In this document: one piece after another, positions 1 to 64,000 of the stretch | How positions within the stretch are numbered: position 1 is the stretch's first letter | How the letters are laid out: every line of letters begins with the position of its first letter | Assembly: GCA_963771355.1 (NCBI GenBank) | Contig: CAVYTA010000005.1 | Location: forward strand, 192,001-256,000 | Reading direction: 5' to 3' | Origin: an uncultured Candidatus Rokubacteria bacterium | GTDB taxonomy: Bacteria > Methylomirabilota > Methylomirabilia > Rokubacteriales > CSP1-6 | DNA: 64,000 bases | Notes under the pieces: generated by a model | Told to the model about the DNA's origin: nothing | The model's input: the letters and a program-made list of their open reading frames with translations, nothing else | Database searches by the model: none | Position numbers and translations under genes: made by a program

Positions 1-2
1 CG

Positions 3-1001
3 CACAGCGCGGGCGGCTCCAGCGGTGGCGCGGCGGCGGCGGTGGCCGGGGGCATGCTGCCCATGGCCCACGCCACCGACGGCGGCGGATCCATCCGCAT
101 CCCGGCCTCGTGCTGCGGGCTGTTCGGGCTCAAGCCCACCCGGGCCCGGAATCCCATGGGACCCGATGCGGGGGAGGGCTGGGGCGGCGCCTCGGTGGGC
201 CATGCGGTGACGCGCTCCGTGCGCGACAGCGCCGCGCTGCTCGACGTCACCGCGGGGCCCGACGTGGGCGATCCGTACTGGGCGCCGCCGCCGGCAGGGC
301 CGTTCCTCGACGAGGTCGGCCGTCCTCCCGGACGGCTGCGCATCGCGCTGGCCACCGCGTCCTGGAACGGCGCCCCGGTGGACCCCGAATGCGCCGCCGC
401 CGCTACGGACGCGGCGCGACTCTGCGAGTCGCTGGGCCATCACGTGGAGGAAGCGCGTCCCGACTTCGACCGCGACGCGCTCGCCCAGGCCACCCGCCTC
501 ATCATCGGCGCCAACGTGCGGGCGGCCCTGGAGGCCGGCGCGAGGGCGCGCGGGCGGCCGCTCGAGGCCGGTGACGTCGAGCGCGTGACCTGGGAGTTCG
601 CGGCCGTGGGCGGCGCCCACACCGCCGCCGACTACGCGCGCTCGATCGGCGTGGTGCACCGGACGGGCCGCGCGGTGGGGCGCTTCTTCACCCGGCACGA
701 CATCATCCTGTCACCGACCATGTGCCAGCCCCCCTTTCCCCTCGGTGTGCTCGACATGTCGAGCGCCGACACGGACGCCTACCTGGCCGCCGTGCTCGCC
801 TCCATCGGCTTCACCGCGCTCTTCAACTCGTCCGGCAACCCGGCGATGTCGGTGCCGCTGGCCTGGTCGCGAGGCGGGCTGCCTCTCGGCGTCCAGTTCG
901 CGGCGCCCTTCGGGGGCGAGGCTCTCCTCTTCCGCCTGGGCGGCCAGCTCGAGGCGGCGCGGCCGTGGGCGGCGCGCCGTCCCGCGAATCTCGCCACCTG
1001 A
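3..1001 (+). CDS. Amidase signature family protein (5' truncated by window edge)
   Basis: Frame open from position 3: [14 protein letters not shown]...[21 protein letters not shown], the amidase signature; C-terminal GLPLGVQF. Confidence 0.93.
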
Positions 1002-1026
1002 ATCACTTTCGCGAAAGGACACCACC

Positions 1027-2310
1027 ATGATGCGATCGCTTCGGCTCCACCTCCTGGTCGCGCTGCTCTGCCTCATCACGGCGGGCCTGGCCCAGGCCCA
1101 GAGCCTGCCCCAGGTCAAGCCCGAGCAGGTGGGGCTGTCCTCCGAGCGGCTCGGCCGCATCACCGCCATCCTCAAGGCCGACGCGGACAAGGGGACGATT
1201 CCCGGCGCCATCCTGCTGGTGGCGCGCCACGGCAAGATCGCGGCCTTCGACACCGTCGGCGTGCGCGATCCCGGGTCCAAGGCGCCCATGACCAAGGACG
1301 CCATCTTCCGCATCTACTCGATGAGCAAGCCCATCACCTCCGTGGCCACCATGATCCTCTTCGAGGAGGGCAAGCTCTCGCTGGCCGATCCGGTGGCGAA
1401 GTACATCCCCCAGCTCGGAGGGCTGAAGGTCGGCGTCGAGAAGGCGGATGGAAGCGGCGGCACGCCCACCCTCGAGCTGGTGGCGGCCCGGCGTACGATG
1501 ACGGTGCAGGACCTCCTCCGCCACACCTCCGGCCTGACCTATGGCTTCTTCGGCTCCGGATCCGTGAAGAAGGCCTACGTCGACTCGAAGCTCTGGGTGG
1601 ACTATCCCTCCAACGCGGAGTTCGTGGACCGCATCGCCAAGCTGCCGCTGGCCTACGAGCCCGGCACCACCTGGGACTACAGCCACTCGACGGACGTGCT
1701 GGGGCGGCTCATCGAGGTGGTGTCCGGCAAGACCCTCTACGAGTTCGAGAAGGCGCGCATCCTGGACCCGCTGGGCATGAAGGACACATCCTTCTACGTG
1801 ACCGACAAAGCCAAGCAGGATCGCATCGCCGAGCCCTTCCCCAATGACCGCAGCATCGGCGTGGAGGCGGAGTTCAACGACCCCCGTATGGTCCAGAAGT
1901 GGGAGTCGGGCGGCGGCGGCATGGTGGGCACCGCCATGGACTACGCGCGCTTTCTCCAGATGCTGCTCAATGGCGGCACCCTCGACGGCAAGCGCATCGT
2001 CGGCCCCAAGACGGTGGCGTACATGACCGCCGATCACATGGGCGCGGTCGCACCGGGTGCGCTCTACCTGCCCGGCGCCGGCTTCGGCTTCGGTCTGGGC
2101 TTCGCGGTGCGGAAGGACGCAGGCGTGTCGCCCTTTCCCGGCTCGGTGGGGGAGTACAACTGGGGCGGGGCGGGCGGCACGTACTTCTGGGTGGACCCGA
2201 AGGAGAACATGTTCGTGGTCTTCATGATGCAGTCGCCCAAGCAGCGCGTGTACTACCGGGCGCTCCTCAAGGACATGATCTACGCGGCGGTGGACAAGCC
2301 CGCGCGCTGA
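1027..2310 (+). CDS. Serine hydrolase, beta-lactamase class C/esterase family VIII, with signal peptide
   Basis: FRIYSMSK (SxxK), LLRHTSG, WDYS, WGGAGGT motifs; AAGGA SD upstream; hydrophobic N-terminus. Confidence 0.9.
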
Positions 2311-2381
2311 CGCCGCCGGCAACGGCAGGGGAGGCGGACCCAGGGCCTCCCTGCCGTTGACGCCGCCGGAACGGTGCTAGG

Positions 2382-3509
2382 ATGGCCGGCATGCCGGACC
2401 CGCGGCCACCGTTCCGCGCCGACCATGTCGGCAGCCTCCTGCGGCCGCCCGCGCTGAAGGCGCTCCGCCTCGAGCGCGAGGCCGGGCACGCCACTCCCGA
2501 CGCCCTCCGCGCCGCCGAGGACGCGGCCATCCGCGACGCGGTCGCGCTTCAGGAAGGCGTGGGACTCCAGGGCATCACCGACGGCGAGATGCGCCGGAAG
2601 TCCTGGCACATGGACTTCCTGCTCCAGCTCGGTGGCCTGTCCAGCGAAGGCAAGTCGCTGCCGGTGACCTTCACCGGTGCCTCGGGAGAGATGTTCTTCA
2701 CGCGTCCCGATCTCTCGGTGACCGCGCGCATCACCCGGCCGCGGCCCATCTTTGTCGAGGGCTTCCGCTTCCTCCGCTCGGTGGTGGGGCGCACCGCCAA
2801 GCTCACTCTCCCGTCCCCGTCCATGCTCTACACCCAAGTCGGGAGGGCGAACGTTGATCGGAACGTCTATCGCAGTCTCGACGGTTTCGCCGAGGACACC
2901 GTCGCCGCCTATCGCGCGGAGATCGCCGACCTCTACGCGGCGGGCTGCCGCTATCTCCAGCTCGATGACGTGAGCCTGGCCTATCTCTGCGATGAGTCGA
3001 TGCGCGAGCAGGGACGCCAGCGGGGTGACGATCCCGACGCGCAGCTCGCGCTATCCGTCAAGATGGTCCAGGGCGTGCTGCGCGACCGGCCGCCCGACCT
3101 CACCGTCTGCACGCATCTCTGCCGCGGCAACTTCCGCTCGTCGTGGCGCGCGCAGGGCGGCTACGAGCGGGTGGCCGAGACCATCTTCACGCAGATGCCG
3201 TACGACGGCTTCTTCCTCGAGTTCGACGACGCGCGCTCGGGCGACTTCTCGCCGCTGCGCCACGTGCCGAAGGGAGTGCGGGTGGTGCTGGGGCTGGTGA
3301 CGTCGAAATCGGGCACGCTCGAGAGGAAGGACGACCTCAAGCGGCGGCTGGACGAGGCCTCGAAGTACGTCCCCCTGGACCAGCTCGGCGTGAGCCCCCA
3401 GTGCGGCTTCTCCTCGACCGTCGAGGGCAACGCAGTCGGGGTGGAGCAGCAGCGCGCCAAGCTCGCCCTCTGCGTCGAGCTGGCCCACGAGGTGTGGGGC
3501 GGGCTCTAG
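2382..3509 (+). CDS. Cobalamin-independent methionine synthase II family (MetE C-terminal-domain-only)
   Basis: RADHVGSLLRP, TDGEMRR, HLCRGN, LEFD, SPQCGFSS zinc-ligand motifs. Confidence 0.9.
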   Translation: MAGMPDPRPPFRADHVGSLLRPPALKALRLEREAGHATPDALRAAEDAAIRDAVALQEGVGLQGITDGEMRRKSWHMDFLLQLGGLSSEGKSLPVTFTGASGEMFFTRPDLSVTARITRPRPIFVEGFRFLRSVVGRTAKLTLPSPSMLYTQVGRANVDRNVYRSLDGFAEDTVAAYRAEIADLYAAGCRYLQLDDVSLAYLCDESMREQGRQRGDDPDAQLALSVKMVQGVLRDRPPDLTVCTHLCRGNFRSSWRAQGGYERVAETIFTQMPYDGFFLEFDDARSGDFSPLRHVPKGVRVVLGLVTSKSGTLERKDDLKRRLDEASKYVPLDQLGVSPQCGFSSTVEGNAVGVEQQRAKLALCVELAHEVWGGL

Positions 3510-4363
3510 CCTCCCGCGTCGGTCGCGCGCCCGAGACGGCGGAGCAGGTCCTCGGTGGCGGCGTCGGCGGGGAAGAAGCATTCCACGCGCAGCTCGTGGA
3601 GCGTGATGTCGTAGGGGACGCCGAGGCCGGCCAGCGTCGAGAAGAAGGACAGCCGCAGGTCCCCCTTGGCGAGCTCCACCGCGAGGAAGGGGGCCGTCGA
3701 CGCGTCCAGATCGACCGTCCGCCACTGGCGGGGTATGTCGGGGTAGGCCAGGAGCTCCTCGAGGAGGCGGACCGTCTCGGGATCGCCCGCGCTTCGCAGG
3801 AGGTCACGGTGAAGCCACTGGATGAGGGCGGCGGCGGTGGCCTCCCAGTTCACGATATAGGGCCGCATGCCGCGTGGGTGGCAGAAGAGGCGCATGGCGT
3901 TGGGCGGGCCCAGCGCGGCCGCCTCGGCGGGATCGAGGAAGAGGCCGACGAGCCGCTGCGCGCCCTGGTTGGTGAGCAGGATATTCCACCGGCCGTCCAC
4001 CACCAGGCCGGGGTAGGGCTCCTGCTGGCGCAGCATGAAATCGAGCGCCCGCCGGACCTGCGCCATCTCGGGCGCGTCGAGCGCCCGCTCGCGATACATG
4101 GGGGCGAAGCCGGCCGCGAGGAGCAGCTCGTTGCGGGCCCGCGGCGGGACCTCCAGGACGCGCGCCAGCAGCAAGAGCATCTCGCGGCTCGGCTGGGCGC
4201 GGCCCGTCTCGATGAAGGAGAGGTGTCGCGCGGAGACCTCGGCCTCGACGGCGAGGGCCAGCTGGCTCATCCGTTGCCGCTCCCGCCACTGGCGGAGCAG
4301 TCCCCCGACGGTGCGGCCCGCGCGCACGCGATTCACCCGCAGCCCGTCCCGTGCTCCTTGCAT
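3506..4363 (-). CDS. XRE-family HTH regulator with MmyB-like ligand-binding domain
   Basis: LRQWRERQRMSQLALAVEAEVSARHLSFIETGR HTH; QEPYPGLVVDGRWNI, LRVECFFPAD. Confidence 0.9.
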   Translation of the reverse strand: MQGARDGLRVNRVRAGRTVGGLLRQWRERQRMSQLALAVEAEVSARHLSFIETGRAQPSREMLLLLARVLEVPPRARNELLLAAGFAPMYRERALDAPEMAQVRRALDFMLRQQEPYPGLVVDGRWNILLTNQGAQRLVGLFLDPAEAAALGPPNAMRLFCHPRGMRPYIVNWEATAAALIQWLHRDLLRSAGDPETVRLLEELLAYPDIPRQWRTVDLDASTAPFLAVELAKGDLRLSFFSTLAGLGVPYDITLHELRVECFFPADAATEDLLRRLGRATDAGG

Positions 4364-4397
4364 GCCGGGAGTCTACACCGCGCGCTGAATGTGGGAC

Positions 4398-4414
4398 ATT
4401 ACCTCGGAGGTAAT
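4398..4414. promoter_or_regulatory. Perfect palindromic operator ATTACCTC-G-GAGGTAAT
   Basis: Perfect 8-bp inverted repeat, AT-rich in a GC-rich background, between the divergent XRE regulator and the thioesterase operon. Confidence 0.7.
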
Positions 4415-4476
4415 TGAAGCGGGGCCGCTCCCCGGCCACGATGTGGACCACCACTGACGCCCAAGGAGGCTTCCTG

Positions 4477-4887
4477 ATGACCGGTAGCGGCCTGGATCCT
4501 GCGCTGATGACGGAGCGGTGGAAGGGGACCCTGGGGGAGCATCTCGGCATCGAGTTCGTCGAGACGGCGCCGGACCGGGTGCGCGCCCGGCTCCCGATTC
4601 GCGACGCGCTCCGTACCGTCGGCGGCGCCTTGCACGGCGGCACCCTCATGGCCTTTGCCGACACGGTGGGCGCGGTGGCCACCGTGCTCAACCTGCCCGA
4701 GGGCGCGACCACCACCACGCTCGAGTCCAAGACCAATTTCTTCGCCGCCGGCCGCTCCGGCGCCGCGCATGCCGAGTCCACGCCGCTCCATCGCGGCAAG
4801 CGGACCCAGGTCTGGCAGACGCGCGTGACCGACGACGGCGGCCGGCTGCTCTCGCTCACCATCCAGACCCAGATGGTACTCACGTGA
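4477..4887 (+). CDS. PaaI/hotdog-fold thioesterase
   Basis: GALHGGTLMAFADTVGA, LESKTNFF, HRGKRTQVW; AAGGAGG SD. Confidence 0.9.
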   Translation: MTGSGLDPALMTERWKGTLGEHLGIEFVETAPDRVRARLPIRDALRTVGGALHGGTLMAFADTVGAVATVLNLPEGATTTTLESKTNFFAAGRSGAAHAESTPLHRGKRTQVWQTRVTDDGGRLLSLTIQTQMVLT

Positions 4888-5873
4888 CCGGCGCGCCCGC
4901 GCCCCTCCGCGTCGCCTTCGTGGGCGGCTTCGCGGCATGCTTCGTCGAGCCGGTGCGCGCGCGCCTGACCACGGCGTGCGAGCTCGTGCTGGCGGACGAG
5001 CGAGACATCGTGGCGCGGCTGCCCGAGGTGGACGTGCTCGTCGGCATGACCTTCACCCCCGCCATGGGAGCCGCGGCCACCCGGCTCCGTCTCGTCCAGG
5101 TGCCCGGCGCGGGGACGGACCGCATCGATTCCGCCGCGCTGCCGGCCGGCGCGTCCCTCGCCAATGCCTACGGGCACGAAGCCGGCATCGCGGAGTACGT
5201 CCTGGGCGCCATGCTGACCCTGAACCGCGGCTTCGGCCGGCTCGACGCGAGCCTGCGCCAGGGCCGCTGGGAGGCGGCCTGGTCGCATGATGCCCCGCCG
5301 CCGCCGACCGCGCCCGAGCTGGCCGGCAAGACGCTCGGCATCCTCGGCTATGGCCGCATCGGACGGGCAGTGGCGCGCCGCGCCCGCGCCTTCGACATGG
5401 AGATCCACGCCATCCGGCGTGAGCCTCGCGGCACCAGCGCCGAGGGCCTGACCGTTCTGGGTGGGCCCGAGGCGCTGGATGACCTGCTGCGCGCGTCGGA
5501 CTACCTGGCCATCACCCTGACGCTCACCCCGGAGACGCGCGGCCTGCTGGGCGCGCGCGAGCTCGGCCTCCTGAAGCGGAGCGCCGTGATCGTCAACGTG
5601 GCCCGGGGCGAGGTCCTCGACGAGGACGCGCTCTACCAGGCCCTCGCCGACGGGACCATTGCCGGTGCCGCGCTCGACGTCTGGTATCGCTATCCCACCG
5701 CGCCGGGCCCCACCTTGCCCGGCCGCCGGCCCTTCCACGAGCTGCCCAATGTCTTGATGACGCCCCATGTCTCGGGCTGGACCGAGGGCATGCTGGCCGC
5801 GCGCGCCGACGTCATCGCGGGCAATATCGCGCGCGTGGCACGAGGTGAGCCGCCGCTCAACCGGGTCCCGTGA
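4884..5873 (+). CDS. D-isomer-specific 2-hydroxyacid dehydrogenase
   Basis: GILGYGRIG, VNVARGE, ALDVW, TPHVSGWT; GTGA overlap with the upstream gene. Confidence 0.9.
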   Translation: MTGAPAPLRVAFVGGFAACFVEPVRARLTTACELVLADERDIVARLPEVDVLVGMTFTPAMGAAATRLRLVQVPGAGTDRIDSAALPAGASLANAYGHEAGIAEYVLGAMLTLNRGFGRLDASLRQGRWEAAWSHDAPPPPTAPELAGKTLGILGYGRIGRAVARRARAFDMEIHAIRREPRGTSAEGLTVLGGPEALDDLLRASDYLAITLTLTPETRGLLGARELGLLKRSAVIVNVARGEVLDEDALYQALADGTIAGAALDVWYRYPTAPGPTLPGRRPFHELPNVLMTPHVSGWTEGMLAARADVIAGNIARVARGEPPLNRVP

Positions 5874-5920
5874 CGCGGTAACGTTCGGCGCTGCGCCGAC
5901 GCGGAGGCTATACTGTCGGC

Positions 5921-7159
5921 GTGCCGATCGCCGTTCTGGGCGCGGGAATGCAAGGCACCTGCATCGCGCTCGAGCTGGCCCGTCGTGGGTTCGACGTCGA
6001 TCTCCTCGATCAGGACCTCGAGCCCCTCAATCGCGCCAGCCTGCGGAACGAAGGCAAGATCCACCTCGGCTTCGTGTACGCGAGGGACGCGACGCTTCGT
6101 ACTGCCCGGTTGATGATCGAGGGCGCGCTCGCCTACCGCCGTCTGCTCTCCGAATGGACGGCGGGGGCGCTGGACCATCCGGTCCTTTCGGAGCCCTTCA
6201 CTTATCTGGTCCCGGAAGACTCGGCCCTGCCGCCCGCCGAGCTGGCGGCCCACTATGCCGCCGTGGAGCGGCTGTACGAGGACGGCGTGCGGGCCGGCGG
6301 CGACTACCTCGGATTGGCGCCCGACCGGCTCTGGCGCCCGCTCGACCGGGGCGACTACTCGGCATTTGCCGCCGCCGAGCATGTGCAGGCCGGCTTCGCC
6401 ACCGCCGAGGTCTCGGTGGATCTCCGCGAAACCGCGGCGGTGCTCCGGCGCGTCCTCTCGGCGCATTCCCGGATCCGTCTGCTCCTGGGCAAGCGCGTCC
6501 GGCAGGTCGTCCGCACGAGCGCGGGCTTCCGCGTCGAGGGGGACGCGGCGGGGGCGGAACACTGGAGCCTGGACTGTGACCAGGTCGTGAACGCTCTCTG
6601 GGACGGGCGGCTCAACATCGATCGTGGGCTCGGCCTCCTGCCCACGCGCCCCTGGGTGCATCGGCTGAAGTACCGGGTGATGGTGGCACGGCCGGACCGT
6701 CTCCGCCAAATGCCGTCCCTGTCCTTCGTCCTGGGTCCGTATGGCGACGTCGCGGCCTACCCCGGCGGCGAGGCCTATGTCTCGTGGTATCCGGAATGTC
6801 TCCGCGGCTGGAGCACCGAGGTGGAGCCGCCGGTGGACTGGGCCGCCGCGTGCACGGGCCGCCTGCCGCCGGGCGAGCAGCTCGCCATCGGACGACGGGT
6901 CCTCGACGCCTTCGACCGGCTCGTGCCCGGCCTCGCGGGCGCCGATGTGCGGACCGTCGATGCCGGGGTCATCTTCAGCTGGGGGCAAACCGACATCACG
7001 GACCCCGCGAGCGTACTGCACCGCCGCGACGAGACGGGAGTCGAGTCCGCCGACGGGTACCATTCGGTGAATACCGGCAAGCTCACCACCGCGCCGCTCT
7101 TCGCAGTGGACGCGGCCGACCGGGTGGCGGGCCGGGTCGTGGCCCCGCGGAGCTCCTAG
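5921..7159 (+). CDS. FAD-dependent oxidoreductase (DAO-like), substrate unknown
   Basis: IAVLGAGMQG Rossmann motif, ASLRNEGKIHLG, GKLTTAP. Confidence 0.8.
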   Translation: MPIAVLGAGMQGTCIALELARRGFDVDLLDQDLEPLNRASLRNEGKIHLGFVYARDATLRTARLMIEGALAYRRLLSEWTAGALDHPVLSEPFTYLVPEDSALPPAELAAHYAAVERLYEDGVRAGGDYLGLAPDRLWRPLDRGDYSAFAAAEHVQAGFATAEVSVDLRETAAVLRRVLSAHSRIRLLLGKRVRQVVRTSAGFRVEGDAAGAEHWSLDCDQVVNALWDGRLNIDRGLGLLPTRPWVHRLKYRVMVARPDRLRQMPSLSFVLGPYGDVAAYPGGEAYVSWYPECLRGWSTEVEPPVDWAAACTGRLPPGEQLAIGRRVLDAFDRLVPGLAGADVRTVDAGVIFSWGQTDITDPASVLHRRDETGVESADGYHSVNTGKLTTAPLFAVDAADRVAGRVVAPRSS

Positions 7160-7168
7160 GACCCGGGC

Positions 7169-8149
7169 ATGGATTCGATCGGCCCGTCCGCGACTCGCCG
7201 CGTGCCCAAGGTGGTCATCGGGCTTCCGGTCCACAATTCCGAGCGCTTCCTGCAGGAGACGCTCGAGTCGGTCGCGGCGCAGGACCATCCCAACCTCGAG
7301 ATCGTCATCTCCGACGACGCGTCGTCGGATGGGACACCGGATATCTGCCATGCCTACGCCCGCCGGGACGCCCGGTGCCGCGTCGAGCGACACGCCCAGC
7401 GCATGGGATGGATCGCGAACTACAACTCACTCCTCCGGCACTCCACCGGGGACTATTTCCTGTGGGTGCCGCACGACGACGTCTACGATCCGGCCTATGT
7501 GGGGACCCTCGTCGCCCTCCTGGAGGCACGGCCAGACGCGGTGCTTGCGTACGCCACCACGCTGGCCATCGACGAGCACGGGAGCGTCCTCCGCCGCTTC
7601 GCGGGACATGCGGCCCTACACCGCGCCACCACGCCACTCCAGCGGGGGCTCCGCTATCTCTGGTGGACGGAGAACGAGAAATTCATTCCCTTCCGCGGGG
7701 TGGTCCGGAGCGGAGCGATCCGGGCGGTGGGCGGCCTCGAGCCCGGGCCGTGGGGCGTCTACGCCGACGACCTGTGGCTGTTCCGCCTGGCGCTGCTGGG
7801 GAGCTTTGTCCACGAGGCCCGCCCGCTCTGCCGAAAGCGGTACTACCGGGGCAGCGTCTCCACGCTGAACCGGTACACGCTCGGTCAGCGCATGGCCTAC
7901 CTCGCCGCCCATCGAGCTCTCGCGCGCCGCGCGCGGCTCACCCGGCGTGACCAGGCCGTCTTGCTGACAGCGATCGCCCTTCGCCAGGCAGGCCTTGCCG
8001 CGGGGTGGCTGCTCCGTCGGTCCCGGCGTGGCGTGGATCGGTTTCTCCCCACCGATCGCCTGGAATGGTATATCTCGCCGGCCGAGCTCCCGCGGCGCCT
8101 TCGGAACCTCGCGCGCCGGGTGCGGCGCCTCGGGCCGCCCGGGCCGTAG
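7169..8149 (+). CDS. Glycosyltransferase family 2
   Basis: IGLPVHNSERFL, ISDDASSDGT, WVPHDD. Confidence 0.88.
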   Translation: MDSIGPSATRRVPKVVIGLPVHNSERFLQETLESVAAQDHPNLEIVISDDASSDGTPDICHAYARRDARCRVERHAQRMGWIANYNSLLRHSTGDYFLWVPHDDVYDPAYVGTLVALLEARPDAVLAYATTLAIDEHGSVLRRFAGHAALHRATTPLQRGLRYLWWTENEKFIPFRGVVRSGAIRAVGGLEPGPWGVYADDLWLFRLALLGSFVHEARPLCRKRYYRGSVSTLNRYTLGQRMAYLAAHRALARRARLTRRDQAVLLTAIALRQAGLAAGWLLRRSRRGVDRFLPTDRLEWYISPAELPRRLRNLARRVRRLGPPGP

Positions 8150-8192
8150 GAGCCCTTGCCTGTTGGGGGCGCAGGCCCTAATGTGTGGCCCC

Positions 8193-9041
8193 ATGGGATC
8201 GCTCGACGGGAAAGTGATCGTGGTCACGGGAGCCAGCCGCGGCATCGGCGCCGACATCGCGAGGCTCTTCGCCGCCGAGGGCGGCCGCGTGGTGTGCGCG
8301 GCCCGGACGCTTCGCGAGGGGGATCATCCCCTGGAGGGCTCGCTCGAGCACACGGTGAGCGAGATCCGCGGGGTCGGAGGCGAGGCCACCGCGGTGGCGG
8401 TCGACATCTCCGAGCCCGCCGAATGCGAGCGTCTGCTCGAGGCGGCGCGGAAGGCCTATGGCCCGGTGGACGTGCTCGTCAACAATGCCGCGCTGACCTA
8501 CTTCATCCCGGTCCAGGACTATCCCGTCAACAAGTGGCTGCGCTCCTGGGCGGTGAACGTGCACGCGCCCTTCATCCTGAGCAAGCTCGTCCTCTCGGAC
8601 ATGGTGCCGCGCCGCCGGGGGAGCATCGTGAACATCTCCTCGGGCTCGGCCATCGGACCCGGTCGCGGGCCGTACCCGGAGCCGGAGCGCTATAGCGGAG
8701 GCACCTGCTATGGCGCGGAAAAGGCGGCGCTGGAGCGCTTCACCCAGGGGCTGGCCCGCGAGGTCTATCCCCACGGGATCTCCGTCACCGCGCTGTCGCC
8801 GTCCCAGGTCGTGCCCACGCCGGGCACGGTGCATCACAAGCTCGTGCGCGGCATGGACGACCCGCGGGGCGAGCCGCCCATCCTGATGGCGCGCGCAAGC
8901 TTGCTGCTCGCCACGCTCCCGTGCGAGCAGATCACCGGGCGGGTGACCTATAGCCAGGAAATCCTCAAGGAGCATGGCTGGATCACGGACGCCCGCGGGC
9001 GGGGCGTGGACTCCAAGGGCAGCGGCTACTCCCAGATCTAG
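8193..9041 (+). CDS. Short-chain dehydrogenase/reductase
   Basis: TGASRGIG, LVNNAA, YGAEK. Confidence 0.9.
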   Translation: MGSLDGKVIVVTGASRGIGADIARLFAAEGGRVVCAARTLREGDHPLEGSLEHTVSEIRGVGGEATAVAVDISEPAECERLLEAARKAYGPVDVLVNNAALTYFIPVQDYPVNKWLRSWAVNVHAPFILSKLVLSDMVPRRRGSIVNISSGSAIGPGRGPYPEPERYSGGTCYGAEKAALERFTQGLAREVYPHGISVTALSPSQVVPTPGTVHHKLVRGMDDPRGEPPILMARASLLLATLPCEQITGRVTYSQEILKEHGWITDARGRGVDSKGSGYSQI

Positions 9042-9119
9042 CGGCCGGGCTCCCGGTCGATCCAGACGTCCTGCAGGCTCCCGAAGATGTCGATGCGCAC
9101 CGAGCTGCCGGTGAAGTTC
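9038..9119 (-). pseudogene. Possible C-terminal remnant of a family-5 ABC solute-binding protein gene
   Basis: Reads NFTGSSVRIDIFGSLQDVWIDREPGR*, resembling the ...RLQDTWLDK* end of 17555-19168; stop overlaps the SDR stop (CTAG); no start codon. Confidence 0.4.
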
Positions 9120-9149
9120 GCCGGAGAGCCCGCCGGAGAGACGTTAACA

Positions 9150-9181
9150 TTGACATAGTAAATTTGTTAGGTGTATCTAAC
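9150..9181 (+). promoter_or_regulatory. Sigma70-like promoter overlapped by a DtxR/IdeR/MntR-like palindrome GTTAG-GTGTAT-CTAAC
   Basis: TTGACA at 9150-9155; inverted repeat at 9166-9181 upstream of an iron permease. Confidence 0.6.
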
Positions 9182-9262
9182 CAACATGCACGACGTCATC
9201 CGGCTGCTCGCCGAAGGCGGCCCGGCTCGCGTCCTTCTTGGCGCCGACCCGCGAGAGCCGCG

Positions 9263-11206
9263 GTGACGACGCTCGTGTTGCTGCTCGCGCTTCCGGCCGT
9301 GCTCGGGCCGGCGCCCGGCGCCGCTCAGTCCCCAACGCCTCCCGCGGGTGAGACCGATCCGGCGCCGATGGTCCTCCACATTCTCGACTACGTGGCCGTG
9401 GACTATCCGGGCGCGGTGAAGGACGGCCGGGTGCTCGACGACGGCGAGTACAAGGAGCAGGTGGAGTTCGTGGCCCAGGCCCGTGCCCTCCTCGCGCGCC
9501 TGGCCTCGCGGCCCGAGCGGGCGGCGCTGGAAGCCCAGGCCGAACGCCTCATCGCGCTCGTGCGCGACAAACGCCCCGGCGCGGAGGTGGCCACGCTGGC
9601 CGGCGAGCTGCGCTGGGCCCTCATCGCCGCCTACCGGATCGAGGTGGCGCCCAAACGCCCGCCCGATCTCCGGCGGGGCGCCGCGCTCTACGCCGAGCGT
9701 TGCGCCCTCTGTCACGGTGCCACCGGCCACGGCGATGGGCCCGCGGGGACCCGCCTCGATCCCAAGCCCAGCGATTTCCACGACACGGAGCGCATGGCCC
9801 AGCGCAGCCTCTACGGTCTCTACAGCACCATCACCCTGGGCGTGGAGGGGACGGCCATGGTGGGGTTTCGCGCGCTCAGCGAAGACGAGCGCTGGGCGCT
9901 GGCCTTTCACGTGGCCGCGCTCGGCACGCCCGAAGCGGAGCGGCAACGGGGGATGGCGCTGTGGAACGCCGGGCAGGGGCGGACGGCCTTTCCCGATCTC
10001 GCGAGCATCGCCACGCGCAGCCCGCGCGAGGTCGAGGCCCGCCACGGCGCCGACGCGCGGGCGCTTCTCGCCTTCCTGCGCGCCCAGCCCGATGCGCTGG
10101 GCGCCAAGGGCAATGCCGCCCTGGCCTCCAGCCAGCGCCTCCTGCGCGACAGTGTGGAGGCGTACCGGGAGGGACGCGCGCGCGAGGCCCACGACCTCGC
10201 GGTCTCGAGCTATCTGGACGGCTTCGAGCTTGCGGAGCCGAGTCTCGATGCGGTGGACCGCGGCCTGCGCATGGAGGTGGAGGCGGAAATGCTTCGCTTC
10301 CGCGGACTCGTCAAGGACGGCGCCCCGCTGGCCGCGGTGGAGTCCCAGGCCCGCACGCTCGAGGGGCTGCTGGCCCGGGCGCGGGACGTCCTGGAGGTCG
10401 GCGGGCTGCCGGCCGGCGCCGTCTTCGCGTCGGCCTTCATCATCCTCCTGCGCGAGGGTCTCGAGGCCATCCTGGTGCTGGCCGCCCTCATCGCGTTGCT
10501 CGTCAAGGCGAACCGCCGCGACGCGCTGCCCTGGGTGCATGCGGGCTGGATCCTCGCCCTTCTGCTGGGCGGGCTGACCTGGTGGGTGGCTTCCACCGTG
10601 GTGAGGATCAGTGGGGCGACGCGCGAGATGACGGAAGGGGTGACCGCGCTCGTCGCCGCCGCGGTGCTCCTCTACGTCGGCTTCTGGATGCACGGCAAGA
10701 GCCGCGCCTCACGCTGGCACGCATTCCTGGAGTCGCGACTGGCGGGGGCGCTGTCCGCTCGCACCATGCGGGCGCTGGGTTTCGTGTCCTTCCTGGCGGT
10801 GTACCGGGAAGTGTTCGAGACGGTTCTGTTCTACGAGGCCCTGGCCGCCGAGGCCGGGCCCGGATCGACCTTGATGCTGCTGGGAGGCCTCGCGGCGGCC
10901 GCGGCAACCCTGGTTGTGCTGAGCTGGCTGATCGTGCGCGGCAGCCTGCGCATGCCGCTCGGCCTGTTCTTCGGCGTCTCCTCGGTCCTCATCGGCCTCC
11001 TCGCCATCGCCTTCGCGGGCAAGGGCATCGCCGCACTCCAGGAAGCCGGCTCCCTGCCCACTCACACGGTGAATATCCCGGCGGTGCCGCTCATCGGCCT
11101 CTATCCCAGCGCGGAGGGGCTCGTCGTCCAGGCCATCCTCCTCGTGGTGGTGATGGTGGGCTTCGCCTGGACCTCGCGCTCGGTCCGCTCCGCCCGGGCG
11201 CTTTGA
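9263..11206 (+). CDS. FTR1/EfeU/PbrT-family iron permease fused to a cytochrome c domain
   Basis: CALCHG heme-c motif; two RExxE motifs (LLREGLEA, VYREVFET); C-terminal TM helices; start approximate. Confidence 0.9.
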   Translation: MTTLVLLLALPAVLGPAPGAAQSPTPPAGETDPAPMVLHILDYVAVDYPGAVKDGRVLDDGEYKEQVEFVAQARALLARLASRPERAALEAQAERLIALVRDKRPGAEVATLAGELRWALIAAYRIEVAPKRPPDLRRGAALYAERCALCHGATGHGDGPAGTRLDPKPSDFHDTERMAQRSLYGLYSTITLGVEGTAMVGFRALSEDERWALAFHVAALGTPEAERQRGMALWNAGQGRTAFPDLASIATRSPREVEARHGADARALLAFLRAQPDALGAKGNAALASSQRLLRDSVEAYREGRAREAHDLAVSSYLDGFELAEPSLDAVDRGLRMEVEAEMLRFRGLVKDGAPLAAVESQARTLEGLLARARDVLEVGGLPAGAVFASAFIILLREGLEAILVLAALIALLVKANRRDALPWVHAGWILALLLGGLTWWVASTVVRISGATREMTEGVTALVAAAVLLYVGFWMHGKSRASRWHAFLESRLAGALSARTMRALGFVSFLAVYREVFETVLFYEALAAEAGPGSTLMLLGGLAAAAATLVVLSWLIVRGSLRMPLGLFFGVSSVLIGLLAIAFAGKGIAALQEAGSLPTHTVNIPAVPLIGLYPSAEGLVVQAILLVVVMVGFAWTSRSVRSARAL

Positions 11207-11313
11207 CGCGCGCGGGCGGCTATGGCAGGATCGTCGGGATCAGACGAGCCCGCGGGGCCCGCGCCGAGGCCACGAACCGGCAGCCGAGTCAACGCCCGAA
11301 TCAGGAGCCATCA

Positions 11314-13029
11314 ATGCGCAAGTACCTCGACATCAAGCTGGACGACCGTACCGTCACCACGCGTGAGCTGTCCGGCGAGGCCGTGGTCAAGGCCGGCCGG
11401 TACTTGATCGCCAAGACGCTCCTCGAGGCCGGCGCCGCCACCGTGGACCCGCTCTCGCCGGCGAACCCGCTGATCTTCTCGGCGGGGCCCTTCGCGGGCT
11501 CGAGCTTCTCCAACGCCAACCGCACCAGCGTGGGCTGCAAGAGCCCGCTCACCGGCGGCGTCAAGGAGGCCAATGGCGGGGGCACCTTCAGCTATGGGCT
11601 CGGCCAGCAGAAGATCGCCGGCTTCACCCTGCACGGCGTCTCGCCCACCTGGGTGGTGCTCCACTTCAAGAAGGACGGCGGCATCGACTGGGACGACGCG
11701 ACCCCGTACCTGGGCAAGGGGAACTTCGAGGCCCAGGCCATGCTGCACGCCCGCTACGGCAAGAAGGTGACCATCGGCCTTTGCGGGCCCGTGGGCGAGT
11801 ATCAGGGTCTCATCGCCGGCATCGCCTTCAGCGACAAGGACGGCCGCCCCGCCCGCCTCTCCGCACGCGGCGGCGTCGGGGCGGTGATGGGGGCCAAGAA
11901 GGTCAAAGCCATCGTGGTGGACCTGGATCGCATCCCGCCCTTCGAGGATTCCAAGAAGGTCAACGCCGCCATCAAGAGCTACGCCAAGCTGCTGCAGGAC
12001 GACTCCATGGTGAAGAACTTCTACGCGAAGATCGGCACCATGGGCATGGCCGACCTCCAGAACGCGCTGGGCGGGCTTCCGGTGAAAAATTTCAGCGCCG
12101 GCCAGCAAGCCGACGTGGCGGCGGGGGAGAAGTTCAAGATGGGCGGTGAGCACATCGCACCCTTGAACGTGTCGCGTGGCGGCGATCACACGCACGCCTG
12201 CATGCCCGGCTGCGTGATCCAGTGCAGCAACGTCTATCACGACGCCGCCGGCAAGGAAGTGGTCTCGCCGGTCGAGTACGAGACCCTCGGGCTCCTGGGC
12301 ACGAACTGCGGGCTCAGTGACCCCGACGACCTCGCCCAGATGAACTTCATCGCCAACGACCTGGGCGTGGACACCATCGAGCTGGGCGCCATGATCGCGG
12401 TGCTGATGGAGGCGGGGCTCGGCGTGTTCGGCGACGTGAAGTTCATGACCGACACCCTCGCCGAGATCCGCCAGGGCACCGCCAACGGCCGCATCTGGGC
12501 GCAGGGCACCGCGCGCGTCGGTGAGCACTACAAGGTGCGGCGCGTGCCCGTCATCAAGAAGCAAGCTATCAGCGCGTATGATCCACGTGTCGTCGAGGCC
12601 ACCGGGGTCACCATGATGGCCACCGCGCAAGGGGCGGACCACACCGCCGGTAATCTCCCGCGGCTCAAGACCCGTGAGATGGAGCTGCCCGCCATCATCG
12701 AGCAGAGCCTGCTCCAGCAGGCCCGGGTAGCGGCGAGCGACTCGCTGGGGCTCTGCATCTTCGGCGGCGGCGTCACCACCGCCAACCTCGACTTCATCAC
12801 CGACGCCATCAATTCCGCCCACGGCACGAGCCTGACCAAGGATTTCTTCGAGGCGCTGGGGCGGGACACCCTCAAGCTCGAGTGGGAGTTCAACCGGCAG
12901 GCGGGCTTCACCGACAAGGACGACGAGCTGCCCGGGTTCTTCTACTCCGAGCCCTTGCCGCCGACCAACCACGTAGCGCGCTTCCACGGGGCGGAGGTCC
13001 ACGGCATGTACGCGAAGCTGCCCGCCTGA
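11314..13029 (+). CDS. Aldehyde:ferredoxin oxidoreductase family (W/Mo-pterin)
   Basis: KSPLTGGVKEANGGG, ARGGVGAVMGAKKVKAI, CMPGCVIQC, EYET, DLGVDTI, DSLGLC. Confidence 0.92.
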   Translation: MRKYLDIKLDDRTVTTRELSGEAVVKAGRYLIAKTLLEAGAATVDPLSPANPLIFSAGPFAGSSFSNANRTSVGCKSPLTGGVKEANGGGTFSYGLGQQKIAGFTLHGVSPTWVVLHFKKDGGIDWDDATPYLGKGNFEAQAMLHARYGKKVTIGLCGPVGEYQGLIAGIAFSDKDGRPARLSARGGVGAVMGAKKVKAIVVDLDRIPPFEDSKKVNAAIKSYAKLLQDDSMVKNFYAKIGTMGMADLQNALGGLPVKNFSAGQQADVAAGEKFKMGGEHIAPLNVSRGGDHTHACMPGCVIQCSNVYHDAAGKEVVSPVEYETLGLLGTNCGLSDPDDLAQMNFIANDLGVDTIELGAMIAVLMEAGLGVFGDVKFMTDTLAEIRQGTANGRIWAQGTARVGEHYKVRRVPVIKKQAISAYDPRVVEATGVTMMATAQGADHTAGNLPRLKTREMELPAIIEQSLLQQARVAASDSLGLCIFGGGVTTANLDFITDAINSAHGTSLTKDFFEALGRDTLKLEWEFNRQAGFTDKDDELPGFFYSEPLPPTNHVARFHGAEVHGMYAKLPA

Positions 13030-13673
13030 CCCGGTCCGGGGATTCCGCCGCGGAGACGGAGTCCGCCGCGCTCCAGCACGAGGAGCGCGGCGAGCAGATA
13101 GGCGAGCCCCAGGGTGAAACCACCCAGCACGTCCGAGATCCAGTGCATGTCCAGGTAGAGCCGGCTCGCCGCCACCACCACCACCGTCGCCCCCGCGAGC
13201 GCGCCGCCCAGCACGCGCCAGCGCCGCCGAGCGCGCGACCCCGCCAGCACGTAGGCCGCCAGGCCGAGCAGCACCACCAGGCTCAGCACATGGCCGCTGG
13301 GGAAGCCCCAGGGCTCCAGATTGGGCCGGGGCCGATCGATCAGGCGCTTGGCCACCAACTGCAGCACCCCCGTGCCCGCCATGAAGAGGGGGATGAGCAG
13401 GGCGTGACGCCGATTGCCCCGCCAGGTCATGGCCGAGACCAGCAGGATGAGCAGGATCAGCCCCCCGGCGTCTCCGAGTGAGGTGACCGCGCCCATGCCG
13501 GCGCCCAGGGCCGGCCCCTGGGTCTGCTGAACCAGCCGGCGTACCCCCTGGTCAAAACTACCCAGGTAGTCGTGGATGGCCAGGGCGGCGACCGAGAGAA
13601 AGGCGACGGTGGACAAGGCGGTCGCTCCCCTCAGGGGATCCCGAAGCCACCGCCAGACCGGGCCAATCCGCAT
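12942..13673 (-). CDS. PAP2-family membrane phosphatase
   Basis: KRLIDRPRP, FPSGH, SRLYLDMHWISDVLGG; 3' end overlaps the AOR gene. Confidence 0.88.
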   Translation of the reverse strand: MRIGPVWRWLRDPLRGATALSTVAFLSVAALAIHDYLGSFDQGVRRLVQQTQGPALGAGMGAVTSLGDAGGLILLILLVSAMTWRGNRRHALLIPLFMAGTGVLQLVAKRLIDRPRPNLEPWGFPSGHVLSLVVLLGLAAYVLAGSRARRRWRVLGGALAGATVVVVAASRLYLDMHWISDVLGGFTLGLAYLLAALLVLERGGLRLRGGIPGPGQAGSFAYMPWTSAPWKRATWLVGGKGSE

Positions 13674-13732
13674 CCGTCAGATTGTCACACAGTCCGTAAG
13701 CCCTTGGTATCCCGGTTGCAGTAGCGGAGGCC

Positions 13733-14803
13733 ATGCGCGTCCTCCGTGGCCTGGCGCTCGTCGCCGGCCTCATCGTGGTTCTCGTCCTGCTGGTGCGACT
13801 GGGCGCGGACTCCGTATGGACGTCGATACGCTCGGTGAGTCCTGCCCAGCTCATCCTCCTCTGCCTCATCTATGGTGTCTCCCAGGTGCTCGACACCATC
13901 GGCTGGCGTTGCGCGTTCGCGCGCGCGCGCGTGCCGTTCTTCCGGCTGCTCGCGGCGCGCTCGGCCGGCGAGGCGGTGAACGCAGTGACCGTGCTGGGCG
14001 GGGTGGGCGGCGAGCCCGTGAAGGCCTGGCTGGTGAGCGACGAGGCCTCGAAGGAAGAGAGCGTGGCCTCGGTGATCATCGCCAAGACCGCCATCACCGC
14101 GGCCCAGCTCGTGCTCCTCTTCGTCGGCACGGTGCTGGCGCTCACCACGCTGGACCTCGACGGCCTCGTCGTGCGCGCAATGCTCGGGCTGCTCGTGATC
14201 GAGGCGCTCGCGGTGGGCGGATTCTTCGCGCTGCAGGTGACGGGCGTGATCGGCAAGTCGCGCCGCGTGCTCGCCGCGGTGGGGGTGCCCACCGCGGGCC
14301 TGCACGTGTATCGCCTGGATCGCGCGCTCCGTGGCTATTACGCGAAGGAATGGCCGCGATTCCTGGCGTCGGTGGCCTGGCACTTCGCCGGCTGGTTGGT
14401 GGCGGTGGTCGAGGCGGCCTACGCGCTGCACCTCGTGGGCGTGGGGAGCGGGCTGAGTGTCGCCGCGGTGGTGGAAGCCCTCGGCGCCGGCGTGCGCTTC
14501 CTCACCTTCTTCGTGCCCGCCAGCGTGGGGGTGCTCGAGAGCGCCAACGCCGCCGTCTTCGTGACGCTGGGGTTCGGCGCCAGCGCGGGGCTCGCCTTCA
14601 CCCTGCTGCGGCGGGCCCGTCAGGCCATCTGGGTGGTGGCGGGGATCGTGGTGCTCGCGGCGATGCGCGCGCGGTGGGTGCGCGCGCAGTGGACCCGTTT
14701 TGTCGCGCCGATCACGCTCAAGCGGCGCGGGAGGGCGGAGAAGGGGCGGGCGCGGCGACGAGCAGCCGCAGCGCGCGCGGCAGCACCTCGATCTCGTCCT
14801 TGA
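13733..14803 (+). CDS. Lysylphosphatidylglycerol-synthase TM-domain (flippase-like) protein
   Basis: Multi-TM; GGVGGEPVK, VPASVGVLE motifs. Confidence 0.78.
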   Translation: MRVLRGLALVAGLIVVLVLLVRLGADSVWTSIRSVSPAQLILLCLIYGVSQVLDTIGWRCAFARARVPFFRLLAARSAGEAVNAVTVLGGVGGEPVKAWLVSDEASKEESVASVIIAKTAITAAQLVLLFVGTVLALTTLDLDGLVVRAMLGLLVIEALAVGGFFALQVTGVIGKSRRVLAAVGVPTAGLHVYRLDRALRGYYAKEWPRFLASVAWHFAGWLVAVVEAAYALHLVGVGSGLSVAAVVEALGAGVRFLTFFVPASVGVLESANAAVFVTLGFGASAGLAFTLLRRARQAIWVVAGIVVLAAMRARWVRAQWTRFVAPITLKRRGRAEKGRARRRAAAARAAAPRSRP

Positions 14804-15590
14804 CCGGGCCCTTCACCACCGAGACTCGCCGGCCGCGCACGAGGAGAGCGTCCGCGGCGGCGGTAGGCAGGCGCAGCAGCCGGCGCAGCAATCGGCCCCA
14901 CAGCGCCAGCCGGGTGGTGCGGGGCAGCACGAAGACGTCCAGCAGCCCGTCGGTGGGCGAGGCCGCGGGAGTGAGGCTCAGGAATCCCCCGTACGCCTCG
15001 ACATTGGCCACCGTGACCAGCGCCGCCTGCCGGGACACGGTCCGGCCGTCGACCTCGACTCGGATGGCGCCACGCAGTGGCTCGACGAGAAAGCGCCGCG
15101 CGGTCCACACGTAGGCCAGGAGCCGCCGCAGCCGGGAGCGGGGCTGGGCGCCCACTGCTTCCACCGCGGCCTGGATGTCCGCCAGCATGCCGTAGCTCGA
15201 GTGACAGAGGAAGATCTCGCCGTTGGCGGCCGCCGCGTCGGCGCGGATGATCTCGCCGTGGTCGAGCAGCTCCACCACCGCCTCCACTTGGCCGCGGTGT
15301 CCGAAGGCCCGCGCGAAGAGATTGCCGAAGCCGCTCGGCACCGGCACGAACGGGATCTGGTGGCGTATCGCCACCCGCGCCGCCGCGCTCATGGTGCCGT
15401 CGCCGCCCACGCAGACGAGGTGCGAAATGCGCGCGCCGCGAGGACGGCGCCAGCGGGCGAGGCGGCGGAGATCCGCGATGGCGTCGAGCCGCGTCCGCCA
15501 GCCGCGCGCTTCGAGCGCGACCTGCAGCCGGCGCGCCAGGGCCAGCGCGCGGCCATTGCCCGAGCCCGGGGTTGCGAAGATCTGGATCAT
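14718..15590 (-). CDS. Diacylglycerol/lipid kinase family (YegS/DgkB-like)
   Basis: [41 protein letters not shown]. Confidence 0.85.
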
Positions 15591-15687
15591 CACCCCAGGA
15601 GCAGCAAGGCGGCTGCCAGGGTCAGTGCGCGCCAAGTGCCCGTGGGGATGGAGCGCGCGCCCCCTCCCGGGCGGCCCGCGGTACCCT

Positions 15688-16491
15688 CTACCCGGTAGTT
15701 TGCGGCCGCCGCGGGCCCGCGCGCTCGGCGCTCCCGGCCAGCAGGACGCCGCTCACCACGAGAATCGGCACCGCCAGCCCGATGAGAGTCCAGGTGACCC
15801 GCACCGCCTCGCCGCCGATGCCACCGCCATGGAGAAGGCGGACGTGCGCGAGGATCCCGTCCGGCGGGCCGCCCAGCACGGCCGCGAAGGCGAGCAGCGC
15901 GCCGGTGAGACCCAGGAGGCCGTTGACCGCGAGGGTCAGAGCGCCCAGCAGACGGTGCAACCCGCCGCCGCTGGGCCGCCGGCGGGAAGGATGCGCGCGC
16001 CGCCGCCGCCACGTGGACGGCGGCCAGAGCCAGAGCCCCGTCGCTCCCTCGACCAGGAGCAGCAGCCCCAGCAGTCCCACGATGGCGGAGCCGGGGCGGC
16101 CCATGTGCAGCGAGGTGTGAAGCCGGTGCACCGCCACCAGGACGGAGCGATCGGGGAACCGGCTGCCGAGCACGGTGCCGCGATAGGGATCCACCCAGAC
16201 CTCCACGCGGTCGCCGCGCCACCGGAGCTCGATCCGGTGCGGCTCCCGTGCGGAGCGCGCGAGCCGGACCGCGCGCGGCTCGGCGCCCGGGTACCGGGCG
16301 CGGGCGCTGGCCACGGCGGCGTCGAGCGAGGCGGCCGACGCCGCGGGCTCGACCGCCGGCGGCCGTCCGTCGAGGGCCGCGCCGAGCTCCTCGCGATAGA
16401 CCAATGCCGAGCCGCTCAGGCCGAGGACCAGGACCACGGGACCGGTGAGCAGCCCGATCCAGCGGTGCACGCGAACGACGGCGGGGCGCAT
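15688..16491 (-). CDS. PepSY-associated TM helix protein (short)
   Basis: [34 protein letters not shown]. Confidence 0.8.
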
Positions 16492-16548
16492 GGCGTGAGA
16501 GCCTACGCGGAGGTCCAGGACCCGTCAACGCCGGTGTATGATCCCCGC

Positions 16549-17535
<987 letters not shown>

Positions 17536-17554
17536 GCCCGACCCGCCGCGCCGG

Positions 17555-19168
17555 TCACTTGTCGAGCCAGGTGTCCTGGAGCCGGCAGCAGTTGTAGACG
17601 ACGTTGTGCGGGATCAGGTTCTTCACGTAGGGATGGTGGGCGAAGCGGTCCACCCGCCAGCCCATGATGGGCCGCGGGGCCTCTTCCTCGAGCCGCTTCT
17701 GGATCTGGGCCACCAGGACCAGGCGCTTGGCGGCGTCCGTCTCCTGCGACTGCTGCTCGATCAGCTTCATGATGCCCTCATCGCAGTGCCCGCTGTAGTT
17801 GCGGGACGAGCCGCAGGCGTAATTCTCGAAGAAATTGCCGTCGGGATCGTCCACCCCGAGCCCGGTGAGGTTGGCCGCGACCTGGAACTCCCGGCGGGTG
17901 GCGAGGGGATGCCACTGCGCCGTCTCCACCTGCTTCAGCGTGGCCTCCACCCCGACCGCCTTCAGCTCGTTGATCACGAAGGCGGCGAAGTCGAGATAGA
18001 TGGCGATGGCGCGGGTGGCCATCTCCACGCGCAGGGGATGGCCGGGGCCGAAGCCCGCTTCCGCCAGCAGCTTCTTGGCGCGCCCCTTCTCGTCGGGGCC
18101 CTTGCCATACCCCGCGAGCTGGGTGAGGTCCTTCTCGGCGAGTCCCCACACGCCCCAGGGCTTGGGGGAGAGCGAGGCGCCCACGACGGCGCTGCCACGG
18201 TGCACCGCCTGCACGTACGAGCGCCGGTCGATGGCGAGGCTGAACGCGCGCCGGACCTTCACGTTGTCGAAGGGCGGCCGGGTGGTGTTGATGAGGATGT
18301 TCTCGTTGACGTTGGTGGAGGTGACCGTGAACACCATCTTCGGCACCGAGCCCTTGAGCTGCTCGGCGATGTCCACGGTGGTGTCGCCCGGATAGGCCAC
18401 GTCCACCTGACCGGCCTGCAGCGCGGCCACCCGCGTGCCGCGCTCGACCACCACGATGTAGCGCACCCCGTCGAGATAGGGCCGGCCCTTCACGAAGTAG
18501 TCGGGGTTCTTCACCAGGTCCACGGTCTCGCCGCGCTTCCACTCCTTGAACTTGAAGGGGCCGGTGCCGATGCAGCGCGAGCGATGCTCGGCGAGCGGCA
18601 CGTGGGCGGGAATCACCGGCGAATAGCCGGAGGCGAGCATGACCAGCAGCGAGGGCTGCGGCCGCTTCAGCCGGAACACCACCGTGTGGGCATCCGGCGC
18701 CTCGATGGCGTCGACGTTGCTGTACCACTCCTTGCGGGGGTTCAGACGGAGCTTCGCGGAGGCGTCGGCCGCCTCGCGGACCACGTCGAAGGTGAACTTC
18801 ACGTCGCGGGAGGTGAAGGGCTTGCCGTCGTGCCAGCGCACGTCCTTCCGGAGGAAGAATACGAGGTTCCGGTAGCCGTCCTGCCAGGACCACCGCTCGG
18901 CCAGCTCGGGCATGATGTTCTCGGGACGCTCCATCTGCTTGAGCTGGTCGAAGACCACGAGGTTGGAGTAGCAGGGCATGGCGGGCCAGGTGACCGAGTT
19001 GGTCGCGCTCTCGTGAATGGCGAATCCCTGCGGGAGATCCTCACGGTGCACCAGCTTGAGCACCCCGCCCGGCTTGCCCTCGCGCGGCGCGGGCGCCTGC
19101 GCGAAGGCGGGAACGGCGAGGAGGAGCAGGGTGACGACGAGGCCGATCACCGGCCGGGACTGGCGCAT
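17555..19168 (-). CDS. ABC transporter substrate-binding protein, family 5 (peptide/nickel)
   Basis: Signal peptide; WHDGKPFTSRDVKFT, IGTGPFKF, PFDNVKVRRAFSLAIDR. Confidence 0.9.
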   Translation of the reverse strand: MRQSRPVIGLVVTLLLLAVPAFAQAPAPREGKPGGVLKLVHREDLPQGFAIHESATNSVTWPAMPCYSNLVVFDQLKQMERPENIMPELAERWSWQDGYRNLVFFLRKDVRWHDGKPFTSRDVKFTFDVVREAADASAKLRLNPRKEWYSNVDAIEAPDAHTVVFRLKRPQPSLLVMLASGYSPVIPAHVPLAEHRSRCIGTGPFKFKEWKRGETVDLVKNPDYFVKGRPYLDGVRYIVVVERGTRVAALQAGQVDVAYPGDTTVDIAEQLKGSVPKMVFTVTSTNVNENILINTTRPPFDNVKVRRAFSLAIDRRSYVQAVHRGSAVVGASLSPKPWGVWGLAEKDLTQLAGYGKGPDEKGRAKKLLAEAGFGPGHPLRVEMATRAIAIYLDFAAFVINELKAVGVEATLKQVETAQWHPLATRREFQVAANLTGLGVDDPDGNFFENYACGSSRNYSGHCDEGIMKLIEQQSQETDAAKRLVLVAQIQKRLEEEAPRPIMGWRVDRFAHHPYVKNLIPHNVVYNCCRLQDTWLDK

Positions 19169-19339
19169 GGGAACCTCCGTGGGCGGGGGAGAGCCGAGGG
19201 CACGATACCGTGATGGTACCGGGATCGCGGCGCGGCGACAAGGCGCTCGCGTTCCTTTGCGCCGCTCCGTGGGCACGTGGTATCCATGGTGGGTCGAGGG
19301 AGTGTCGAGTGGAGTGCACCCATTGCCAGGAGGCCGCCC

Positions 19340-19618
19340 GTGACTGTCGACCGCTACACCAGGGTCGTGCTGACCGTCATCGCCGTCGCGCTCACGGTCC
19401 TCGCCGTGCGCCCGTGGATTCCGGAGCCGGGTCCCGCCCAGGCCCAGACGACGAGCCCGAGGTACGAGGTGGTGGTCCCGAAGGACTGGGGCAAGCTCGT
19501 CGCCTTCGGCAACAACAACCTCCTCCTCGAGGCGCCGGACAAGAGCCTGCGCATCGTCGACGTGGAGGGCAAGGCGCCGGAGTATCCGAAGGTGAAGGCG
19601 CACATCCGTTGGCAGTGA
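19340..19618 (+). CDS. Small membrane-anchored hypothetical protein
   Basis: AGGAGG SD; N-terminal TM helix; host-like codon usage. Confidence 0.7.
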   Translation: MTVDRYTRVVLTVIAVALTVLAVRPWIPEPGPAQAQTTSPRYEVVVPKDWGKLVAFGNNNLLLEAPDKSLRIVDVEGKAPEYPKVKAHIRWQ

Positions 19619-19995
19619 TGGCGCGCGCCCGTATCCTCGCTGTCTCTCTGCTGGCCTTCGTCGCCGTCGGCGCCCCGATGATGGGGACCCGGACCGCGGG
19701 GGCCCAGTCGGCGAGCACGGACTCCTTCCGGGTGGAGGTGGACCGTGAGGCACCCACCCGGGGCGCGATCGCGGGCTGGCTCTACAACGACAGCCGCGAT
19801 ACGGTGGGGTTGGTGCGCCTGCGTCTCGAGGTGATCGACGACGACGGGAAGGTGGTGGAGCGCCAGCAGGGCTGGGCCTACGGCAACCTGCGGCCCGGCG
19901 ATCGTGCCTTCTTCCGCCTCCCGATCCCCGAGCGGAAGGGGACGCGGCGCATCACCGTCGAGTCCTTCGTGATCCAGTCGGTGCAGTCGCCCTGA
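19618..19995 (+). CDS. Secreted FxLYD-like Ig-domain protein
   Basis: Signal peptide; IAGWLYN...VRLRLEVIDDDG...G.LRPGDRAFF; TGATG coupling to the upstream gene. Confidence 0.65.
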   Translation: MARARILAVSLLAFVAVGAPMMGTRTAGAQSASTDSFRVEVDREAPTRGAIAGWLYNDSRDTVGLVRLRLEVIDDDGKVVERQQGWAYGNLRPGDRAFFRLPIPERKGTRRITVESFVIQSVQSP

Positions 19996-20020
19996 CGTCC
20001 GACCGACCCGCGCGCGCGGG

Positions 20021-21073
20021 CTAGACGCCCGCCCGCTTGAGAGTGGCCTCGATGTTGGCGGGGCTGGGGGCGCGCTTCCCGGCCTCGACCTCGCGCATGG
20101 TCTCGATCACCGCGTTGGAGACCGGCGTCTTCACGCCGCGCTCGCGGCCCTGAGCCGCCACGTGGCCGTTCATGTACTCGATCTCGGTGGGCCGGCCCTT
20201 GATCACGTCCTGCGCCATGGAGGCGCGCCAGTTCCGCCCGCTCGCGGCCGCCGGGGTTAGCATCCGGTCCAGCGCCTCCCAGGTCTCGCGCTGATCCGCC
20301 CGCGCCCACTCCTCGGCCTCGACGCCGCCGAACTTGGGAATGCGCAGGCCCGCGGCCAGGCCCACGCGGGCGGATTCCGCGGCCAGATGGATGGTGATGG
20401 CGCGGCCGGCCTCGCTGGAGGCGACCTCGAGATTGCCCAGCCCGGTCATGGCCTGCACGGGATTGCCCATGCAGTTCTGCGACAGCTTGCACCAGCGCTC
20501 CCCCCACAGATTGTCGGTGGCCCGCGAGCCATCGATCACGGAGCACATCTCCGCCAGCTCGTTCACGCGCGGGGTGATCCGCCCGTCGTGCTCGCCGGGC
20601 CGGAAGACGTCGTGGCCCTTGCCGGTGCCTCGCTCCATGCCGCGCTCGACTTGACCCGGCTTCCAGAGGGCCACGCCGATCTTGGACATGATGAGCCCCA
20701 CCGAGCGGCCCGCCCCCGCCACCGCGGCCACCATGGGGTCCGGCCAGCAGTTCTGGGACGACACCACATAGCCCTCGGGGGAGAGATGGCGCAGGGCGAG
20801 CTGGGTGGCCCACGGCGTGTCGTAGGCCTTCATGGCCACGAAGGCGATCTCGAAGTCTCGCGGCAGACGGGCCGCGTCGTTGAGATGCACCGCGGTGGGC
20901 CGCGCCTCGAAGGGATCGTGCGGTCCCGTGACCGAGATTCCCTTCTGGCGAATCGTCTCGACCTGCTCCGCCCACGGGTCCACCAAGGTCACGTCGTGGC
21001 CCGAGCGGGTGAGGAAGGCCCCCAGATAGCTGCCGATCGCCCCTGCGCCGATGAAGAGGATTTTCTTTGGCAT
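20021..21073 (-). CDS. Ketopantoate reductase (PanE/ApbA) family
   Basis: FIGAGAIG, AMKAYD, RWCKL, SMAQD...RPTEIEYMNG. Confidence 0.88.
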   Translation of the reverse strand: MPKKILFIGAGAIGSYLGAFLTRSGHDVTLVDPWAEQVETIRQKGISVTGPHDPFEARPTAVHLNDAARLPRDFEIAFVAMKAYDTPWATQLALRHLSPEGYVVSSQNCWPDPMVAAVAGAGRSVGLIMSKIGVALWKPGQVERGMERGTGKGHDVFRPGEHDGRITPRVNELAEMCSVIDGSRATDNLWGERWCKLSQNCMGNPVQAMTGLGNLEVASSEAGRAITIHLAAESARVGLAAGLRIPKFGGVEAEEWARADQRETWEALDRMLTPAAASGRNWRASMAQDVIKGRPTEIEYMNGHVAAQGRERGVKTPVSNAVIETMREVEAGKRAPSPANIEATLKRAGV

Positions 21074-21140
21074 GGCGCGGATTATGGCATGGCGGAGGAA
21101 ACATTGACAGCCCTTGGCGGCGCGTGATACCCGAGCCAGG

Positions 21141-22112
21141 GTGACCTCTTCGACCCCCGCCAACCCCCGCCTCGCGCGGCGGCTGATTCTCGACGAGCTC
21201 TTCGACCTCTCGCTCTACGAGGCGCTGCAGCGCGTGGCGCCGCCGCCGGAACGCAAGGTGCTGGCCGAGCTGATCCCCGTCGAGCGGCGGCACCTGGAGT
21301 TCTGGCAGCGGTTCTTCGCCCTCCGCCTCGACCGGCTCGACTGGGGCCGCCGGCTCAAGCTCGCGTTCCTCGTGCTCGTCTGCCGGGTACTGGGGGCGCC
21401 CGCCATCCGTCTCGTGCTCGAGGCCATCGAGGTGCACGGCGTGCGCAAGTATCTCGGGGTGTGGAAGACGTACGGCGACGGGCCGCTGGGGCCCGCGGTA
21501 CGGGAGGTCCTGGAGGACGAGTTCCGTCACGAGGACGTGGTGGTGACGGGCGGGGAGTCGCGCTGGATCAACGCCGAGCGCGTGCGGGACATCTTCCTCG
21601 GCGGCAATGACGGCCTGGTGGAGATTCTCGGCGCCATGAGCGGCTTCTTCGCCGCCTTCGGGGCCTCGGTCACCCTGGTGATGGCCGGTCTGACGGTGGC
21701 GGTGGCAGGGGCGCTGTCCATGGCCGCCGGCGCCTACATCGCGGTGAGCTCCGAGATCGAGGTGGCCCGCGTGGAGGTGGAGCGGCGGCGCTTCCTGGGC
21801 GAGGCGGAGGGCAAGGTCCCCGTCGAGCGCCCCGTCGTCACGGGACTGGTGGTGGGGATCAGCTATTTCCTGGGGGCGCTGGTGCCGGTGCTCCCCTTCC
21901 TTTTCGGGGCTACCACCGTGGTCCCGACCATCCTCACCGCGGGGAGCATCATCATCGCGGTGTCCACGGTGCTGTCGTTTCTGTCCGGCATGGACGTGGG
22001 CCGGAGACTCCTCACGAACCTGGTGATCATCGCCGCCGCTGTCAGCGTCACTTACGCGATCGGCGTGATCACCAGGTCCGTGTGGGGGATCGTCGGCTCC
22101 GCTAGCCGGTGA
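21141..22112 (+). CDS. VIT1/CCC1 transporter with N-terminal ferritin/rubrerythrin-like domain
   Basis: ERRH and DEFRHE ExxH motifs; RDIFLGGNDGLVE, AGALSMAAGAY. Confidence 0.85.
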   Translation: MTSSTPANPRLARRLILDELFDLSLYEALQRVAPPPERKVLAELIPVERRHLEFWQRFFALRLDRLDWGRRLKLAFLVLVCRVLGAPAIRLVLEAIEVHGVRKYLGVWKTYGDGPLGPAVREVLEDEFRHEDVVVTGGESRWINAERVRDIFLGGNDGLVEILGAMSGFFAAFGASVTLVMAGLTVAVAGALSMAAGAYIAVSSEIEVARVEVERRRFLGEAEGKVPVERPVVTGLVVGISYFLGALVPVLPFLFGATTVVPTILTAGSIIIAVSTVLSFLSGMDVGRRLLTNLVIIAAAVSVTYAIGVITRSVWGIVGSASR

Positions 22113-23547
22113 CCGCCACGTAGCGGTCGTTGCCGTCCCGGCGTACGAGGAGCATCAACGGCTTGTCCTTGGCCCGCTTGTCCACCGCCTCGCGCAGATC
22201 CTCCACGCTGGTGATGGGCCGGCGGTCCGCCTGCACGATCACGTCACCCGCCTGGAGGCCGGCCTCGGCGGCGGGGCTGCCATTGCGGACGTCGCGAATC
22301 AGCACGCCCTTGGTGCCCGCGGGCAGGGACAGCGCCTGCGCGACTTCCGGCGTGATGGGGGCCACGGTGACCCCCAGGGCGCCCTTGTCGTCCGCCTTGG
22401 CCGCTACCACGTCAGTGTCACGATCCTCCAGCTTCGCGATGGTGGCCGACAGCGTGAGCGTCTTGCCTTCACGCAGCACCTTGATCGGCACCTGACGGCC
22501 CGCGGGGAGATCCGCCACCAGCCGCGGCAGGTCTTCCGTGCGGGTCACCGCGTGACCGTCCAGCTCGACGATCACGTCACCCTGCCGGACACCGGCCTTG
22601 GCCGCGGGCGAGCTCTCCGTCACCTGGGCGACCAGCGCGCCCTTGCCGGCTTCGAGCCCGAGGCCCTTGGCCAGGGTGGGCGTCATTTCCTGGATGGAAA
22701 CGCCCAGCCAGCCCCGCTCGACGCGGCCGGTGGACGCGAGCTGCGACACCACGGACTTGGCGAGGTTCACCGGGATGGCGAATCCGATACCCACCGAGCC
22801 GCCGGTCTGGCTGAAGATCGCCGCGTTGATCCCGACGACCTGTCCGCGCGAGTTGATGAGCGGGCCGCCGCTGTTGCCGGGATTGATCGAGGCATCCGTC
22901 TGGATGAAGTCGTCGTAGGGACCGGCGCCGATCACGCGCCCGGTGGCGCTCACGATGCCGGTGGTCACGGTCTGCGCGAGGCCGAACGGGTTGCCGACGG
23001 CCATCACCGCCTCGCCCACCTGGAGCGCGGCGGAGTCGCCGAGGGCCACCACGGGAAGATCGGTCGCCTCGACCTTGAGAAGCGCCAGGTCGGTGCGGGC
23101 GTCACGGCCCACCACCTTGGCGGGAAGCTCGCGGCCGTCGGCCAGCTTGACGCGGACCTGGGTGGCGCCGTCCACCACGTGGTGGTTGGTCACGATGTAG
23201 CCGCTCGCGTTGATGATGAAGCCCGAGCCGAGGCTCCGGCCCTTCCGCTGGAGGCGGTCGGACGGATCGTCCGGCGTGAAGGGGAAGGGCGCGCGCAGCT
23301 GCGGCGACTCCTGCGCGCGCGTGGCGCTGACGTTCACCACCGCGGGCTTGACCGCGCGGGCCAGCTCGACCCAGGCCGGGGCGGGAACGGTCGGCGCGGT
23401 GACCGCCACCGGACGATCGGTCCAGATCGGCGTGTCGGTCCTGCCGAAGCCCGGCGAGACCGCGCCCAGCGCTCCGAGCGTGAAGACAATGGCGATGAGG
23501 CCCGTCGCGGGCCAGGCCCAGTGGCGGCGGATGGTCGGGAAGTCCAT
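22102..23547 (-). CDS. degQ: Do/DegQ (HtrA) serine endoprotease with two PDZ domains
   Basis: TNHHVV, DLALLK, QTDASINPGNSGGPL; two PDZ domains. Confidence 0.93.
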   Translation of the reverse strand: MDFPTIRRHWAWPATGLIAIVFTLGALGAVSPGFGRTDTPIWTDRPVAVTAPTVPAPAWVELARAVKPAVVNVSATRAQESPQLRAPFPFTPDDPSDRLQRKGRSLGSGFIINASGYIVTNHHVVDGATQVRVKLADGRELPAKVVGRDARTDLALLKVEATDLPVVALGDSAALQVGEAVMAVGNPFGLAQTVTTGIVSATGRVIGAGPYDDFIQTDASINPGNSGGPLINSRGQVVGINAAIFSQTGGSVGIGFAIPVNLAKSVVSQLASTGRVERGWLGVSIQEMTPTLAKGLGLEAGKGALVAQVTESSPAAKAGVRQGDVIVELDGHAVTRTEDLPRLVADLPAGRQVPIKVLREGKTLTLSATIAKLEDRDTDVVAAKADDKGALGVTVAPITPEVAQALSLPAGTKGVLIRDVRNGSPAAEAGLQAGDVIVQADRRPITSVEDLREAVDKRAKDKPLMLLVRRDGNDRYVAVTG

Positions 23548-23617
23548 GGCTCCTCCATGTACGGTTGTACGGGATTCACTAGAGATTGAAGTTCATCCTA
23601 GACCATAGCGGACACGG

Positions 23618-23655
23618 ATGAGAGGAGGATGAAGCGAGCGTGAGAAGTTTCTTAG
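23618..23655 (-). promoter_or_regulatory. Four 11-bp-phased direct repeats (CTAAG/CTCAC/TTCAT/CTCAT), OmpR/PhoB-family-type site upstream of degQ
   Basis: Exact 11-bp periodicity, followed by a TATGGT -10-like hexamer on the minus strand. Confidence 0.5.
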
Positions 23656-23707
23656 CCGGCGGCCCCGCGCCGAGGGGCCTCGCTTGACAATGGGGGGCCG
23701 GCGGCCG

Positions 23708-24679
<972 letters not shown>

Positions 24680-24691
<12 letters not shown>

Positions 24692-24804
24692 AAAAGGCCC
24701 ATCTACTTTGTTGGCGCCCTCGGCCGCACGCTCAACGTAGAGAGTACGCCTCGCGTGCGACTCTCGGGCGCCGCCTCGCATCTGGACCTTTTTGAGCCGC
24801 CGGC
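24680..24804. mobile_element. ~125-bp palindromic MITE/REP-like element, copy 1
   Basis: Terminal IR GCCGGCGGCTGAAAAAGGCCCA / TGGACCTTTTTGAGCCGCCGGC; homologous in reverse orientation to 50006-50132. Confidence 0.75.
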
Positions 24805-24822
24805 GAGTTGTTTTGCAGCTGG

Positions 24823-25401
24823 CTAGCGCGCGCCGGCCACTCCCGCGTCGAAGGACAGCCCGATCTTCTTGAACTCGTCCAGCACGTCGGGCCCGATGGC
24901 CTCGAGCTGCTCGGCGACGATGGGCGGCAACCCGATGTCGTTCCGGTCGTGGACACCGCCGGTGATGACGGTCTGGAGGACGCTGTCCTTGGTGTCCACG
25001 TTGCGGAAGCCGCGGCACCAGCCGGGCGGGCAGGAGAACGAATCCCACTGCTCCAGCACCACCGTCTCCTCGCCGCGGTCGCCCACGTAGAACTCGAACT
25101 TGCCCTCCAGCACGGTGAAGGTCTCGAAGGTCTTCACGTGCGCGTGCAGCGCCGGGCCCTGGCCGGGCGGGCAGACCGAGATGAACATGGTCATGCCCGC
25201 CGCGCCGTACACCGGGGCCTGATTCCCGAAGGGCGAGTCGGTCTTCTCGAGCACTACCGGCATGATCTTCCGCGCGAAGATGATGTCGCGGGCGGCCAGC
25301 GGCACCCGGTCATTGCCCTTCATGGTGGACATGGGCTCGAGGCGGGCGAAGCGCGCCACCCGCTCGTCGATCTCGGCGCGTGAGGGATTGACGGTCTGCA
25401 T
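24823..25401 (-). CDS. Cupin-domain protein
   Basis: PPGQGPALHAHVKTFETFTVLEG, SCPPGWCRGFRN; AAGGAG SD. Confidence 0.85.
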   Translation of the reverse strand: MQTVNPSRAEIDERVARFARLEPMSTMKGNDRVPLAARDIIFARKIMPVVLEKTDSPFGNQAPVYGAAGMTMFISVCPPGQGPALHAHVKTFETFTVLEGKFEFYVGDRGEETVVLEQWDSFSCPPGWCRGFRNVDTKDSVLQTVITGGVHDRNDIGLPPIVAEQLEAIGPDVLDEFKKIGLSFDAGVAGAR

Positions 25402-25424
25402 GGGACGGTCTCCTTGGGTGCGGG

Positions 25425-25697
25425 CTATTCGATGCCACGGAAATAGCCGGGGGGTACCGGCTGATACTCCTTGGAGCGGACGTACCCGCGCTTCTTGAGA
25501 CAGCCGCGGTACACGTCCTGGATCATGACCGGGTAGGTGGGCGTCGGGGCCGCTTCCTTGGCGCACTCCTGGCTGTCGCTGACGAACTGCTCCGGGGTCG
25601 CGCCCGGCCTGGACCAGAAGAAGGCGGTGCACCCGCCGAGCAGGGTCACGAGGACGGCGGCGGAGGCTAGCCCGAGGATCGCGCGACGATGCGACAT
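25425..25697 (-). CDS. Small lipoprotein, hypothetical
   Basis: Lipobox LLGGC; W.RPGATPEQ...EC...C...RGY pattern. Confidence 0.75.
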   Translation of the reverse strand: MSHRRAILGLASAAVLVTLLGGCTAFFWSRPGATPEQFVSDSQECAKEAAPTPTYPVMIQDVYRGCLKKRGYVRSKEYQPVPPGYFRGIE

Positions 25698-25727
25698 GTC
25701 GGATCTCCCGTCGTGCTGCCGTGGTGA

Positions 25728-26120
25728 TCAGGGAAGGGGCTTGCAGCCGGGACGATCGTAACGGTGAAACTCGCCTCGCGCATTGATGGCGACGCGGATC
25801 GAGGGCTCGGGCCCCCGCGGCTCGAGGTGGTGCCAGCGATTCTTGGGGCCGAAGACGAAGTCACCCGCGCGCCCCCGGATCGGCTTGGGCTCGTCTTCGA
25901 TGTACCAGTCGATGTCGCCCGCCACCACCACCCACCACTCGTCGTGGAGGTGGTAGTGGGTGTCGTTCGGATGGCCCGGGGGCTGGCAGATGATGAAGGC
26001 CTGGATGTCGTCGGTGAGCACGAGCGCCTCCGACCACGGCGGCGTGCCCTTGCGCGCGCGCAGCTCCTCCACGCGGGTCCAGAGACGGCCCGTCTCCATC
26101 AGCGGAACCCGGACCGCCAT
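25728..26120 (-). CDS. Cupin-domain protein
   Basis: THYHLHDEWWVV, GDFVFGPKNRWHH. Confidence 0.85.
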   Translation of the reverse strand: MAVRVPLMETGRLWTRVEELRARKGTPPWSEALVLTDDIQAFIICQPPGHPNDTHYHLHDEWWVVVAGDIDWYIEDEPKPIRGRAGDFVFGPKNRWHHLEPRGPEPSIRVAINARGEFHRYDRPGCKPLP

Positions 26121-26122
26121 GG

Positions 26123-27673
26123 CTAGCGGGAGACCTGCATCTCGGCCGCGATGAGCCGGTAGTCGGCGCGTGGCTTGAACGTCACCCGCTGGCTCGTGCC
26201 GTAGACGATGACTTCCTGGAAGAGCTCGAGCCACGGCTTCTCGTCGTGGATGATCTGGGTGGCCTCGGTGTAGAGCGGCTTGCGTCGGGCCGGATCCAGC
26301 GAGTAGCGCGCCTGCTCCATGAGCTCGTGGAAGCGGTGCCCGGGCTGGCTGCCCGCCCAGTACTTGCCGTTGAGCCCGGTGGGATGGAGCAGGCGCCAGA
26401 TGCTTCCGTCCGCGTCGAGCAGGGTGGACTGGGGGTTGATGAGGAGGAGGCCGCCCACGGGGATGGCGCGGTCGTTGACCATCTTCTGGCGGGCGCCCAT
26501 CTCCATCATGGCGATGCGGGCGCGGATACCCGCCTTGGCCCACATGTCGGCGATGACCTCGATGAGCTGCTTGTCGTTGACCATGGTGCCCATGCCGGCA
26601 TGCAGGGTCACGTCGATGCCGCCGGGGAAGCCGGCCTCGGTGAGGAGGGCCTTGGCGCGCGCCACGTCGTAGGAGTACGGCTTCAGCGCGGGGTTGTGGC
26701 CGAAGTCGGTGTCGGCCACGCCCCCGCTATACGGCTTTCCGTAGCCGGCGTAGATGCCCTTGACGATGCCATTGATGTCGAGCGCGTGATGCAGGGCCTG
26801 GCGGACGCGCTTGTCGGCGAGCGGGCCCTGGGTGGCGTTCATCGCGCACGCCGCCGTGCGCGACGAGGGGACGCTCACGATGCGCGTGGTCCGCCCCTCC
26901 GCGATGGCCTTGATGCGGTCGGGCGGGACATTGGTGACGATGTCGGCCTCGCCCCGGTCGAGCGCGACCAGGCGGGGGAAGTCCTCGGGGATGGGCTTCC
27001 AGACCACGCGGTCCACTCCCGGCTTCTTGCCCTCCCAGCCCCACCAGTCGCGGTTGGCCTCCATCACGAGGCGCTCGTCCTTCACCCACTCGACGAAGCG
27101 GTAGGCGCCGGTGCCCACCGGGCGCCGGGCCAGCTCCTTGACGCCCTCGTCGGTGGTGAGGCGGGCGGGGAGGATCTGCGAGCCCATCTGCGCCATGCGT
27201 ACGGGCAGGAGGGGGTCCGGCTTCTTGGTGACGATACGCACGAGGCCGGGGTTGGGGGCCTGCACCGCCTCGATGGTGGCGAAGCCCGCCGTCACCCCCG
27301 TCTTGCCCGGCACGAGGTTGCGCTCGAGGGTGGCCTTGACGTCGTCGGCGGTGAGCGGCGCGCCGTCGTGGAACTTCACGCCGGAGCGGAGCGTGAACTC
27401 CCAGGTGGTGTCGTTGACGGCGCGCCACGCGGTGGCCAGTCCCGGCTGGAGCACGAGGGCCGAGTCCCAGCGCGTGAGGGAGTCGTAGAGGTTGTAGAAG
27501 TAGTTGACGGTGAGCACCTGGGTGCTGCGGCCCGGGTCCATCGTCGTCGCCTCGGCGGGCTGCGCGATGGTGATCTGGAGGGGCTGGGCCGGCGCCGGTC
27601 GCGGGGCGATCCCCACTCCCAGCGCGAGCGCCATGAGGCCGACGGCGGCGACGCGGATCCGGGCGCGCCTCAT
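26123..27673 (-). CDS. ABC transporter substrate-binding protein, family 5
   Basis: Signal peptide; FHDGAPLTADDVKAT, VGTGAYRF, DKRVRQALHHALD. Confidence 0.9.
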   Translation of the reverse strand: MRRARIRVAAVGLMALALGVGIAPRPAPAQPLQITIAQPAEATTMDPGRSTQVLTVNYFYNLYDSLTRWDSALVLQPGLATAWRAVNDTTWEFTLRSGVKFHDGAPLTADDVKATLERNLVPGKTGVTAGFATIEAVQAPNPGLVRIVTKKPDPLLPVRMAQMGSQILPARLTTDEGVKELARRPVGTGAYRFVEWVKDERLVMEANRDWWGWEGKKPGVDRVVWKPIPEDFPRLVALDRGEADIVTNVPPDRIKAIAEGRTTRIVSVPSSRTAACAMNATQGPLADKRVRQALHHALDINGIVKGIYAGYGKPYSGGVADTDFGHNPALKPYSYDVARAKALLTEAGFPGGIDVTLHAGMGTMVNDKQLIEVIADMWAKAGIRARIAMMEMGARQKMVNDRAIPVGGLLLINPQSTLLDADGSIWRLLHPTGLNGKYWAGSQPGHRFHELMEQARYSLDPARRKPLYTEATQIIHDEKPWLELFQEVIVYGTSQRVTFKPRADYRLIAAEMQVSR

Positions 27674-29010
27674 CCGTAGATCTTCCGGAGCTCTCCCGCC
27701 GCCCATTTCACCGCGTCCTCCGCCTTCATGCCCTGCACGCTCTTGGCGAACATGTCGGTGAGGATGTACTTGGAGTAGACCTCGGTGGCCTTGGCCGAGG
27801 GCGGGCCCGCGTAGCCGATCATGCGCGAGGCGGCGGCGGCCTGGCGGTAGATCCTCATGGGCTGGTCGACCTTGTTCCACAGGGGGTGCTGCTCCCAGTA
27901 CTTGGTGGAGCCCACCGAGAAGCCCTCCGCGACCTCGAACCACTTGCCGAACTGTTCCTTGCCGTGGAGCCACTTGAGGAAGTCCTTCGCGAGCTTCTGG
28001 TTCTTCCCGTACTTCATGACGGCGTGCGAGAACGCCACGTGATAGCTCCAGGTGCCGGCGGGCCCGGCGGGGAGCGGCGCGTGCTCGATATCGCGCACCA
28101 TCGGCTCGCCCTTCTCGTCCTTGATCTTGTCCTGGCCACGCTTGGCCGCGATGTAGATGCTGGCGCCATTCAGCGTTGCGGCGATCTCGCCGGCAAGAAA
28201 GGCCCGATTATTGGTGGTGTCGTCCCAGGCCAGGCCGCCCTCGTCGCAGGCGTCCTTCCAGAAGGCCTGCATGAACTTCACCGCCTCCACCGCCTCCTTG
28301 CTCTCGAACACGACCTTCTTGCCGGTCTGGTCGACCTCGGATGCCCCGTAGGCCCAGATCGTCGGGTAGCTCCACGCGGGGGCGTCACCGAAGGTATGGC
28401 CGAGGGTCTGGCCATAGGGATGGCCATTCTTCTTCAGCTTCATCCCGACCTGCCGCAGCTCCTCGAGCGTCTTGGGAAAGGTGGTGGCGCCCACCTCGGC
28501 GAACCACGACTTCCGGTAGGCGATCTGGAGACCGACGATCCCGTGGGGCAGCGCGAGCCAGCGCTTCCCGTCCTTGGAGGCGGCCTCCGCCTGGGCGTAG
28601 TAGCCGCCCTGGTCCTTGCCCTGCCACTCGCCCAGGTCGGTCATGTCGGCGAGGGCGTTCTGGTAGAGGTGGGGCCAGTTGTGCAGCATCATGATGATGT
28701 CGGGGCCACTGCCCGACTGGATGGCGGCGGTGATACGGGGCTGGAGATCGTTACCGTTGACGGTCTCGAGCTGGATCTCCGCGCCGAGGGCCTTGGAGGC
28801 CGCGGGCAGGATGTCCTGCTTCAGCGCGACGTCGCAGGCGGGAATGAAGTCCACCCAGCGGAGCAGGTGGAGCTTGGTCCCCTGCGCGAAGGCGGGCGCG
28901 CGGCGCGCGGCGAGAATGCCTTCGAGGCCGGCCGCCGCCGACAGCGCGGCGGTGCCGGCGAGGAAGGCCCGGCGGCCTGGATCGGGACGGTCGGTCGTGG
29001 TGTCGCGCAT
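27670..29010 (-). CDS. Tat-exported extracellular solute-binding protein (CUT1/family 1), paralog 1
   Basis: GRRAFL Tat motif; WDDTTNNRAFLAGEI, NGASIY. Confidence 0.9.
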   Translation of the reverse strand: MRDTTTDRPDPGRRAFLAGTAALSAAAGLEGILAARRAPAFAQGTKLHLLRWVDFIPACDVALKQDILPAASKALGAEIQLETVNGNDLQPRITAAIQSGSGPDIIMMLHNWPHLYQNALADMTDLGEWQGKDQGGYYAQAEAASKDGKRWLALPHGIVGLQIAYRKSWFAEVGATTFPKTLEELRQVGMKLKKNGHPYGQTLGHTFGDAPAWSYPTIWAYGASEVDQTGKKVVFESKEAVEAVKFMQAFWKDACDEGGLAWDDTTNNRAFLAGEIAATLNGASIYIAAKRGQDKIKDEKGEPMVRDIEHAPLPAGPAGTWSYHVAFSHAVMKYGKNQKLAKDFLKWLHGKEQFGKWFEVAEGFSVGSTKYWEQHPLWNKVDQPMRIYRQAAAASRMIGYAGPPSAKATEVYSKYILTDMFAKSVQGMKAEDAVKWAAGELRKIYG

Positions 29011-29040
29011 GTGCTCCTCCATGTGGGTCGGGTAAGTGGC

Positions 29041-30396
29041 TCAGGACTCGTAGATCTTCTTCAGCTCCGTCTCGGCCCACTTGACGGCGTCCTCGGCCTT
29101 GGTGCCGGTGACCGCCTTGGCGTACATGTCGACGATGATGTACTTGGTATAGGACTCGGTGGCCTTGCCCGAGGCCGGTCCCGGGTACCCGAGCATCCGC
29201 GACTGCCGTGCCGCCTGCCGGAACACCTGCAGCGGCTTGTCGACCTTGGCCCACATCGGGTGGTCCTCCCACTTCTTGGTGGCGCCGACGCTGTAGCCCT
29301 CGTTGACCTCGAACCACTTGCCGTAGTTCGCGTCCTGGTGCAGCCAGGTGAGGAAGTCCTTGGCCAGCTTCTGATTCTTCGAGTACTTCATGATCGAGTG
29401 CTGGAAGGCACCGTAGAGAGCGAACTGCCCGGCCGGCCCCTTGGGCAGGAGCGCCGCGTGCTCGATGTCCTGGAAGAGCGCCTCCCCCTTGTCGTCCTTG
29501 AGCTTGTCCTTCTGGCGCTTGGCCACGATGTAGATCGACGCGCCGTTGAGCGTGGCGCTGATCTCGCCGGCGTGGAAGGCGCGGTTGTTGTTGGTGTCGT
29601 CCCAGGCGGCGCCGCCCTCGTCGCAGGCGTCCTTCCAGAAGGCCTGCAGGAACTTCACCGACTCGAGCGTCGCCTTGCTGTTGATGACCACCTTCTTGCC
29701 GCTCTGGTCCACTTCCGCCCCGCCGAAATCCCACAGGAACGGGTAGGCAAAGGTGGGCGGGTCGCCGAAGCTGTGGCCGAGCGCCTGGCCCACCGGCTTG
29801 CCCTTGGCCTTGAGCTTCTTGCCGACCTCGCGCCACTCATCCCAGGTCTTGGGGAACTCCCGGGCGCCGATCTCGTTGTGCCAGGAGCGCCGGTAGGCGA
29901 CCGCGTTGCCGCCGGTGCCGTGGGGCACGGCCAGCCACTTGCCGCCCACCTTGGCGGTGGAGGTGAAGACGTCGTAGTAACCGCCCTGCGCCTTGCCGAT
30001 CGGCTCGGCCACGTCGCTGACGTCGACGAGGGCGTTCTGGTAGAGCTGAGGCCAGTTCCACAGCATCTGGATGATGTCGGCGCCGCTGCCCGACTGCACC
30101 GCGGCGGTGATCCGCGGCTGCAGGTCGTTGGCATTGATGAACTCGAACTGCACCTCCGCGCCGAGGGCCTTGCTCGCCTCCGGCGCCTGGCGCTTCAGCT
30201 CCACGTCGGCCTCCGGGATGAAGTCCACCCAGCGGACGATGTGGAGCTTGGTGCCCTGTGCGAAGGCGGGAGCGCGCCGCGCCGCGAGGATGCCCTCGAG
30301 GCCGGCGAGGGCGGACACCGTCGCCGCGCCCGCGAGAAAGGTTCGCCGTGTGACCTGGGATCGATCGGGAGCCGGGGCGTATGCCGAAGCGCGCAT
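29041..30396 (-). CDS. Tat-exported extracellular solute-binding protein, paralog 2
   Basis: TRRTFL Tat motif; WDDTNNNRAFHAGEI; clearly homologous to its neighbours. Confidence 0.9.
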   Translation of the reverse strand: MRASAYAPAPDRSQVTRRTFLAGAATVSALAGLEGILAARRAPAFAQGTKLHIVRWVDFIPEADVELKRQAPEASKALGAEVQFEFINANDLQPRITAAVQSGSGADIIQMLWNWPQLYQNALVDVSDVAEPIGKAQGGYYDVFTSTAKVGGKWLAVPHGTGGNAVAYRRSWHNEIGAREFPKTWDEWREVGKKLKAKGKPVGQALGHSFGDPPTFAYPFLWDFGGAEVDQSGKKVVINSKATLESVKFLQAFWKDACDEGGAAWDDTNNNRAFHAGEISATLNGASIYIVAKRQKDKLKDDKGEALFQDIEHAALLPKGPAGQFALYGAFQHSIMKYSKNQKLAKDFLTWLHQDANYGKWFEVNEGYSVGATKKWEDHPMWAKVDKPLQVFRQAARQSRMLGYPGPASGKATESYTKYIIVDMYAKAVTGTKAEDAVKWAETELKKIYES

Positions 30397-30428
30397 GGAT
30401 GCCTCCCCTCAAGAGAGATCGGACGTTG

Positions 30429-31703
30429 TCAGGCCTCGTAAATTTTCCGCAGCTCGCCCTCTGCCCACTTGACGGCATCCTCGGCGGCCAAGCCCTGGAT
30501 GCTCTTGGCGAACATGTCCACGAGGATGTACTTCGACAGCGCCTCCGTGGCTTTGCGGCCCGGAGGGCCGGCATGACCGACCTGCCGGGCGAACTGTAGC
30601 GTTTCCGGGAACACCGCGGTCTTGGGATCCTTCCGCCAGAGCGGATGGTCCTTGTACCCGCGCGTGCCGGGGATCCCGAAGGTGTCCATGGTCTCGAAGT
30701 ACTTGTCGAACTGGGCGCGGTCCATGTAGTAACGAATGAAGTCCTTGGCAAGTTTCTGGTTCTTGCCGTACTTCATCACGCAGCTGTTCCAGGCCGGGAG
30801 CCAGTAAAAGCGCCCTGCCGGACCGGGTGGATAGTGGCCGTGATTGGTGCCCTTGTAGACGTCGGGGAACTTCCCGCGCGCCGCCACGTAGATACTGGGG
30901 GCATTGCCGGTGAGCGAGATCTCGCTGGAGAGAAAGGCGCGGTTGTTGTTGCTGTCGTCCCAGGCCAGCCCGCCCTCGTCGAAGCACTCCTTCCACAGCA
31001 CGTTGTTGAACTTGACCGCGTCCACGGTGGCCTTGCGGTTGAGGATGACGGTGCGGCCGTCCTTCTCCACCTCCATGCCGCCCCACATCCAGACGAGGGG
31101 ATAGGACCAGTTGTTCGGGTCGTTGATGCTGTGGCCGAAGGCTTGGCCGAAGGGCTTGCCCTTGGCCTTCATGCGCTTGCCGGCGGCGCGGAACTCGTCC
31201 CAGGTCTGCGGGTAGCGGAGGCCCTCCGCCTGGAGCCAGTCCTCGCGGTAGGTGACGGCCCAGGAGACGATGAACTGCGGCACCCCCACCCAGCGGTTCC
31301 CGGCCATGCAGTTGACCCGCGCGTAGTCGTACCAGCCGCCCTGCCGGCCGCCGACCTCCTCGGCCACGTCCGACACGTCCACCAGCGAGTTCTCGTAGAG
31401 CAGCGGGTGGTTGTTGGCGATGATGATGATGTCGGCGCCGGCTCCGCTCTGCACCGCCGCGGTGACGCGGGCCTGGATGTCGTTCTGGTTGATTCGCTCG
31501 ATGCGGATCTCCGCGCCCGCTTGCTTCCCGAATTCCCGAGCCTGCGCCTCGAAGAGGGTGTCGGCGGCGGGGATGAAGTGCGACCACTGGAGGAGGTGCA
31601 GCGTGGTGCCCTGCGCCAGAGCCGGCGCGCGCCCCGCGGCGAGGATGCCCGCGATACCGGCAGTGGCGATGAACTCTCGACGGCTCGGTCGGCGGCTCTT
31701 CAA
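30429..31703 (-). CDS. Tat-exported extracellular solute-binding protein, paralog 3
   Basis: TTG start after AAGGAGG SD; SRREFI Tat motif; WDDSNNNRAFLSSEI. Confidence 0.88.
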   Translation of the reverse strand: MKSRRPSRREFIATAGIAGILAAGRAPALAQGTTLHLLQWSHFIPAADTLFEAQAREFGKQAGAEIRIERINQNDIQARVTAAVQSGAGADIIIIANNHPLLYENSLVDVSDVAEEVGGRQGGWYDYARVNCMAGNRWVGVPQFIVSWAVTYREDWLQAEGLRYPQTWDEFRAAGKRMKAKGKPFGQAFGHSINDPNNWSYPLVWMWGGMEVEKDGRTVILNRKATVDAVKFNNVLWKECFDEGGLAWDDSNNNRAFLSSEISLTGNAPSIYVAARGKFPDVYKGTNHGHYPPGPAGRFYWLPAWNSCVMKYGKNQKLAKDFIRYYMDRAQFDKYFETMDTFGIPGTRGYKDHPLWRKDPKTAVFPETLQFARQVGHAGPPGRKATEALSKYILVDMFAKSIQGLAAEDAVKWAEGELRKIYEA

Positions 31704-31814
31704 ACGATGTCCTCCTTGACCGCGGGTGACACGCCGCCACACCGCGGCGTACCCGCTACCTATCATGGGGCGTGCGGCCAGGCAAGGGCCGACCCCGAGC
31801 TACTGGGCCGCGGC

Positions 31815-32600
31815 CTAGCGAGGGGCCACGGCGTCGCGGGCGAAGGCGGCCACCGCATCCAGGAGGTCGGGGAAGGCCAGAGCGTCATTGTGATGGGCTC
31901 CGATGATCCGATGAAAGCGCTTGGGGCCGGTGGCGGCGGCGAACAGCTCCTCCCCCAGCTCGAAGGGCACGATCTCGTCCCGGTCGCCGTGGGCCACGAG
32001 GAGCGGCATGGCCAGGCGGCTGACGCGGGCCCGCGAGTCGAAGCGGTTCCCGGCGAGCAGGCCCAGGGGACCGTAGTGCCGGCGCGCGACGTCGGCGAGC
32101 CGGGTGAACGTCGAGACCACCGCGACTCCGGCACAGGGCCGGCGCTCCGCAAGCGCGATCGACACCGCTCCGCCGAGGGATTCGCCGAAGCAGACGATAC
32201 GTGCCGGCGCGGTCCCTCGGCCGATCTCGTGGTCGAAGGCGGCGACGGCGTCCAGATAGACCCCGGCCTCACTCGGAGCCCCCGTGCTGCGCCCGTATCC
32301 GCGGTAGTCGTACGCGAGGACGCGGAGCCCTCGGCGGGCGAGGGCCAGGAGGACGTCCGCGCGCCCGCCGATATTGCCGGCATTGCCGTGTGACCAGAGC
32401 AGGGTCGCCCCCGGGGCCGGTCCCCCTGCGTACCAGGCGTGGATGCGCTGCCCGTCCTCCGTCGTGATCCAGCGCTCCTCGACACCGGCGGGCGGCGGCC
32501 CGATGCTCCGATCGGGGAAGAACGTGTAGGCGTCGATCATGGAGCACCCAGACAAGCACACTGCCGCCGCCAGGACCAGGCCGGCAGCCCGGCGATTCAT
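31815..32600 (-). CDS. Alpha/beta hydrolase lipoprotein
   Basis: LSGC lipobox, HGNAGN, DYRGYG, GESLG nucleophile elbow, HGDRD, HHND. Confidence 0.88.
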   Translation of the reverse strand: MNRRAAGLVLAAAVCLSGCSMIDAYTFFPDRSIGPPPAGVEERWITTEDGQRIHAWYAGGPAPGATLLWSHGNAGNIGGRADVLLALARRGLRVLAYDYRGYGRSTGAPSEAGVYLDAVAAFDHEIGRGTAPARIVCFGESLGGAVSIALAERRPCAGVAVVSTFTRLADVARRHYGPLGLLAGNRFDSRARVSRLAMPLLVAHGDRDEIVPFELGEELFAAATGPKRFHRIIGAHHNDALAFPDLLDAVAAFARDAVAPR

Positions 32601-33492
32601 GCGCGCCGGCGTCCCAGCCCGGCGAGACCTTGCGGCAGCGGCAGCACCACGACGATGAGCGTGAGCCCCAGCCCCAGCATGTAGAGATAGCGGAACTTCA
32701 CGAGCAGGATCTCGCCGGCCAGGCCGAGGAAGGCGGCGCCCAGCACCGGGCCCCAGAGGGTTCCCGCGCCGCCGACCAGCGCCATGATCACGGTCTGGAA
32801 GGACACCAGCGGGCTGAACACCTGCGGATCGAGGTAGGTCCAGCGGGGCGCCATGGCGGCCCCGACCGCGCCCAGGAACGACGCGCTCAGAGCAAACGTC
32901 ACGATCTTCACCCGGACCGTGTCGATCCCGAGCGTCTCCGCGCGCTCCTCGTCGGCGCCGATGCCCACCAGGGCCAGCCCCCAGCGCGAGCGCCGAAGCA
33001 GGGCGGCGGTGACGACGGCGGCGCGGCGATGGCGAGGACGGTGTAGTAGAGCGCGAGGGGCCGGGCGGAGCCAGGATGAGGCGCCCGACGGTGCCGGTGA
33101 CGCTCGTCTCGTACCAGATGAGCGAGTGCTTGACCAGCTCGGCGAGGCCGAAGGTGAACACGCGAAGTAGGGGCCGCGCAGGCGAAGAGCGAGGAGCCCC
33201 ACCGCGAGCGCCAGCCGGCCGCCACCGCCGCGCCCGCCAGCACCGGGATGGGCCAGGCAGCGCGCGCGACGGTGAGCGCGCTGGCATAGGCGCCGAGGCC
33301 GAAGAAGGCGCCGGTGGCGAGCGAGAGGTAGCGCGAGGGCCCCGAGAACATCGCCCAGCCGACGGCGAGCGCCACGTCGGCAGGATGGCGAGCGTGAGCG
33401 ACGCGGTGATAGCTGGACAGCCCGGCGGGGGCGGCGAGCAGGGCGGCCGCGAGGGCCATCAGGCCGAGGGCGGGCGCGAGCCTAGCGACCAA
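32597..33492 (-). pseudogene. livM: Branched-chain amino-acid ABC permease (LivM-like), several frameshifts
   Basis: LivM segments spread over several frames (YLSLATGAFFGLGAY / LRLRGPYF / FTFGLAELVKH / GGAGTLWGPVLGA). Confidence 0.75.
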
Positions 33493-34342
33493 AGAGACCG
33501 GGGGCGGAGGACAGGATGAGGGACAGCACCCCGTAGGACGCGATGACGGAGGAGGGCGCGTACACGGCGGCGGTCTCGACCAGCCCGAGGAGGAGGGCGC
33601 CCGCGAGGCTCCCCAGGACATTGCCGAGCCCGCCCAGGATCACCACCACGAGCGCGGTGACGGTGTAGGGCAGCCCCATGAAAGGCGTGAGCTCGAAGAG
33701 CATGCTGACGAGCGAGCCGGTGGCCGCCGACATCGCGATGCCGGCGCCGAAGCACCGGCCGTGCAGGCGGGCGACGTCGATCCCTACCAGGCGGGCGCCG
33801 TCCGGTTCCTGCATGAGGGCCCGCACCGCCTTGCCGGCGAGGCTCCGCCGGAGATAGACGTAGAAGGCCAGCGAAAGGAAAAGGGCCACGCCCGCCGCCA
33901 CCATCCGGTTGGCCGGGAACACGGTGCCGAAGAGACGCACGGGCGTGGCGAGGTAGCTAAAGCCCTGGAGATCCGCGCTCCAGATCAGCAGGGCGCCGTT
34001 CTGCAGCACGAAGAGAAGGCCGAAGGACAGCAGGAGCGAGCGAGCCTCGAGCCCGCCCGCCTCACCGGCGGCGAGGACGCGCGCGTAGAGGAGCCGGTGA
34101 AGCGCGACACCCACCGCGAAGGCCGCGGGCGTGGTGACGAGCAGGGTGAGCAGCGGGGGCATCCCCCACCCCGTGTGCAGGGTGAAGGTGAGGTAGGCCC
34201 CGAGCATGAGGAACTCGCCGTGGGCCACGTTGAGCACCCGCATGAGCCCGTACTGGAGGTTCAGTCCCAGCGCGACGAGCGCGTAGATGCCGCCCGTGGT
34301 GAGCCCGCCGATGACGATGTCGGCGAGAAGCGTTCCCGTCAC
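33482..34342 (-). CDS. livH: Branched-chain amino-acid ABC permease (LivH-like); C-terminus possibly degraded
   Basis: GGIYALVALGLNLQYG, NVAHGEFLMLGAY, ILGGLGNVLGS. Confidence 0.8.
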   Translation of the reverse strand: MTGTLLADIVIGGLTTGGIYALVALGLNLQYGLMRVLNVAHGEFLMLGAYLTFTLHTGWGMPPLLTLLVTTPAAFAVGVALHRLLYARVLAAGEAGGLEARSLLLSFGLLFVLQNGALLIWSADLQGFSYLATPVRLFGTVFPANRMVAAGVALFLSLAFYVYLRRSLAGKAVRALMQEPDGARLVGIDVARLHGRCFGAGIAMSAATGSLVSMLFELTPFMGLPYTVTALVVVILGGLGNVLGSLAGALLLGLVETAAVYAPSSVIASYGVLSLILSSAPGLFGR

Positions 34343-34379
34343 GGGCGCACGCTGGCCGGCGCGCCGGGCCCCCGACGGC

Positions 34380-35591
34380 TCACGCCCAGGCGGGCTTGGG
34401 CACCACCGGGATGCCCGTCGCCACGCTCTTGGGCCAGACGAGCTCGAACTCGCCTTTCTGCCACTGGCCGACCATGCCGGGCGTACTCACGTTCTCGCCC
34501 TTCACGAACTTGATGGGGCCGGCCACGGTCTGGAACTCGGTGGCGTCGAGCATGGCCTTGATCTTCGGCCGATCCAGCCCCACCTCGCCCACGCAGCGCT
34601 CCAGGATCTGCAGCGAGGCGTAGGCGAAGGCGCTCGCCCACCGGTCCGGCTCCTTCGTGTGCTTCTTGACGTGGGCGTCGTAGTACTCGCGCGCCCCCGG
34701 GAACTTCACCTTCGGGTTCCAGCCCGCGATGCCCGTCACGCCCTCGGCGCCCTTGAAGCGGTCGCGATAGAAGGGAAAGGCCGTGCCCACCGCGGTGATG
34801 AAGACGGCGGGGTTCCAGTCCACCTCCTTGGCCTGACCGGTGACGAGGATATTGTCCGGAGGATAGGTGAGCCCGATGAAGCAGTCGGCGCCGGCGGCCT
34901 TGAAGCCCTTGAGGACCGGCGAGAGGTCCTTCACGCCGAGCGGGTAGCTCTTGGTGTCCACGATCTCGATCCCCGCCTCCTTGAGCGCCGGCGCGGTGGC
35001 GGTGTTCAGCTCGATGCCGAACAGGTCATTGACGTAGGCGACGGCGACCTTGCTGATCTTGCCCTGGGCCTTGAGGTCCTTGAGATAGGCGCCGAAGGCC
35101 TTCATCTGCGGCTCCGGCTGCACGAGCATGGTGTAGAAGTTCGGGATCGCCAGCTCCTTGAACTTGGCCGAGATCGCGGTGGGCCCGATCATGAGGATAG
35201 CCGAACTTGCTCGCCACCGGGGCGATGGCGAAGTTCATGGCCGATCCCCAGGGCGGCAGCATCAGGTCCACCTTGTCGTCGGCGGCGAGCTTCTCGTAGA
35301 AGCGGACCGCGGTCTCGATCTCGCTGCGGTCGTCGATGGTCGAGGAATTCGATCGGCCGCGAGGCCCTCGCCCTTGACCGCGAGCCCCCCGCGCACGTTC
35401 ACCTGCTCCTGCCAGAGGGTGTAGTTCGGAGCCTGGGTGATCCCAGCTCCCACCGCGTACGGGCCGGTGGCCGAGAGCGTGTAGCCGATCCGCACCGCCT
35501 TGGCCTGGGCGCGCGCGCGGCCATGCCACATCGGCACCGTCGCCGCGCCTGCCGCTGCTGTCTTGAGGAACTCGCGCCTGTGCATGGTCAT
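34380..35591 (-). pseudogene. LivJ/K-like Tat-exported substrate-binding protein, two frameshifts (~35345, ~35195)
   Basis: HRREFLK...SATGPYAVGA in one frame, DDRSEIET...PPWGS in a second, IGPTAIS...VVPKPAW in a third. Confidence 0.78.
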
Positions 35592-35623
35592 GTGGGTTCT
35601 CCCCCTTGGAGTCGGATGTCGGG

Positions 35624-36351
35624 TCAGACGGGAGCCGCCGTCGGCTCCCCCAGGTACGCCTGCACCACGCGAGGGTCGCGCGCCACGGTCGCGGGCGGGC
35701 CCGCGCAGATCACCTCACCGTGATGGAGCACGATGCACCGGTCGGCGGTCGCCATCACCGCGTGCATGACGTGCTCGACCCAGAAGAGTCCGATGCCGCG
35801 CTCGTCGCGGATGCGTTGGAACAGCGCGATGGCTCCGCCCACCTCGGTGGGGGTCAGCCCCGCCAGTAACTCGTCGAGCAGGAGGAAGCGCGGGCCCAGG
35901 GCGAGCGCCATCCCCAGCTCGAGGAGCTTCCGGCCCACCGCGGTGAGCGCGCGAGCGGGCGCGGCCGCCTGCCCGGCGAGGCCGACGCAGGGCCAGGAGC
36001 GCCTCGGGCGCCTCCGCCGCACGCTCGCTGAACCGGGCCGCCGCGCGGACATTGTCCAGCGGCTGACAGATCGAGGAAGGGGCGCGGCGTCTGGAAGGTG
36101 CGCCCCACGCCCAGCCGGCTGATCCGGAAGGCGGGGAGCCCCACCAGCTCGCGCGCGCCCAGACGCAGGCTTCCCGCCGACGGCCGGACGAGGCCGCTGA
36201 TCACGTTGAAGAGGGTGGTCTTGCCCGCGCCATTGGGCCCGATGAGGGCGACGATCTCCCCCTCGGCGACGCTGAAGCCCACCTCGTGGAGGACGCGGAG
36301 CCCGCCGAAGCTCTTCCCGATGCGCGCGCCGGCGAGGCTCTCCCGCGCCAT
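35624..36351 (-). pseudogene. livG: ABC ATP-binding protein (LivG-like), frameshifted
   Basis: GPNGAGKTT Walker A and RTFQ in one frame; LLLDELLAGL, VEHVM, VQAYLG in another. Confidence 0.8.
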
Positions 36352-36781
36352 CAGCCGGTCGAGGTGCCCCGGAGCCAGTCGATCACGTCCGCCGCCCCCG
36401 TGACCGAGCCGAAGTAGGTCTCCACGTTGAAGATCGTCGCCGCCTGCTGCCCCTCGGGGCCGGCCGCCATGGTGGCATCGGCGCCGAGAATGGGCCAGTA
36501 CTCGTGGAAGAACGCGTCGCGGAGGGTCGACTCCACGCAGACATTGGTGGCCACGCCGGTGAAGACCAGGTGGGTGATGCCGGCTTGAGGCCGCGCCGCC
36601 GCGCGTCGGTGATGATGCGGTGCACGGTGTCCACCACCGCGCGGGCCCCCGTGATGTCGAGCCCCGCGAGGTCGAAGAGCCCGCCCCGCTCCACGAAGGC
36701 GTTCCGCATGTCCACCACGGCGAGCGCGGCGCGCGCCGGATCGAGCGCGAGCGGGTGGGGACGGGCCGCCAAGGTGCCCAT
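36351..36781 (-). pseudogene. rutB: RutB-like cysteine hydrolase with a large internal deletion and frameshift
   Basis: TLAARP...[18 protein letters not shown]-terminus joined out of frame at ~36585 to [23 protein letters not shown]-terminus; central part absent. Confidence 0.78.
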
Positions 36782-36797
36782 GGGCGCGAGCGGGAGG

Positions 36798-37865
36798 CTA
36801 CGACGCGCCGAGGGCCTTCTCGACGAACATCTTGGCGTCGAACTCGTCGGCCACCTTGGCGTCGTTCTCGAGGATGGCGAGGGCGTCCACCTGGGCAAAC
36901 TCCATCACGCCCATGTCCTCGTAGGCCTTGCGCACCCGCGGGCCCCAGAGGCCGATGTCCTTGACGGTGGGGACGATTCTCGAGAAGAGCCGCGTGCGGA
37001 ACATCTTCATGTACTCGGACTTCTCGACCGCCTCCACGCATTCCTTCACCGGCAGCCCGAGGTTCTCCCACACCTCGCCCTGGTTGAACCGGTCGCGCAT
37101 GTGGTAGCAGGCCTCCACCACGAACTCCTCGCGCTCGTCCCGCTCGGCGTCGGTGAGCTCCGGGTAGTACTCGCGGAGCGCCAGGCGGCCGAAGGCGACG
37201 TGGCGCGCCTCGTCCTGCATGACGTAGGCGTTGACGCCGGCGGCGAGCGTGTTCGACGAGGTGTCGCGGATGCGCTGGAAGGCGGCGAGCGCCAGGCCCT
37301 CGATCAGGACCTGCATCCCGAGATAGGTCATGTCCCAGCGCTTGTCGGTGATGGTGCTCTCCAGGAGGAGCGCGAGGGTACGGGTGATGGGATAGGCGAG
37401 CTTGACCTTCTCGTGCAGCAGCCGCGCGTAGGCCTCGACGTGGCGGGCCTCGTCCATCACCTGGGTGGCCGCGTAGAACTTCGCCTGGATGCTGGGGACG
37501 GTCTGGACGATCTTGGCCGTCGCGATCAGCGCGCCCTGCTCACCGTGCATGAACTGCGAAAGGGTGTGGGCCTGGAGGTTGCGCCGTACGTGGGCCCGCT
37601 CCTTGGCGTCGAGCCGGTTCCAGAGGTCGGTGCCGTAGATCGCGATGGTGCGGTCGTCGAGCCCCATGGGATTGTCCGGATCCACCGGCAGCGACCAATC
37701 GAGCCGCTCGGCGGCGTCCCACTGCTGCTTCTTGCCCTTCCCGTAGAGCTTCAGCAGATCCGCGCTGCCGTCCTCGTATTCCCAGGTGAAGGCGGTGGTG
37801 GTCTGGCCCTCGACCTTCCACTGCGTCTGCTCGACGGGCAGGCGGTACAGGAACTGGCTCGACAT
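36798..37865 (-). CDS. Ferritin-like diiron oxygenase (AurF-like family)
   Basis: HGEQGA, two DEARH motifs, IEGLALAAF. Confidence 0.85.
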   Translation of the reverse strand: MSSQFLYRLPVEQTQWKVEGQTTTAFTWEYEDGSADLLKLYGKGKKQQWDAAERLDWSLPVDPDNPMGLDDRTIAIYGTDLWNRLDAKERAHVRRNLQAHTLSQFMHGEQGALIATAKIVQTVPSIQAKFYAATQVMDEARHVEAYARLLHEKVKLAYPITRTLALLLESTITDKRWDMTYLGMQVLIEGLALAAFQRIRDTSSNTLAAGVNAYVMQDEARHVAFGRLALREYYPELTDAERDEREEFVVEACYHMRDRFNQGEVWENLGLPVKECVEAVEKSEYMKMFRTRLFSRIVPTVKDIGLWGPRVRKAYEDMGVMEFAQVDALAILENDAKVADEFDAKMFVEKALGAS

Positions 37866-37965
37866 CGGGTGTGACCTCCAATCCAGGTTTCGCACCGAGG
37901 CCCGCGGGCCTTCGCCCCGGCCAATTGTCGGAAAATCATATCATTCGCGTTCGCCGGGCACCAGA

Positions 37966-37991
37966 CGCCAGGCGGCCATTGCCAGGGCGCC
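37966..37991 (+). repeat. 26-bp direct repeat, left border of islet
   Basis: CGCCAGGCGGCCATTGCCAGGGCGCC, identical to 41563-41588. Confidence 0.9.
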
Positions 37992-38219
37992 CCAGGAAGG
38001 AAATACTGCCGACGTTAGCTTACCCCGCTTCCGGGATCGGTCCACGTCTTGGCTTCATGAATCAGAAGGACGGCACTTCCTTTCAGCCGGTCCCATGAGA
38101 GCGGAACAACATACCCCGTTACCCAGTCGTTAGTCCCTAACCTCGGTAGTCCCGAAAGCTCGCATCATAACAGGAGCAACTATTGCCCGCCAATGCTGGG
38201 CCCGTCTCGTCCTGACGCG

Positions 38220-38235
38220 AGGCACGGCATATGCA
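38220..38235 (+). promoter_or_regulatory. Sigma54 (-24/-12) promoter-like site upstream of csbD
   Basis: AGGCACG-GCAT-ATGCA vs consensus TGGCACG-N4-TTGCW, correct GG-N10-GC spacing. Confidence 0.55.
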
Positions 38236-38281
38236 GTCCCCCTGAAGAAGCGGATGCCTAACAGACAGTGGAGGACAATTT

Positions 38282-38728
38282 ATGAACGCGGATGTCTTTG
38301 CAGGCCAGTGGAAGCACATGCGCGGTGACGTGAAATCGTGGTGGGGGAAACTCTCCGACTACGACGTAGACAGAATCGAGGGTCAAAAGGACAAGCTGAT
38401 CGGCTTAGTGCAAGAGAAATACGGATATGCTCGCGCTCAGGCCGAGCAAGAGGTCGAGCGGCGATTCAAGGAGTGGAATGACAAAACGGGCGGGACGTTC
38501 GCCAAAATGACGGCCACCGCTCAGGAGCTCGGGGCGAGTGCCGCCACCAGAGCGAACGAAACGGCCACAGTCGTCGGGGAGAAGATCGCGTCGGCTGGCT
38601 CGTACTTGCGGGACAAGAAATTTGCCGACCTGGCACCCGGCGTTACTTCGTTGATCCGCACCTACCCGGTCCAATCTTTACTCATTGGTATCGGCTTTGG
38701 CTATTTGCTTGGCCGGCGCTCGTGGTAA
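38282..38728 (+). CDS. csbD: CsbD-family stress protein with C-terminal ElaB/DUF883-like membrane tail
   Basis: AGQWKHMRGDVKSWWGKLSDYDVDRIEGQKDKLIGLVQEKYG; tail IRTYPVQSLLIGIGFGYLL; GGAGG SD. Confidence 0.85.
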   Translation: MNADVFAGQWKHMRGDVKSWWGKLSDYDVDRIEGQKDKLIGLVQEKYGYARAQAEQEVERRFKEWNDKTGGTFAKMTATAQELGASAATRANETATVVGEKIASAGSYLRDKKFADLAPGVTSLIRTYPVQSLLIGIGFGYLLGRRSW

Positions 38729-38899
38729 GGGCGACGCCTGCGATGAAGCGCCCCGGTCGATCTCTCCCTGGTCGCGAGGCTCTGCCAACTCCATGTGCCG
38801 CGTCGGCGGAGCTTTTTCACGGCGTCATTCGCGCCGGTATTCTTGGAGGACCATTTACGGCCCCGTCGCATCCGCTCACGTTTTCCAGGCCGTCGTACT

Positions 38900-38915
38900 T
38901 GGCAGACGCCTTGCT
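38900..38915 (+). promoter_or_regulatory. Sigma54 promoter-like site
   Basis: TGGCAGA-CGCC-TTGCT, 21 nt before the ATG at 38937. Confidence 0.6.
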
Positions 38916-38936
38916 CATCCAAGGGAAGGGAACCCA

Positions 38937-39251
38937 ATGAGGCAGCTGTTTCTTACCAGTTTGGTCGTGGAGATTAGTCTCACGGCGGCGTGCCCTCGAG
39001 GAGGAATCAGGACCGTCCGACCCCAGGAAGCCCTCCGATCGACGCCGTGCAGCGGCCAAGACCTTCAGGGACTCGTCACCGCGCTACGCGCAGCACAGGA
39101 TCGGCGACGAACGCTAGAGCAGAACCTCGCCACGCTCAACTCCGACGCCGTTCCCGTGGGTAATCGATACCGGGTAACACAGACTCACCTCAGACTCGCC
39201 AACCACAATTGCGACAGCGTAAAGACCGCCAAACCTTCAACGAATGAGTGA
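38937..39251 (+). pseudogene. Probably chimeric or degenerate ORF
   Basis: Signal-peptide-like start, then a coiled-coil segment LQGLVTALRAAQDRRRTLEQNLATL; atypical codon usage. Confidence 0.3.
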
Positions 39252-39260
39252 GGACACTTC

Positions 39261-39470
39261 ATGAACGGCGGTACCTCTGACGATAAAACGGTGGGGAAAG
39301 TCGCCACAATGACTGCCGCGGCTCAGGAGCTCGGGGCGACTTACGCCACCAAGGCGAACGAAGCGGCCACAGTCGTCGGCGAGAAGATCGGATCGCTGGC
39401 GACCTTGATCCGGGAAAACGCTCCGCACGAAGGCGGCCTTGGTTATTTGCTTGCCCGGCGCTCGAGGTGA
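39261..39470 (+). pseudogene. Internally deleted paralog of the C-terminal half of the csbD-fusion gene
   Basis: DKTVGKVATMTAAAQELGA...ANEAATVVGEKI...GLGYLLARRS matches 38480-38725 at both DNA and protein level. Confidence 0.7.
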
Positions 39471-39712
39471 ACATGGAGCGCGGATCGCCACGCCGCGTGA
39501 GGCCAGGCTTCCTGTCATTGATCGGCGGCATCGCGACTGATGCCAAAGAATTGCTGCTTCGGCGGCATCGGGAGCGTCGGGACCGGCGGCTTCACTTTGC
39601 CGGTTCGCTGAAATTTGTTGACGAGATCGGCGGCATGGACTATCCCGCATTTCACGCTCCTCCTCCGGGCCCCCGCCGGAACTCACTTTCGGGAAGTCGG
39701 GGAAACGTCGTG

Positions 39713-40429
39713 ATGCATCGTGCCGTTGCCATCCTGTTGGTGCTGATCGTCGTTGTGCCCTCGGGGTGCGCTTCCACGTCTCCGCCTCAACCCACCGCGC
39801 GTCCGTTCGAGAACCTCCGCCAGCTCGTTGTCGTCGCGTCCGGCGATACCACCTTCGCGGTGACCGAGCACAGCGCGGAGCCCGGCCGCACGTTCGACGA
39901 GATCCTGAAGTGGGGCTCATTTGGCGGCTGGTGGTGGAAGCCCGCCGCCGACCTCGCCCACCGAGGGATCAACTGGCTGCTCCAGCTCAACCGCAAGTCC
40001 GACGCCAGCGCGGGCCTCGGGGGCGTCTCGCCGCGCGAGGTGGTCGCCGCGGCCTTCGCCTCGACTCTCCTCGCGAGCGGACAGTACGACGAGATCACCA
40101 CACTCACGGCCGAGCCCAGCGGCGACGATCGCCGAAGCACGGACGCGATCGTACGGCTCGCCGTGCCGGCGTGGGGCCTGGTGCGCGTGCGCGAGGGCGA
40201 ACCCGATCTTCACTCCACGTTCGCGGACGTGCGCGCCGAACTGGTCTTGCGGGGCACGGGCGTCATCGTCTGGAAGCGTTCCGAGGACGTCACGGATTTT
40301 GAGCGTGTGCCCCTCGCCACGTTCTCCGCCGATCGTAATTTCACGCGCCAGCAGCTGATCGACGTTCTGGAACGCGGGGGCCAACGCCTCGCCAGCGAGC
40401 TGCTCTATGCGAGAAGCGCCGGCCGATGA
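39713..40429 (+). CDS. Hypothetical lipoprotein
   Basis: Hydrophobic N-terminus ending PSGC; host-like codon usage. Confidence 0.7.
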   Translation: MHRAVAILLVLIVVVPSGCASTSPPQPTARPFENLRQLVVVASGDTTFAVTEHSAEPGRTFDEILKWGSFGGWWWKPAADLAHRGINWLLQLNRKSDASAGLGGVSPREVVAAAFASTLLASGQYDEITTLTAEPSGDDRRSTDAIVRLAVPAWGLVRVREGEPDLHSTFADVRAELVLRGTGVIVWKRSEDVTDFERVPLATFSADRNFTRQQLIDVLERGGQRLASELLYARSAGR

Positions 40430-41031
40430 ACGCCGGCCGCTCGGTGGCGATTGCGGCACTCCTGTGTAGCCTGGCGCTGGCTTCGGGCGCCGGGTGCGCG
40501 CGCAATCAGAGGCTCGACGTGGGCTACCCGGAGGCCGGCGTCAACCGCGCGCTGCTGGCCTCGGTACCGCCGCAGCGCGTCGGCATCAGCCCGGTCGTCG
40601 ATCGTCGACTGGACACGAGCCGTATCGGCTCCCTGCCGAACGACGGCCGGGCCATGGTGACGCGCCGCCCCGTCAGCGACATTGTGCGCGACGCGCTCAC
40701 GGTCGAGGTCAGCCGTAACGGTCACGTGGTGCTTCCCGACGCCCAGGATGTGGTGCTCGCTGCCGAGGTCGAAGAGTTCTGGCTCGACGTGGTCGTCGGC
40801 CGCTCGCATGCGCAGTATGTCGGCAAGGTCGTACTCGCGCTCGCCGTGATCGACGGCCGCAACGGCGAAACGTTGTTCACCAGGCACTACGCCGCCACTA
40901 AACGTCGCGAGGCCGATGCCGACGCCAAGGACGTCGCCCGCGAGGTGATGGATGCCGCGCTGGCCCGCACGCTGCACGACTTCGCCACTGACCCGCAAGT
41001 GGTCGCCGCGTTCGACCGTCGCGCTCGCTGA
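40426..41031 (+). CDS. Hypothetical lipoprotein (YajG-like)
   Basis: GAGC lipobox; V.PVVDRR motif; ATGA overlap with the upstream gene. Confidence 0.7.
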   Translation: MNAGRSVAIAALLCSLALASGAGCARNQRLDVGYPEAGVNRALLASVPPQRVGISPVVDRRLDTSRIGSLPNDGRAMVTRRPVSDIVRDALTVEVSRNGHVVLPDAQDVVLAAEVEEFWLDVVVGRSHAQYVGKVVLALAVIDGRNGETLFTRHYAATKRREADADAKDVAREVMDAALARTLHDFATDPQVVAAFDRRAR

Positions 41032-41225
41032 CGTGCCGAGCTCCCTCGATCCAAACGTGCGTCGCCGCGCGATGGTACGCTAGGGCTTCACCTGTTCTAG
41101 GTACGAGATCATATGGTCTAGTGTAAGTGGGGTTTCGAAGCCGTTCGAGCGGTTGCGGCCGCGAGCTTGGTTGCCTCCTGCGCGGCCGGCCGGGAGACGT
41201 CAAGTAGCGGCACAGTCGGCACAAT

Positions 41226-41470
41226 TGAGTGACATTCCTGAGTGAAGTCTGGGTAAATGAAAAGGGGCTAACCCCCTCGTCGTTCATGGCTGCGGGGGCT
41301 GGATTTGAACAGCGACCCTTGGGTTATGAGCCCTTTCCCGTTCGCGACCACAGCCCACGCCACAAACAACACGTCGTAAACTAGCGCCTCTCACGCAAGT
41401 GACTTGGGCGCTCTTTGGCTCTCGTTGGGAGCAACTTCCTGGGTAATTCCCGGGTGAAGTCTGGGTGCGA
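41226..41470. repeat. Arm-type integrase-binding-like direct repeats on both sides of the tRNA fragment
   Basis: ATTCCTGAGTGAAGTCTGGGT (41234-41254) vs ATTCCCGGGTGAAGTCTGGGT (41446-41466), 19/21 identical; triplets of YGRGTR at 11-13-bp spacing. Confidence 0.7.
41287..41333 (-). other. 3' half of tRNA-fMet (anticodon arm to CCA); att-core-like remnant, not a functional tRNA
   Basis: Minus strand GGGCTCATAACCCAAGGGTCGCTGTTCAAATCCAGCCCCCGCAGCCA: CAT anticodon arm, T-loop, CCA end; 5' acceptor strand and D-arm absent. Confidence 0.88.
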
Positions 41471-41562
41471 CGATGCGCGCTTGATGGCGACCGTGACAGC
41501 GCTGCTCCGTCTGGTTCCGTAAGCCTCCTACCGAACCTTGGTTCTCGAAGGCTTTTCGTTGC

Positions 41563-41588
41563 CGCCAGGCGGCCATTGCCAGGGCGCC
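41563..41588 (+). repeat. 26-bp direct repeat, right border of islet; contains the -35 of the downstream SDR promoter
   Basis: Identical to 37966-37991; TTGCCA (41576)-N17-TAAGGT (41599). Confidence 0.9.
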
Positions 41589-41611
41589 GGGGCCACGCTA
41601 AGGTACGCGCC

Positions 41612-42421
41612 ATGTCCACCCCCACCGCGGGCCCGTCCCTGGACGGGCGCACCGTACTCATCACCGGTGCCGCCGGCGGCATTGGCGCCGCCACCGCGCG
41701 TCGGCTCGCCGCCGCGGGGGCCCGCCTGGTGCTCGCCGACCTCGACGGCGGCGGGGTCGAGAAGCTCGCCGCGGAGCTGGGGGCCGCCGCGGTGGCCGCC
41801 GACGTCACCCGCCCGGCCGATATCGCGCGAATGGTCGATGAGCCCTACCGGCGCTGGGGCCGGCTCGACGTGCTGTTCAACAACGCGGGCGTCATCCGGG
41901 TGCAGCCCATGCTGGACGTCACCGAGGCGGAGTGGGACCGCGTGCTCGACGTGAATCTCCGCGCCGTGTTCTTCGTGCTGCAGGCGGCGGCGCACCGCAT
42001 GGTGGATCAGACGCCGATGGCCGGCTCGGAGCTGCGCGGCAAGCTCATCCAGACCGCCTCCATTGCCGCCTATCGCGGCGCCAATCCGATGGTCGGGCCG
42101 TACGCCGCCTCCAAGGCCGGCGTGGTGAGCCTGACGCGCACCGCCGCCCAGGCGCTGGCGCGCCGGCGCATCACCTCGAATTGCATCTGCCCGGGCGCGG
42201 TGGACACGGCGATGTGGCAGCAGATCGATCGCGAGTGGGGCGCGCTCGAAGGCCTCGCGCCGGGGGAGGCCTGGAAACGCCGGACTTCCGGGATTCCGCT
42301 CGGCCGTCCCGAGACGGCCGACGACGTGGCGGGGCTGGTGCAGTTTCTCGCCGGCCCCGACTCCGACTACATGACGGGCCAGGCCATCAACATGGACGGC
42401 GGCCTCGTCATGGGCAACTAG
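41612..42421 (+). CDS. SDR oxidoreductase (sorbitol/acetoin dehydrogenase-like)
   Basis: TGAAGGIG, LFNNAG, YAASK, CPGAVDTAMW, MTGQAINMDGG. Confidence 0.9.
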   Translation: MSTPTAGPSLDGRTVLITGAAGGIGAATARRLAAAGARLVLADLDGGGVEKLAAELGAAAVAADVTRPADIARMVDEPYRRWGRLDVLFNNAGVIRVQPMLDVTEAEWDRVLDVNLRAVFFVLQAAAHRMVDQTPMAGSELRGKLIQTASIAAYRGANPMVGPYAASKAGVVSLTRTAAQALARRRITSNCICPGAVDTAMWQQIDREWGALEGLAPGEAWKRRTSGIPLGRPETADDVAGLVQFLAGPDSDYMTGQAINMDGGLVMGN

Positions 42422-42446
42422 CCGCGCGCGTTCTTCCCCCACCTTT

Positions 42447-42598
42447 TGCGGATGTCCGTAACCTCCGCATCGAGCAATAATTACACGCCCTTACACGGTT
42501 ATTCCGGACCGGCTCGCCCGCTCCCAGGCCGGCCTCCTCCCGCTCGCGACTGTGTGGCGGGCGCTTGCGACGCACCGGCCCCTGGCACGGTGGATGCT
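42447..42598 (+). promoter_or_regulatory. Sigma54 promoter with upstream enhancer-like palindrome
   Basis: TGGCACG-GTGG-ATGCT at 42583-42598; TGCGGA-N11-TCCGCA at 42447-42469; TTACAC-N4-TTACAC at 42481-42496. Confidence 0.6.
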
Positions 42599-42764
42599 CC
42601 GTTCTGCGATGCATGACGCGGAAAGAGATGCGTCGCCGGCTCCGTGACGGTCTTGCCCATCTCGGGCGTCTCCTCGAACTCGCACCTCGCCGTCACCCAT
42701 GGGTGATGGTGGTGCGAGCGCCCGGGACCACGGCGGTCGGCGCGCGATCAACAAGGAGGACGTC

Positions 42765-43145
42765 ATGAACGGAGAAGGTACGGCAACCACCTTCGTCGCC
42801 ATGGTGGCGTTCGGCATCGTGGTGCTGCTCGCCATCGGGATCATCGGGCGCCTGCTCGATCTGCGGCGCCGCCGCGAGGACGAGGCGCTCGGTCTGCAGT
42901 CGCGCGTGTCCGACGCGTTGATGCTCGAGCCCGGGCTCGCGGGGCTCGCGGTGACCGCCAGCATGCACGTGCCGCTGTGGCCGCGGAAGGCGCCGAAGCT
43001 CGAGATCGCGGGGCGGGTGCCCACGCCCGACCAGCACGAGCTCGCCTCCCGGGTCGCCATGCGGACGCTCGCCGACCGTGCCGCCCAGGTGGAGATCGAG
43101 GACAAGGTGTGGGTGGATCCCGTGATGCGGGAACACGCAGCGTGA
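42765..43145 (+). CDS. Membrane-anchored BON-like domain protein
   Basis: AAGGAGG SD; TM helix followed by LQSRVSDALMLEP...LEIAGRVPTPDQ...VEIED. Confidence 0.65.
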   Translation: MNGEGTATTFVAMVAFGIVVLLAIGIIGRLLDLRRRREDEALGLQSRVSDALMLEPGLAGLAVTASMHVPLWPRKAPKLEIAGRVPTPDQHELASRVAMRTLADRAAQVEIEDKVWVDPVMREHAA

Positions 43146-43561
43146 AGTGGCTGAAGGGGCGCCGGGCCGCGATCGGCGCGGTCACGGCGCTGCTGGTTAC
43201 CGTCGCCGGTTACTCCGTCACGCGGGCACTAGTCGACGTTCACCCGGCGCCGAAACCCGACCGCGGCCGCGAGTCGCGTGGCTCCAGCTTCGAGGTAGAG
43301 GACGCCACGGTGAAGAAGGTGGATCTCGCGGAGTCTCGGATCGAGCTGGCGTCGGATCTGCTGGGACTGTTCGGCGCCCGGCTCGTGGTTACGGATCGCA
43401 CGGAGATCCTGCTGGACGGCCAGCAAGCCCGCCTGGCCGACCTTCCCGAGGGGGCGCGGGTCCAGGCGAGATACGACCTGCGTGACGGCATGAAAATCGC
43501 CCGAACGATCACCGCGGAGACGCCCAAGCCGGAGCCGGTCCCCACCCCCAGCGGCCGTTAG
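43142..43561 (+). CDS. Hypothetical exported protein (OB-fold-like repeat)
   Basis: N-terminal [23 protein letters not shown] motif; GTGA coupling. Confidence 0.65.
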
Positions 43562-43587
43562 TAGCGCTCAGCGACTCCCGAGGACGC

Positions 43588-44241
<654 letters not shown>

Positions 44242-44271
44242 GACAATCCTCCTCGGCGCCCCCGGGCGCCG

Positions 44272-45468
44272 CTAGACGACGTTCTTGTCCCGCAGCGCCT
44301 GGATGCGCGCGGGCGTGTAGCCGTGCTCGGCCAGGATCTCGTCGGTGTGTTCCCCTCGCTGCGGCGCGGCCCGCCGCACCCCCGGGCTCATGCGCGAGAA
44401 GTGGAGCGGGGTGCCGACCACCGGGATCTCGCCGAGCTTGCTGTGGCGCACCCGCTGGACGATGCCGCGTTCCGCCGTCTGGGGATCGTTCATGACCTGG
44501 TCCACGGTATTGACCGGGGTCGCCGGCACATCGGCTTCCTCCAGGATCTTGAGGAGCGGCTCCCGATCCCGCTGCGCGATCGCCTGCTCCAGGATGCCTT
44601 CCAGCTCTGCGCGGTTCTTCACCCGATCCTGATTCTTGGCGAAGCGCGGATCCTCGGTCATCCCGCCCAGGTCGATGGCGCGGGCGAGCTTGCCCCAGAA
44701 GCGGTCATTCGCGGCGGCGATGAAGATCCACTGGCCGTCGCGGCACTTGAAGTTCCGGTAAGGAGACAGCGACGGATGCCCGGAGCCCAGCGCGGTGGGG
44801 ATGGCTCCGGTGAGGAGATACCCCTCGGCGTGGAAGGCGAGGAGGCTCACCGCGGTCTCGAGCAGCGAGGCGTCCACCCGCTGGCCGAGCCCGGTACGCT
44901 GGCGCTGGAGCAACGCGGCGGAGACACCCAGCGCGCAGAGAATCCCGGTGGAGAGATCGAGGAAGGAGACGCCCGCGCGCACCGGCTGACCGCCCGGCTC
45001 ACCGGTGATGGACATGATGCCGCTGAAGGCCTGCATGAGCGCCTCGTACCCCGGCGCGTCCTTGCGGGGCCCGGTACGCCCGAAGGCGGAGACCGAGCAG
45101 TAGATGAGCTTGGGATTGAGCTCGGAAAGAACCTCGTAGCCGAGCCCGAAGCTCTCCATGGTGCCGGTGCGGAAGTTCTCGATGACGACGTCGGCGCCCT
45201 TCACGAGCGCCTTCACCACCTCCACGCCCTCGGGCGCCTTGAGGTCCAGCGTCATGGCGCGCTTGTTGCGGTTGAAGAGGAGGTAGGCCGCCGCCTCCCC
45301 GTCCTTGTGAGGCGGCCAGGTGCGCGACTCGTCGCCGGTGCCGGTGTCCTCCACCTTGATGACGTCGGCGCCGAGGTCGGACAGCAGGGCGCCGCACCAG
45401 GGGCCGGCGATCACGCGGGAGAGATCCACCACACGGACACCGTCGAGGGCGAGCGGGAAGGGGGTCAT
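44272..45468 (-). CDS. CaiB/BaiF family III CoA-transferase
   Basis: DLSRVIAGPW, LGADVIKVE, NRNKR, ENFR, GEHTDEIL. Confidence 0.93.
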   Translation of the reverse strand: MTPFPLALDGVRVVDLSRVIAGPWCGALLSDLGADVIKVEDTGTGDESRTWPPHKDGEAAAYLLFNRNKRAMTLDLKAPEGVEVVKALVKGADVVIENFRTGTMESFGLGYEVLSELNPKLIYCSVSAFGRTGPRKDAPGYEALMQAFSGIMSITGEPGGQPVRAGVSFLDLSTGILCALGVSAALLQRQRTGLGQRVDASLLETAVSLLAFHAEGYLLTGAIPTALGSGHPSLSPYRNFKCRDGQWIFIAAANDRFWGKLARAIDLGGMTEDPRFAKNQDRVKNRAELEGILEQAIAQRDREPLLKILEEADVPATPVNTVDQVMNDPQTAERGIVQRVRHSKLGEIPVVGTPLHFSRMSPGVRRAAPQRGEHTDEILAEHGYTPARIQALRDKNVV

Positions 45469-45493
45469 GGCGGGTATGATACCGCGTCCCGGC

Positions 45494-46222
45494 TCAGATT
45501 TGCCGGGCGAGGAAGGCGGCCTTGTCCATGCGGTTCAGGATGCTCACCACTCGGCGTTGATACGCGGGCGACGTCGCCCCGGGATGCCAGGCGCGCGGCC
45601 TGGGCAGGCCGGCGGCCAGCGCGGCCGCCTCGCGCGGCTCCAGATCGGCGGCGGCCTTGCCGAAGTAGCGCTGGCTCGCCGCGCCCGCGCCGTAGACGCC
45701 GGGGCCGAACTCCGCCACGTTGAGGTAGAGCTCGAGGATGCGCCGCTTGGGCAGCGCGCGCTCGAGCTGCCAGGTGAGCACGGCCTCCCGGAGCTTCCGC
45801 AGTGGACTGCGCGACGATGAGAGCCACAGGTTCTTGGCGAGCTGCTGAGTGATGGTGGAGGCGCCCCGGGGCAGGCCGCCCTCGCGGAGGGCTTCCTCCA
45901 CCGCGTTCTGCATCTCCTTGAGCGCGAAGCCATGATGCGAGAAGAAGCCGATGTCCTCGGACACGAGCACCGCGCGCTTGAGGCTGGGGGAGATGGCCGC
46001 GTACGGCGTCCACGTCCAGACCATCCGCTCGGACTTGCCCTCCGCGCGCAGACGCGCCCGGTGGTCCTCGATGAAGGCGGTGGTGACGGGACGCTCGCGG
46101 GCGAGGCGTGCCACGTCGGGCCAGGTCCAGTACTCCCAGCCCGCCCAGCCGAGCATGGCCAGCAGGACCAGAGCCAGGACTCGAAGTCCCCACCGGGGTC
46201 GCGACTTGCTCCGGGCCGCCAT
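45494..46222 (-). CDS. mtgA: Monofunctional peptidoglycan transglycosylase
   Basis: SEDIGFFSHHG, RGASTITQQLAKNL, RKLRE, KRRILELYLNVAEFG. Confidence 0.93.
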   Translation of the reverse strand: MAARSKSRPRWGLRVLALVLLAMLGWAGWEYWTWPDVARLARERPVTTAFIEDHRARLRAEGKSERMVWTWTPYAAISPSLKRAVLVSEDIGFFSHHGFALKEMQNAVEEALREGGLPRGASTITQQLAKNLWLSSSRSPLRKLREAVLTWQLERALPKRRILELYLNVAEFGPGVYGAGAASQRYFGKAAADLEPREAAALAAGLPRPRAWHPGATSPAYQRRVVSILNRMDKAAFLARQI

Positions 46223-46280
46223 TTCCTCTATGTTCTCCCGGGACCCGCGCCTCACACCCTCAGAATAAGGAGACCCCGCG

Positions 46281-46859
46281 ATGCCGCCCGTCGACCCCAA
46301 TGAGCCCATGATGACCGGTGAGAACTCCTTCATCCGGCTGAGTCTGGATGGAGGCAAGAACCTGTCGGACCGCGCCAGCCACTGGCGGGTGCTCTGGTGC
46401 CCCGTGGGCGCCGGCCACACGCTGTTCCTCCAGAGCACGCTCACCGACAACAAGGTCCGCATCTACTCGGACAACATCGCGGTGGCCCGCTGGCTGCAGA
46501 CGAACATCGAGTCGCTGCTCTTCCCCACCTTCGCGGACACCGCGCTGCCGGTGATGTCCGCGGAGTTCGCGCGCGCGGGCGGCCCGCGCTCGGCGGCGAC
46601 GGAGACCGTGGCCGCCTCCGACGCCCGGATCACCATGTCCTGGTACGACTGCATCGACCCCTTCGTGCTCCACGCGCCGCCCGGCTTCAACAACCGCCCC
46701 ATCGGGGTCTTCAGCACCTTTTTCCCCGCGCGGTCGGCCCAGCTCGAGATCAACGGCAAGGTGGCGACGGGCAGCGTGTGGCCCGAGATGCGAGGCGACC
46801 GGCAAGGCTCCAGCGCCTGCCTCGCGTGGTCGGAAACCTGGGTGAAGCCGCGCGCGTAG
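46281..46859 (+). CDS. Hypothetical protein
   Basis: AAGGAG SD; strong host-like codon usage; no family recognised. Confidence 0.75.
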   Translation: MPPVDPNEPMMTGENSFIRLSLDGGKNLSDRASHWRVLWCPVGAGHTLFLQSTLTDNKVRIYSDNIAVARWLQTNIESLLFPTFADTALPVMSAEFARAGGPRSAATETVAASDARITMSWYDCIDPFVLHAPPGFNNRPIGVFSTFFPARSAQLEINGKVATGSVWPEMRGDRQGSSACLAWSETWVKPRA

Positions 46860-46874
46860 GCAGCCCGCGGCCAC

Positions 46875-46911
46875 GCCGGGCGCCGCCCCGCTCGAGGGGG
46901 CGGCGCCCGGC
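46875..46911. terminator. GC hairpin between convergent genes
   Basis: GCCGGGCGCCGCCCC-N7-GGGGCGGCGCCCGGC, perfect 15-bp stem with no U-tract. Confidence 0.55.
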
Positions 46912-46917
46912 GGAGGC

Positions 46918-47535
46918 CTAGGAGTTGAGCGCCTCGTGGACCTTGCCGACCATCTTGGCGCCGGGATTCACGAGGGTCTTGTCGCCCTCGTCCTTCCACT
47001 TCGACGGGCAGACCTCGTTGGTCTTCTTGCCCATGTAGAGGTTGGCCTTGAACTTCCGCATCATCTCGTCGATGTTCCGGCCGAGGTTGTAGAAGTTCAT
47101 CTCCATGTTCAGGAGCTTGCCCTCGGGGTTGATGATGAAGGTGCCCCGGAGGTCCAGGCCGGTGTTCTCGTCGTAGACGCCGAACATGCGCGAGATCTTC
47201 CCGGTGGGATCGGCGCCCATCTGGTACTTCACGTTGGCCAGCTCCTTCTCGCTCCGCTGCCACGCGAGGTGGGAGAACTGGGTGTCGGTGCTCACGGTGA
47301 CGATGTCGCAGCCCATCCGCTCGAACCGGTCATGCTGCTCTGCCAGAGCAGCGAACTCGGTCGCTCAGACGAAGGTGAAGTCGGCGGGGTAGAAGAAGAG
47401 GATGGACCAGCGCTTCTTGGCGATCTGATCCTTGAGGCTGAACTTGCCGAAATCTCCCTTGACGGGGTCGAAAGTGGTGAGCTCGAAGTCCGGGACGATC
47501 TGCCCCAGCTTGAGCCCCGTGCTCGAATCAGACAT
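46918..47535 (-). CDS. ahpC: AhpC/Prx1-type peroxiredoxin, selenocysteine-containing (U57), 205 aa
   Basis: GGAGG SD + ATG 47535; FFYPADFTFV-TGA-ATEF continues in frame into VSTDTQFSHLAW...RGTFIINPEG...GRNIDE...EVCP. Confidence 0.92.
47334..47352 (-). promoter_or_regulatory. Bacterial SECIS-like hairpin
   Basis: GCTGCTCT-GGC-AGAGCAGC, perfect 8-bp stem starting 13 nt after the UGA (47367-47365), with G in the apical loop. Confidence 0.8.
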
Positions 47536-47636
47536 ACGGATCTGCCTCCCTGGCTCGTGATTTTGGTGTGCGTCTGGTCGCGCCCGACGCTGCGCGCGAC
47601 CCCTCCATAGCTAGCGGACGGGCGACGCGGTTGCGA

Positions 47637-48683
47637 CTAGTCGCGAGGCGCTGCCGGGGCCATGGGCGGCCGCGCGGGCGCGAGGCAGCAGCCGGGAGCG
47701 CAGACGTCGGGCGCGGGGCCCCCGCGCCCCAGCGCAAGACGGGGCGCGTCTCCGGTGCGTTCCCGAACCAGCTCGCGGATCATGGCCACGAAACCCGGAT
47801 GCGTGCCGACGGTGGCGGCGCGGGTGAGTCGCATGCCGAGCTCGCGGGCGCGCGCGGCCGCCTCGATGTCCAGGTCCCACTGGACCTCGAGGTGATCGGA
47901 CACGAAGCCGATGGGCACGAGGACCACCTCGGTGACGCCCCGCGCCCGGAGCGCGGCCAGGTGATCGCGGATGTCCGGCTCGAGCCAGGGCTGGGACGGG
48001 GGCCCGCTGCGGCTCTGGAAGGCGAGCGCCCACGGGTGCCGGCTCCGCAGCCGCGCCGCCACGAGCCCGCTGGCCTCCTCGAGCTGGGCCACGTAGGCGC
48101 TGGTGTCCGCGGTGGACCGCGGCACGCTGTGCGCGGTGAAGGCCAGATGCGCCTCCCCCCGCGCATCATCGGGGAGCATGGCCAGCGCCGCCTCGGTGTG
48201 CTCCACCATCGGCTCGATGAAGCCCGGGTGATCCCAGTACAGGCGGAGCTTGTCGATGACGGGCGCGCGGGCGCCCACCTCCGCGCGGGCGCGCGCGATG
48301 TCCTCCAGATACTGCCGGCACGACGAGTATGAGGCGAAGGCGGAGGTGACGAAGGCCAGCGCGCGGCGGATGCCGTCGTCCGCCATCCGCGCGACGGTCT
48401 CGGTGAGGAGCGGTTGCCAGTTGCGGTTGCCCCAGTAGAGCGGTAAGGCGGGTCCCTGGGAGTCCAGGAGCGCCCGCAGCGCCGCCAGCAGCGCACGATT
48501 CTGCGCGTTGATGGGGCTGACGCCGTCGAAGCGGTAGTAGTGTTCCGCCACCTCGAGGAGGCGCTCGCGCGGAACGCTGCGGCCGCGCGTGACGTTCTCG
48601 AGAAATGGCATCACGTCGTCGCGCTTCTCGGGACCGCCGAAGGACACGAGCAGGATCGCGTCGTAGGGAGTGGTCGAGTCCAT
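47637..48683 (-). CDS. hemH: Ferrochelatase (coproporphyrin ferrochelatase-like)
   Basis: SFGGPE, YWGNRNW, FTAHSVP, FQSRSGP...PWLEPD, PIGFVSDHLEV.WDLD. Confidence 0.94.
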   Translation of the reverse strand: MDSTTPYDAILLVSFGGPEKRDDVMPFLENVTRGRSVPRERLLEVAEHYYRFDGVSPINAQNRALLAALRALLDSQGPALPLYWGNRNWQPLLTETVARMADDGIRRALAFVTSAFASYSSCRQYLEDIARARAEVGARAPVIDKLRLYWDHPGFIEPMVEHTEAALAMLPDDARGEAHLAFTAHSVPRSTADTSAYVAQLEEASGLVAARLRSRHPWALAFQSRSGPPSQPWLEPDIRDHLAALRARGVTEVVLVPIGFVSDHLEVQWDLDIEAAARARELGMRLTRAATVGTHPGFVAMIRELVRERTGDAPRLALGRGGPAPDVCAPGCCLAPARPPMAPAAPRD

Positions 48684-48691
48684 GCCGAACA

Positions 48692-48708
48692 AGTGTAAGG
48701 CTTACACT
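48692..48708. promoter_or_regulatory. Perfect palindrome AGTGTAAG-G-CTTACACT just upstream of hemH
   Basis: Perfect 8-bp AT-rich inverted repeat. Confidence 0.45.
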
Positions 48709-48954
48709 CTCGCCATGTAATTCCTCCATTTTCGCTGCCGGCGAAGAATTCTCCCGCGGCGTGCGGGCGGCGGAAGGTCCTTGCCGCGCGCCATTTTACG
48801 ACGCATGCGCGATCGCATCTCGCGAGCATGGTGGTGGCCGGTGAACTCTTCCAACCGCGCGGCGGTTAGGACTGGTGAACGGATCGATAGCGGCGAGGGG
48901 CGCCCGAACGATCAGCGCGCCCTCGTCGAACAACTCAACCAGGAGGAGCATTCA

Positions 48955-49350
48955 ATGAGCAGGATTCGCCTCGTAGCGATGTTCGTGGCCGCCGCGTTCT
49001 CGGTGTGGACCGTGGGTTCCGCCGTCGCGCAGGCGCCCGCGCCGGCCGCCAAGCCGGCGGAGACCAAGCCCGCGGACCCGGCGAAGCCGGCCATGGAGAC
49101 CAAGCCGGCCGACAAGCCCACGGAGAAGTCGGCCACCAAGGAAGAGGGTAAGGCGAAGGACCCCAAGGCCGCCAAGAGCAAGGCCAAGGGCGAGGAGAAG
49201 ATGACGAAGTCGGGTGACAAGCCGGCCGAGAAGTCGGCGGCCACCCCCGCCACGCCGGCGGCGCCGGCCACGCCGGGTGACAAGGGGGCGGCCACGCCCG
49301 CGGTGCCGGCCAAGCCCGCCGAGCCCGCGAAGCCCGCCTCGAAGAACTAG
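48955..49350 (+). CDS. Secreted low-complexity Ala/Lys/Pro-rich protein
   Basis: AGGAGG SD; signal peptide AVA-QA; KPA repeats. Confidence 0.8.
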   Translation: MSRIRLVAMFVAAAFSVWTVGSAVAQAPAPAAKPAETKPADPAKPAMETKPADKPTEKSATKEEGKAKDPKAAKSKAKGEEKMTKSGDKPAEKSAATPATPAAPATPGDKGAATPAVPAKPAEPAKPASKN

Positions 49351-49446
49351 CTCTCGAGCGCGCCGTTCCCCCGGGGCGTCACCCAGATGGGTGGCGCCCC
49401 GGTCGGGTTCCGGGGCCCTTGATCCGGGTGTAGTCTTGATACTGAC

Positions 49447-49983
49447 ATGTGGGCCATGGCGGGCGGATCGGTGCGGTCGTTCGGGCTCCTCGCGGGGGCA
49501 ATCCTCGCCCTGACGGCGTTGCCGGCCTCGGCCGGTTGGCTCGAGGAGTCGGGCCTGTCCTTCATCGATCCGCCGAAGGCCGCGGACTCCACGCCCTCGC
49601 CGTTCAGCTACCTCGATATCTCGGTGGTGCGCGATGGCACGGAGAGCGCGCTGCGCATGCCGCTGGCGCCCGGCGACGATGCGCGGGACTCGGCGCGCTT
49701 CAGTCGTTTCGTGCCTTATCTCTCGGTGGGCGCCAACCTGCTCGGCCTCGACAGCGGCCGGGATGCCACGGGCCCGCTGTTCGAGAACGCGCGGAATCCG
49801 CGCAAGGGTGTGGAGGTCGGCGCGGGAGTCGCGTGGAAGCTGTTCGAGCGCGTGGAGCTGTTCGGCGAGTACCGCTTCCTGCACGTGAATCCCGATCCCG
49901 CCGACGCCGCGAGCACCGGACTGTTCCGCCGCGATCTCGACGGACCCACCCTCAAGGGCGGCATCAACATCCGCCTACCGTAG
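49447..49983 (+). CDS. Outer-membrane beta-barrel-like protein
   Basis: Signal peptide; VPYLSVGA, GAGVAWKL...LFGEYRF, GGINIRL strands. Confidence 0.6.
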   Translation: MWAMAGGSVRSFGLLAGAILALTALPASAGWLEESGLSFIDPPKAADSTPSPFSYLDISVVRDGTESALRMPLAPGDDARDSARFSRFVPYLSVGANLLGLDSGRDATGPLFENARNPRKGVEVGAGVAWKLFERVELFGEYRFLHVNPDPADAASTGLFRRDLDGPTLKGGINIRLP

Positions 49984-50005
49984 GCGCCCCGCCGCTCCCA
50001 CGCCA

Positions 50006-50132
50006 CCGAGTCGGCGAGAAGGGGCCAGATGCGAGGCGGCGCCCGAGTGCCGGATGCGAGGCGTAGTCTCTCTACGTCGAGCATGCGGCCGAGAGGCGCC
50101 AACGAAGCAGATGGACCCTTATCGCCGCTCGG
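50006..50132. mobile_element. ~125-bp palindromic MITE/REP-like element, copy 2
   Basis: CCAGATGCGAGGCGGCGCCCGAG...GCGAGGCGTA...CTCTCTACGT.GAGC.TGCGGCCGAG.GGCGCCAAC.AAG.AGATGG matches the reverse complement of 24680-24804. Confidence 0.75.
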
Positions 50133-50847
50133 GCGCCTGCCAGGAGGCGTGGCCGACGAAGAACGGCCCCAACCGCTCGATGTACTCCGAGGTCTGGATC
50201 GTCCGGCGCATGGCCTGGATCAGGTGCGAGAGCGGATGGAGCTCGGGTCCGACCAGGCCGATGACGAAGTCGTTGTCGTTGGTGTCGAGCCCGTAGCAGG
50301 CTAGCCGGATGTCATGCGCCAGGTCGGCCGCACCGTAGGCGCGGCCGATGGTGGCGTGCTCGCGCAGGATCTTCCCCTGGTCTTCCCGCGAGAGCTTGGC
50401 AAACGCTCCCGTGCGGCGCAACGGATACCAGATGGCCCAGGGCCAGGCCGGATTCAGCGCGGTGAGCCGGGGTCGCCGGAGGAGCCACTCCGCGAGATCG
50501 GGCTCGAAGCCGGACGCATAGCTCCGGCCGAGCATGGTCAGCGCGGGCCGGTGGGTGAGGGTGTCGAAGGGTTCGGCGGCCAGGATCTCGCGGAAGCGCG
50601 TGACGAAGAACGCCGGGTCCTCGTGCATCCCCAGCACGCCCACGCCGCGGGGATCGTTGACGTCGCGGTAGAGGGCCGCCTCCACGCCCGCCTTTTCCAG
50701 CGCGGCCGCGAGCGGCTTGGGATCCGCGCAGCCGCCGTAGACCTGGAGCTGCATGTAGAGCCGCCGGTCCAGGGCCTGGCCGCCGGCCCCGCGCTCCTGG
50801 ACGTCGATCTGAGTCTCTCCTGGCTTGGTCTCTCCCGGCTCGCTCAT
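50119..50847 (-). CDS. Chlorite dismutase-family protein, probable coproheme decarboxylase (ChdC/HemQ)
   Basis: WYPLRR...ILREHATIG...CYGLD..DNDFVIGL...AMR...SEY...GPFFVG. Confidence 0.78.
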   Translation of the reverse strand: MSEPGETKPGETQIDVQERGAGGQALDRRLYMQLQVYGGCADPKPLAAALEKAGVEAALYRDVNDPRGVGVLGMHEDPAFFVTRFREILAAEPFDTLTHRPALTMLGRSYASGFEPDLAEWLLRRPRLTALNPAWPWAIWYPLRRTGAFAKLSREDQGKILREHATIGRAYGAADLAHDIRLACYGLDTNDNDFVIGLVGPELHPLSHLIQAMRRTIQTSEYIERLGPFFVGHASWQAPERR

Positions 50848-50921
50848 GGCTCGCTCCGCCCCGAGGCTACCAGCGCTCGAGGGGCAAGACAACCGGCGGG
50901 CGCGGCGCTAGAATGCAGCCC

Positions 50922-52484
50922 ATGCGTCGCTTCGACGTGGTCATCCTCGGCGGGGCCTTCTCGGGCGCTTCCGCGGCCATTCTGCTCCGGCGCGAGCAGC
51001 CCGAGCTGTCCGTGCTCGTGATCGAGCGCGCCCCTGCCTTCGACGCCAAGGTGGGCGAGGCCACCACCGAGATGTCGGCCATGTTCCTTACCCGCCGCCT
51101 CGCGATGTGGAACCACTTGGAAGTCGAGCAGCTCCCCAAGGAGGGCCTTCGCTACTGGTTCTCCAACGAAAAAGTGCGGAGCCATGCCGACGCCTCCGAG
51201 ACGGGCGGCTTCCTCCGCAGCGCGGTGCCGTCCTTCCAGCTCCGGCGGGACGCGCTCGACGAGCACCTCCTCGCCACCGCGGTGGCAGAGGGTGCGAGCC
51301 TGGTGCGTCCCGCGCGGGTGGGGGACGTGGCGCTGGGGGACTTCGACCATCAGGTGACCTTCGAGCATGAAGGCCGGGCGGAGACGGTGGCCTGCCGCTG
51401 GGTGCTCGACGCTACGGGGAAGGCAACTTTCCTGGGCAAGCGCCTCGGTCTCATCGACAAGAACGAGCAGCACCCGACGGCGGCCATCTGGTGCCGCTGG
51501 AAGAACGTGCGGCACATCGACGACCTCGCCGCACGCGGGGATGGCGGGCTTGCCCACCGCGGGCTCGGCTCGCGCCGCCTCGCCACGAATCACTACATGG
51601 GCTTCGGCTACTGGATCTGGGTGATTCCGCTCGGGCACGGCGAGACCAGCATCGGCGTCGTCTACGACACCCGGCTCATAGGCCTCAGCGCGAGCCGTGA
51701 CCGCATGCGGGATTTCTGCGATTTCCTGCGCGCCATCCCCGCGCTGGCCGAGCTGCTGGAGGGCGCGGAGCCGCGCGGCGAGGACCTGCGCTTCTACGCG
51801 CATCTGCCCTATGTCACCCGCCAGTACATGGGGCGCGGGTGGGCGCTGCTCGGGGACGCCGCCGCGTTCCTCGATCCCTACTACTCGCCCGGGCTCGATC
51901 ACGCCGCGTTCTCGGTGGAAGCCACTCTCGCGATGATCAAGGCGGACCGGGCGGGAGAGCCGCTGGACGCCCGCATCGACGAGCACAACGCCACCTTCGT
52001 GCGCTCCTACCACCGGTTCTTCCAGGCCGTCTATCGCGACAAGTACTACTACATGGGCGAGCAGGATCTCCTCTCGGCCTCCTTCCTGATGGACACCGCG
52101 CAGTACTACCTCTTCGTGGTCATTCCGGCCTACCGGGTGCGCAAGCGCTTCTTCTGGATGCCGGTGCTCGGGGCGAAGCAGGCCTCTTTCGTTTATCACT
52201 TCATGCGCTCCTACAACCGGCGCTTCAAAACGATCGCGCTGGCGCGCCGGCGACTGGGCGCCGAGGGCCGCCGCAATCACGGGCGCCGGCTCAAGCCGTA
52301 CTTCGCCCTGGACTGGGCGCCCGTCCGCATGACGCTACGGGGCTTGCGGATGTGGATGGTGGCCGAGCTGGATCTCCTGCGGCTCCGCGCGCTGTCCCCC
52401 TTCCGACGTCCGACCCCACCGCCACTCCCGTCAGCGCGGCTCGGGCCAGCGGGGGTCGAGCCAGAGAAATCCGCGGCGGAGTAG
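50922..52484 (+). CDS. Flavin-dependent halogenase-like protein
   Basis: ILGGAFSG, KVGEAT, LPKEG, FQLRRDALD, WIWVIPL (WxWxIP), GDAAAFLDPYYSPG. Confidence 0.8.
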   Translation: MRRFDVVILGGAFSGASAAILLRREQPELSVLVIERAPAFDAKVGEATTEMSAMFLTRRLAMWNHLEVEQLPKEGLRYWFSNEKVRSHADASETGGFLRSAVPSFQLRRDALDEHLLATAVAEGASLVRPARVGDVALGDFDHQVTFEHEGRAETVACRWVLDATGKATFLGKRLGLIDKNEQHPTAAIWCRWKNVRHIDDLAARGDGGLAHRGLGSRRLATNHYMGFGYWIWVIPLGHGETSIGVVYDTRLIGLSASRDRMRDFCDFLRAIPALAELLEGAEPRGEDLRFYAHLPYVTRQYMGRGWALLGDAAAFLDPYYSPGLDHAAFSVEATLAMIKADRAGEPLDARIDEHNATFVRSYHRFFQAVYRDKYYYMGEQDLLSASFLMDTAQYYLFVVIPAYRVRKRFFWMPVLGAKQASFVYHFMRSYNRRFKTIALARRRLGAEGRRNHGRRLKPYFALDWAPVRMTLRGLRMWMVAELDLLRLRALSPFRRPTPPPLPSARLGPAGVEPEKSAAE

Positions 52485-53222
52485 GGCGTCGCGGCGGTCG
52501 AGCGCGTAGCCGTGGCGGTCGGCCAGCCCCAGCGCGGCGGCCACGAAGCGCTGGCGTGGGGTGAGGGCCCGTCCCCTCGCGCGTTGCCAGGCCGCTTCCC
52601 AGGCGGCGAAGAAGCGATCGATGGCCCCCGCCGGCTCCGCGTGATGGATGAAGGCCTTGGGCAGCACCGCGCGGAGCACCCGCGGCGTGAAGTCCGCCCC
52701 GACCCGCGGCGCGAGCACCACCCCCGCGCGGCCGAGCGTCCCCCCCTTCCGGAACAGGGTGAACGCCAGCAGCCGGCCATGCGGGTCCGAGGTGCCCTCG
52801 ATGAGCAGCCCGTCCTCGGTGAGCGCGGCGCCCAGCGCCGTCAGCGCCCCCGCCACCGCGGCCTCGTCGTACTGGCGCAGGACATTGAAGGCGCGGATCA
52901 CGCTCGCCCGCTCGCCGCGCGCCAGGGGCAGATCGAAGCCGCCGTGCCGGAAGGCCAGCCCCGGTTCCGCGAAGGCCTGCGCCTCCGCCACCCGCGCGGG
53001 GTCGATCTCGACCCCCAACATCTCCAGCCTCGGGTTCAGTCGCCGCAGCCTGTGGAGCGTCTCCCGCGAGGTCACGGGATAGGCGCCGTAACCCAGATCC
53101 ACGTAGAGGCCGGGCAGGTGACGCAGGAAGGCGGGGAACGCCACCGCCAGGAAGGTGTCCGTCTTCCGGAGGCGATTCGGCGCGGTCTTCCCCCGCGTGG
53201 GCTGACCGAGCGGCTTTCGCAT
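52431..53222 (-). CDS. Class I SAM-dependent methyltransferase-like protein
   Basis: TRGKTAPNRLR, VDLGYG, GVEID, IRAFNVLRQYDE. Confidence 0.7.
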   Translation of the reverse strand: MRKPLGQPTRGKTAPNRLRKTDTFLAVAFPAFLRHLPGLYVDLGYGAYPVTSRETLHRLRRLNPRLEMLGVEIDPARVAEAQAFAEPGLAFRHGGFDLPLARGERASVIRAFNVLRQYDEAAVAGALTALGAALTEDGLLIEGTSDPHGRLLAFTLFRKGGTLGRAGVVLAPRVGADFTPRVLRAVLPKAFIHHAEPAGAIDRFFAAWEAAWQRARGRALTPRQRFVAAALGLADRHGYALDRRDALLRRGFLWLDPRWPEPR

Positions 53223-53250
53223 CGGACTCGATCTTAGTAGAGTCTCGCCC

Positions 53251-54504
53251 ATGGATGCTCCCTCGCTCGGCGATCTCCTCCCCGGTCCCCGCATCTTGCT
53301 GGGGCCCGGCCCCACCATGGCAGACCCGCGCGTGCTCCGCGCCATGGCCACGCCGCTGCTGGGCCAGTTCGACCCCGAGTTCACCGGCATCATGAACGAG
53401 GTGATGGCGCTCACGCGCTTCGCCTTCGAGACGGCGAACGCGCGGGCCTTCCCCGTGCCCGGCACGGGCCGGGCCGGGCTCGAGGCGGCCATCGCCTCCT
53501 TCGTCGAGCCGGGCGAGCGCGTGGTCGTGGGCGAATGCGGGCGCTTCGGCCTCCTGCTGATCGAGATCGCCGAGCGCTGCGGCGCGGACGTGGTGCCGGT
53601 GCGCGGTGAGTGGGGCCGCGCCCTCGAGCCCGACGCCATCGCCGGCGCGCTGCGCGGCGGGAAGACCCGCATGGTTGCCCTCATCCACGGGGAGACCTCC
53701 ACCGGCGTGCTCCAGCCCCTGGCCGAGATCGTGCGGCTTGCCCACGCGCACGACGCCCTCGTGATGGCCGATGCCGTCGTCACCCTGGGCGGCTGCCCGG
53801 TCGAGACCGATGCCTGGGGCGTGGACGTGATGGTGGCGGGCACGCAGAAGTGCCTTTCCTGTCCCTCGGGCCTCGCCCCCGTCACGTACAACGCGCGCGC
53901 GGAGGCCGTGCTGGCCGCGCGGCGCACGCGCGTGCAGAGCAACTATCTCGACCTCGGCCAGCTCGCGGACTACTGGGGCCCGCAGCGCTACAACCACCAC
54001 ACTGCGCCGACATCCATGGTGTACGGCCTCCGCGAGGCCCTGCGCGCAATTCAGACGGAAGGGTTGGCCGCGCGCTTCGCCCGCCACCGGCTCCATGGCG
54101 ACGCCTTGCGCGCGGGCCTGGCCGCGCTGGGGCTCACGCTCTTCGGCGCCGAGCCGCCCGAGCGCCGGCTGCCCTTCATCACGCCGGTGGTGGTGCCCGA
54201 GGGCGTGGACGAGCTGCGCGTGCGCCACCGGCTCATCGCGGACTTCGGCATCGAGATCGGCGCGGCCTTCGGCCCGCTCCAGGGCCGCATCTGGCGCATC
54301 GGCACCATGGGTTACTCCGCGCGCCGCGAGAACGTGCTGCTCGCGCTCGTCGCGCTGGAGAGCGTGCTGCGGCGCGAGGGGTGGAAGGCGGAGGCGGGCG
54401 CGGGGGTGGAGGCCGCCCTCGCGTGCTATGCGGCGTCGGGCGCAGCCGCGGGTGGGCGGGACGTGGACGAGAGCCTGGGGGCGGGCGGGATCGGGCGGAT
54501 GTGA
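53251..54504 (+). CDS. Class V PLP aminotransferase (alanine-glyoxylate / PucG-like)
   Basis: LLGPGP, LGQFDPEF, HGETSTG, GTQKCL, NHHTAPT, WRIGTMG. Confidence 0.92.
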   Translation: MDAPSLGDLLPGPRILLGPGPTMADPRVLRAMATPLLGQFDPEFTGIMNEVMALTRFAFETANARAFPVPGTGRAGLEAAIASFVEPGERVVVGECGRFGLLLIEIAERCGADVVPVRGEWGRALEPDAIAGALRGGKTRMVALIHGETSTGVLQPLAEIVRLAHAHDALVMADAVVTLGGCPVETDAWGVDVMVAGTQKCLSCPSGLAPVTYNARAEAVLAARRTRVQSNYLDLGQLADYWGPQRYNHHTAPTSMVYGLREALRAIQTEGLAARFARHRLHGDALRAGLAALGLTLFGAEPPERRLPFITPVVVPEGVDELRVRHRLIADFGIEIGAAFGPLQGRIWRIGTMGYSARRENVLLALVALESVLRREGWKAEAGAGVEAALACYAASGAAAGGRDVDESLGAGGIGRM

Positions 54505-54527
54505 TTGCGGCGGGTTTCCATCACCGG

Positions 54528-55529
54528 ATGATCACCCGCGCTTGGTTCGCAGCCACTCTCGTCTTCGCACTCCTCGCCGTGCCGCTCGCCGCCGCGCCGC
54601 AGCAGGCGGGAAAGGTCTGGCGGATCGGCATGCTCTGGCTCGGCAGCTCCCTTCAGGATCCCCCGATACGCGTGAGGTTTGACGCCTTCCGGCAAGGTCT
54701 GCGAGAGCAGGGCTATGTGGAGGGACGCAACGTTGCTTTTGAGCATCGGTATGCGAGAGGTGAGCACGGGTTGTCCTCCGGCCTCGCTGCCGAGCTGGTC
54801 CGTCTGAAGGTCGACGTGATCGTAACGCCGGGGAACACGCCAGGGACTCTCGCTGCCAAGCAGGCGACGAGCACGATCCCCATCGTCTTCATGGGAGCGA
54901 TCGACCCGGTTGCCCATGGGTTCGTCGCCAGCCTGGCGCGGCCGGGGGGGAACGCCACGGGAGTAAGCTCCCTGGTCAGCCCGGAGATCATCGGCAAACG
55001 ACTGGCGCTGCTCAAGGAAGCAATCCCGACGCTCTCCCGCGTCTCCGTGCTGAGAAATCCGACCAGTCCAGACATTCACGTGTTCATCAGAGAAGCGGAG
55101 CTCGCTGCCCGGTCATTGAAGGTGCAGCTTCACACCGTGGATGCGCGAGGCGCCGCCGAGTTCGAGAGGGCCTTTGCGGCCATGATCAAAGAGCGCGCCG
55201 GCGCGATTCTGGTGCAAGCCGACCCGGCGTTCCTTTTCAACAGCAGACAGCTCGCTGACCTTGCGGCAAGGAACCGCCTTCCCGCGATGTACGGGCCACC
55301 GGAGCATGTAGAGGCGGGTGGCCTCATGGCCTACGGGCATAACGTGGCCGAGGCGTCCCGACGGGCGAGCATCTATGTAGCCAAGATTCTCCAAGGCGCA
55401 AAGCCCGCCGACCTCCCCGTCGAGCAGCCCACGAAGTTCGACCTGGTGATCAATCTCAGGACGGCGAAGGCCCTCGGCCTGACGATTCCGCCCGCACTGC
55501 TGAACCGGGCGGATCAGGTGATCGAGTAA
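54528..55529 (+). CDS. Orphan ABC_sub_bind-family substrate-binding protein
   Basis: GYVEGRNV, LKVDVIV, DPVAHGFVASLARPGGNATG, KPADLPVEQPTKFDLVINLRTAKALG. Confidence 0.9.
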   Translation: MITRAWFAATLVFALLAVPLAAAPQQAGKVWRIGMLWLGSSLQDPPIRVRFDAFRQGLREQGYVEGRNVAFEHRYARGEHGLSSGLAAELVRLKVDVIVTPGNTPGTLAAKQATSTIPIVFMGAIDPVAHGFVASLARPGGNATGVSSLVSPEIIGKRLALLKEAIPTLSRVSVLRNPTSPDIHVFIREAELAARSLKVQLHTVDARGAAEFERAFAAMIKERAGAILVQADPAFLFNSRQLADLAARNRLPAMYGPPEHVEAGGLMAYGHNVAEASRRASIYVAKILQGAKPADLPVEQPTKFDLVINLRTAKALGLTIPPALLNRADQVIE

Positions 55530-55581
55530 GTCATCTCTTTCGTGGGAGAAGCCTGGCGGCGGCGCAACACGCCCTGCCGGT

Positions 55582-57279
55582 CTACGTCTTGTCGGCCCGC
55601 TCGATCTTGGCCCAGGTGTCGCGGAGCCCGACGGTGCGGTTGAAGACGAGCGTGCCCGCCCGCGAGTCCGGATCCACGGCGAAGTACCCCACGCGCTCGA
55701 ACTGATAGCGGCTCCCCGGCTTGGCGCCGGCCAGGCCGGGTTCGACCCGCGCGTCGGTGACGCGCTCGATGGATGCGGGGTTGAGATGCGCCTTCCAGTC
55801 GAGTCCGTCTTTTTCGTCCGAGGGATTCGCCTTGGTGAAGAGGTTCTCGTACAGGCGCACCTCGGCGGGGACCGCATGCGCGGCCGACACCCAGTGGATG
55901 GTGCCCTTGACCCGCCGGCCGTCGGGGGCGTCGCCGCCGCGCGTGGCGGGGTCGTAGGTGCAGCGGACCTCGGTGATCTGGCCGGTGGCGGGGTCCTTGG
56001 TCACCCCCGTGCAGCGGACGAAGTAGCCGTAGCGGAGCCGCACCTCGGCGCCCGGCGCGAGCCGGAAATACTTCTTCGGCGGGTCCTCGCGGAAGTCGTC
56101 CTGCTCGATCAGGAGCTCGCGAGAGAAGGGGAGCTTCCGCGTGCCCATGGCCGGATCTTCGGGGTTGTTCACCGCGTCCAGCTCCTCCACCTGCCCCTCG
56201 GGGTAGTTCTCGATGACGAGGCGCAGGGGGCGGAGCACCGCCATCACGCGGGCGGCGCGGCGGTTGAGATCCTCGCGGATGCAGTGCTCGAGCAGCGCGA
56301 TGTCCACCATGCTGTCCGCCTTGGCCACGCCGATCCGCTCGCAGAAGTCGCGGATGGCCTCCGGCGTATAGCCGCGGCGGCGGAGCCCGGCCAGGGTGGG
56401 CATGCGGGGATCGTCCCAGCCCGTCACGTGGCGGCCTTCCACCAGCTCCAGGAGCCGGCGCTTGCTCATCACGGTGTGGCTCAGGTTGAGCCGCGCGAAC
56501 TCGATCTGCTGCGGGTGATAGACGCCGAGCGCGTCGAGGTACCAGTCGTAGAGCGGCCGGTGGTCCTCGTACTCCAGCGTGCAGATCGAGTGCGTGACGC
56601 GCTCGAGGGAATCGGAGAGCCCGTGCGCCCAGTCGTACATGGGATAGATGGACCACCGGCTCTCGGTGCGGTGATGGGGCACGCGCCGGATCCGGTACAT
56701 CACGGGGTCGCGCAGGTTGAGGTTGGGCGCGGCCATGTCGATCTTGGCGCGGAGCGTCTTCGCGCCGTCCTCGAACTCGCCCGCGCGCATGCGGCGGAAG
56801 AGGTCGAGGTTCTCCGCCACCGGCCGGTCGCGGTGGGGGCTCGGCCGGCCGGGCTCGGTGAGGGTCCCGCGGTGCTCGCGCATCTGGTCGGCGCTGAGGT
56901 CGTCCACGTACGCCTTGCCCGCCCGGATGAGGTCTTCCGCCCACTCGTAGAGCTGCTCGAAGTAGTCGGAGGCGTAGTAGAGGTGCGGGCCCCAGTCGAA
57001 GCCCAGCCAGTGCACGTCGGCCATGATGGATTCGACGTACTCCACGCTTTCCTTGGTGGGATTGGTGTCGTCGAAGCGCAGGTGGCAGGTGCCGTCGAAG
57101 TCCCGGGCCAGGCCGAAGTTCAGACAGATGCTCTTGGCGTGGCCGATGTGGAGATAGCCGTTGGGCTCGGGAGGGAAGCGCGTGATCACGCGGCCGCCGA
57201 AGCGCCCGGTGCGGCCGTCGTCGGCCACGATCTGGCTGATGAAGTGCTTGCCGGGAGCGGGCGTGGGATTCTCGATCAC
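55582..57279 (-). CDS. glnS: Glutamine--tRNA ligase
   Basis: [59 protein letters not shown]. Confidence 0.97.
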
Positions 57280-57314
57280 CGGGCGGTCCTCACCACGAAT
57301 TCTACCATCGCCGC

Positions 57315-58496
57315 TCAGGCGCCCACCCGCGCGGGGTGCGCGCGCACCGCGGCCTCGTTCACCTCGGTGCCCCAGCCCGGTCCGCGCGGGATGGTCAGAT
57401 AGCCGTCCTTGACCTCCGGCTTGACCGTCACCAGGTCTCCGTACCACGGCACCACGTCGGGGTCGATCTCCATGATGCGGAGGTTCGGCACCACCGCGCT
57501 CCAGTGGGCGTTCATCATGGTGGCCAGGTGGCCGTAGAAGTTGTGCGGGGCCACGTTGACCTCGTAGGCCTCCGCCATGGCCGCGATCTTGAGCCCCTCC
57601 GCCACGCCGTTCCACGGCGTGTCCACGATGGCCACGTCCACCGACTGCTCCTCGAAGAAGGGCCGGTAGTCGCGCCGGCCGAAGAGGCACTCGCACGAGG
57701 CCACGGGGATCCGGGTGTGGCTGCGGATATAGCGCAGCGCCTTGGCGTCGCGCGTGTCCATCTCCACCCAGAAGAGGTCGAAGGGCTCCATGGCCCGGGC
57801 CATGGTGAGGAAGCCCTCGGTCTTGTAGTTGAAGTTGAGGTCCACCAGGATGTCCATGTCGGGCCCGGTGCCTTCGCGGAAGGCCGCGAGCTGGTCGCGG
57901 ATGGCGCGCACCACGTGGCGGTCGGCGTTGAGCTCGGGGAAGCCCGCGCCTCGCGCGAAGCCGGGCACGTGCGCGGTGGGCTTGTCGCCCAGCAAGAGGA
58001 CGTTCGTCTTCAGCGCGGTATACCCCTTGGCCACGACCTCCTTGCCGACCTTCACGATGTCATCCAGCGTGCGCACCGGCGGCAGCTCCATCTCCTTGGC
58101 CCGGCTCACGCGATAGGTGGCGCAGTGGGACCAGTAGAGGCGGATACGCTCGCGCACGGGCCCGCCGAGGAGCTCGTAGACCGGGATGCCGAGGCCGCGC
58201 GCTTTGACGTCGAGCAACGCGTTCTCGATGGCGCCGATGGCCTGCTGGGTCACCCCGCCCGAGGCCTGGCGTCGCAGCGCGTACATCAGCGCCACGTGCG
58301 CCTCGAAGGCGCGCGCGTCCTTGCCCACGAGCGAAGGCGCGAGCTGCTCGATCATGCCGGTCACGCCGCCGGGGCCGCCGAAATTCTCGTTGTACTCGCT
58401 CCAGCCGACGAGGCCGGTGTCGGTGGTGAGCTTGACGAAGTCGAAGTTGCGCCAGCCCCCGTCGGCGTGGAGCGTCTCGATCTGGGCGATCTTCAT
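57315..58496 (-). CDS. Mandelate racemase/galactonate dehydratase-like enolase-superfamily enzyme
   Basis: [39 protein letters not shown]. Confidence 0.9.
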
Positions 58497-59533
58497 GCCG
58501 GCGGCACGCCCCCGGGAATGAGGCGGTAGAGGGGCTCCAGATGGCCCGGATCGGGCTTGATGGTGGCCCCCTGCGCGCGGAAGACCTCCACCACCGCCGC
58601 GTTCAGCGGTGCGGGCACGCCGAGCCGAGCGCCCTCGGCCGCCACATAGCCATTGAGGTGCTCGACCTCGGTGCGCCGGCCGCGCATCACGTCCTGGAGC
58701 ATGGACGGGCGCCCGCCCTTCCGGCTCGCCGCGTCGGCCGACACCGCCTGCTCCACCTCGGCCAGGCCGCGTCCCGCCGCCGCGTCCACGAAGCGCTGGG
58801 TGGCGATGCCCCAGATGGGCTCCACCTCGTAGCCGGCCGCGCGGCCCACCGTGATCACCTCGGCGCCCAGGAATACCGCCAGGCGCCGCATCGCGGGATC
58901 CAGGCGCACCTCGGCGGTGCCCAGGCCCGACAGTCCGGCGAGGGGATTCACCATGCAGTTGAGCGCGAGCTTGGACCAGCGCTCGCCCCAGAGATTGGTG
59001 GTGACCTCCGCCGGGGCGACGGCGGAGAGCAGCTCCGCCAGGCGCCGCGCGCGCGGCGTGTCCTTGCCGTCGTGCTCGCCGATCTTGAAGGCGGACTTGC
59101 CCGCGTCGGTACGCAGCGCGTGGCCAGGCTCGTACATGCCTGCGCTGATGAGGATCACACAGCCGAGCGTCCGCTCGCGCCCCGCCACCGCGGCCACGCG
59201 ATGGTCATTGATCCCGTTCTGGAAGTCCACCACCACGCCGTCGGGCTTGAGATAGGCGACGCCGAGCGCGGTGGCCCACTCGGTGTCATAGGACTTCACC
59301 GCGATGAAGACGGTGTCGAAGGGCTCCGCGACCTGCTGCAGCTCGTGGATGTGGAGCGCGCGCACCGGCACCAGATGGTCGCCGCAGGTGCCCGAGAGGC
59401 GCAGGCCGCGCGACCGCATGGTCTCCACGTGCTCCGGCCACTGGTCCACCAAGGTCACGTCCTGGCCCGCGCGCGCGAGAAGCCCGCCCACCACGCAGCC
59501 GATCGCCCCCGCCCCGATGATCCCGATTCGCAT
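58493..59533 (-). CDS. Ketopantoate reductase (PanE/ApbA) family
   Basis: IIGAGAIG, AVKSYD, FQNGI, RWSKL..N, SMLQD...RRTEVEHLNG. Confidence 0.9.
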   Translation of the reverse strand: MRIGIIGAGAIGCVVGGLLARAGQDVTLVDQWPEHVETMRSRGLRLSGTCGDHLVPVRALHIHELQQVAEPFDTVFIAVKSYDTEWATALGVAYLKPDGVVVDFQNGINDHRVAAVAGRERTLGCVILISAGMYEPGHALRTDAGKSAFKIGEHDGKDTPRARRLAELLSAVAPAEVTTNLWGERWSKLALNCMVNPLAGLSGLGTAEVRLDPAMRRLAVFLGAEVITVGRAAGYEVEPIWGIATQRFVDAAAGRGLAEVEQAVSADAASRKGGRPSMLQDVMRGRRTEVEHLNGYVAAEGARLGVPAPLNAAVVEVFRAQGATIKPDPGHLEPLYRLIPGGVPPA

Positions 59534-59597
59534 GGAGTCTCCTTTCGGCGAACCCGGGTAGGCTATCATGTCCGCGCCCACCCGGGAGGGGGCCAGC

Positions 59598-60137
59598 ATG
59601 CTCAGCGCCGCGGACTTCATGCAGCTCGGGCTCACCCGTCTTCACAAGTCGCTGGACAAGGCCATGGCCGACCTCACGCCCGAGCAGCTCCACGCCATTC
59701 CCGCCGGCCATCCCAGGGCCAACTCCATCGCCTTCGGGCTCTGGCACTACGCGCGCACCGAGGACAACGTGGTGCGCTATCTCCTCCAGGATCGACGGCC
59801 GACGGTATGGGGCGAGGGCGGCTACGCCGAGAAGCTGGGGCTGCCGCCGGTGGCGCAGGGGACCGGCATGTCCACCGCGGAGGCGCAGGCCCTGCGCATC
59901 ACGGACGTGCCGCTCTTCCGCGAGTACATGAGCCGGGTCTGGGCGAGCACGGACGAGTTCCTCGCGCGCCCCGACCGGGACGCGATGCTGGGCAAGACCG
60001 TCACCGTGAAGCCGCTCGGCGAGATGCCGGCCATCGTGGCGCTGGGCAACGTCTGCCTCACCCACGGCATGACCCACTTCGGGGAGATCGAGCTCGCGCG
60101 GACCCTGGTGGGCGCGTCCCCGGTGGCCGGGATCTAG
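59598..60137 (+). CDS. DinB-family protein
   Basis: NSIAFGLWH...ED and THGMTHFGEI His ligands. Confidence 0.82.
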   Translation: MLSAADFMQLGLTRLHKSLDKAMADLTPEQLHAIPAGHPRANSIAFGLWHYARTEDNVVRYLLQDRRPTVWGEGGYAEKLGLPPVAQGTGMSTAEAQALRITDVPLFREYMSRVWASTDEFLARPDRDAMLGKTVTVKPLGEMPAIVALGNVCLTHGMTHFGEIELARTLVGASPVAGI

Positions 60138-60943
60138 CGGGGCCGGAGCACCTGGAGCGCCACCGCTCCCGCCGTCGCGACATTGAGCGAGTCCATGGCC
60201 GGCGTCATGGGAATGCGGACGTGGAGATCGGCGGCGGCGAGGGCCTCCGGACTGAGTCCGCGGCCCTCGGTACCCAGCAGCAGCGCGAGCCGCGCGGGCA
60301 GGGGCCGGTCGCGGCCCAGCGCATCGATGGCCACCGCGTCCTCCCGCGGCGTCAGCGCGACGAGCGTGTAGCCGGCGTCGCGCACGCGCTTGAGATCGCG
60401 CGGCCAGTCGAGCAGCCGCGCGAAGGGCAGGGCCACCGTCGCCCCCGCCGACACGCGGACGGCCTTCCGGTACAGCGGGTCGGCGGTGCCGGGCGAGAGC
60501 AGGATCGCGCCCGCGCCGAGCGCCAGCGCGTTCCGGAAGATCGCGCCCACATTGCTCGCGTCGCCCAGGTCCTCGAGCACCACCACCCGGTCGGTTCGCG
60601 CCTCGGCGAACACGGCATCGGCCGAGGGCTCGAGGCCGCGCTCGCCCACGGCCAGGCAGCCGTGGTGGAACTCGAGGCCCACGATGGCCTGCACGATCTC
60701 GAGCCGCACGAGGAAGGTCCGCACGCCGGCAGCGTCCAGCGCCGGCCCGAGCGCCTCGAGCGCCGGCGGCGTCACCAGCGCGGAGCGCGCGCGATAGCGT
60801 CCCGCGTCGAGGAGGCGGCGCACCACCTGGCGGCCCTCGGCGATGAAGGTGCCGGTGCGCAGGCGCCGCTGCGCGTCGCGGATATCGCGATAGTCGGCGA
60901 GGCGCGGGTCTTCCGGATCTTCGACGGGCTCGACGGGTGGCAT
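60134..60943 (-). CDS. TrmH/SpoU-family RNA methyltransferase
   Basis: NVGAIFRNA, LGTEGRGL, IPM...DSLNVATA. Confidence 0.92.
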   Translation of the reverse strand: MPPVEPVEDPEDPRLADYRDIRDAQRRLRTGTFIAEGRQVVRRLLDAGRYRARSALVTPPALEALGPALDAAGVRTFLVRLEIVQAIVGLEFHHGCLAVGERGLEPSADAVFAEARTDRVVVLEDLGDASNVGAIFRNALALGAGAILLSPGTADPLYRKAVRVSAGATVALPFARLLDWPRDLKRVRDAGYTLVALTPREDAVAIDALGRDRPLPARLALLLGTEGRGLSPEALAAADLHVRIPMTPAMDSLNVATAGAVALQVLRPR

Positions 60944-60987
60944 GACGCCTGGACAATCCCTCCGCGGGCCCCTAGTATGCACACCTG

Positions 60988-61248
60988 ATGGCCGACCGTG
61001 AAGCCGCCGGGGCCCCGCCCCCGGCCGCATCCCCTGACCCCGCCGCCGCCGAGGCGGCCGCGCTCTTCGCGCTGGTGAGCGCGCGCTACGGCAGCCGGCT
61101 CGACGCCCGGCAGCTCGACGGTGTGCGCAAGGCGATCGAGGGCATCGTGGAGCAGGCGCGCGCGGTGCGGGCGGTGCGGCTCGGCAATGCCGACGAGCCC
61201 TATCAGACGTTCCGGCCCTATCGTGCCGACGAGGCGCCGCGGCCATGA
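60988..61248 (+). CDS. Small GatC/AtzG-like partner protein of the amidase
   Basis: 86 aa, helical, ends RL.NADEP...F; ATGA overlap with the amidase. Confidence 0.6.
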   Translation: MADREAAGAPPPAASPDPAAAEAAALFALVSARYGSRLDARQLDGVRKAIEGIVEQARAVRAVRLGNADEPYQTFRPYRADEAPRP

Positions 61249-62645
61249 GCCTCGACCCGGTCTTCATGCCGGTGCGCGAGCTGGCGGACCACGTGCGCGC
61301 CCGGCGCGTCTCGCCGGTGGCGCTCGCGGAGACCTTCCTCGACCGGCTGGAGAAGATCGGCCCGCGCTACAACGCCGTCGTCACCGTGACGCGCGACCGC
61401 GCCATGGCGGAGGCGCGGCGGGCGGAGGGCGAGATCGCCGCCGGCCGCTACCGTGGCCCGCTGCACGGCATCCCCTATGGCGCCAAGGACCTTCTCGCCA
61501 CCGGCGGCGGCATCCCGACCACCTGGGGCGCGGCGCCGTTCCGCGAGCAGCGTTTCGCGGAAGACGCCACCGTGATCCAGCGGCTCGAGGCCGCCGGCGC
61601 CGTGCTCTGCGCCAAGCTCGCCATGATCGAGCTGGCGGGCGGCATGGGCTATCGCCAGCCCGTCGCCTCCTTCACCGGGCCCTGCCTCACGCCGTGGAAT
61701 CGGGAGGCGTGGAGTGGAGGCTCATCCTCGGGCTCGGGGGCGGCCGTCTCCGCGGGGCTGGTCCCGTTCGCCATCGGATCGGAGACCTGGGGGTCCATTC
61801 TCTCGCCCGGCGGCAATTGCGGCGTGGCGGGTCTGCGGCCGTCCTATGGCCGCGTGAGCCGGCACGGGGCGATGGCGCTGTGCTGGACGCTGGACAAGCT
61901 GGGCCCGCTGGCCCTGACCGCCGACGACTGCGGCCTCGTGCTGGAGGCCATCGCGGGCGCCGACGCGGCGGACCCCACCACGAGCCCGCGGAGCTTTCGA
62001 TACGAGTCGACGCCGGGCGTGCGGCGGTTCCGCTTCGGCGTGCTGGCAGGCGCGCTCGACGGCGTGAGCGACGACATGCGCACGGCGTACGACCGCTCGC
62101 TGGACGTCCTGCGGGACTTCGGCACCATCGAGGACGCGGCGCTGCCGGATCTTCCCTGGGAGGCGGCCACGCGCATCATCCTCCAGGCGGAGGCGGCGAG
62201 CGCCTTCGAGGACCTCATCGAGAGCGGCGGCATCGCCGGCCTCACCGCACCCGAGGACCACTTCCTGCCGTACGCGCGCGACGCGGTGCTGGCCAAGGAC
62301 TACGTGAAGGCCATGCGGATCCGCGGCCTCATGGCCCGCGAGGCGGACCGGCTCTTCGAGCGCTTCGACGTGCTCGTCGCCCCCGGCCGCCTCACCGTGG
62401 CCACCGCGCTCGACCAGGAGTTCCGCGGCGGCATGCGCGGCACCGCGCGCGACGTCATGGGCGCGGTGGGCAATGGCGCGGGACTCCCCGGCCTCATCGT
62501 GCCCAACGGCTTCGGCGACCGTGGGCTACCCACGAGCCTCCAGTTCCTCGGCCGCGCGTGGGAGGAGAACACGCTGCTCACCGCGGGCCGCGAGTATCAG
62601 GCGCGCACGGCCTGGCACACGCAGCATCCCGCCGTGGAGGCCTGA
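61245..62645 (+). CDS. Amidase (GatA/AtzE-like)
   Basis: GPLHGIPYGAKDL, GGSSSGS, GSETWGSI. Confidence 0.92.
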   Translation: MSLDPVFMPVRELADHVRARRVSPVALAETFLDRLEKIGPRYNAVVTVTRDRAMAEARRAEGEIAAGRYRGPLHGIPYGAKDLLATGGGIPTTWGAAPFREQRFAEDATVIQRLEAAGAVLCAKLAMIELAGGMGYRQPVASFTGPCLTPWNREAWSGGSSSGSGAAVSAGLVPFAIGSETWGSILSPGGNCGVAGLRPSYGRVSRHGAMALCWTLDKLGPLALTADDCGLVLEAIAGADAADPTTSPRSFRYESTPGVRRFRFGVLAGALDGVSDDMRTAYDRSLDVLRDFGTIEDAALPDLPWEAATRIILQAEAASAFEDLIESGGIAGLTAPEDHFLPYARDAVLAKDYVKAMRIRGLMAREADRLFERFDVLVAPGRLTVATALDQEFRGGMRGTARDVMGAVGNGAGLPGLIVPNGFGDRGLPTSLQFLGRAWEENTLLTAGREYQARTAWHTQHPAVEA

Positions 62646-62703
62646 CCGCTCTTTCTCAACGAGACGCCGTCCGCGTCCGCGGGCGGCCGACAAGGAGCCC
62701 ATC

Positions 62704-63162
62704 ATGCTGGTCGTGGAGACGCCGCAGGACCTCAGCAAGCACATCGGGGAGACGCTGGGCCCGTCGGCCTGGATCACGGTGGACCAGGCCACGATCGACA
62801 AGTTCGCCGAGGCCACCGGCGACCACCAGTGGATCCACGTGGACGTCGAGCGCGCCAAGCGCGAGCTGCCGGGCGGCAAGACCATCGCCCACGGCTACCT
62901 CACGCTGTCGCTCCTCCCGCGGATGATGCCGGAGCTGCTCAAGGTGACCAAGCGCTCGCGCGGCGTGAACTACGGCTCCAACAAGGTGCGCTTCGTCAGC
63001 CCGGTCCCCGCCGGCGCCCGCGTGCGCCTCCGCTCCACCATCAAGAACGTCGAGCCCGTCGAGGGCAACGGCGTCCGCATCACCTTCGAGGCCGTCATCG
63101 AAGTCGAAGGCCAGCAGCGGCCCGCCATGGTCGCGGAGACGCTCGGCATCCAGTACGCGTAG
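62704..63162 (+). CDS. MaoC-family dehydratase
   Basis: FAEATGDHQWIHVD, TIAHGYLTLSL, NYGSNKVRF. Confidence 0.92.
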   Translation: MLVVETPQDLSKHIGETLGPSAWITVDQATIDKFAEATGDHQWIHVDVERAKRELPGGKTIAHGYLTLSLLPRMMPELLKVTKRSRGVNYGSNKVRFVSPVPAGARVRLRSTIKNVEPVEGNGVRITFEAVIEVEGQQRPAMVAETLGIQYA

Positions 63163-63221
63163 CTCGTACGCGTAGCGCCCGGCTCCATGGATCGGGCGCC
63201 GGGGGGGCGGGCGGGTCCAGT

Positions 63222-63586
63222 CGACCACGGCGTTTGCGTGCGCTTCTACCGCCTGGGACTGGGCTCCACCGACGCGCGGGGTTCGAGTTGGGGTTGGAGG
63301 GGAACGGGTCTCCTGACCCGCCCGCCCCCCCGACACCCGATCCCGCTCCCGGTCCCTATCCATTCAGTACGCACAAGGGTAGGGCGCGGGCGGGCGCTGC
63401 GGATCAGGACGGCAAGGGTAAGGGAGTGGGGGAGGGCGGGTGCTGTGGTTCAGGACGCCCAGGGGAGGGAGTGGGGGCAGGGGGCGGCGGGGTCAGCGAC
63501 CCGTTCCCCTCCGACCGCAACTCGAATCCCGCGCGTCGGTGGAGCCCAGCCGCGGCGGGTAGAAGCGCACGCAAACGCCGTGGTCG
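63222..63586. repeat. Long imperfect inverted repeat (REPIN/MITE-like) with two ~120-bp arms
   Basis: 63222-~63345 is the reverse complement of ~63462-63586; first 29 bp identical, then a further 22-bp identical block. Confidence 0.88.
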
Positions 63587-63642
63587 CGGACCCCGCCGCC
63601 CCCTGCCCCCACTCCCGGGCCGGGTCGGGTCGGGTCGCATAG

Positions 63643-64000
63643 CTACCGCGTGTCGTTCATCCCCAGCGCCCGCTCGATCGCCACCACGTCCGTCGGCCGG
63701 TCGAACGGCGCCGGCGCGGGCTCGCCCGCCGCGCGCGGGCGGCCGATGGAGCGGAAGAACTCCTCGAGGCCGTGGGGGGCCACGATCCACATCATGACGA
63801 GCTCGTCCGCACTCTCGTTGATGATCTCGTGCTTGACGTCCATGCCGAGGAAGCAGGCGGTGCCGGGCACCAGGGGATGGTTCTGCCCGTCCACCACCAC
63901 GCGGCCCTTCCCGCGGAAGCAGATCTGCAGCTCCACCTGATCGCCGTGCGAGTGCTCGCGCACCCGTCCGCCCGGCGCGATGGTCTGGTAGCCCATGGAG
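63643..64000 (-). CDS. Cupin-domain protein (5' truncated by window edge)
   Basis: PGGRVREHSHGDQVELQICFRGKG, VKHEIIN. Confidence 0.85.
   Translation of the reverse strand, partial: SMGYQTIAPGGRVREHSHGDQVELQICFRGKGRVVVDGQNHPLVPGTACFLGMDVKHEIINESADELVMMWIVAPHGLEEFFRSIGRPRAAGEPAPAPFDRPTDVVAIERALGMNDTR

Follow-up and report, generated by a model that had tools for sequence, protein, structure and literature searches.

How did a block of foreign genes come to lie between two promoters in the chromosome of a soil bacterium when no gene for its own mobility is recognised in it? The question is raised by a 64,000-nucleotide stretch of an uncultured Candidatus Rokubacteria genome (hereafter the window), in which a sequence-only reading had pointed out an integrase-free islet of 3.6 kb and had proposed that it is a non-autonomous element mobilised in trans to promoter DNA.

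A 26-bp target duplication between two promoters

The islet is bounded by an exact 26-bp direct repeat, present at 37966..37991 and 41563..41588 (both on the + strand) as that reading had stated, and the match cannot be extended on either side. Only these two copies occur in the 5.53-Mb genome (G000) with up to four mismatches allowed. The 26-mer is therefore not a dispersed repeat of the REP or MITE kind, which would have many genomic copies. The congener G002 has the empty site, with a single copy of the 26-mer (22/26 identical). The aurF-like gene adjoins the SDR gene in six of the seven congeners (G002 and five more), and none of the seven has the islet at this site. In a comparison of the spacers, the match in G003 was 19/26, and the 26-mer was not found in three other congeners whose spacer was examined. 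An assembly-made duplication had been named as a possible pitfall, and we looked for it in short-read contigs; those of run X1 span each of the two junctions, while X7, a run from another study, covers the left one as well. The two unique copies, the empty site in G002 and the contigs across both junctions together confirm that the islet is a genuine insertion with a 26-bp target duplication. Contigs of X5 and X6 cover the islet in part only, a hint of partial alleles in these strains. Neither an empty-site skip nor a circle junction was seen among the contig joints listed, 15 out of 24, which is no evidence of absence because contigs lose rare forms. A degenerate promoter pattern run against metagenomes recovered four loci, all four of the G003 type, and no conspecific empty site.

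The left flank is an aurF-like di-iron oxygenase family gene (36798..37868, − strand; PF11583, E 1.9e-17). Its likely promoter, with an extended −10 element, TG-A-TATGAT, lies at 37935..37965 (− strand) together with a GGGCACCAGA block, and this stretch is conserved in the window, G002 and G003. On the right, the short-chain dehydrogenase (SDR) gene (41612..42421, + strand; PF13561, E 2.3e-58) starts with an ATG 7 nt past the −10 box and is thus likely leaderless. Its promoter, TTGCCA-N17-TAAGGT, has its −35 box within the right repeat copy and is whole there, spared by the insertion as had been claimed; TTGC..-N17-TAAGGT is kept in the window, G002 and G003. The two back-to-back promoters are separated by a gap of only about 12 bases. 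G003 carries a different insert of 2.1 kb, without a duplication, that starts at most 1 bp from the same left boundary; two insertions with a common boundary could mark a real hot spot, and both left the GGGCACCAGA block intact. At the left junction, the −35 box of the 26-mer and an islet −10 box form TTGCCA-N17-AATACT (37979..38007, + strand), found as the sequence-only reading had described it. This is a candidate for a possible hybrid promoter, with 9 of 12 consensus matches, a −10 box lacking its first T, and a chance level of 1.3% for a −10 like AATACT at that spacing.

Eroding cargo and a passenger att joint

The islet has a GC content of 63.1% and the genome one of 69.8%, and values as low as that of the islet were found in 1.6% of 5000 random windows. 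The lower-GC segments noticed earlier are the part outside the lipoprotein genes, at 59–60%, the lipoprotein part reaching 69%. The expected csbD cargo, gene fragments and two lipoproteins were all found. The CsbD-like stress protein is encoded at 38282..38728 (+ strand; PF05532, E 3.8e-12), its C-terminal part being paralogous to the ORF at 39261 (38480–38599 versus 39282–39400, 83%). A decayed small-ORF region follows (38740..39260, + strand), common to the genomes G004 and G096 at 81–86% DNA identity. The next gene, 39261..39470 (+ strand), encodes a small membrane-anchored protein, which we take to be ElaB/YqjD-like, of 69 aa versus 117 aa in G004 owing to an internal deletion. A 5' stub (39467..39566, + strand) remains of the gene for a 127-aa membrane protein, with a blastn break at 39562/39567 where about 780 bp of the G004 counterpart are absent. 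The first lipoprotein (39713..40429, + strand; 238 aa) falls into Atlas clusters without a Pfam family, and its region shows 93% identity to G004 and 96% to G096. The second (40426..41031, + strand; 201 aa) is YajG-like from Atlas matches with PF03923 (score 0.98) and has no Pfam or NCBIfam HMM match. The islet is eroding through internal deletions and gives the impression of a single old insertion in decay.

No integrase or transposase family was detected in four islet ORFs by Pfam and four by NCBIfam, in agreement with the earlier claim, and the nearest tyrosine-recombinase match lies about 216 kb away. The islet has no terminal inverted repeats, the best inverted match between its ends being 6 bp and internal, and neither Cas1 nor PolB, the other marks of a casposon, is found within it. 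Rfam matches over 37500–43000 were limited to two chance ones.

The att-like site noticed inside the islet is indeed tRNA-derived: 41273–41333 has 87% identity to the tRNA-fMet at C7:761862-761923. It is part of a whole arm-core-arm joint on the − strand. The P'-type arm (41234..41286; alignment A1) contains direct repeats of 11 bp as well as a terminator hairpin that has lost 17 nt; the att core (41287..41336) corresponds to the tRNA-fMet 3' half from the anticodon stem-loop, with 1 nt deleted; and the P-type arm (41337..41468) has three direct repeats of 11 bp at 41434–41466. The joint is decayed, with 86% mean column identity with seven copies in other genomes, and G000 has no further locus with its arm motif. 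Because it is unsplit, it did not mediate the insertion of the islet. An island targeted to a tRNA gene by a tyrosine integrase could be rejected, as the sequence-only reading had held: in the window ARAGORN detected no tRNA, the tRNA half lies inside the islet, the boundaries consist of promoter DNA and are not tRNA-derived, and no integrase is encoded. Together with the repeat's final C, the opening bases of the islet read CCCAGGAAG and match the arm repeat, either by chance or as a possible vestige of integrase action. Between the joint and the right repeat lie 94 bp (41469..41562) with no homolog past 41481 in 183 genomes; in the same set, 37992–38270 had no homolog either, and no donor molecule was found.

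The joint belongs to a family of cassettes, most of them without an integrase, that accumulate behind tRNA-fMet in this lineage. The family is marked by a tRNA 3' half from the anticodon loop, direct arm repeats on either side of it and tandem recurrence behind the tRNA. One array, in G120, holds 16 arm copies, all on one strand within about 140 kb, and no tyrosine integrase lies between them (the far end before 2.10 Mb excluded). Of 85 ORFs next to arm motifs (80 from a list of 112 and five longer ones), none was a tyrosine or serine recombinase, and one gave an rve_3 fragment. A candidate full-length integrase was found at one of 59 arm-motif loci (L310), with the far arm off that contig. 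Neither this type of islet nor the arrays were described in the literature listings and the beginnings of abstracts, and we found no paper linking Rokubacteria to genomic islands, tRNA and integrase. We regard the arrays as a more interesting lead than the islet itself.

Origin of the islet

The same cargo occurs at unrelated loci in G004 and G096 (another genus) with 81–96% identity; in G004 it is not bracketed within 8 kb by any exact repeat longer than 12 bp, nor in G096 by one longer than 15 bp. The sequence-only reading had suggested searching this genome for other islets with long repeats, and two were found, both with an empty site in congeners: one with a 42-bp duplication (C5:536.9-538.4 kb) and one with a duplication of about 111 bp (C5:319.25-323.35 kb). 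No recombinase was recognised in these two when their ORFs were read by eye, and none of the three islets has terminal inverted repeats. The three targets are unrelated, and the two further duplications are of gene ends and not of promoters. The scan gave 60 isolated exact repeats of at least 20 bp among 357 pairs; 13 were inspected by eye and three, including C5:85877/90283, were compared with five congeners, among which one was a true islet and one had no insertion. Long duplications are rare, accounting for two of 61 clean indels relative to G002 when a tRNA island, a tandem paralog and a single ambiguous case are left out.

We consider it moderately probable that a foreign fragment of 3,571 bp was captured once by illegitimate joining associated with repair or replication restart, rather than by a recombinase of its own. 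This explanation is favoured because the duplication lengths vary and the targets are unrelated. The donor pool would likely be the tRNA-fMet cassette arrays of the lineage, and the donor itself might have been either a circle that was excised and then opened some 94 bp away from the att joint or a linear piece reaching across the joint of two cassettes; the att joint is carried along whole and unused. The insertion between the aurF-like and SDR promoters duplicated 26 bp of host DNA, at a site likely filtered by selection sparing both promoters rather than targeted, and the islet, now eroding, would since have been inherited vertically. G000 has two Ku and three LigD-polymerase homologs, whose presence is no proof of their action, and end fill-in alone would hardly yield a duplication of 111 bp.

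Tyrosine-recombinase elements leave direct repeats of 8–60 bp and decay into CIMEs (PMC5704250). The islet might accordingly be an eroded CIME-like remnant of a larger site-specific island, with the 26-mer as its att core and the integrase deleted, which would accommodate the repeat length, the internal deletions, the partial coverage in X5 and X6 and the G003 insert at the same left boundary. We find this doubtful, because the poor conservation of the 26-mer, intergenic DNA matching at 22/26 in G002 and 19/26 in G003, makes it a poor integrase target. Moreover, no integrase remnant was found, the islet has no PLSDB match, and the 26-mer is absent from the viral contigs of IMG/VR. The long arm motif had no match in viral contigs either. 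Another reading, proposed from the sequence alone, is movement in trans by a dedicated enzyme that makes long duplications or targets promoters. The target repeats of IS1549 and IS1634 vary from 8 to 514 bp (PMC2266710), which corrects the statement that ordinary IS target duplications are much shorter than 26 bp. The three duplications of 26, 42 and about 111 bp and the candidate −10 box at the left junction would suit such an enzyme. It is nevertheless quite unlikely, since the IS1634 transposase (NF033559) has no match in G000, which is 99.8% complete, all three islets lack terminal inverted repeats, the cargo elsewhere lacks these ends, the other duplications are not at promoters, and no non-att repeat of at least 18 bp brackets any of the 59 arm-motif loci within the flanks fetched. 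The original proposal therefore stands as far as an integrase-free insertion duplicating host promoter DNA is concerned, with the empty site in G002, and is unsupported as regards promoter targeting and movement in trans via the 26-mer. Frameshifts in nearby genes of the assembly, and a 25-bp exact promoter repeat without any insertion (C6:415122/417020; G004 and G007 colinear), might recommend an assembly artefact or an ancestral islet deleted in the relatives. This reading is largely refuted and very improbable given the spanned junctions and the absence of the islet from all congeners; the low GC content and the 96% cross-genus cargo identity argue for gain rather than loss.

A more speculative scheme, which we hold to be improbable, is an integron-like system at tRNA-fMet, from which a rare integrase acting in trans would cut circles that a second host pathway pastes elsewhere. 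The units would be small and integrase-free, with a conserved att module of 250 bp linking one to the next; pasting at unrelated sites with target duplications of 26–110 bp would carry accessory genes from the array to the core chromosome, and the islet would be a caught example of such transfer. The islet itself offers a clean, empty-site-verified gene gain without a mobility gene, in which the passenger att joint names the source pool. If long-duplication capture recurs, it would be a route of horizontal transfer missed by island finders keyed to integrases and tRNA genes.

Comparison with known systems

In the accretion of CIMEs, elements with att sites and cargo, mostly without an integrase, stand in tandem behind one tRNA gene, and the internal 235-bp module of the islet is an att joint of such elements (CIMEs: PMC5704250, citing Pavlovic 2004). 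Like a CIME, the islet has no integration or transfer genes. Unlike one, it lacks attL and attR at its ends and is bounded by duplicated, unrelated host DNA with no att family match, its sole recognisable att being the internal, unsplit joint. As with IS1549 and IS1634 (PMC2266710), the target duplications are long, differ in length and lie at unrelated sites. The islet differs from these elements in having neither transposase nor terminal inverted repeats, in a genome without IS1634. A further comparison is with genomic islets (a term used in PMC5812530) gained through illegitimate recombination. The islet resembles them as a small, foreign, low-GC block with strain-level erosion and no mobility gene. 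The exact 26-bp duplication and the passenger att joint revealing the donor pool set it apart from them. CALINs are clusters of integron cassettes without an integrase, separated by attC hairpins. The donor arrays are similar in their same-strand small cargo units (GNATs, kinases, hydrolases), conserved separator and lack of an adjacent integrase, whereas att joints that derive from a tRNA and bear arm repeats take the place of attC hairpins in them, and their cargo units are multi-gene and on both strands.

The insertion between the aurF-like and SDR genes

The islet lies between an AurF-like gene (minus strand) and an SDR gene (plus strand), and it is bounded, as the sequence-only reading had claimed, by an identical, non-extendable 26-mer at 37966-37991 and 41563-41588. 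A common dispersed repeat was rejected because the 26-mer has two copies in the 5.53-Mb genome (G000), even with up to four mismatches. By the taxa of the matching Atlas clusters, the records that share the arm motif and the 16S sequence, this genome appears to belong to the Rokubacteria. The enclosed 3,571 bp have a GC content of 63.1% compared with 69.8% for the genome, which puts them among the bottom 1.6% of 5000 windows drawn at random and agrees with the lower GC noticed earlier. The two flanking genes are adjacent in six of the seven congeners, among which the spacers of G004 and G007 are known from coordinates alone and those of G001, G002, G003, G005 and G006 were compared in sequence. 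The empty site proposed as a check is present in G002 (about 90% identical), where the left flank, a single copy of the 26-mer (22/26) and the right flank follow one another; the spacer in G001, G005 and G006 is shorter and different. The islet is a real and unique insertion, verified by an empty site, with a long target duplication.

Short-read contigs of run X1 (37889-41439 and 41421-41886), which could be close to the source sample, together bridge both repeats at flank-like depth. The left junction is also covered in run X7 from a different study, with about 0.4% of islet positions differing. An assembly artefact, raised earlier as a potential refutation, is an unlikely origin of the duplication, and the islet appears older than strain divergence. 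Elsewhere in the window (33000-36900), several apparent frameshifts interrupt an ABC operon for branched-chain amino acids and an isochorismatase-like gene; they are likely long-read assembly errors. The bin G006 holds two near-identical aurF-SDR loci (C9 and C5; L005, L045), by duplication or contamination.

Promoters and the shared boundary

The window, G002 and G003 share the conserved arrangement TTGC..-N17-TAAGGT-N7-ATG, and the 26-mer indeed carries the SDR -35 with the promoter kept whole. On the aurF side, the -10 region with GGGCACCAGA shows conservation as far as 37965. These conserved elements would leave about 13 bp (37966-37978) in which both promoters survive an insertion, and such a permissive gap would account for the intact SDR promoter and the boundary common with G003 without targeting. 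G003 (L032, contig C85) and four metagenome contigs (L077-L080) carry a different, independent 2.1-kb insert in this spacer, without duplication, that reads as a sensor-kinase-like gene and has its left boundary within 1 bp of the islet's. At the left junction, TTGCCA-N17-AATACT, in which the islet supplies the AATACT at the proposed spacing, might possibly form a hybrid promoter: it scores 9/12, and such a -10 has a chance level of 1.3% in islet non-coding DNA, but the first T of the -10 is lacking and the csbD start is 275 bp away.

Long duplications elsewhere in the genome

When 1.57 Mb of G002 (4.7 Mb in all) was compared with G000, 61 clean indels between 0.3 and 30 kb were found. Five of these stood out against a random control, with junction-repeat scores beyond its 99th percentile: this islet, one tRNA island, one tandem paralog, an ambiguous case and a further islet, of 3.9 kb, at C5:319.25-323.35 kb. 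The last (C5:319,250-323,352), empty in G002, holds a broken peptidase/surface-protein-like gene and is bounded by a duplication, about 111 bp long and decayed, of the 3' end of a secretin-like gene. A separate repeat scan found a 1.45-kb islet (C5:536,900-538,430; L138) with a small lipoprotein gene and an ABC substrate-binding-like gene, whose 42-bp duplication spans a gene end as well as a gene start; the site is empty in G001, G003 and G007, and G002 has the left part alone. Another pair, C6:415,122/417,020 (L139), was rejected as there is no insertion: promoter and start-codon DNA, repeated exactly over 25 bp, precedes two different genes, with diverged copies in relatives, which suggests local gene conversion. 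At C5:85,877-90,304 (L137), a 4.4-kb ABC operon lies between the copies of an exact 22-bp repeat, which takes in the 3' end of a gene for a substrate-binding protein; no empty site was found in five congeners.

With duplications of 26, 42 and about 111 bp at unrelated targets, long duplications are thus recurrent but rare and variable in length. The sequence-only reading had proposed looking for further low-GC islets with long repeats overlapping -35 boxes; two more long-duplication islets exist, but there the duplicated DNA consists of gene ends of unrelated sequence. Promoter targeting is not upheld; the intact SDR promoter and the boundary common with G003 would be explained without it. The pattern fits sequence-independent capture in break repair or fork restart, in which the two Ku and three LigD homologs encoded by G000 may have taken part.

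Cargo, cassette arrays and the probable source of the islet

The cargo noted earlier is present: a CsbD-like gene and two lipoproteins, one YajG-like and the other of unknown family, together with decayed small genes. The stretch 38883-41097 matches an unrelated locus in G004 at 81-93% identity, and 38740-41035 matches G096, from another genus, at 86-96%, adjoining a catalase-like gene there. Relative to G004, deletions have removed about 145 bp from one gene of the window cargo and about 780 bp across two others. No bracketing exact repeat above 12-15 bp was found around these copies, nor any att module match in the fetched regions. The cargo thus spreads horizontally, yet not as a unit with the islet's ends.

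In the att module (41234-41468), two arms, each with 11-bp direct repeats, enclose the 3' half of tRNA-fMet, beginning at the anticodon loop. Its mean column identity with seven copies from other genomes is 86%, and 17, 2 and 1 nt are deleted from the copy in the window. When an element integrates by its att, that site is divided into attL and attR. The module is unsplit and lies 94 bp inside the right repeat, and is therefore a passenger, not the integration site, as expected from the earlier argument that an internal tRNA-derived site does not make a standard tRNA-targeted island. G000 also holds a 1.9-kb, 99% identical copy (C5:997,822-999,733 versus C7:761,865-763,777) of the element start behind tRNA-fMet; the C5 copy lies in a tRNA-Glu island, with a second arm-core-arm joint whose arms belong to another family.

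The long arm motif is present in 15 of the 183 genomes of the order and, within G000, is confined to the islet. In G120, 16 copies lie on one strand from 2,065,034 to 2,203,568 (reversed control, 0), downstream of tRNA-fMet (2,229,464-540), beside which a split match is the sole one to a tyrosine recombinase in the stretch. Behind this tRNA (C2:2,065,034-2,229,540; L081-L083, L121-L124), a conserved 250-bp arm-core-arm module separates cargo cassettes, and none of these holds a tyrosine integrase; smaller arrays occur in G147 (C29), G121 (C36), G007 (C70) and G085 (C19), among others. The 85 ORFs flanking arm motifs encode GNATs, kinases, hydrolases and regulators, with no tyrosine or serine recombinase among them. 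A GTDB scan gave 59 arm-motif loci, some overlapping, with a full tRNA-Met in 12 and a full-length tyrosine integrase within 6 kb in one, L310. This 367-aa protein, preceded by a small ORF (L310:204-1597 and 6001-6149), is a candidate trans-acting enzyme; the far arm is beyond the contig's end. L310 comes from a short contig, binned under a different label from the other carriers.

We consider it most likely, with moderate confidence, that the islet arose in a single event, when DNA from tRNA-fMet cassette arrays was captured illegitimately. Such DNA would have been captured once, independently of sequence, in break repair or fork restart, and the att module would have travelled inside it; that no donor junction was found among the 183 genomes counts against this reading, and so do the boundary common with G003 and the left-junction CCCAGGAAG, which resembles the arm and may reflect a true hot spot or the action of an integrase. 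The tyrosine-recombinase match nearest to the islet is about 216 kb distant. An eroded site-specific island is unlikely. The trans-mobilised long-duplication element proposed from sequence alone is quite unlikely, because neither terminal inverted repeats at the islet ends nor an IS1634-family transposase in G000 was found; repeats of 8-514 bp have been reported for that family (PMC2266710). That the duplication is an artefact, against which the X1 contigs speak, or that the islet is the ancestral state, is very improbable.

No account of tRNA-fMet arrays or long-duplication islets turned up in listings of the open-access literature. The arrays match the pattern of tandem accretion of CIME-like elements (PMC5704250), and their layout of same-strand, module-separated cassettes is integron-like.

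Follow-up and report, generated by a model that had tools for sequence, protein, structure and literature searches.

The window, that is, the whole 64,000-nt stretch of uncultured Rokubacteria DNA that was analysed, carries an AurF-like diiron protein gene and a divergently oriented short-chain dehydrogenase gene, and between them lies a 3571-bp block that contains a tRNA-derived attachment site. The features of this region, each with its basis, are as follows.

36798..37865, minus strand: host flank, AurF-like diiron protein gene (PF11583).
37966..37991, plus strand: left copy of a perfect direct repeat of 26 bp, which is host sequence in duplicate (self-comparison).
37992..41562, no strand: inserted DNA, 3571 bp (63.1% GC, versus 69.9% in the flanks).
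38282..38728, plus strand: CsbD-like stress protein gene (PF05532, E = 3.8e-12).
39261..39470, plus strand: incomplete second copy of the CsbD-like gene (83% across ~120 nt).
39713..40429, plus strand: gene for a cargo protein that fits no Pfam or PHROG family (start uncertain).
40426..41031, plus strand: gene for a second cargo protein without a Pfam or PHROG family (profile searches).
41234..41255, minus strand: downstream (P′) arm, consisting of two units of 11 bp that are predicted arm-type sites for an integrase (repeat and family alignment).
41256..41286, minus strand: remnant of the family's terminator-like hairpin, ~17 nt deleted (alignment of 14 junctions).
41287..41333, minus strand: tRNA-fMet 3′ half, with one deletion and two substitutions relative to the intact gene (sequence alignment).
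41324..41330, minus strand: inferred 7-bp crossover, equal to the anticodon loop (the tRNA identity of the family's half sites begins at the anticodon stem-loop).
41334..41466, minus strand: upstream (P) arm, comprising a conserved spacer and three 11-bp units at ~41435-41466 (family comparison).
41467..41562, no strand: unique non-coding DNA, 96 bp, from the P arm to the right repeat (no homologue among the fetched loci).
41563..41588, plus strand: second copy of the direct repeat, on the right side (spanned by a run X1 contig).
41612..42421, plus strand: host flank, short-chain dehydrogenase gene (PF13561, PF00106).

The perfect 26-bp repeat, which encloses the site together with 3.3 kb of cargo and was overlooked by the first-pass annotation, was reproduced in none of 1000 resamples, and its sequence occurs in the genome at these two places only. 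Among 159 genomes of the family, the 26-mer was matched elsewhere only at the empty site of the same-genus genome G002 (contig C23), where the flanks are joined through a single copy that is identical at 22 of 26 positions. Nine orthologous loci from the same genus were examined and seven were parsed; the 3571-bp insert is missing between the same two genes in all seven, and six have a short spacer of 113-178 nt, G003 being the exception. At the same promoter spot, G003 (C85; L042, ~2650-4709) carries an unrelated 2-kb insert that lacks a duplication and replaces a few target bases. The promoter spot between the AurF-like and dehydrogenase genes may be break-prone. The spacer segment that holds the 26-mer is present only in the window's genome (G000), G002, and G003, and the folding of the 26-mer is unremarkable (z = -0.38). 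Both ends of the insert are non-coding, and no gene is cut.

The left junction of the insert was bridged by contigs of runs X1, X2, and X9, which come from two studies, and the right junction by run X1 (spans: X1, 37889-41439 and 41421-41886; X2, 37870-41436; X9, 37889-38043). Both junctions are thus real, provided that no bridging run is the source sample. No circle joint or empty-site joint was found among the joints listed for seven runs, in contigs that lose rare forms. At window position 38014, contigs of X5 and X9 run leftward into other sequence, which suggests that the cargo has another context; the diverging end has no match in the genome, and two matches with two mismatches each were found in the five genomes searched. 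The left cargo is without coverage in run X7, 61% of which was read, and in runs X2, X5, and X6 the 39 bp at 41094-41132 turn up again in a contig of unrelated context.

The sole intact initiator tRNA gene of the genome lies on a contig different from that of the window (C7:761833-761909), and 42 of its 45 final bases are matched by the minus strand of 41287-41333. This alignment bears out the first-pass description of a tRNA-fMet 3′ half from which one T-stem base is gone, and adds two substitutions that the description had not included, one of them at the discriminator position. No intact tRNA is present, as had been stated: ARAGORN found no tRNA gene in the window, and Rfam returned no match across 37000-43500. 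A nearby 5′ half, which the first-pass annotation had itself set against its reading, does not occur in the window at up to four edits; the genome's one 5′ half of an initiator tRNA lies inside the intact gene, so the matching half that a split or permuted tRNA would have elsewhere was not found.

The same-orientation 21-nt repeats reported at 41234-41254 and 41446-41466 are real (19 of 21 positions identical); no such repeat arose in 1000 resampled sequences, and the genome holds no further copy at up to two mismatches. Each had been described as part of a triplet of YGRGTR units, and units do stand at 41226, 41239, and 41250 and at 41440, 41451, and 41462. The left unit at 41226 falls outside the family pattern, being spaced by 13 nt versus 11 elsewhere, and is a local feature. 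Similarly, the two CGGCACA copies are present at 41208 and 41217 and are not a family trait, since none of 75 distinct downstream-arm flanks has them. The absence of an integrase was confirmed: none of the genome's 11 PF00589 matches falls in the window, the nearest on the same contig is ~216 kb away, and a large serine recombinase was matched nowhere in the genome. No gene for recombination or for transfer was seen in the 3.6-kb block as a whole.

The cargo has a history that is partly separate from that of the site. The gene pair at 39713-41031, whose two products we take to have lipoprotein-like N-termini, is 94-96% identical in genomes G004 and G164, where no att site adjoins it, as is also the case at 19 other homologous loci. 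On the evidence of these near-identical pairs, the cargo is judged to be mobile independently of the att site as well. A donor cassette with the window cargo was not found when the left part and the gene pair were each searched in the 159 genomes and the flanks in the fetched loci.

The 233-bp module of the window proved to be a member of a conserved attachment-site family of Rokubacteria-type genomes. The P′ arm is present in 43 of the 159 family genomes, and the P triplet in 15 of 251 genomes of the phylum, all 15 of them in the window's family; reversed-pattern controls gave none. A species-wide pattern scan returned 103 stretches, with 48 Rokubacteria or Methylomirabilota by title among the 79 loci listed; viral contigs had no matches to the att patterns. 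The 94 distinct arm sites comprise 13 that follow an intact tRNA, 30 that follow a tRNA half, 24 of the upstream type, 13 without a tRNA part, and 14 solo sites. About seven solo matches, roughly half of the 14, lie in unrelated organisms and were taken as chance. Solo or collapsed arm repeats at L053, L069, L081, and L103 look as though a module had been lost between two terminal repeats.

Fourteen distinct complete junctions were found, the window's included. In relatives, the two halves occur separately, as an intact tRNA with the downstream arm and as the upstream arm with a tRNA half, and the full form occurs inside stacks. The arms thus stand on both sides of the complete site in the same orientation and on one side at the outer junctions, and the core is the host tRNA 3′ half starting from the 7-bp overlap, as in a lambda-type attP or an attI. 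Sequence conservation ends ~7 nt or less beyond the arms, and the flanks are varied, with 75 downstream flanks falling into 64 clusters and 33 upstream flanks into 24. The stacked cassettes of relatives have attL on one side and attR on the other at the target gene. These findings support the first-pass view that an attP-like site is carried here as cargo.

In G188 (contig C2), a stack of 164 kb behind the intact tRNA (2.065-2.230 Mb) holds 22 motif clusters under loose matching and three complete junctions; its spacing runs from 1.2 to 26 kb, with 9 of the 21 gaps below 5 kb. The only tyrosine integrase of this stack is frameshifted, is of a sister type, and adjoins the tRNA; no serine recombinase was found in it. 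In four stretches of the stack that were scanned (55 ORFs), the cargo includes three long class I aminoacyl-tRNA synthetase genes of the Ile/Leu/Val type (L188:7763-10462, L185:7805-10258, and L185:14526-17288).

Of the 14 junctions, the one in the window has decayed furthest, with 77% identity to the majority sequence compared with 79-97% for the others. Its arm units and 7-bp loop are nearly intact; the anticodon loop itself is unaltered, with the anticodon stem arms as an inverted repeat on either side. A tRNA rebuilt from the window junction would score 110.9 in ARAGORN versus 120.7 for the native gene, and 10 of the 13 other junctions regain the native score. Given the single initiator tRNA gene in the assembly, such a damaged tRNA may have penalised normal integration. 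The window site is predicted to be an orphan.

Most arm loci have no integrase beside them, and a tyrosine-integrase sequence was seen in only three of the 79 listed. One of these, L120, encodes a 367-residue tyrosine integrase (PF00589). When it was used as a query, having been selected for its adjacency to an arm, the best 80 of 225 metagenome loci were retrieved. The last 12 nt of the gene, including the stop codon, lie within two mismatches of an arm unit in 7 of the 33 distinct gene ends listed, compared with none of 11 among sister integrases. Arms or the hairpin occur elsewhere in 13 of the 74 listed loci at an identity of at least 75%, always on the opposite strand and with several of the 13 redundant, compared with 1 of 28 sister-integrase loci. 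The remaining 61, many of them short, have no arm elsewhere; among the 26 loci of at least 6 kb, nine have one. Gene-end overlap and co-occurrence tie the arm repeats statistically to integrase loci, a link whose absence the first-pass annotation had regarded as fatal to its reading, and on these sequence grounds the L120-type integrase is the likely cognate partner of the arms.

The catalytic R-K-H-R-H-Y set is invariant in an alignment of 22 sequences. The L120-type proteins have ~75 residues ahead of the lambda-matched part, and these extra residues match no family. A 36-codon integrase fragment at L068, which is 92% identical and lies ~27 bp from a P′ arm, is a deletion remnant. Copies of at least 80% identity are present in only 3 of the 159 family genomes, many of which are incomplete, compared with arms in 43. 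The partner enzyme was not found in the window's own genome (99.8% complete), the best match having 46% identity. That genome's tRNA-fMet, on C7, carries a different arm family, and sister integrases at tRNA-fMet (L213 and L216) have other arms. The frameshifted integrase next to the tRNA in G188 was considered as a cognate enzyme and dropped, being 38-59% like the L120 type, as was a recurrent 350-420-residue recombinase of arm-bearing genomes, which has no arms nearby; we take the latter to resemble an integron integrase.

An ORF of 96-98 residues lies directly ahead of the integrase gene (L120:203-493, L291:5140-5430, and L284:5831-6124). It had no Pfam match in three instances tested and no PHROG match in two, and from its position would be a candidate excisionase or regulator. 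Loci L282, L120, L291, L301, and L324 have a variable cargo of ~2-4.5 kb between the downstream arm and the 3′ end of the integrase gene, and in these loci the integrase stop codon sometimes lies within a further arm unit, as though cargo had been added between units.

The crossover of the window site has not been recombined, and the insert ends in host sequence that does not resemble the tRNA; we therefore infer from the sequence that the family integrase did not insert the block at its present site. Because the junction is the most decayed of its kind and yet the two 26-bp copies still agree at every base, its decay probably occurred before the move, at an internal stack position. The reading that we prefer, with confidence evenly poised, is that we see here a complete but decayed junction from a tRNA-fMet island family, which arrived as an excised, integrase-less cassette circle and was captured by a repair-type event, its own crossover being unused. 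An L120-type integrase is predicted to bind the 11-bp arm units and to recombine within the 7-bp anticodon loop; repeated integration would stack cassettes behind the tRNA, most of them losing or never having had the enzyme, and stacking would create internal junctions with arms on both sides. Excision of an internal cassette in an enzyme-bearing donor would yield a single-junction circle of 3571 bp. Once in a cell that lacked the enzyme, this circle would have been opened 96 bp from the P arm, in the one stretch that holds no genes, and inserted where the promoters of the AurF-like and dehydrogenase genes diverge, with duplication of 26 host bases. The single junction, the uncut genes at both ends, and a size within the range of the G188 stack spacing favour such a circle, and the window's genome has two Ku genes.

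As the main rival reading, the insert may have been a linear piece of a tandem stack that ran from the last 96 bp of an upstream cassette through the junction into 3.2 kb of the cassette behind it, and was joined with the same 26-bp duplication. This is possible, and we hold it tentatively in view: it requires no excision step, complete junctions are natural inside stacks, and the probable prior decay is what an old internal junction would be expected to show, although decay equally fits an excised internal cassette. Other displaced junctions exist, including one in the window's genome that carries 1.9 kb of a stack. Non-coding ends and uncut genes follow in a single step from a circle opened in one gap; nevertheless, a linear piece accounts for them and for the single junction nearly as well. 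The first-pass proposal of a circular intermediate inserted by another route is therefore upheld as to the route, for which both the empty site and the 26-bp duplication speak, with a circle the more probable form and a linear piece the less probable. Its proposal of a tandem-island junction fits the probable origin of the site and not its present position.

Three further explanations were weighed. The 26-bp repeat has the perfection and length of an att core, and might be that of a second site-specific recombinase, the 3.6-kb block being an element of its own with the tRNA junction as a passenger. The unrelated 2-kb insert at the same spot in G003 also speaks for it; however, that insert came without a duplication and replaced a few target bases, the window's block encodes no recombinase, and the restricted occurrence of the 26-mer and its spacer segment and the lack of a notable fold also argue against this explanation, which we consider improbable. 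The first-pass suggestion of a docking site, here a working secondary site kept for visiting elements that supply an integrase in trans, found no support in this genome. Its arm units and loop are nearly intact, strains from several studies share the arrangement, and stack-internal junctions do act as targets; yet no contig seen shows an integration into the window copy, which is the most decayed, and the partner is missing from the genome's matches and rare in the family, so that we doubt this strongly. An assembly artefact would be conceivable in a genome that is probably metagenome-assembled and has repeat-rich islands, but other runs, provided that they are not the source sample, contain contigs that span each junction, and half of a split tRNA gene is opposed by the confinement of the genome's only 5′ half to the intact gene; either can scarcely be entertained.

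Several known systems share parts of this arrangement. The CIMEs and chimeric attI sites of streptococci are likewise integrase-less, att-keeping blocks stacked at a tRNA 3′ end with hybrid junctions, and CIMEs are reported to be more numerous there than autonomous elements (PMC7563491, PMC5812530). The window junction, in contrast, comes from another phylum and lies outside a stack, in a promoter region where 26 bp of target are duplicated. In place of attL and attR at the target gene, its block ends in 26-bp sequences that are not tRNA-derived, and it contains a single internal junction. A lambda-type attP of mycobacteriophages resembles the window site in its core, a tRNA 3′ half from the anticodon loop, and in its repeats on both sides (PMC10865867). 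Lambda-type integrases share the catalytic residues of the L120 partner. The window site differs in that it is not on a phage and would rebuild a damaged tRNA. No prophage or phage satellite is indicated, with no viral-contig matches and no PHROG for the two cargo proteins of no known family.

In Dehalococcoides, many tandem islands, bounded by target repeats, are likewise found at one RNA gene, ssrA; they lie within ~100 kb, and 15 are without an integration module (PMC3146451). That system uses a serine recombinase and tmRNA, whereas the Rokubacteria family has a probable tyrosine integrase, tRNA-fMet, and far fewer integrase-bearing members. The tycheposons of Prochlorococcus are also tRNA-anchored, with successive integration and partial tRNAs as its marks, and their targets include a tRNA-Met (10.1101/2020.12.28.424599); partial tRNAs are described as marks of integration elsewhere too (PMC9897764). 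Tycheposons, however, carry an integrase and often replication genes, and the window block has neither. Non-homologous end joining (NHEJ) takes up foreign DNA at chromosomal breaks in Sinorhizobium, which is likewise a homology-independent entry at an unrelated site (PMC6379672), and the window's genome has the Ku genes noted above. The capture events described there have mainly deletions at incompatible ends, and the word "duplication" occurs 0 times in the main text, so the 26 duplicated bases are left unexplained by that report.

Accretion, integrase-less cassettes, and hybrid junctions are thus established, and the odd position is the unusual part. A literature search that covered few subscription papers listed nothing on this attachment-site family, nor on any displaced junction that had brought about a long duplication of its target. 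The locus offers a base-exact case of island DNA that has come out of a tRNA hotspot and settled between two core genes with a known empty site, and defines an attachment-site family and a candidate integrase for an abundant uncultured soil lineage. An intact junction together with the integrase might serve as an integration tool. A broader reading, which we regard as unlikely and largely conjectural, is of an integron-like cassette system on tRNA-fMet, with a conserved module of 230-250 bp between small and highly varied cassettes, a rare itinerant integrase that shuffles them and whose gene terminates in the arm, and stranded circles that cannot go back and are captured elsewhere. If true, it would bring island genes into the core chromosome, seed new docking sites, and leave long target duplications.

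Displacement from a tRNA-fMet stack is not unique to the window site. In the same genome, another displaced tRNA-fMet junction stands at C5:997822 (L010, C5:997400-999733), ~600 bp behind a tRNA-Glu; it belongs to a different arm family and is accompanied by an integrase C-terminal fragment. Over 1.9 kb, the sequence there shares 99% identity with C7:761865-763777, where the C7 stack begins. That stack (C7:761833-799330, L206-L208) is the genome's own at tRNA-fMet and holds several remnants of this other arm family, with no PF00589 match on the contig. Half sites of the window's family lie upstream of the tRNA in G190 (522 kb), G215 (200 kb), G187 (143 kb), and G002 (83 kb), and the one in G215 adjoins a tRNA-Glu fragment; those of G215, G187, and G002 could come from contig wrap-around. 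No clear bracketing repeat was found at the displaced sites in other genomes. A scan of the window's genome returned 32 isolated direct repeats of 20-60 bp, several of them at tRNAs. Perfect repeats of 25-50 bp that stand 2-4 kb apart at C5:874815-878764, C6:415122-417020, and C6:2747026-2751017 are candidates for similar insertions.

Follow-up and report, generated by a model that had tools for sequence, protein, structure and literature searches.

Peroxiredoxins of the Prx1 type reduce peroxide with a peroxidatic residue, which is resolved by a cysteine of the partner subunit in a homodimer or decamer and recycled by a thioredoxin-type reductant. The cysteine enzymes are already very fast, and the AhpF partner of AhpC is usually encoded adjacent to it. 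PrxU of Eubacterium acidaminophilum, which Sohling et al. are said to have described in 2001, reportedly carries selenocysteine (Sec, U) at the peroxidatic position. Background on peroxiredoxin rate constants is found in the cited part of PMC10298544. The passages of PMC13188914 and PMC9312934 cited here place Sec peroxiredoxins with a TxxU motif among the experimentally supported families, citing Sohling 2001, and counts given in the cited parts of two further papers are 12 Sec peroxiredoxins in genomes in 2006 (PMC1794560) and 43 in Sargasso Sea data (PMC1088965).

Here, a 64,000-nt stretch of genomic DNA from an uncultured Candidatus Rokubacteria bacterium (the window) was analyzed. An initial annotation of it had proposed a selenoprotein gene hidden by its UGA codon and had remarked that Sec peroxiredoxins are known in other bacteria. 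As judged from its sequence, the gene is indeed a further member of the Sec peroxiredoxin (TxxU) family known since 2001.

A peroxiredoxin gene with UGA at the catalytic codon

Under translation table 11, the frame that starts from the ATG at 47535 encodes 56 amino acids and then stops. When the TGA is read as U, the same frame continues to 205 amino acids, ends at the TAG at 46920-46918, and contains both FFYPADFTFV-U-ATEF and the EVCP motif with C176. The features of the gene are:

47545..47549, minus strand: GGAGG, Shine-Dalgarno-like, separated from the ATG at 47535 by 9 nt
46918..47535, minus strand: Sec-containing Prx1/AhpC-type peroxiredoxin gene, 205 aa with TGA read as U, assigned by profile and structure alignments
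47365..47367, minus strand: in-frame TGA, codon 57, aligned to the AhpC peroxidatic Cys, in the motif P50-x3-T54-x2-U57
47146..47148, minus strand: Arg130, the conserved peroxiredoxin active-site arginine from the AhpC structure alignment, invariant in the homologue alignment
47008..47010, minus strand: Cys176, the resolving cysteine of EVCP, aligned to AhpC and invariant in the homologue alignment
47002-47004, minus strand: Ser178, placed by alignment two residues beyond Cys176

The Shine-Dalgarno-led start, the UGA at the peroxidatic position of a 205-aa AhpC-like protein and the in-frame resolving EVCP had all been proposed in the initial annotation, and each was recovered by translation and by alignment with AhpC. 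The 205-aa protein matched PF00578 (AhpC/TSA) with 121.5 bits against a gathering cut-off of 26, and its best matches among solved structures were the AhpC proteins of E. coli and Salmonella (PDB 4o5r, 1yep; E about 1e-44). When aligned with these chains, the protein carries the PxxxTxxU motif with the UGA at the peroxidatic Cys, and the AhpC catalytic residues correspond to U57, R130, and C176. The signature of typical 2-Cys peroxiredoxins (Prx1 subfamily), that is, a C-terminal resolving Cys in a VCP-type motif together with the conserved Arg, is present as well. A monomer structure model, built from seven sequences, reproduced the thioredoxin-like order of elements with a low mean confidence (mean pLDDT 65.6), and was weak at the active-site loop and at the C-terminus (pLDDT <50 at residues 172-205).

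The list of open reading frames of at least 80 aa contains only a 132-aa piece of this gene (47316-46918), as the initial annotation had noticed, and its warning about pipelines proved apt, in that standard gene calling splits the gene into a 56-aa and a 132-aa piece. Taken with the comparative data below, the minus-strand stretch 46918-47535 is very likely an intact peroxiredoxin gene whose catalytic UGA is read as Sec with the help of a hairpin.

A conserved hairpin downstream of the UGA

Two elements were assigned downstream of the UGA, the second of them by pairing in register with the first:

47334..47352, minus strand: bSECIS upper stem of 8 bp with the apical loop GGC (47344-47342), assigned from folding, conservation, and covariation
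47324..47362, minus strand: possible lower stem, GACCG (47362-47358) with CGGUU (47328-47324), inferred from the register of the upper stem

The hairpin GCUGCUCU-GGC-AGAGCAGC occupies 47352-47334, starts at +13 after the UGA, and has its loop at +21. According to the legend of Fig. 2 in PMC13188914, the part of that source used here, a bSECIS has a loop of 3-9 nt, an upper stem of 4-16 bp, a G in the first two loop positions (G[G/U]), a distance of 16-37 nt from the UGA, and a minimum free energy of -7.5 kcal/mol or lower. With its GGC loop, 8 bp, 20-nt spacing, and -13.2 kcal/mol for a 26-nt piece, the element falls within all of these bounds, so that the perfect hairpin 13 nt past the UGA, read as a SECIS in the initial annotation, agrees with the consensus and is also conserved.

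Folding energy alone sets the hairpin only modestly beyond chance. A 43-nt stretch containing it folded at -19.5 kcal/mol (z -2.8), and none of 200 shuffled sequences were as low; for a 68-nt stretch the z value was -1.4 and 21 of 200 shuffles were as low. The strong evidence for the hairpin is comparative, coming from its conservation, its covariation, and the difference between TGA and TGY genes.

Downstream pairwise nucleotide identities were 77-87% among the window gene and six orthologues, and the longest invariant run, 26 nt, covers the hairpin. The Ala codons within this run read GCT, GCT, and GCA in all seven genes, as the pairing requires, and outside the hairpin only 2 of 238 cells at four-fold degenerate sites hold A or T. 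Across 24 aligned elements, 99% of the cells were paired and double-sided changes occurred in three of the eight pairs, a covariation that was reached in none of 500 shuffles and was lower in slid registers; the compensatory changes (U-A to C-G or G-U, C-G to A-U, and C-G to U-A) come from only three sequences. Further, among 115 homologous genes parsed, the seven core stem pairs were intact in 100 of 101 TGA genes, whose apical loops were GGC in 99, GUC in one, and GGG in one, whereas the full stem was found in 0 of 14 Cys-codon (TGY) genes, none of which had more than five pairs. These patterns indicate that selection acts on the hairpin as RNA.

The lower stem possibly exists. Across 65 distinct Sec sequences, pairing at its individual positions ranges from 65 to 97%; at two of these positions it falls to 14% in seven Cys-Ala genes, and the codon usage is skewed in its favor, with CGG making up 40 of 59 Arg codons there vs. 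203 of 608 elsewhere. No clear compensatory changes were found in GACCG/CGGUU among the Sec sequences compared.

Catalytic codon in homologous genes

Sixty related genomes were searched with a match threshold of E 1e-30 or better. Nine of them matched, six with orthologues (73-87% identity) and three with distant Cys peroxiredoxins, and TGA occupies the same codon in all six orthologues. With the window gene as query, no orthologue was found in the other 54 genomes, including all seven of the same genus, so the gene appears patchily distributed. A metagenome scan, made with a Cys-form query and with patterns outside the active site, gave 80 loci, of which 79 were parsed and held TGA in 76 and TGC in three. 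In the contig scan of named genomes, the ratio of TGA to TGY is biased because one of the two patterns needs a Cys codon and only the matches listed are counted; among those matches, the TGA form occurred in Rokuibacteriota, Acidobacteriota, Planctomycetota, Nitrospirota, Krumholzibacteriota, and one Desulfovibrio, and the closest named record was a Rokuibacteriota genome at 75%.

When the catalytic codon was read at the DNA level, the 115 homologous genes comprised 101 with TGA and 14 with TGY, a direct correspondence of UGA and Cys at one column, although these sequences are related to one another and their counts overstate the independent evidence. The downstream frame and the resolving Cys were conserved in 94 of the 101 TGA genes, the remaining seven being unparsed. 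The best 120 protein-database hits were full-length non-Sec forms. Since gene calling splits the Sec genes, protein databases over-represent the Cys minority.

That the TGA is a nonsense mutation or a sequencing error at a former Cys codon would take only a single change from TGC or TGT, and the assembly does seem to contain indel errors, in selA and at position 47611. However, the same TGA recurs in every orthologue of the relatives and in nearly all parsed metagenome loci, the reading frame behind it is kept up to the resolving Cys, and the hairpin accompanies TGA and is absent with TGY. Contigs from other runs also retain the TGA, which bears on the sequencing error that the initial annotation had itself raised: positions 46700-47609 are covered by a DNA contig from a separate study, which differs at two sites, both away from the TGA, and an RNA-library contig, from one run that may include DNA, spans 46963-47538 with one difference. 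The comparative data are taken to have already refuted this explanation, and its remaining probability is negligible.

Selenocysteine machinery and other probable selenoproteins

The host genome (5.5 Mb, 99.8% complete) encodes the machinery that the initial annotation expected elsewhere in it. The genes selA (C7:113232, 555 bits), selB (C7:114503, 367 bits), and selD (C4:225335, 266 bits) scored over their curated cut-offs, and a tRNA-Sec (selC) with anticodon TCA was found over the cut-off at C7:111447 (69 bits), giving selA, selB, selD, and tRNA-Sec(UCA) in full. In the selD region (C4:223835-227752), the active site has Cys (CGGCAAK) and no Sec, and selD is preceded in a fusion by an N-terminal domain of roughly 450 aa, which by eye resembles a flavin oxidoreductase.

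In the assembly, selA carries a frameshift of one base around C7:113220-113222 (L001:1489-1491); its N-terminal portion falls in a different frame, so the match does not begin before model position 67. Taken at face value, this would leave a real selenoprotein gene silent in this strain. Against it, two contigs of run X1, the only one of four runs compared that covers the spot and possibly the source sample, are each one base shorter there, and selA is full length in three same-genus genomes; the frameshift is therefore likely an assembly indel. In addition, selB, selC, and selD look intact, as do many UGA genes. A true frameshift is thus very improbable, and an assembly error is probably the cause.

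The selA gene was also present in all six orthologue-bearing relatives. Among the matches listed, 17 of 18 other named genomes with the UGA form had a selA match, 16 over the cut-off, and none was found in the remaining one (G077). This co-occurrence discriminates little because selA is common anyway, being found in 50 of the 60 relatives and in seven of nine Cys-form genomes.

Reading of the UGA as Trp or Cys, through an alternative code or leaky read-through, was also considered, as two of the 117 database homologues parsed show W at the catalytic site, where either a UGA translated under another table or a real TGG may stand. Many ordinary genes of this genome nonetheless terminate in TGA, the tRNA-Sec beside selA and selB is the only tRNA with a TCA anticodon found, the hairpin conforms to the bSECIS rules, and a Trp at this site could not support catalysis. 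Such decoding is considered extremely improbable. An AhpC-like peroxiredoxin whose catalytic residue is very likely Sec, inserted at UGA57, is the best explanation of the locus.

The window peroxiredoxin is probably one of many selenoproteins in this genome. A rough screen returned 329 TGA codons with coding-like flanks, 40 of them with a SECIS-like hairpin, and the majority of the 329 resemble normal stop codons separating closely spaced genes. From these data 13 TGA genes were picked by eye. Matches to redox or selenoprotein families (E 1e-6 or better) were obtained for 12 of them and no match for one; two of the 12, a protein disulfide oxidoreductase (PDO) and one UGSC protein, were over the cut-off. 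The PrxU model found four further peroxiredoxin-like genes, three of them with one TGA.

The probable selenoprotein genes number at least 13 more (L196-L208 and L034; contigs C5 and C6), namely a Bcp-like TxxU protein, two UGSC proteins, four AhpD/YciW-like proteins, the PDO, a DsbA-like protein, two WAxxUGC proteins, and a Prx-like TKTU protein that had no hairpin in the screen. Within this set, L204 has the motif AVAGU and matched no NCBIfam model, and L034 has a TxxUxxC motif. Identical TGA sites in the context ARL-U-HSSTVAG, with a SECIS-like hairpin, were seen at C7:2605 and C4:311654. The genome adds a soil bacterium with a probably sizeable redox selenoproteome.

Residues next to the catalytic site and exchange of Sec and Cys

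In this protein the residue after the catalytic one is Ala, where Pro is usual, and the initial annotation had suggested that the SECIS possibly constrains it. This idea was not supported, as C-A-T homologues lack the hairpin and a U-P-T gene has one. Forcing of Ala at the residue level was rejected on three observations: C-A-T stands in 115 of 117 parsed database homologues (from 121 database rows, four unparsed, query included), the stem is absent from seven TGC-Ala genes verified in DNA, and locus L061 combines U-P-T with a compensated hairpin. The last (L061:3148) is the Desulfovibrio gene, which has a doubly compensated hairpin and whose long branch is placed among those of C-P-T genes; the 2.3-Mb genome that carries it gave no selA match. 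From these alignments Ala after Sec is a trait of the subclade, and a historical link, with Ala arising in a Sec ancestor, is conceivable. The third base of the post-Sec Ala codon is G or A in 94 of 100 genes vs. 46% elsewhere, a skew that the lower stem would explain, so it may be that only this third base is constrained.

Tandem paralogues occur in two other genomes (L045:2435-3600 and L053:2463-3600), where a TGC-Ala copy without the hairpin lies directly upstream of a TGA copy with it; in L053, another gene with a TGA, thioredoxin-like (WUGPC), lies near 4301. The tandem Cys copy is possibly a selenium-independent backup, and such pairs are convenient material on why some peroxiredoxins use Sec.

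Near the resolving Cys, position 178 is Ser in 93 of 99 Sec genes and Ala in 119 of 125 Cys proteins (118 of these from the protein database), and it ranked top of 111 columns for parsimony steps shared with the Sec/Cys state (nine, median two). The independent-pairs test found only three supported pairs (p 0.5), and co-evolution of Ser178 with Sec is a lead only, not significant after allowing for relatedness. Lys171, also near the resolving Cys, likewise tracks the Sec state, again without significance once relatedness is allowed for; around the resolving Cys the contrast is CPSKW with Sec vs. CPAKW with Cys. In a quick tree, Sec and Cys forms were interleaved, 31 of 85 inner branches were open, and the order of change was not given.

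As a tentative and rather doubtful wider reading, the protein may belong to a large cross-phylum AhpC subclade (x-A-T-E-F) without a curated model, in which Sec would be normal, Cys forms would have emerged several times, in some cases as a tandem copy that backs up the Sec copy when selenium is short, and the segment around the resolving Cys (Ser178, Lys171) would be co-adapted to a selenenic instead of a sulfenic acid. If true, it would offer natural Sec/Cys pairs to test why a peroxiredoxin uses selenium.

Genomic neighborhood

The genes adjacent in the window are the ferrochelatase gene hemH (47637-48692, minus strand) and an unassigned ORF. Upstream on the same strand lie hemH and a HemQ/chlorite-dismutase-like gene (50119-50892, minus strand), and an msrA gene (43588-44241, minus strand) lies downstream. 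In the short flanks of 113 loci, four of the nine window neighbors each turned up in a single locus and the other five did not recur; a link to hemH, hemQ, or msrA was rejected, as any given neighbor is present in at most one of the 113 loci. No promoter was found by the promoter scan. Past the stop codon, the following feature was read by eye:

46874..46912, no strand assigned: perfect inverted repeat of 16 bp, GC-rich, lying between convergent genes

The repeat has no U run and was not called by the terminator scan; it is likely a transcription-end or RNA-stability hairpin.

Proposed mechanism and reductant

By analogy with the E. coli Sec pathway as summarized in the cited part of PMC1794560, SelB carrying Sec-tRNA would attach to the hairpin, which lies 20 nt past UGA57, and insert Sec at this codon. 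The selenolate at position 57 would then reduce H2O2 or organic peroxides and become a selenenic acid, which Cys176 of the partner subunit would resolve into an inter-subunit selenenyl-sulfide, and a partner of thioredoxin fold would reduce the latter. Under selenium shortage, translation would stop at codon 57 and leave a dead fragment of 56 aa.

As to the electron donor, the genome yielded no match over the TIGR03140 cut-off, and hence no full AhpF; it has one thioredoxin reductase over the cut-off (C6:1096015). The UGA-containing, AhpF-N-terminal-like PDO (C5:965963; TIGR02187, 249 bits vs. 185), fed by the thioredoxin reductase, would be our guess for the likeliest donor; its gene is not adjacent.

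Comparison with known peroxiredoxins

With the family of Sec-containing peroxiredoxins (PF00578, TxxU), the window protein has in common the PxxxTxxU motif, the UGA with a downstream bSECIS, and the selABCD genes. Many TxxU proteins are catalogued under COG1225/Bcp in the cited parts of PMC9312934 and PMC1088965, whereas the window protein is of the Prx1/AhpC type with a C-terminal resolving Cys. Among the papers listed in literature searches, no description of the present subclade was found. The result is chiefly a correction of annotation, as gene calling would also split most of this subclade.

In comparison with AhpC of E. coli and Salmonella, P50, T54, R130, and C176, as well as FFYPADFTFV and EVCP, align, but U-A-T and CPSKW replace the C-P-T and CPAKW of AhpC, and no ahpF lies beside the gene. 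The score against the AhpC equivalog TIGR03137 was 184.6 bits, below its cut-off of 272. PrxU (NF040737 peroxi_PrxU) likewise has Sec at the peroxidatic position, and its model of 233 positions matched residues 7-202 of the 205-aa protein (E 5e-51), with 173.6 bits (169.7 in the genome search) against an equivalog cut-off of 270. Since neither the AhpC nor the PrxU cut-off is reached, the protein would fall into an unmodelled, mostly-Sec subclade, and is predicted to work like AhpC and PrxU while standing outside both equivalogs.
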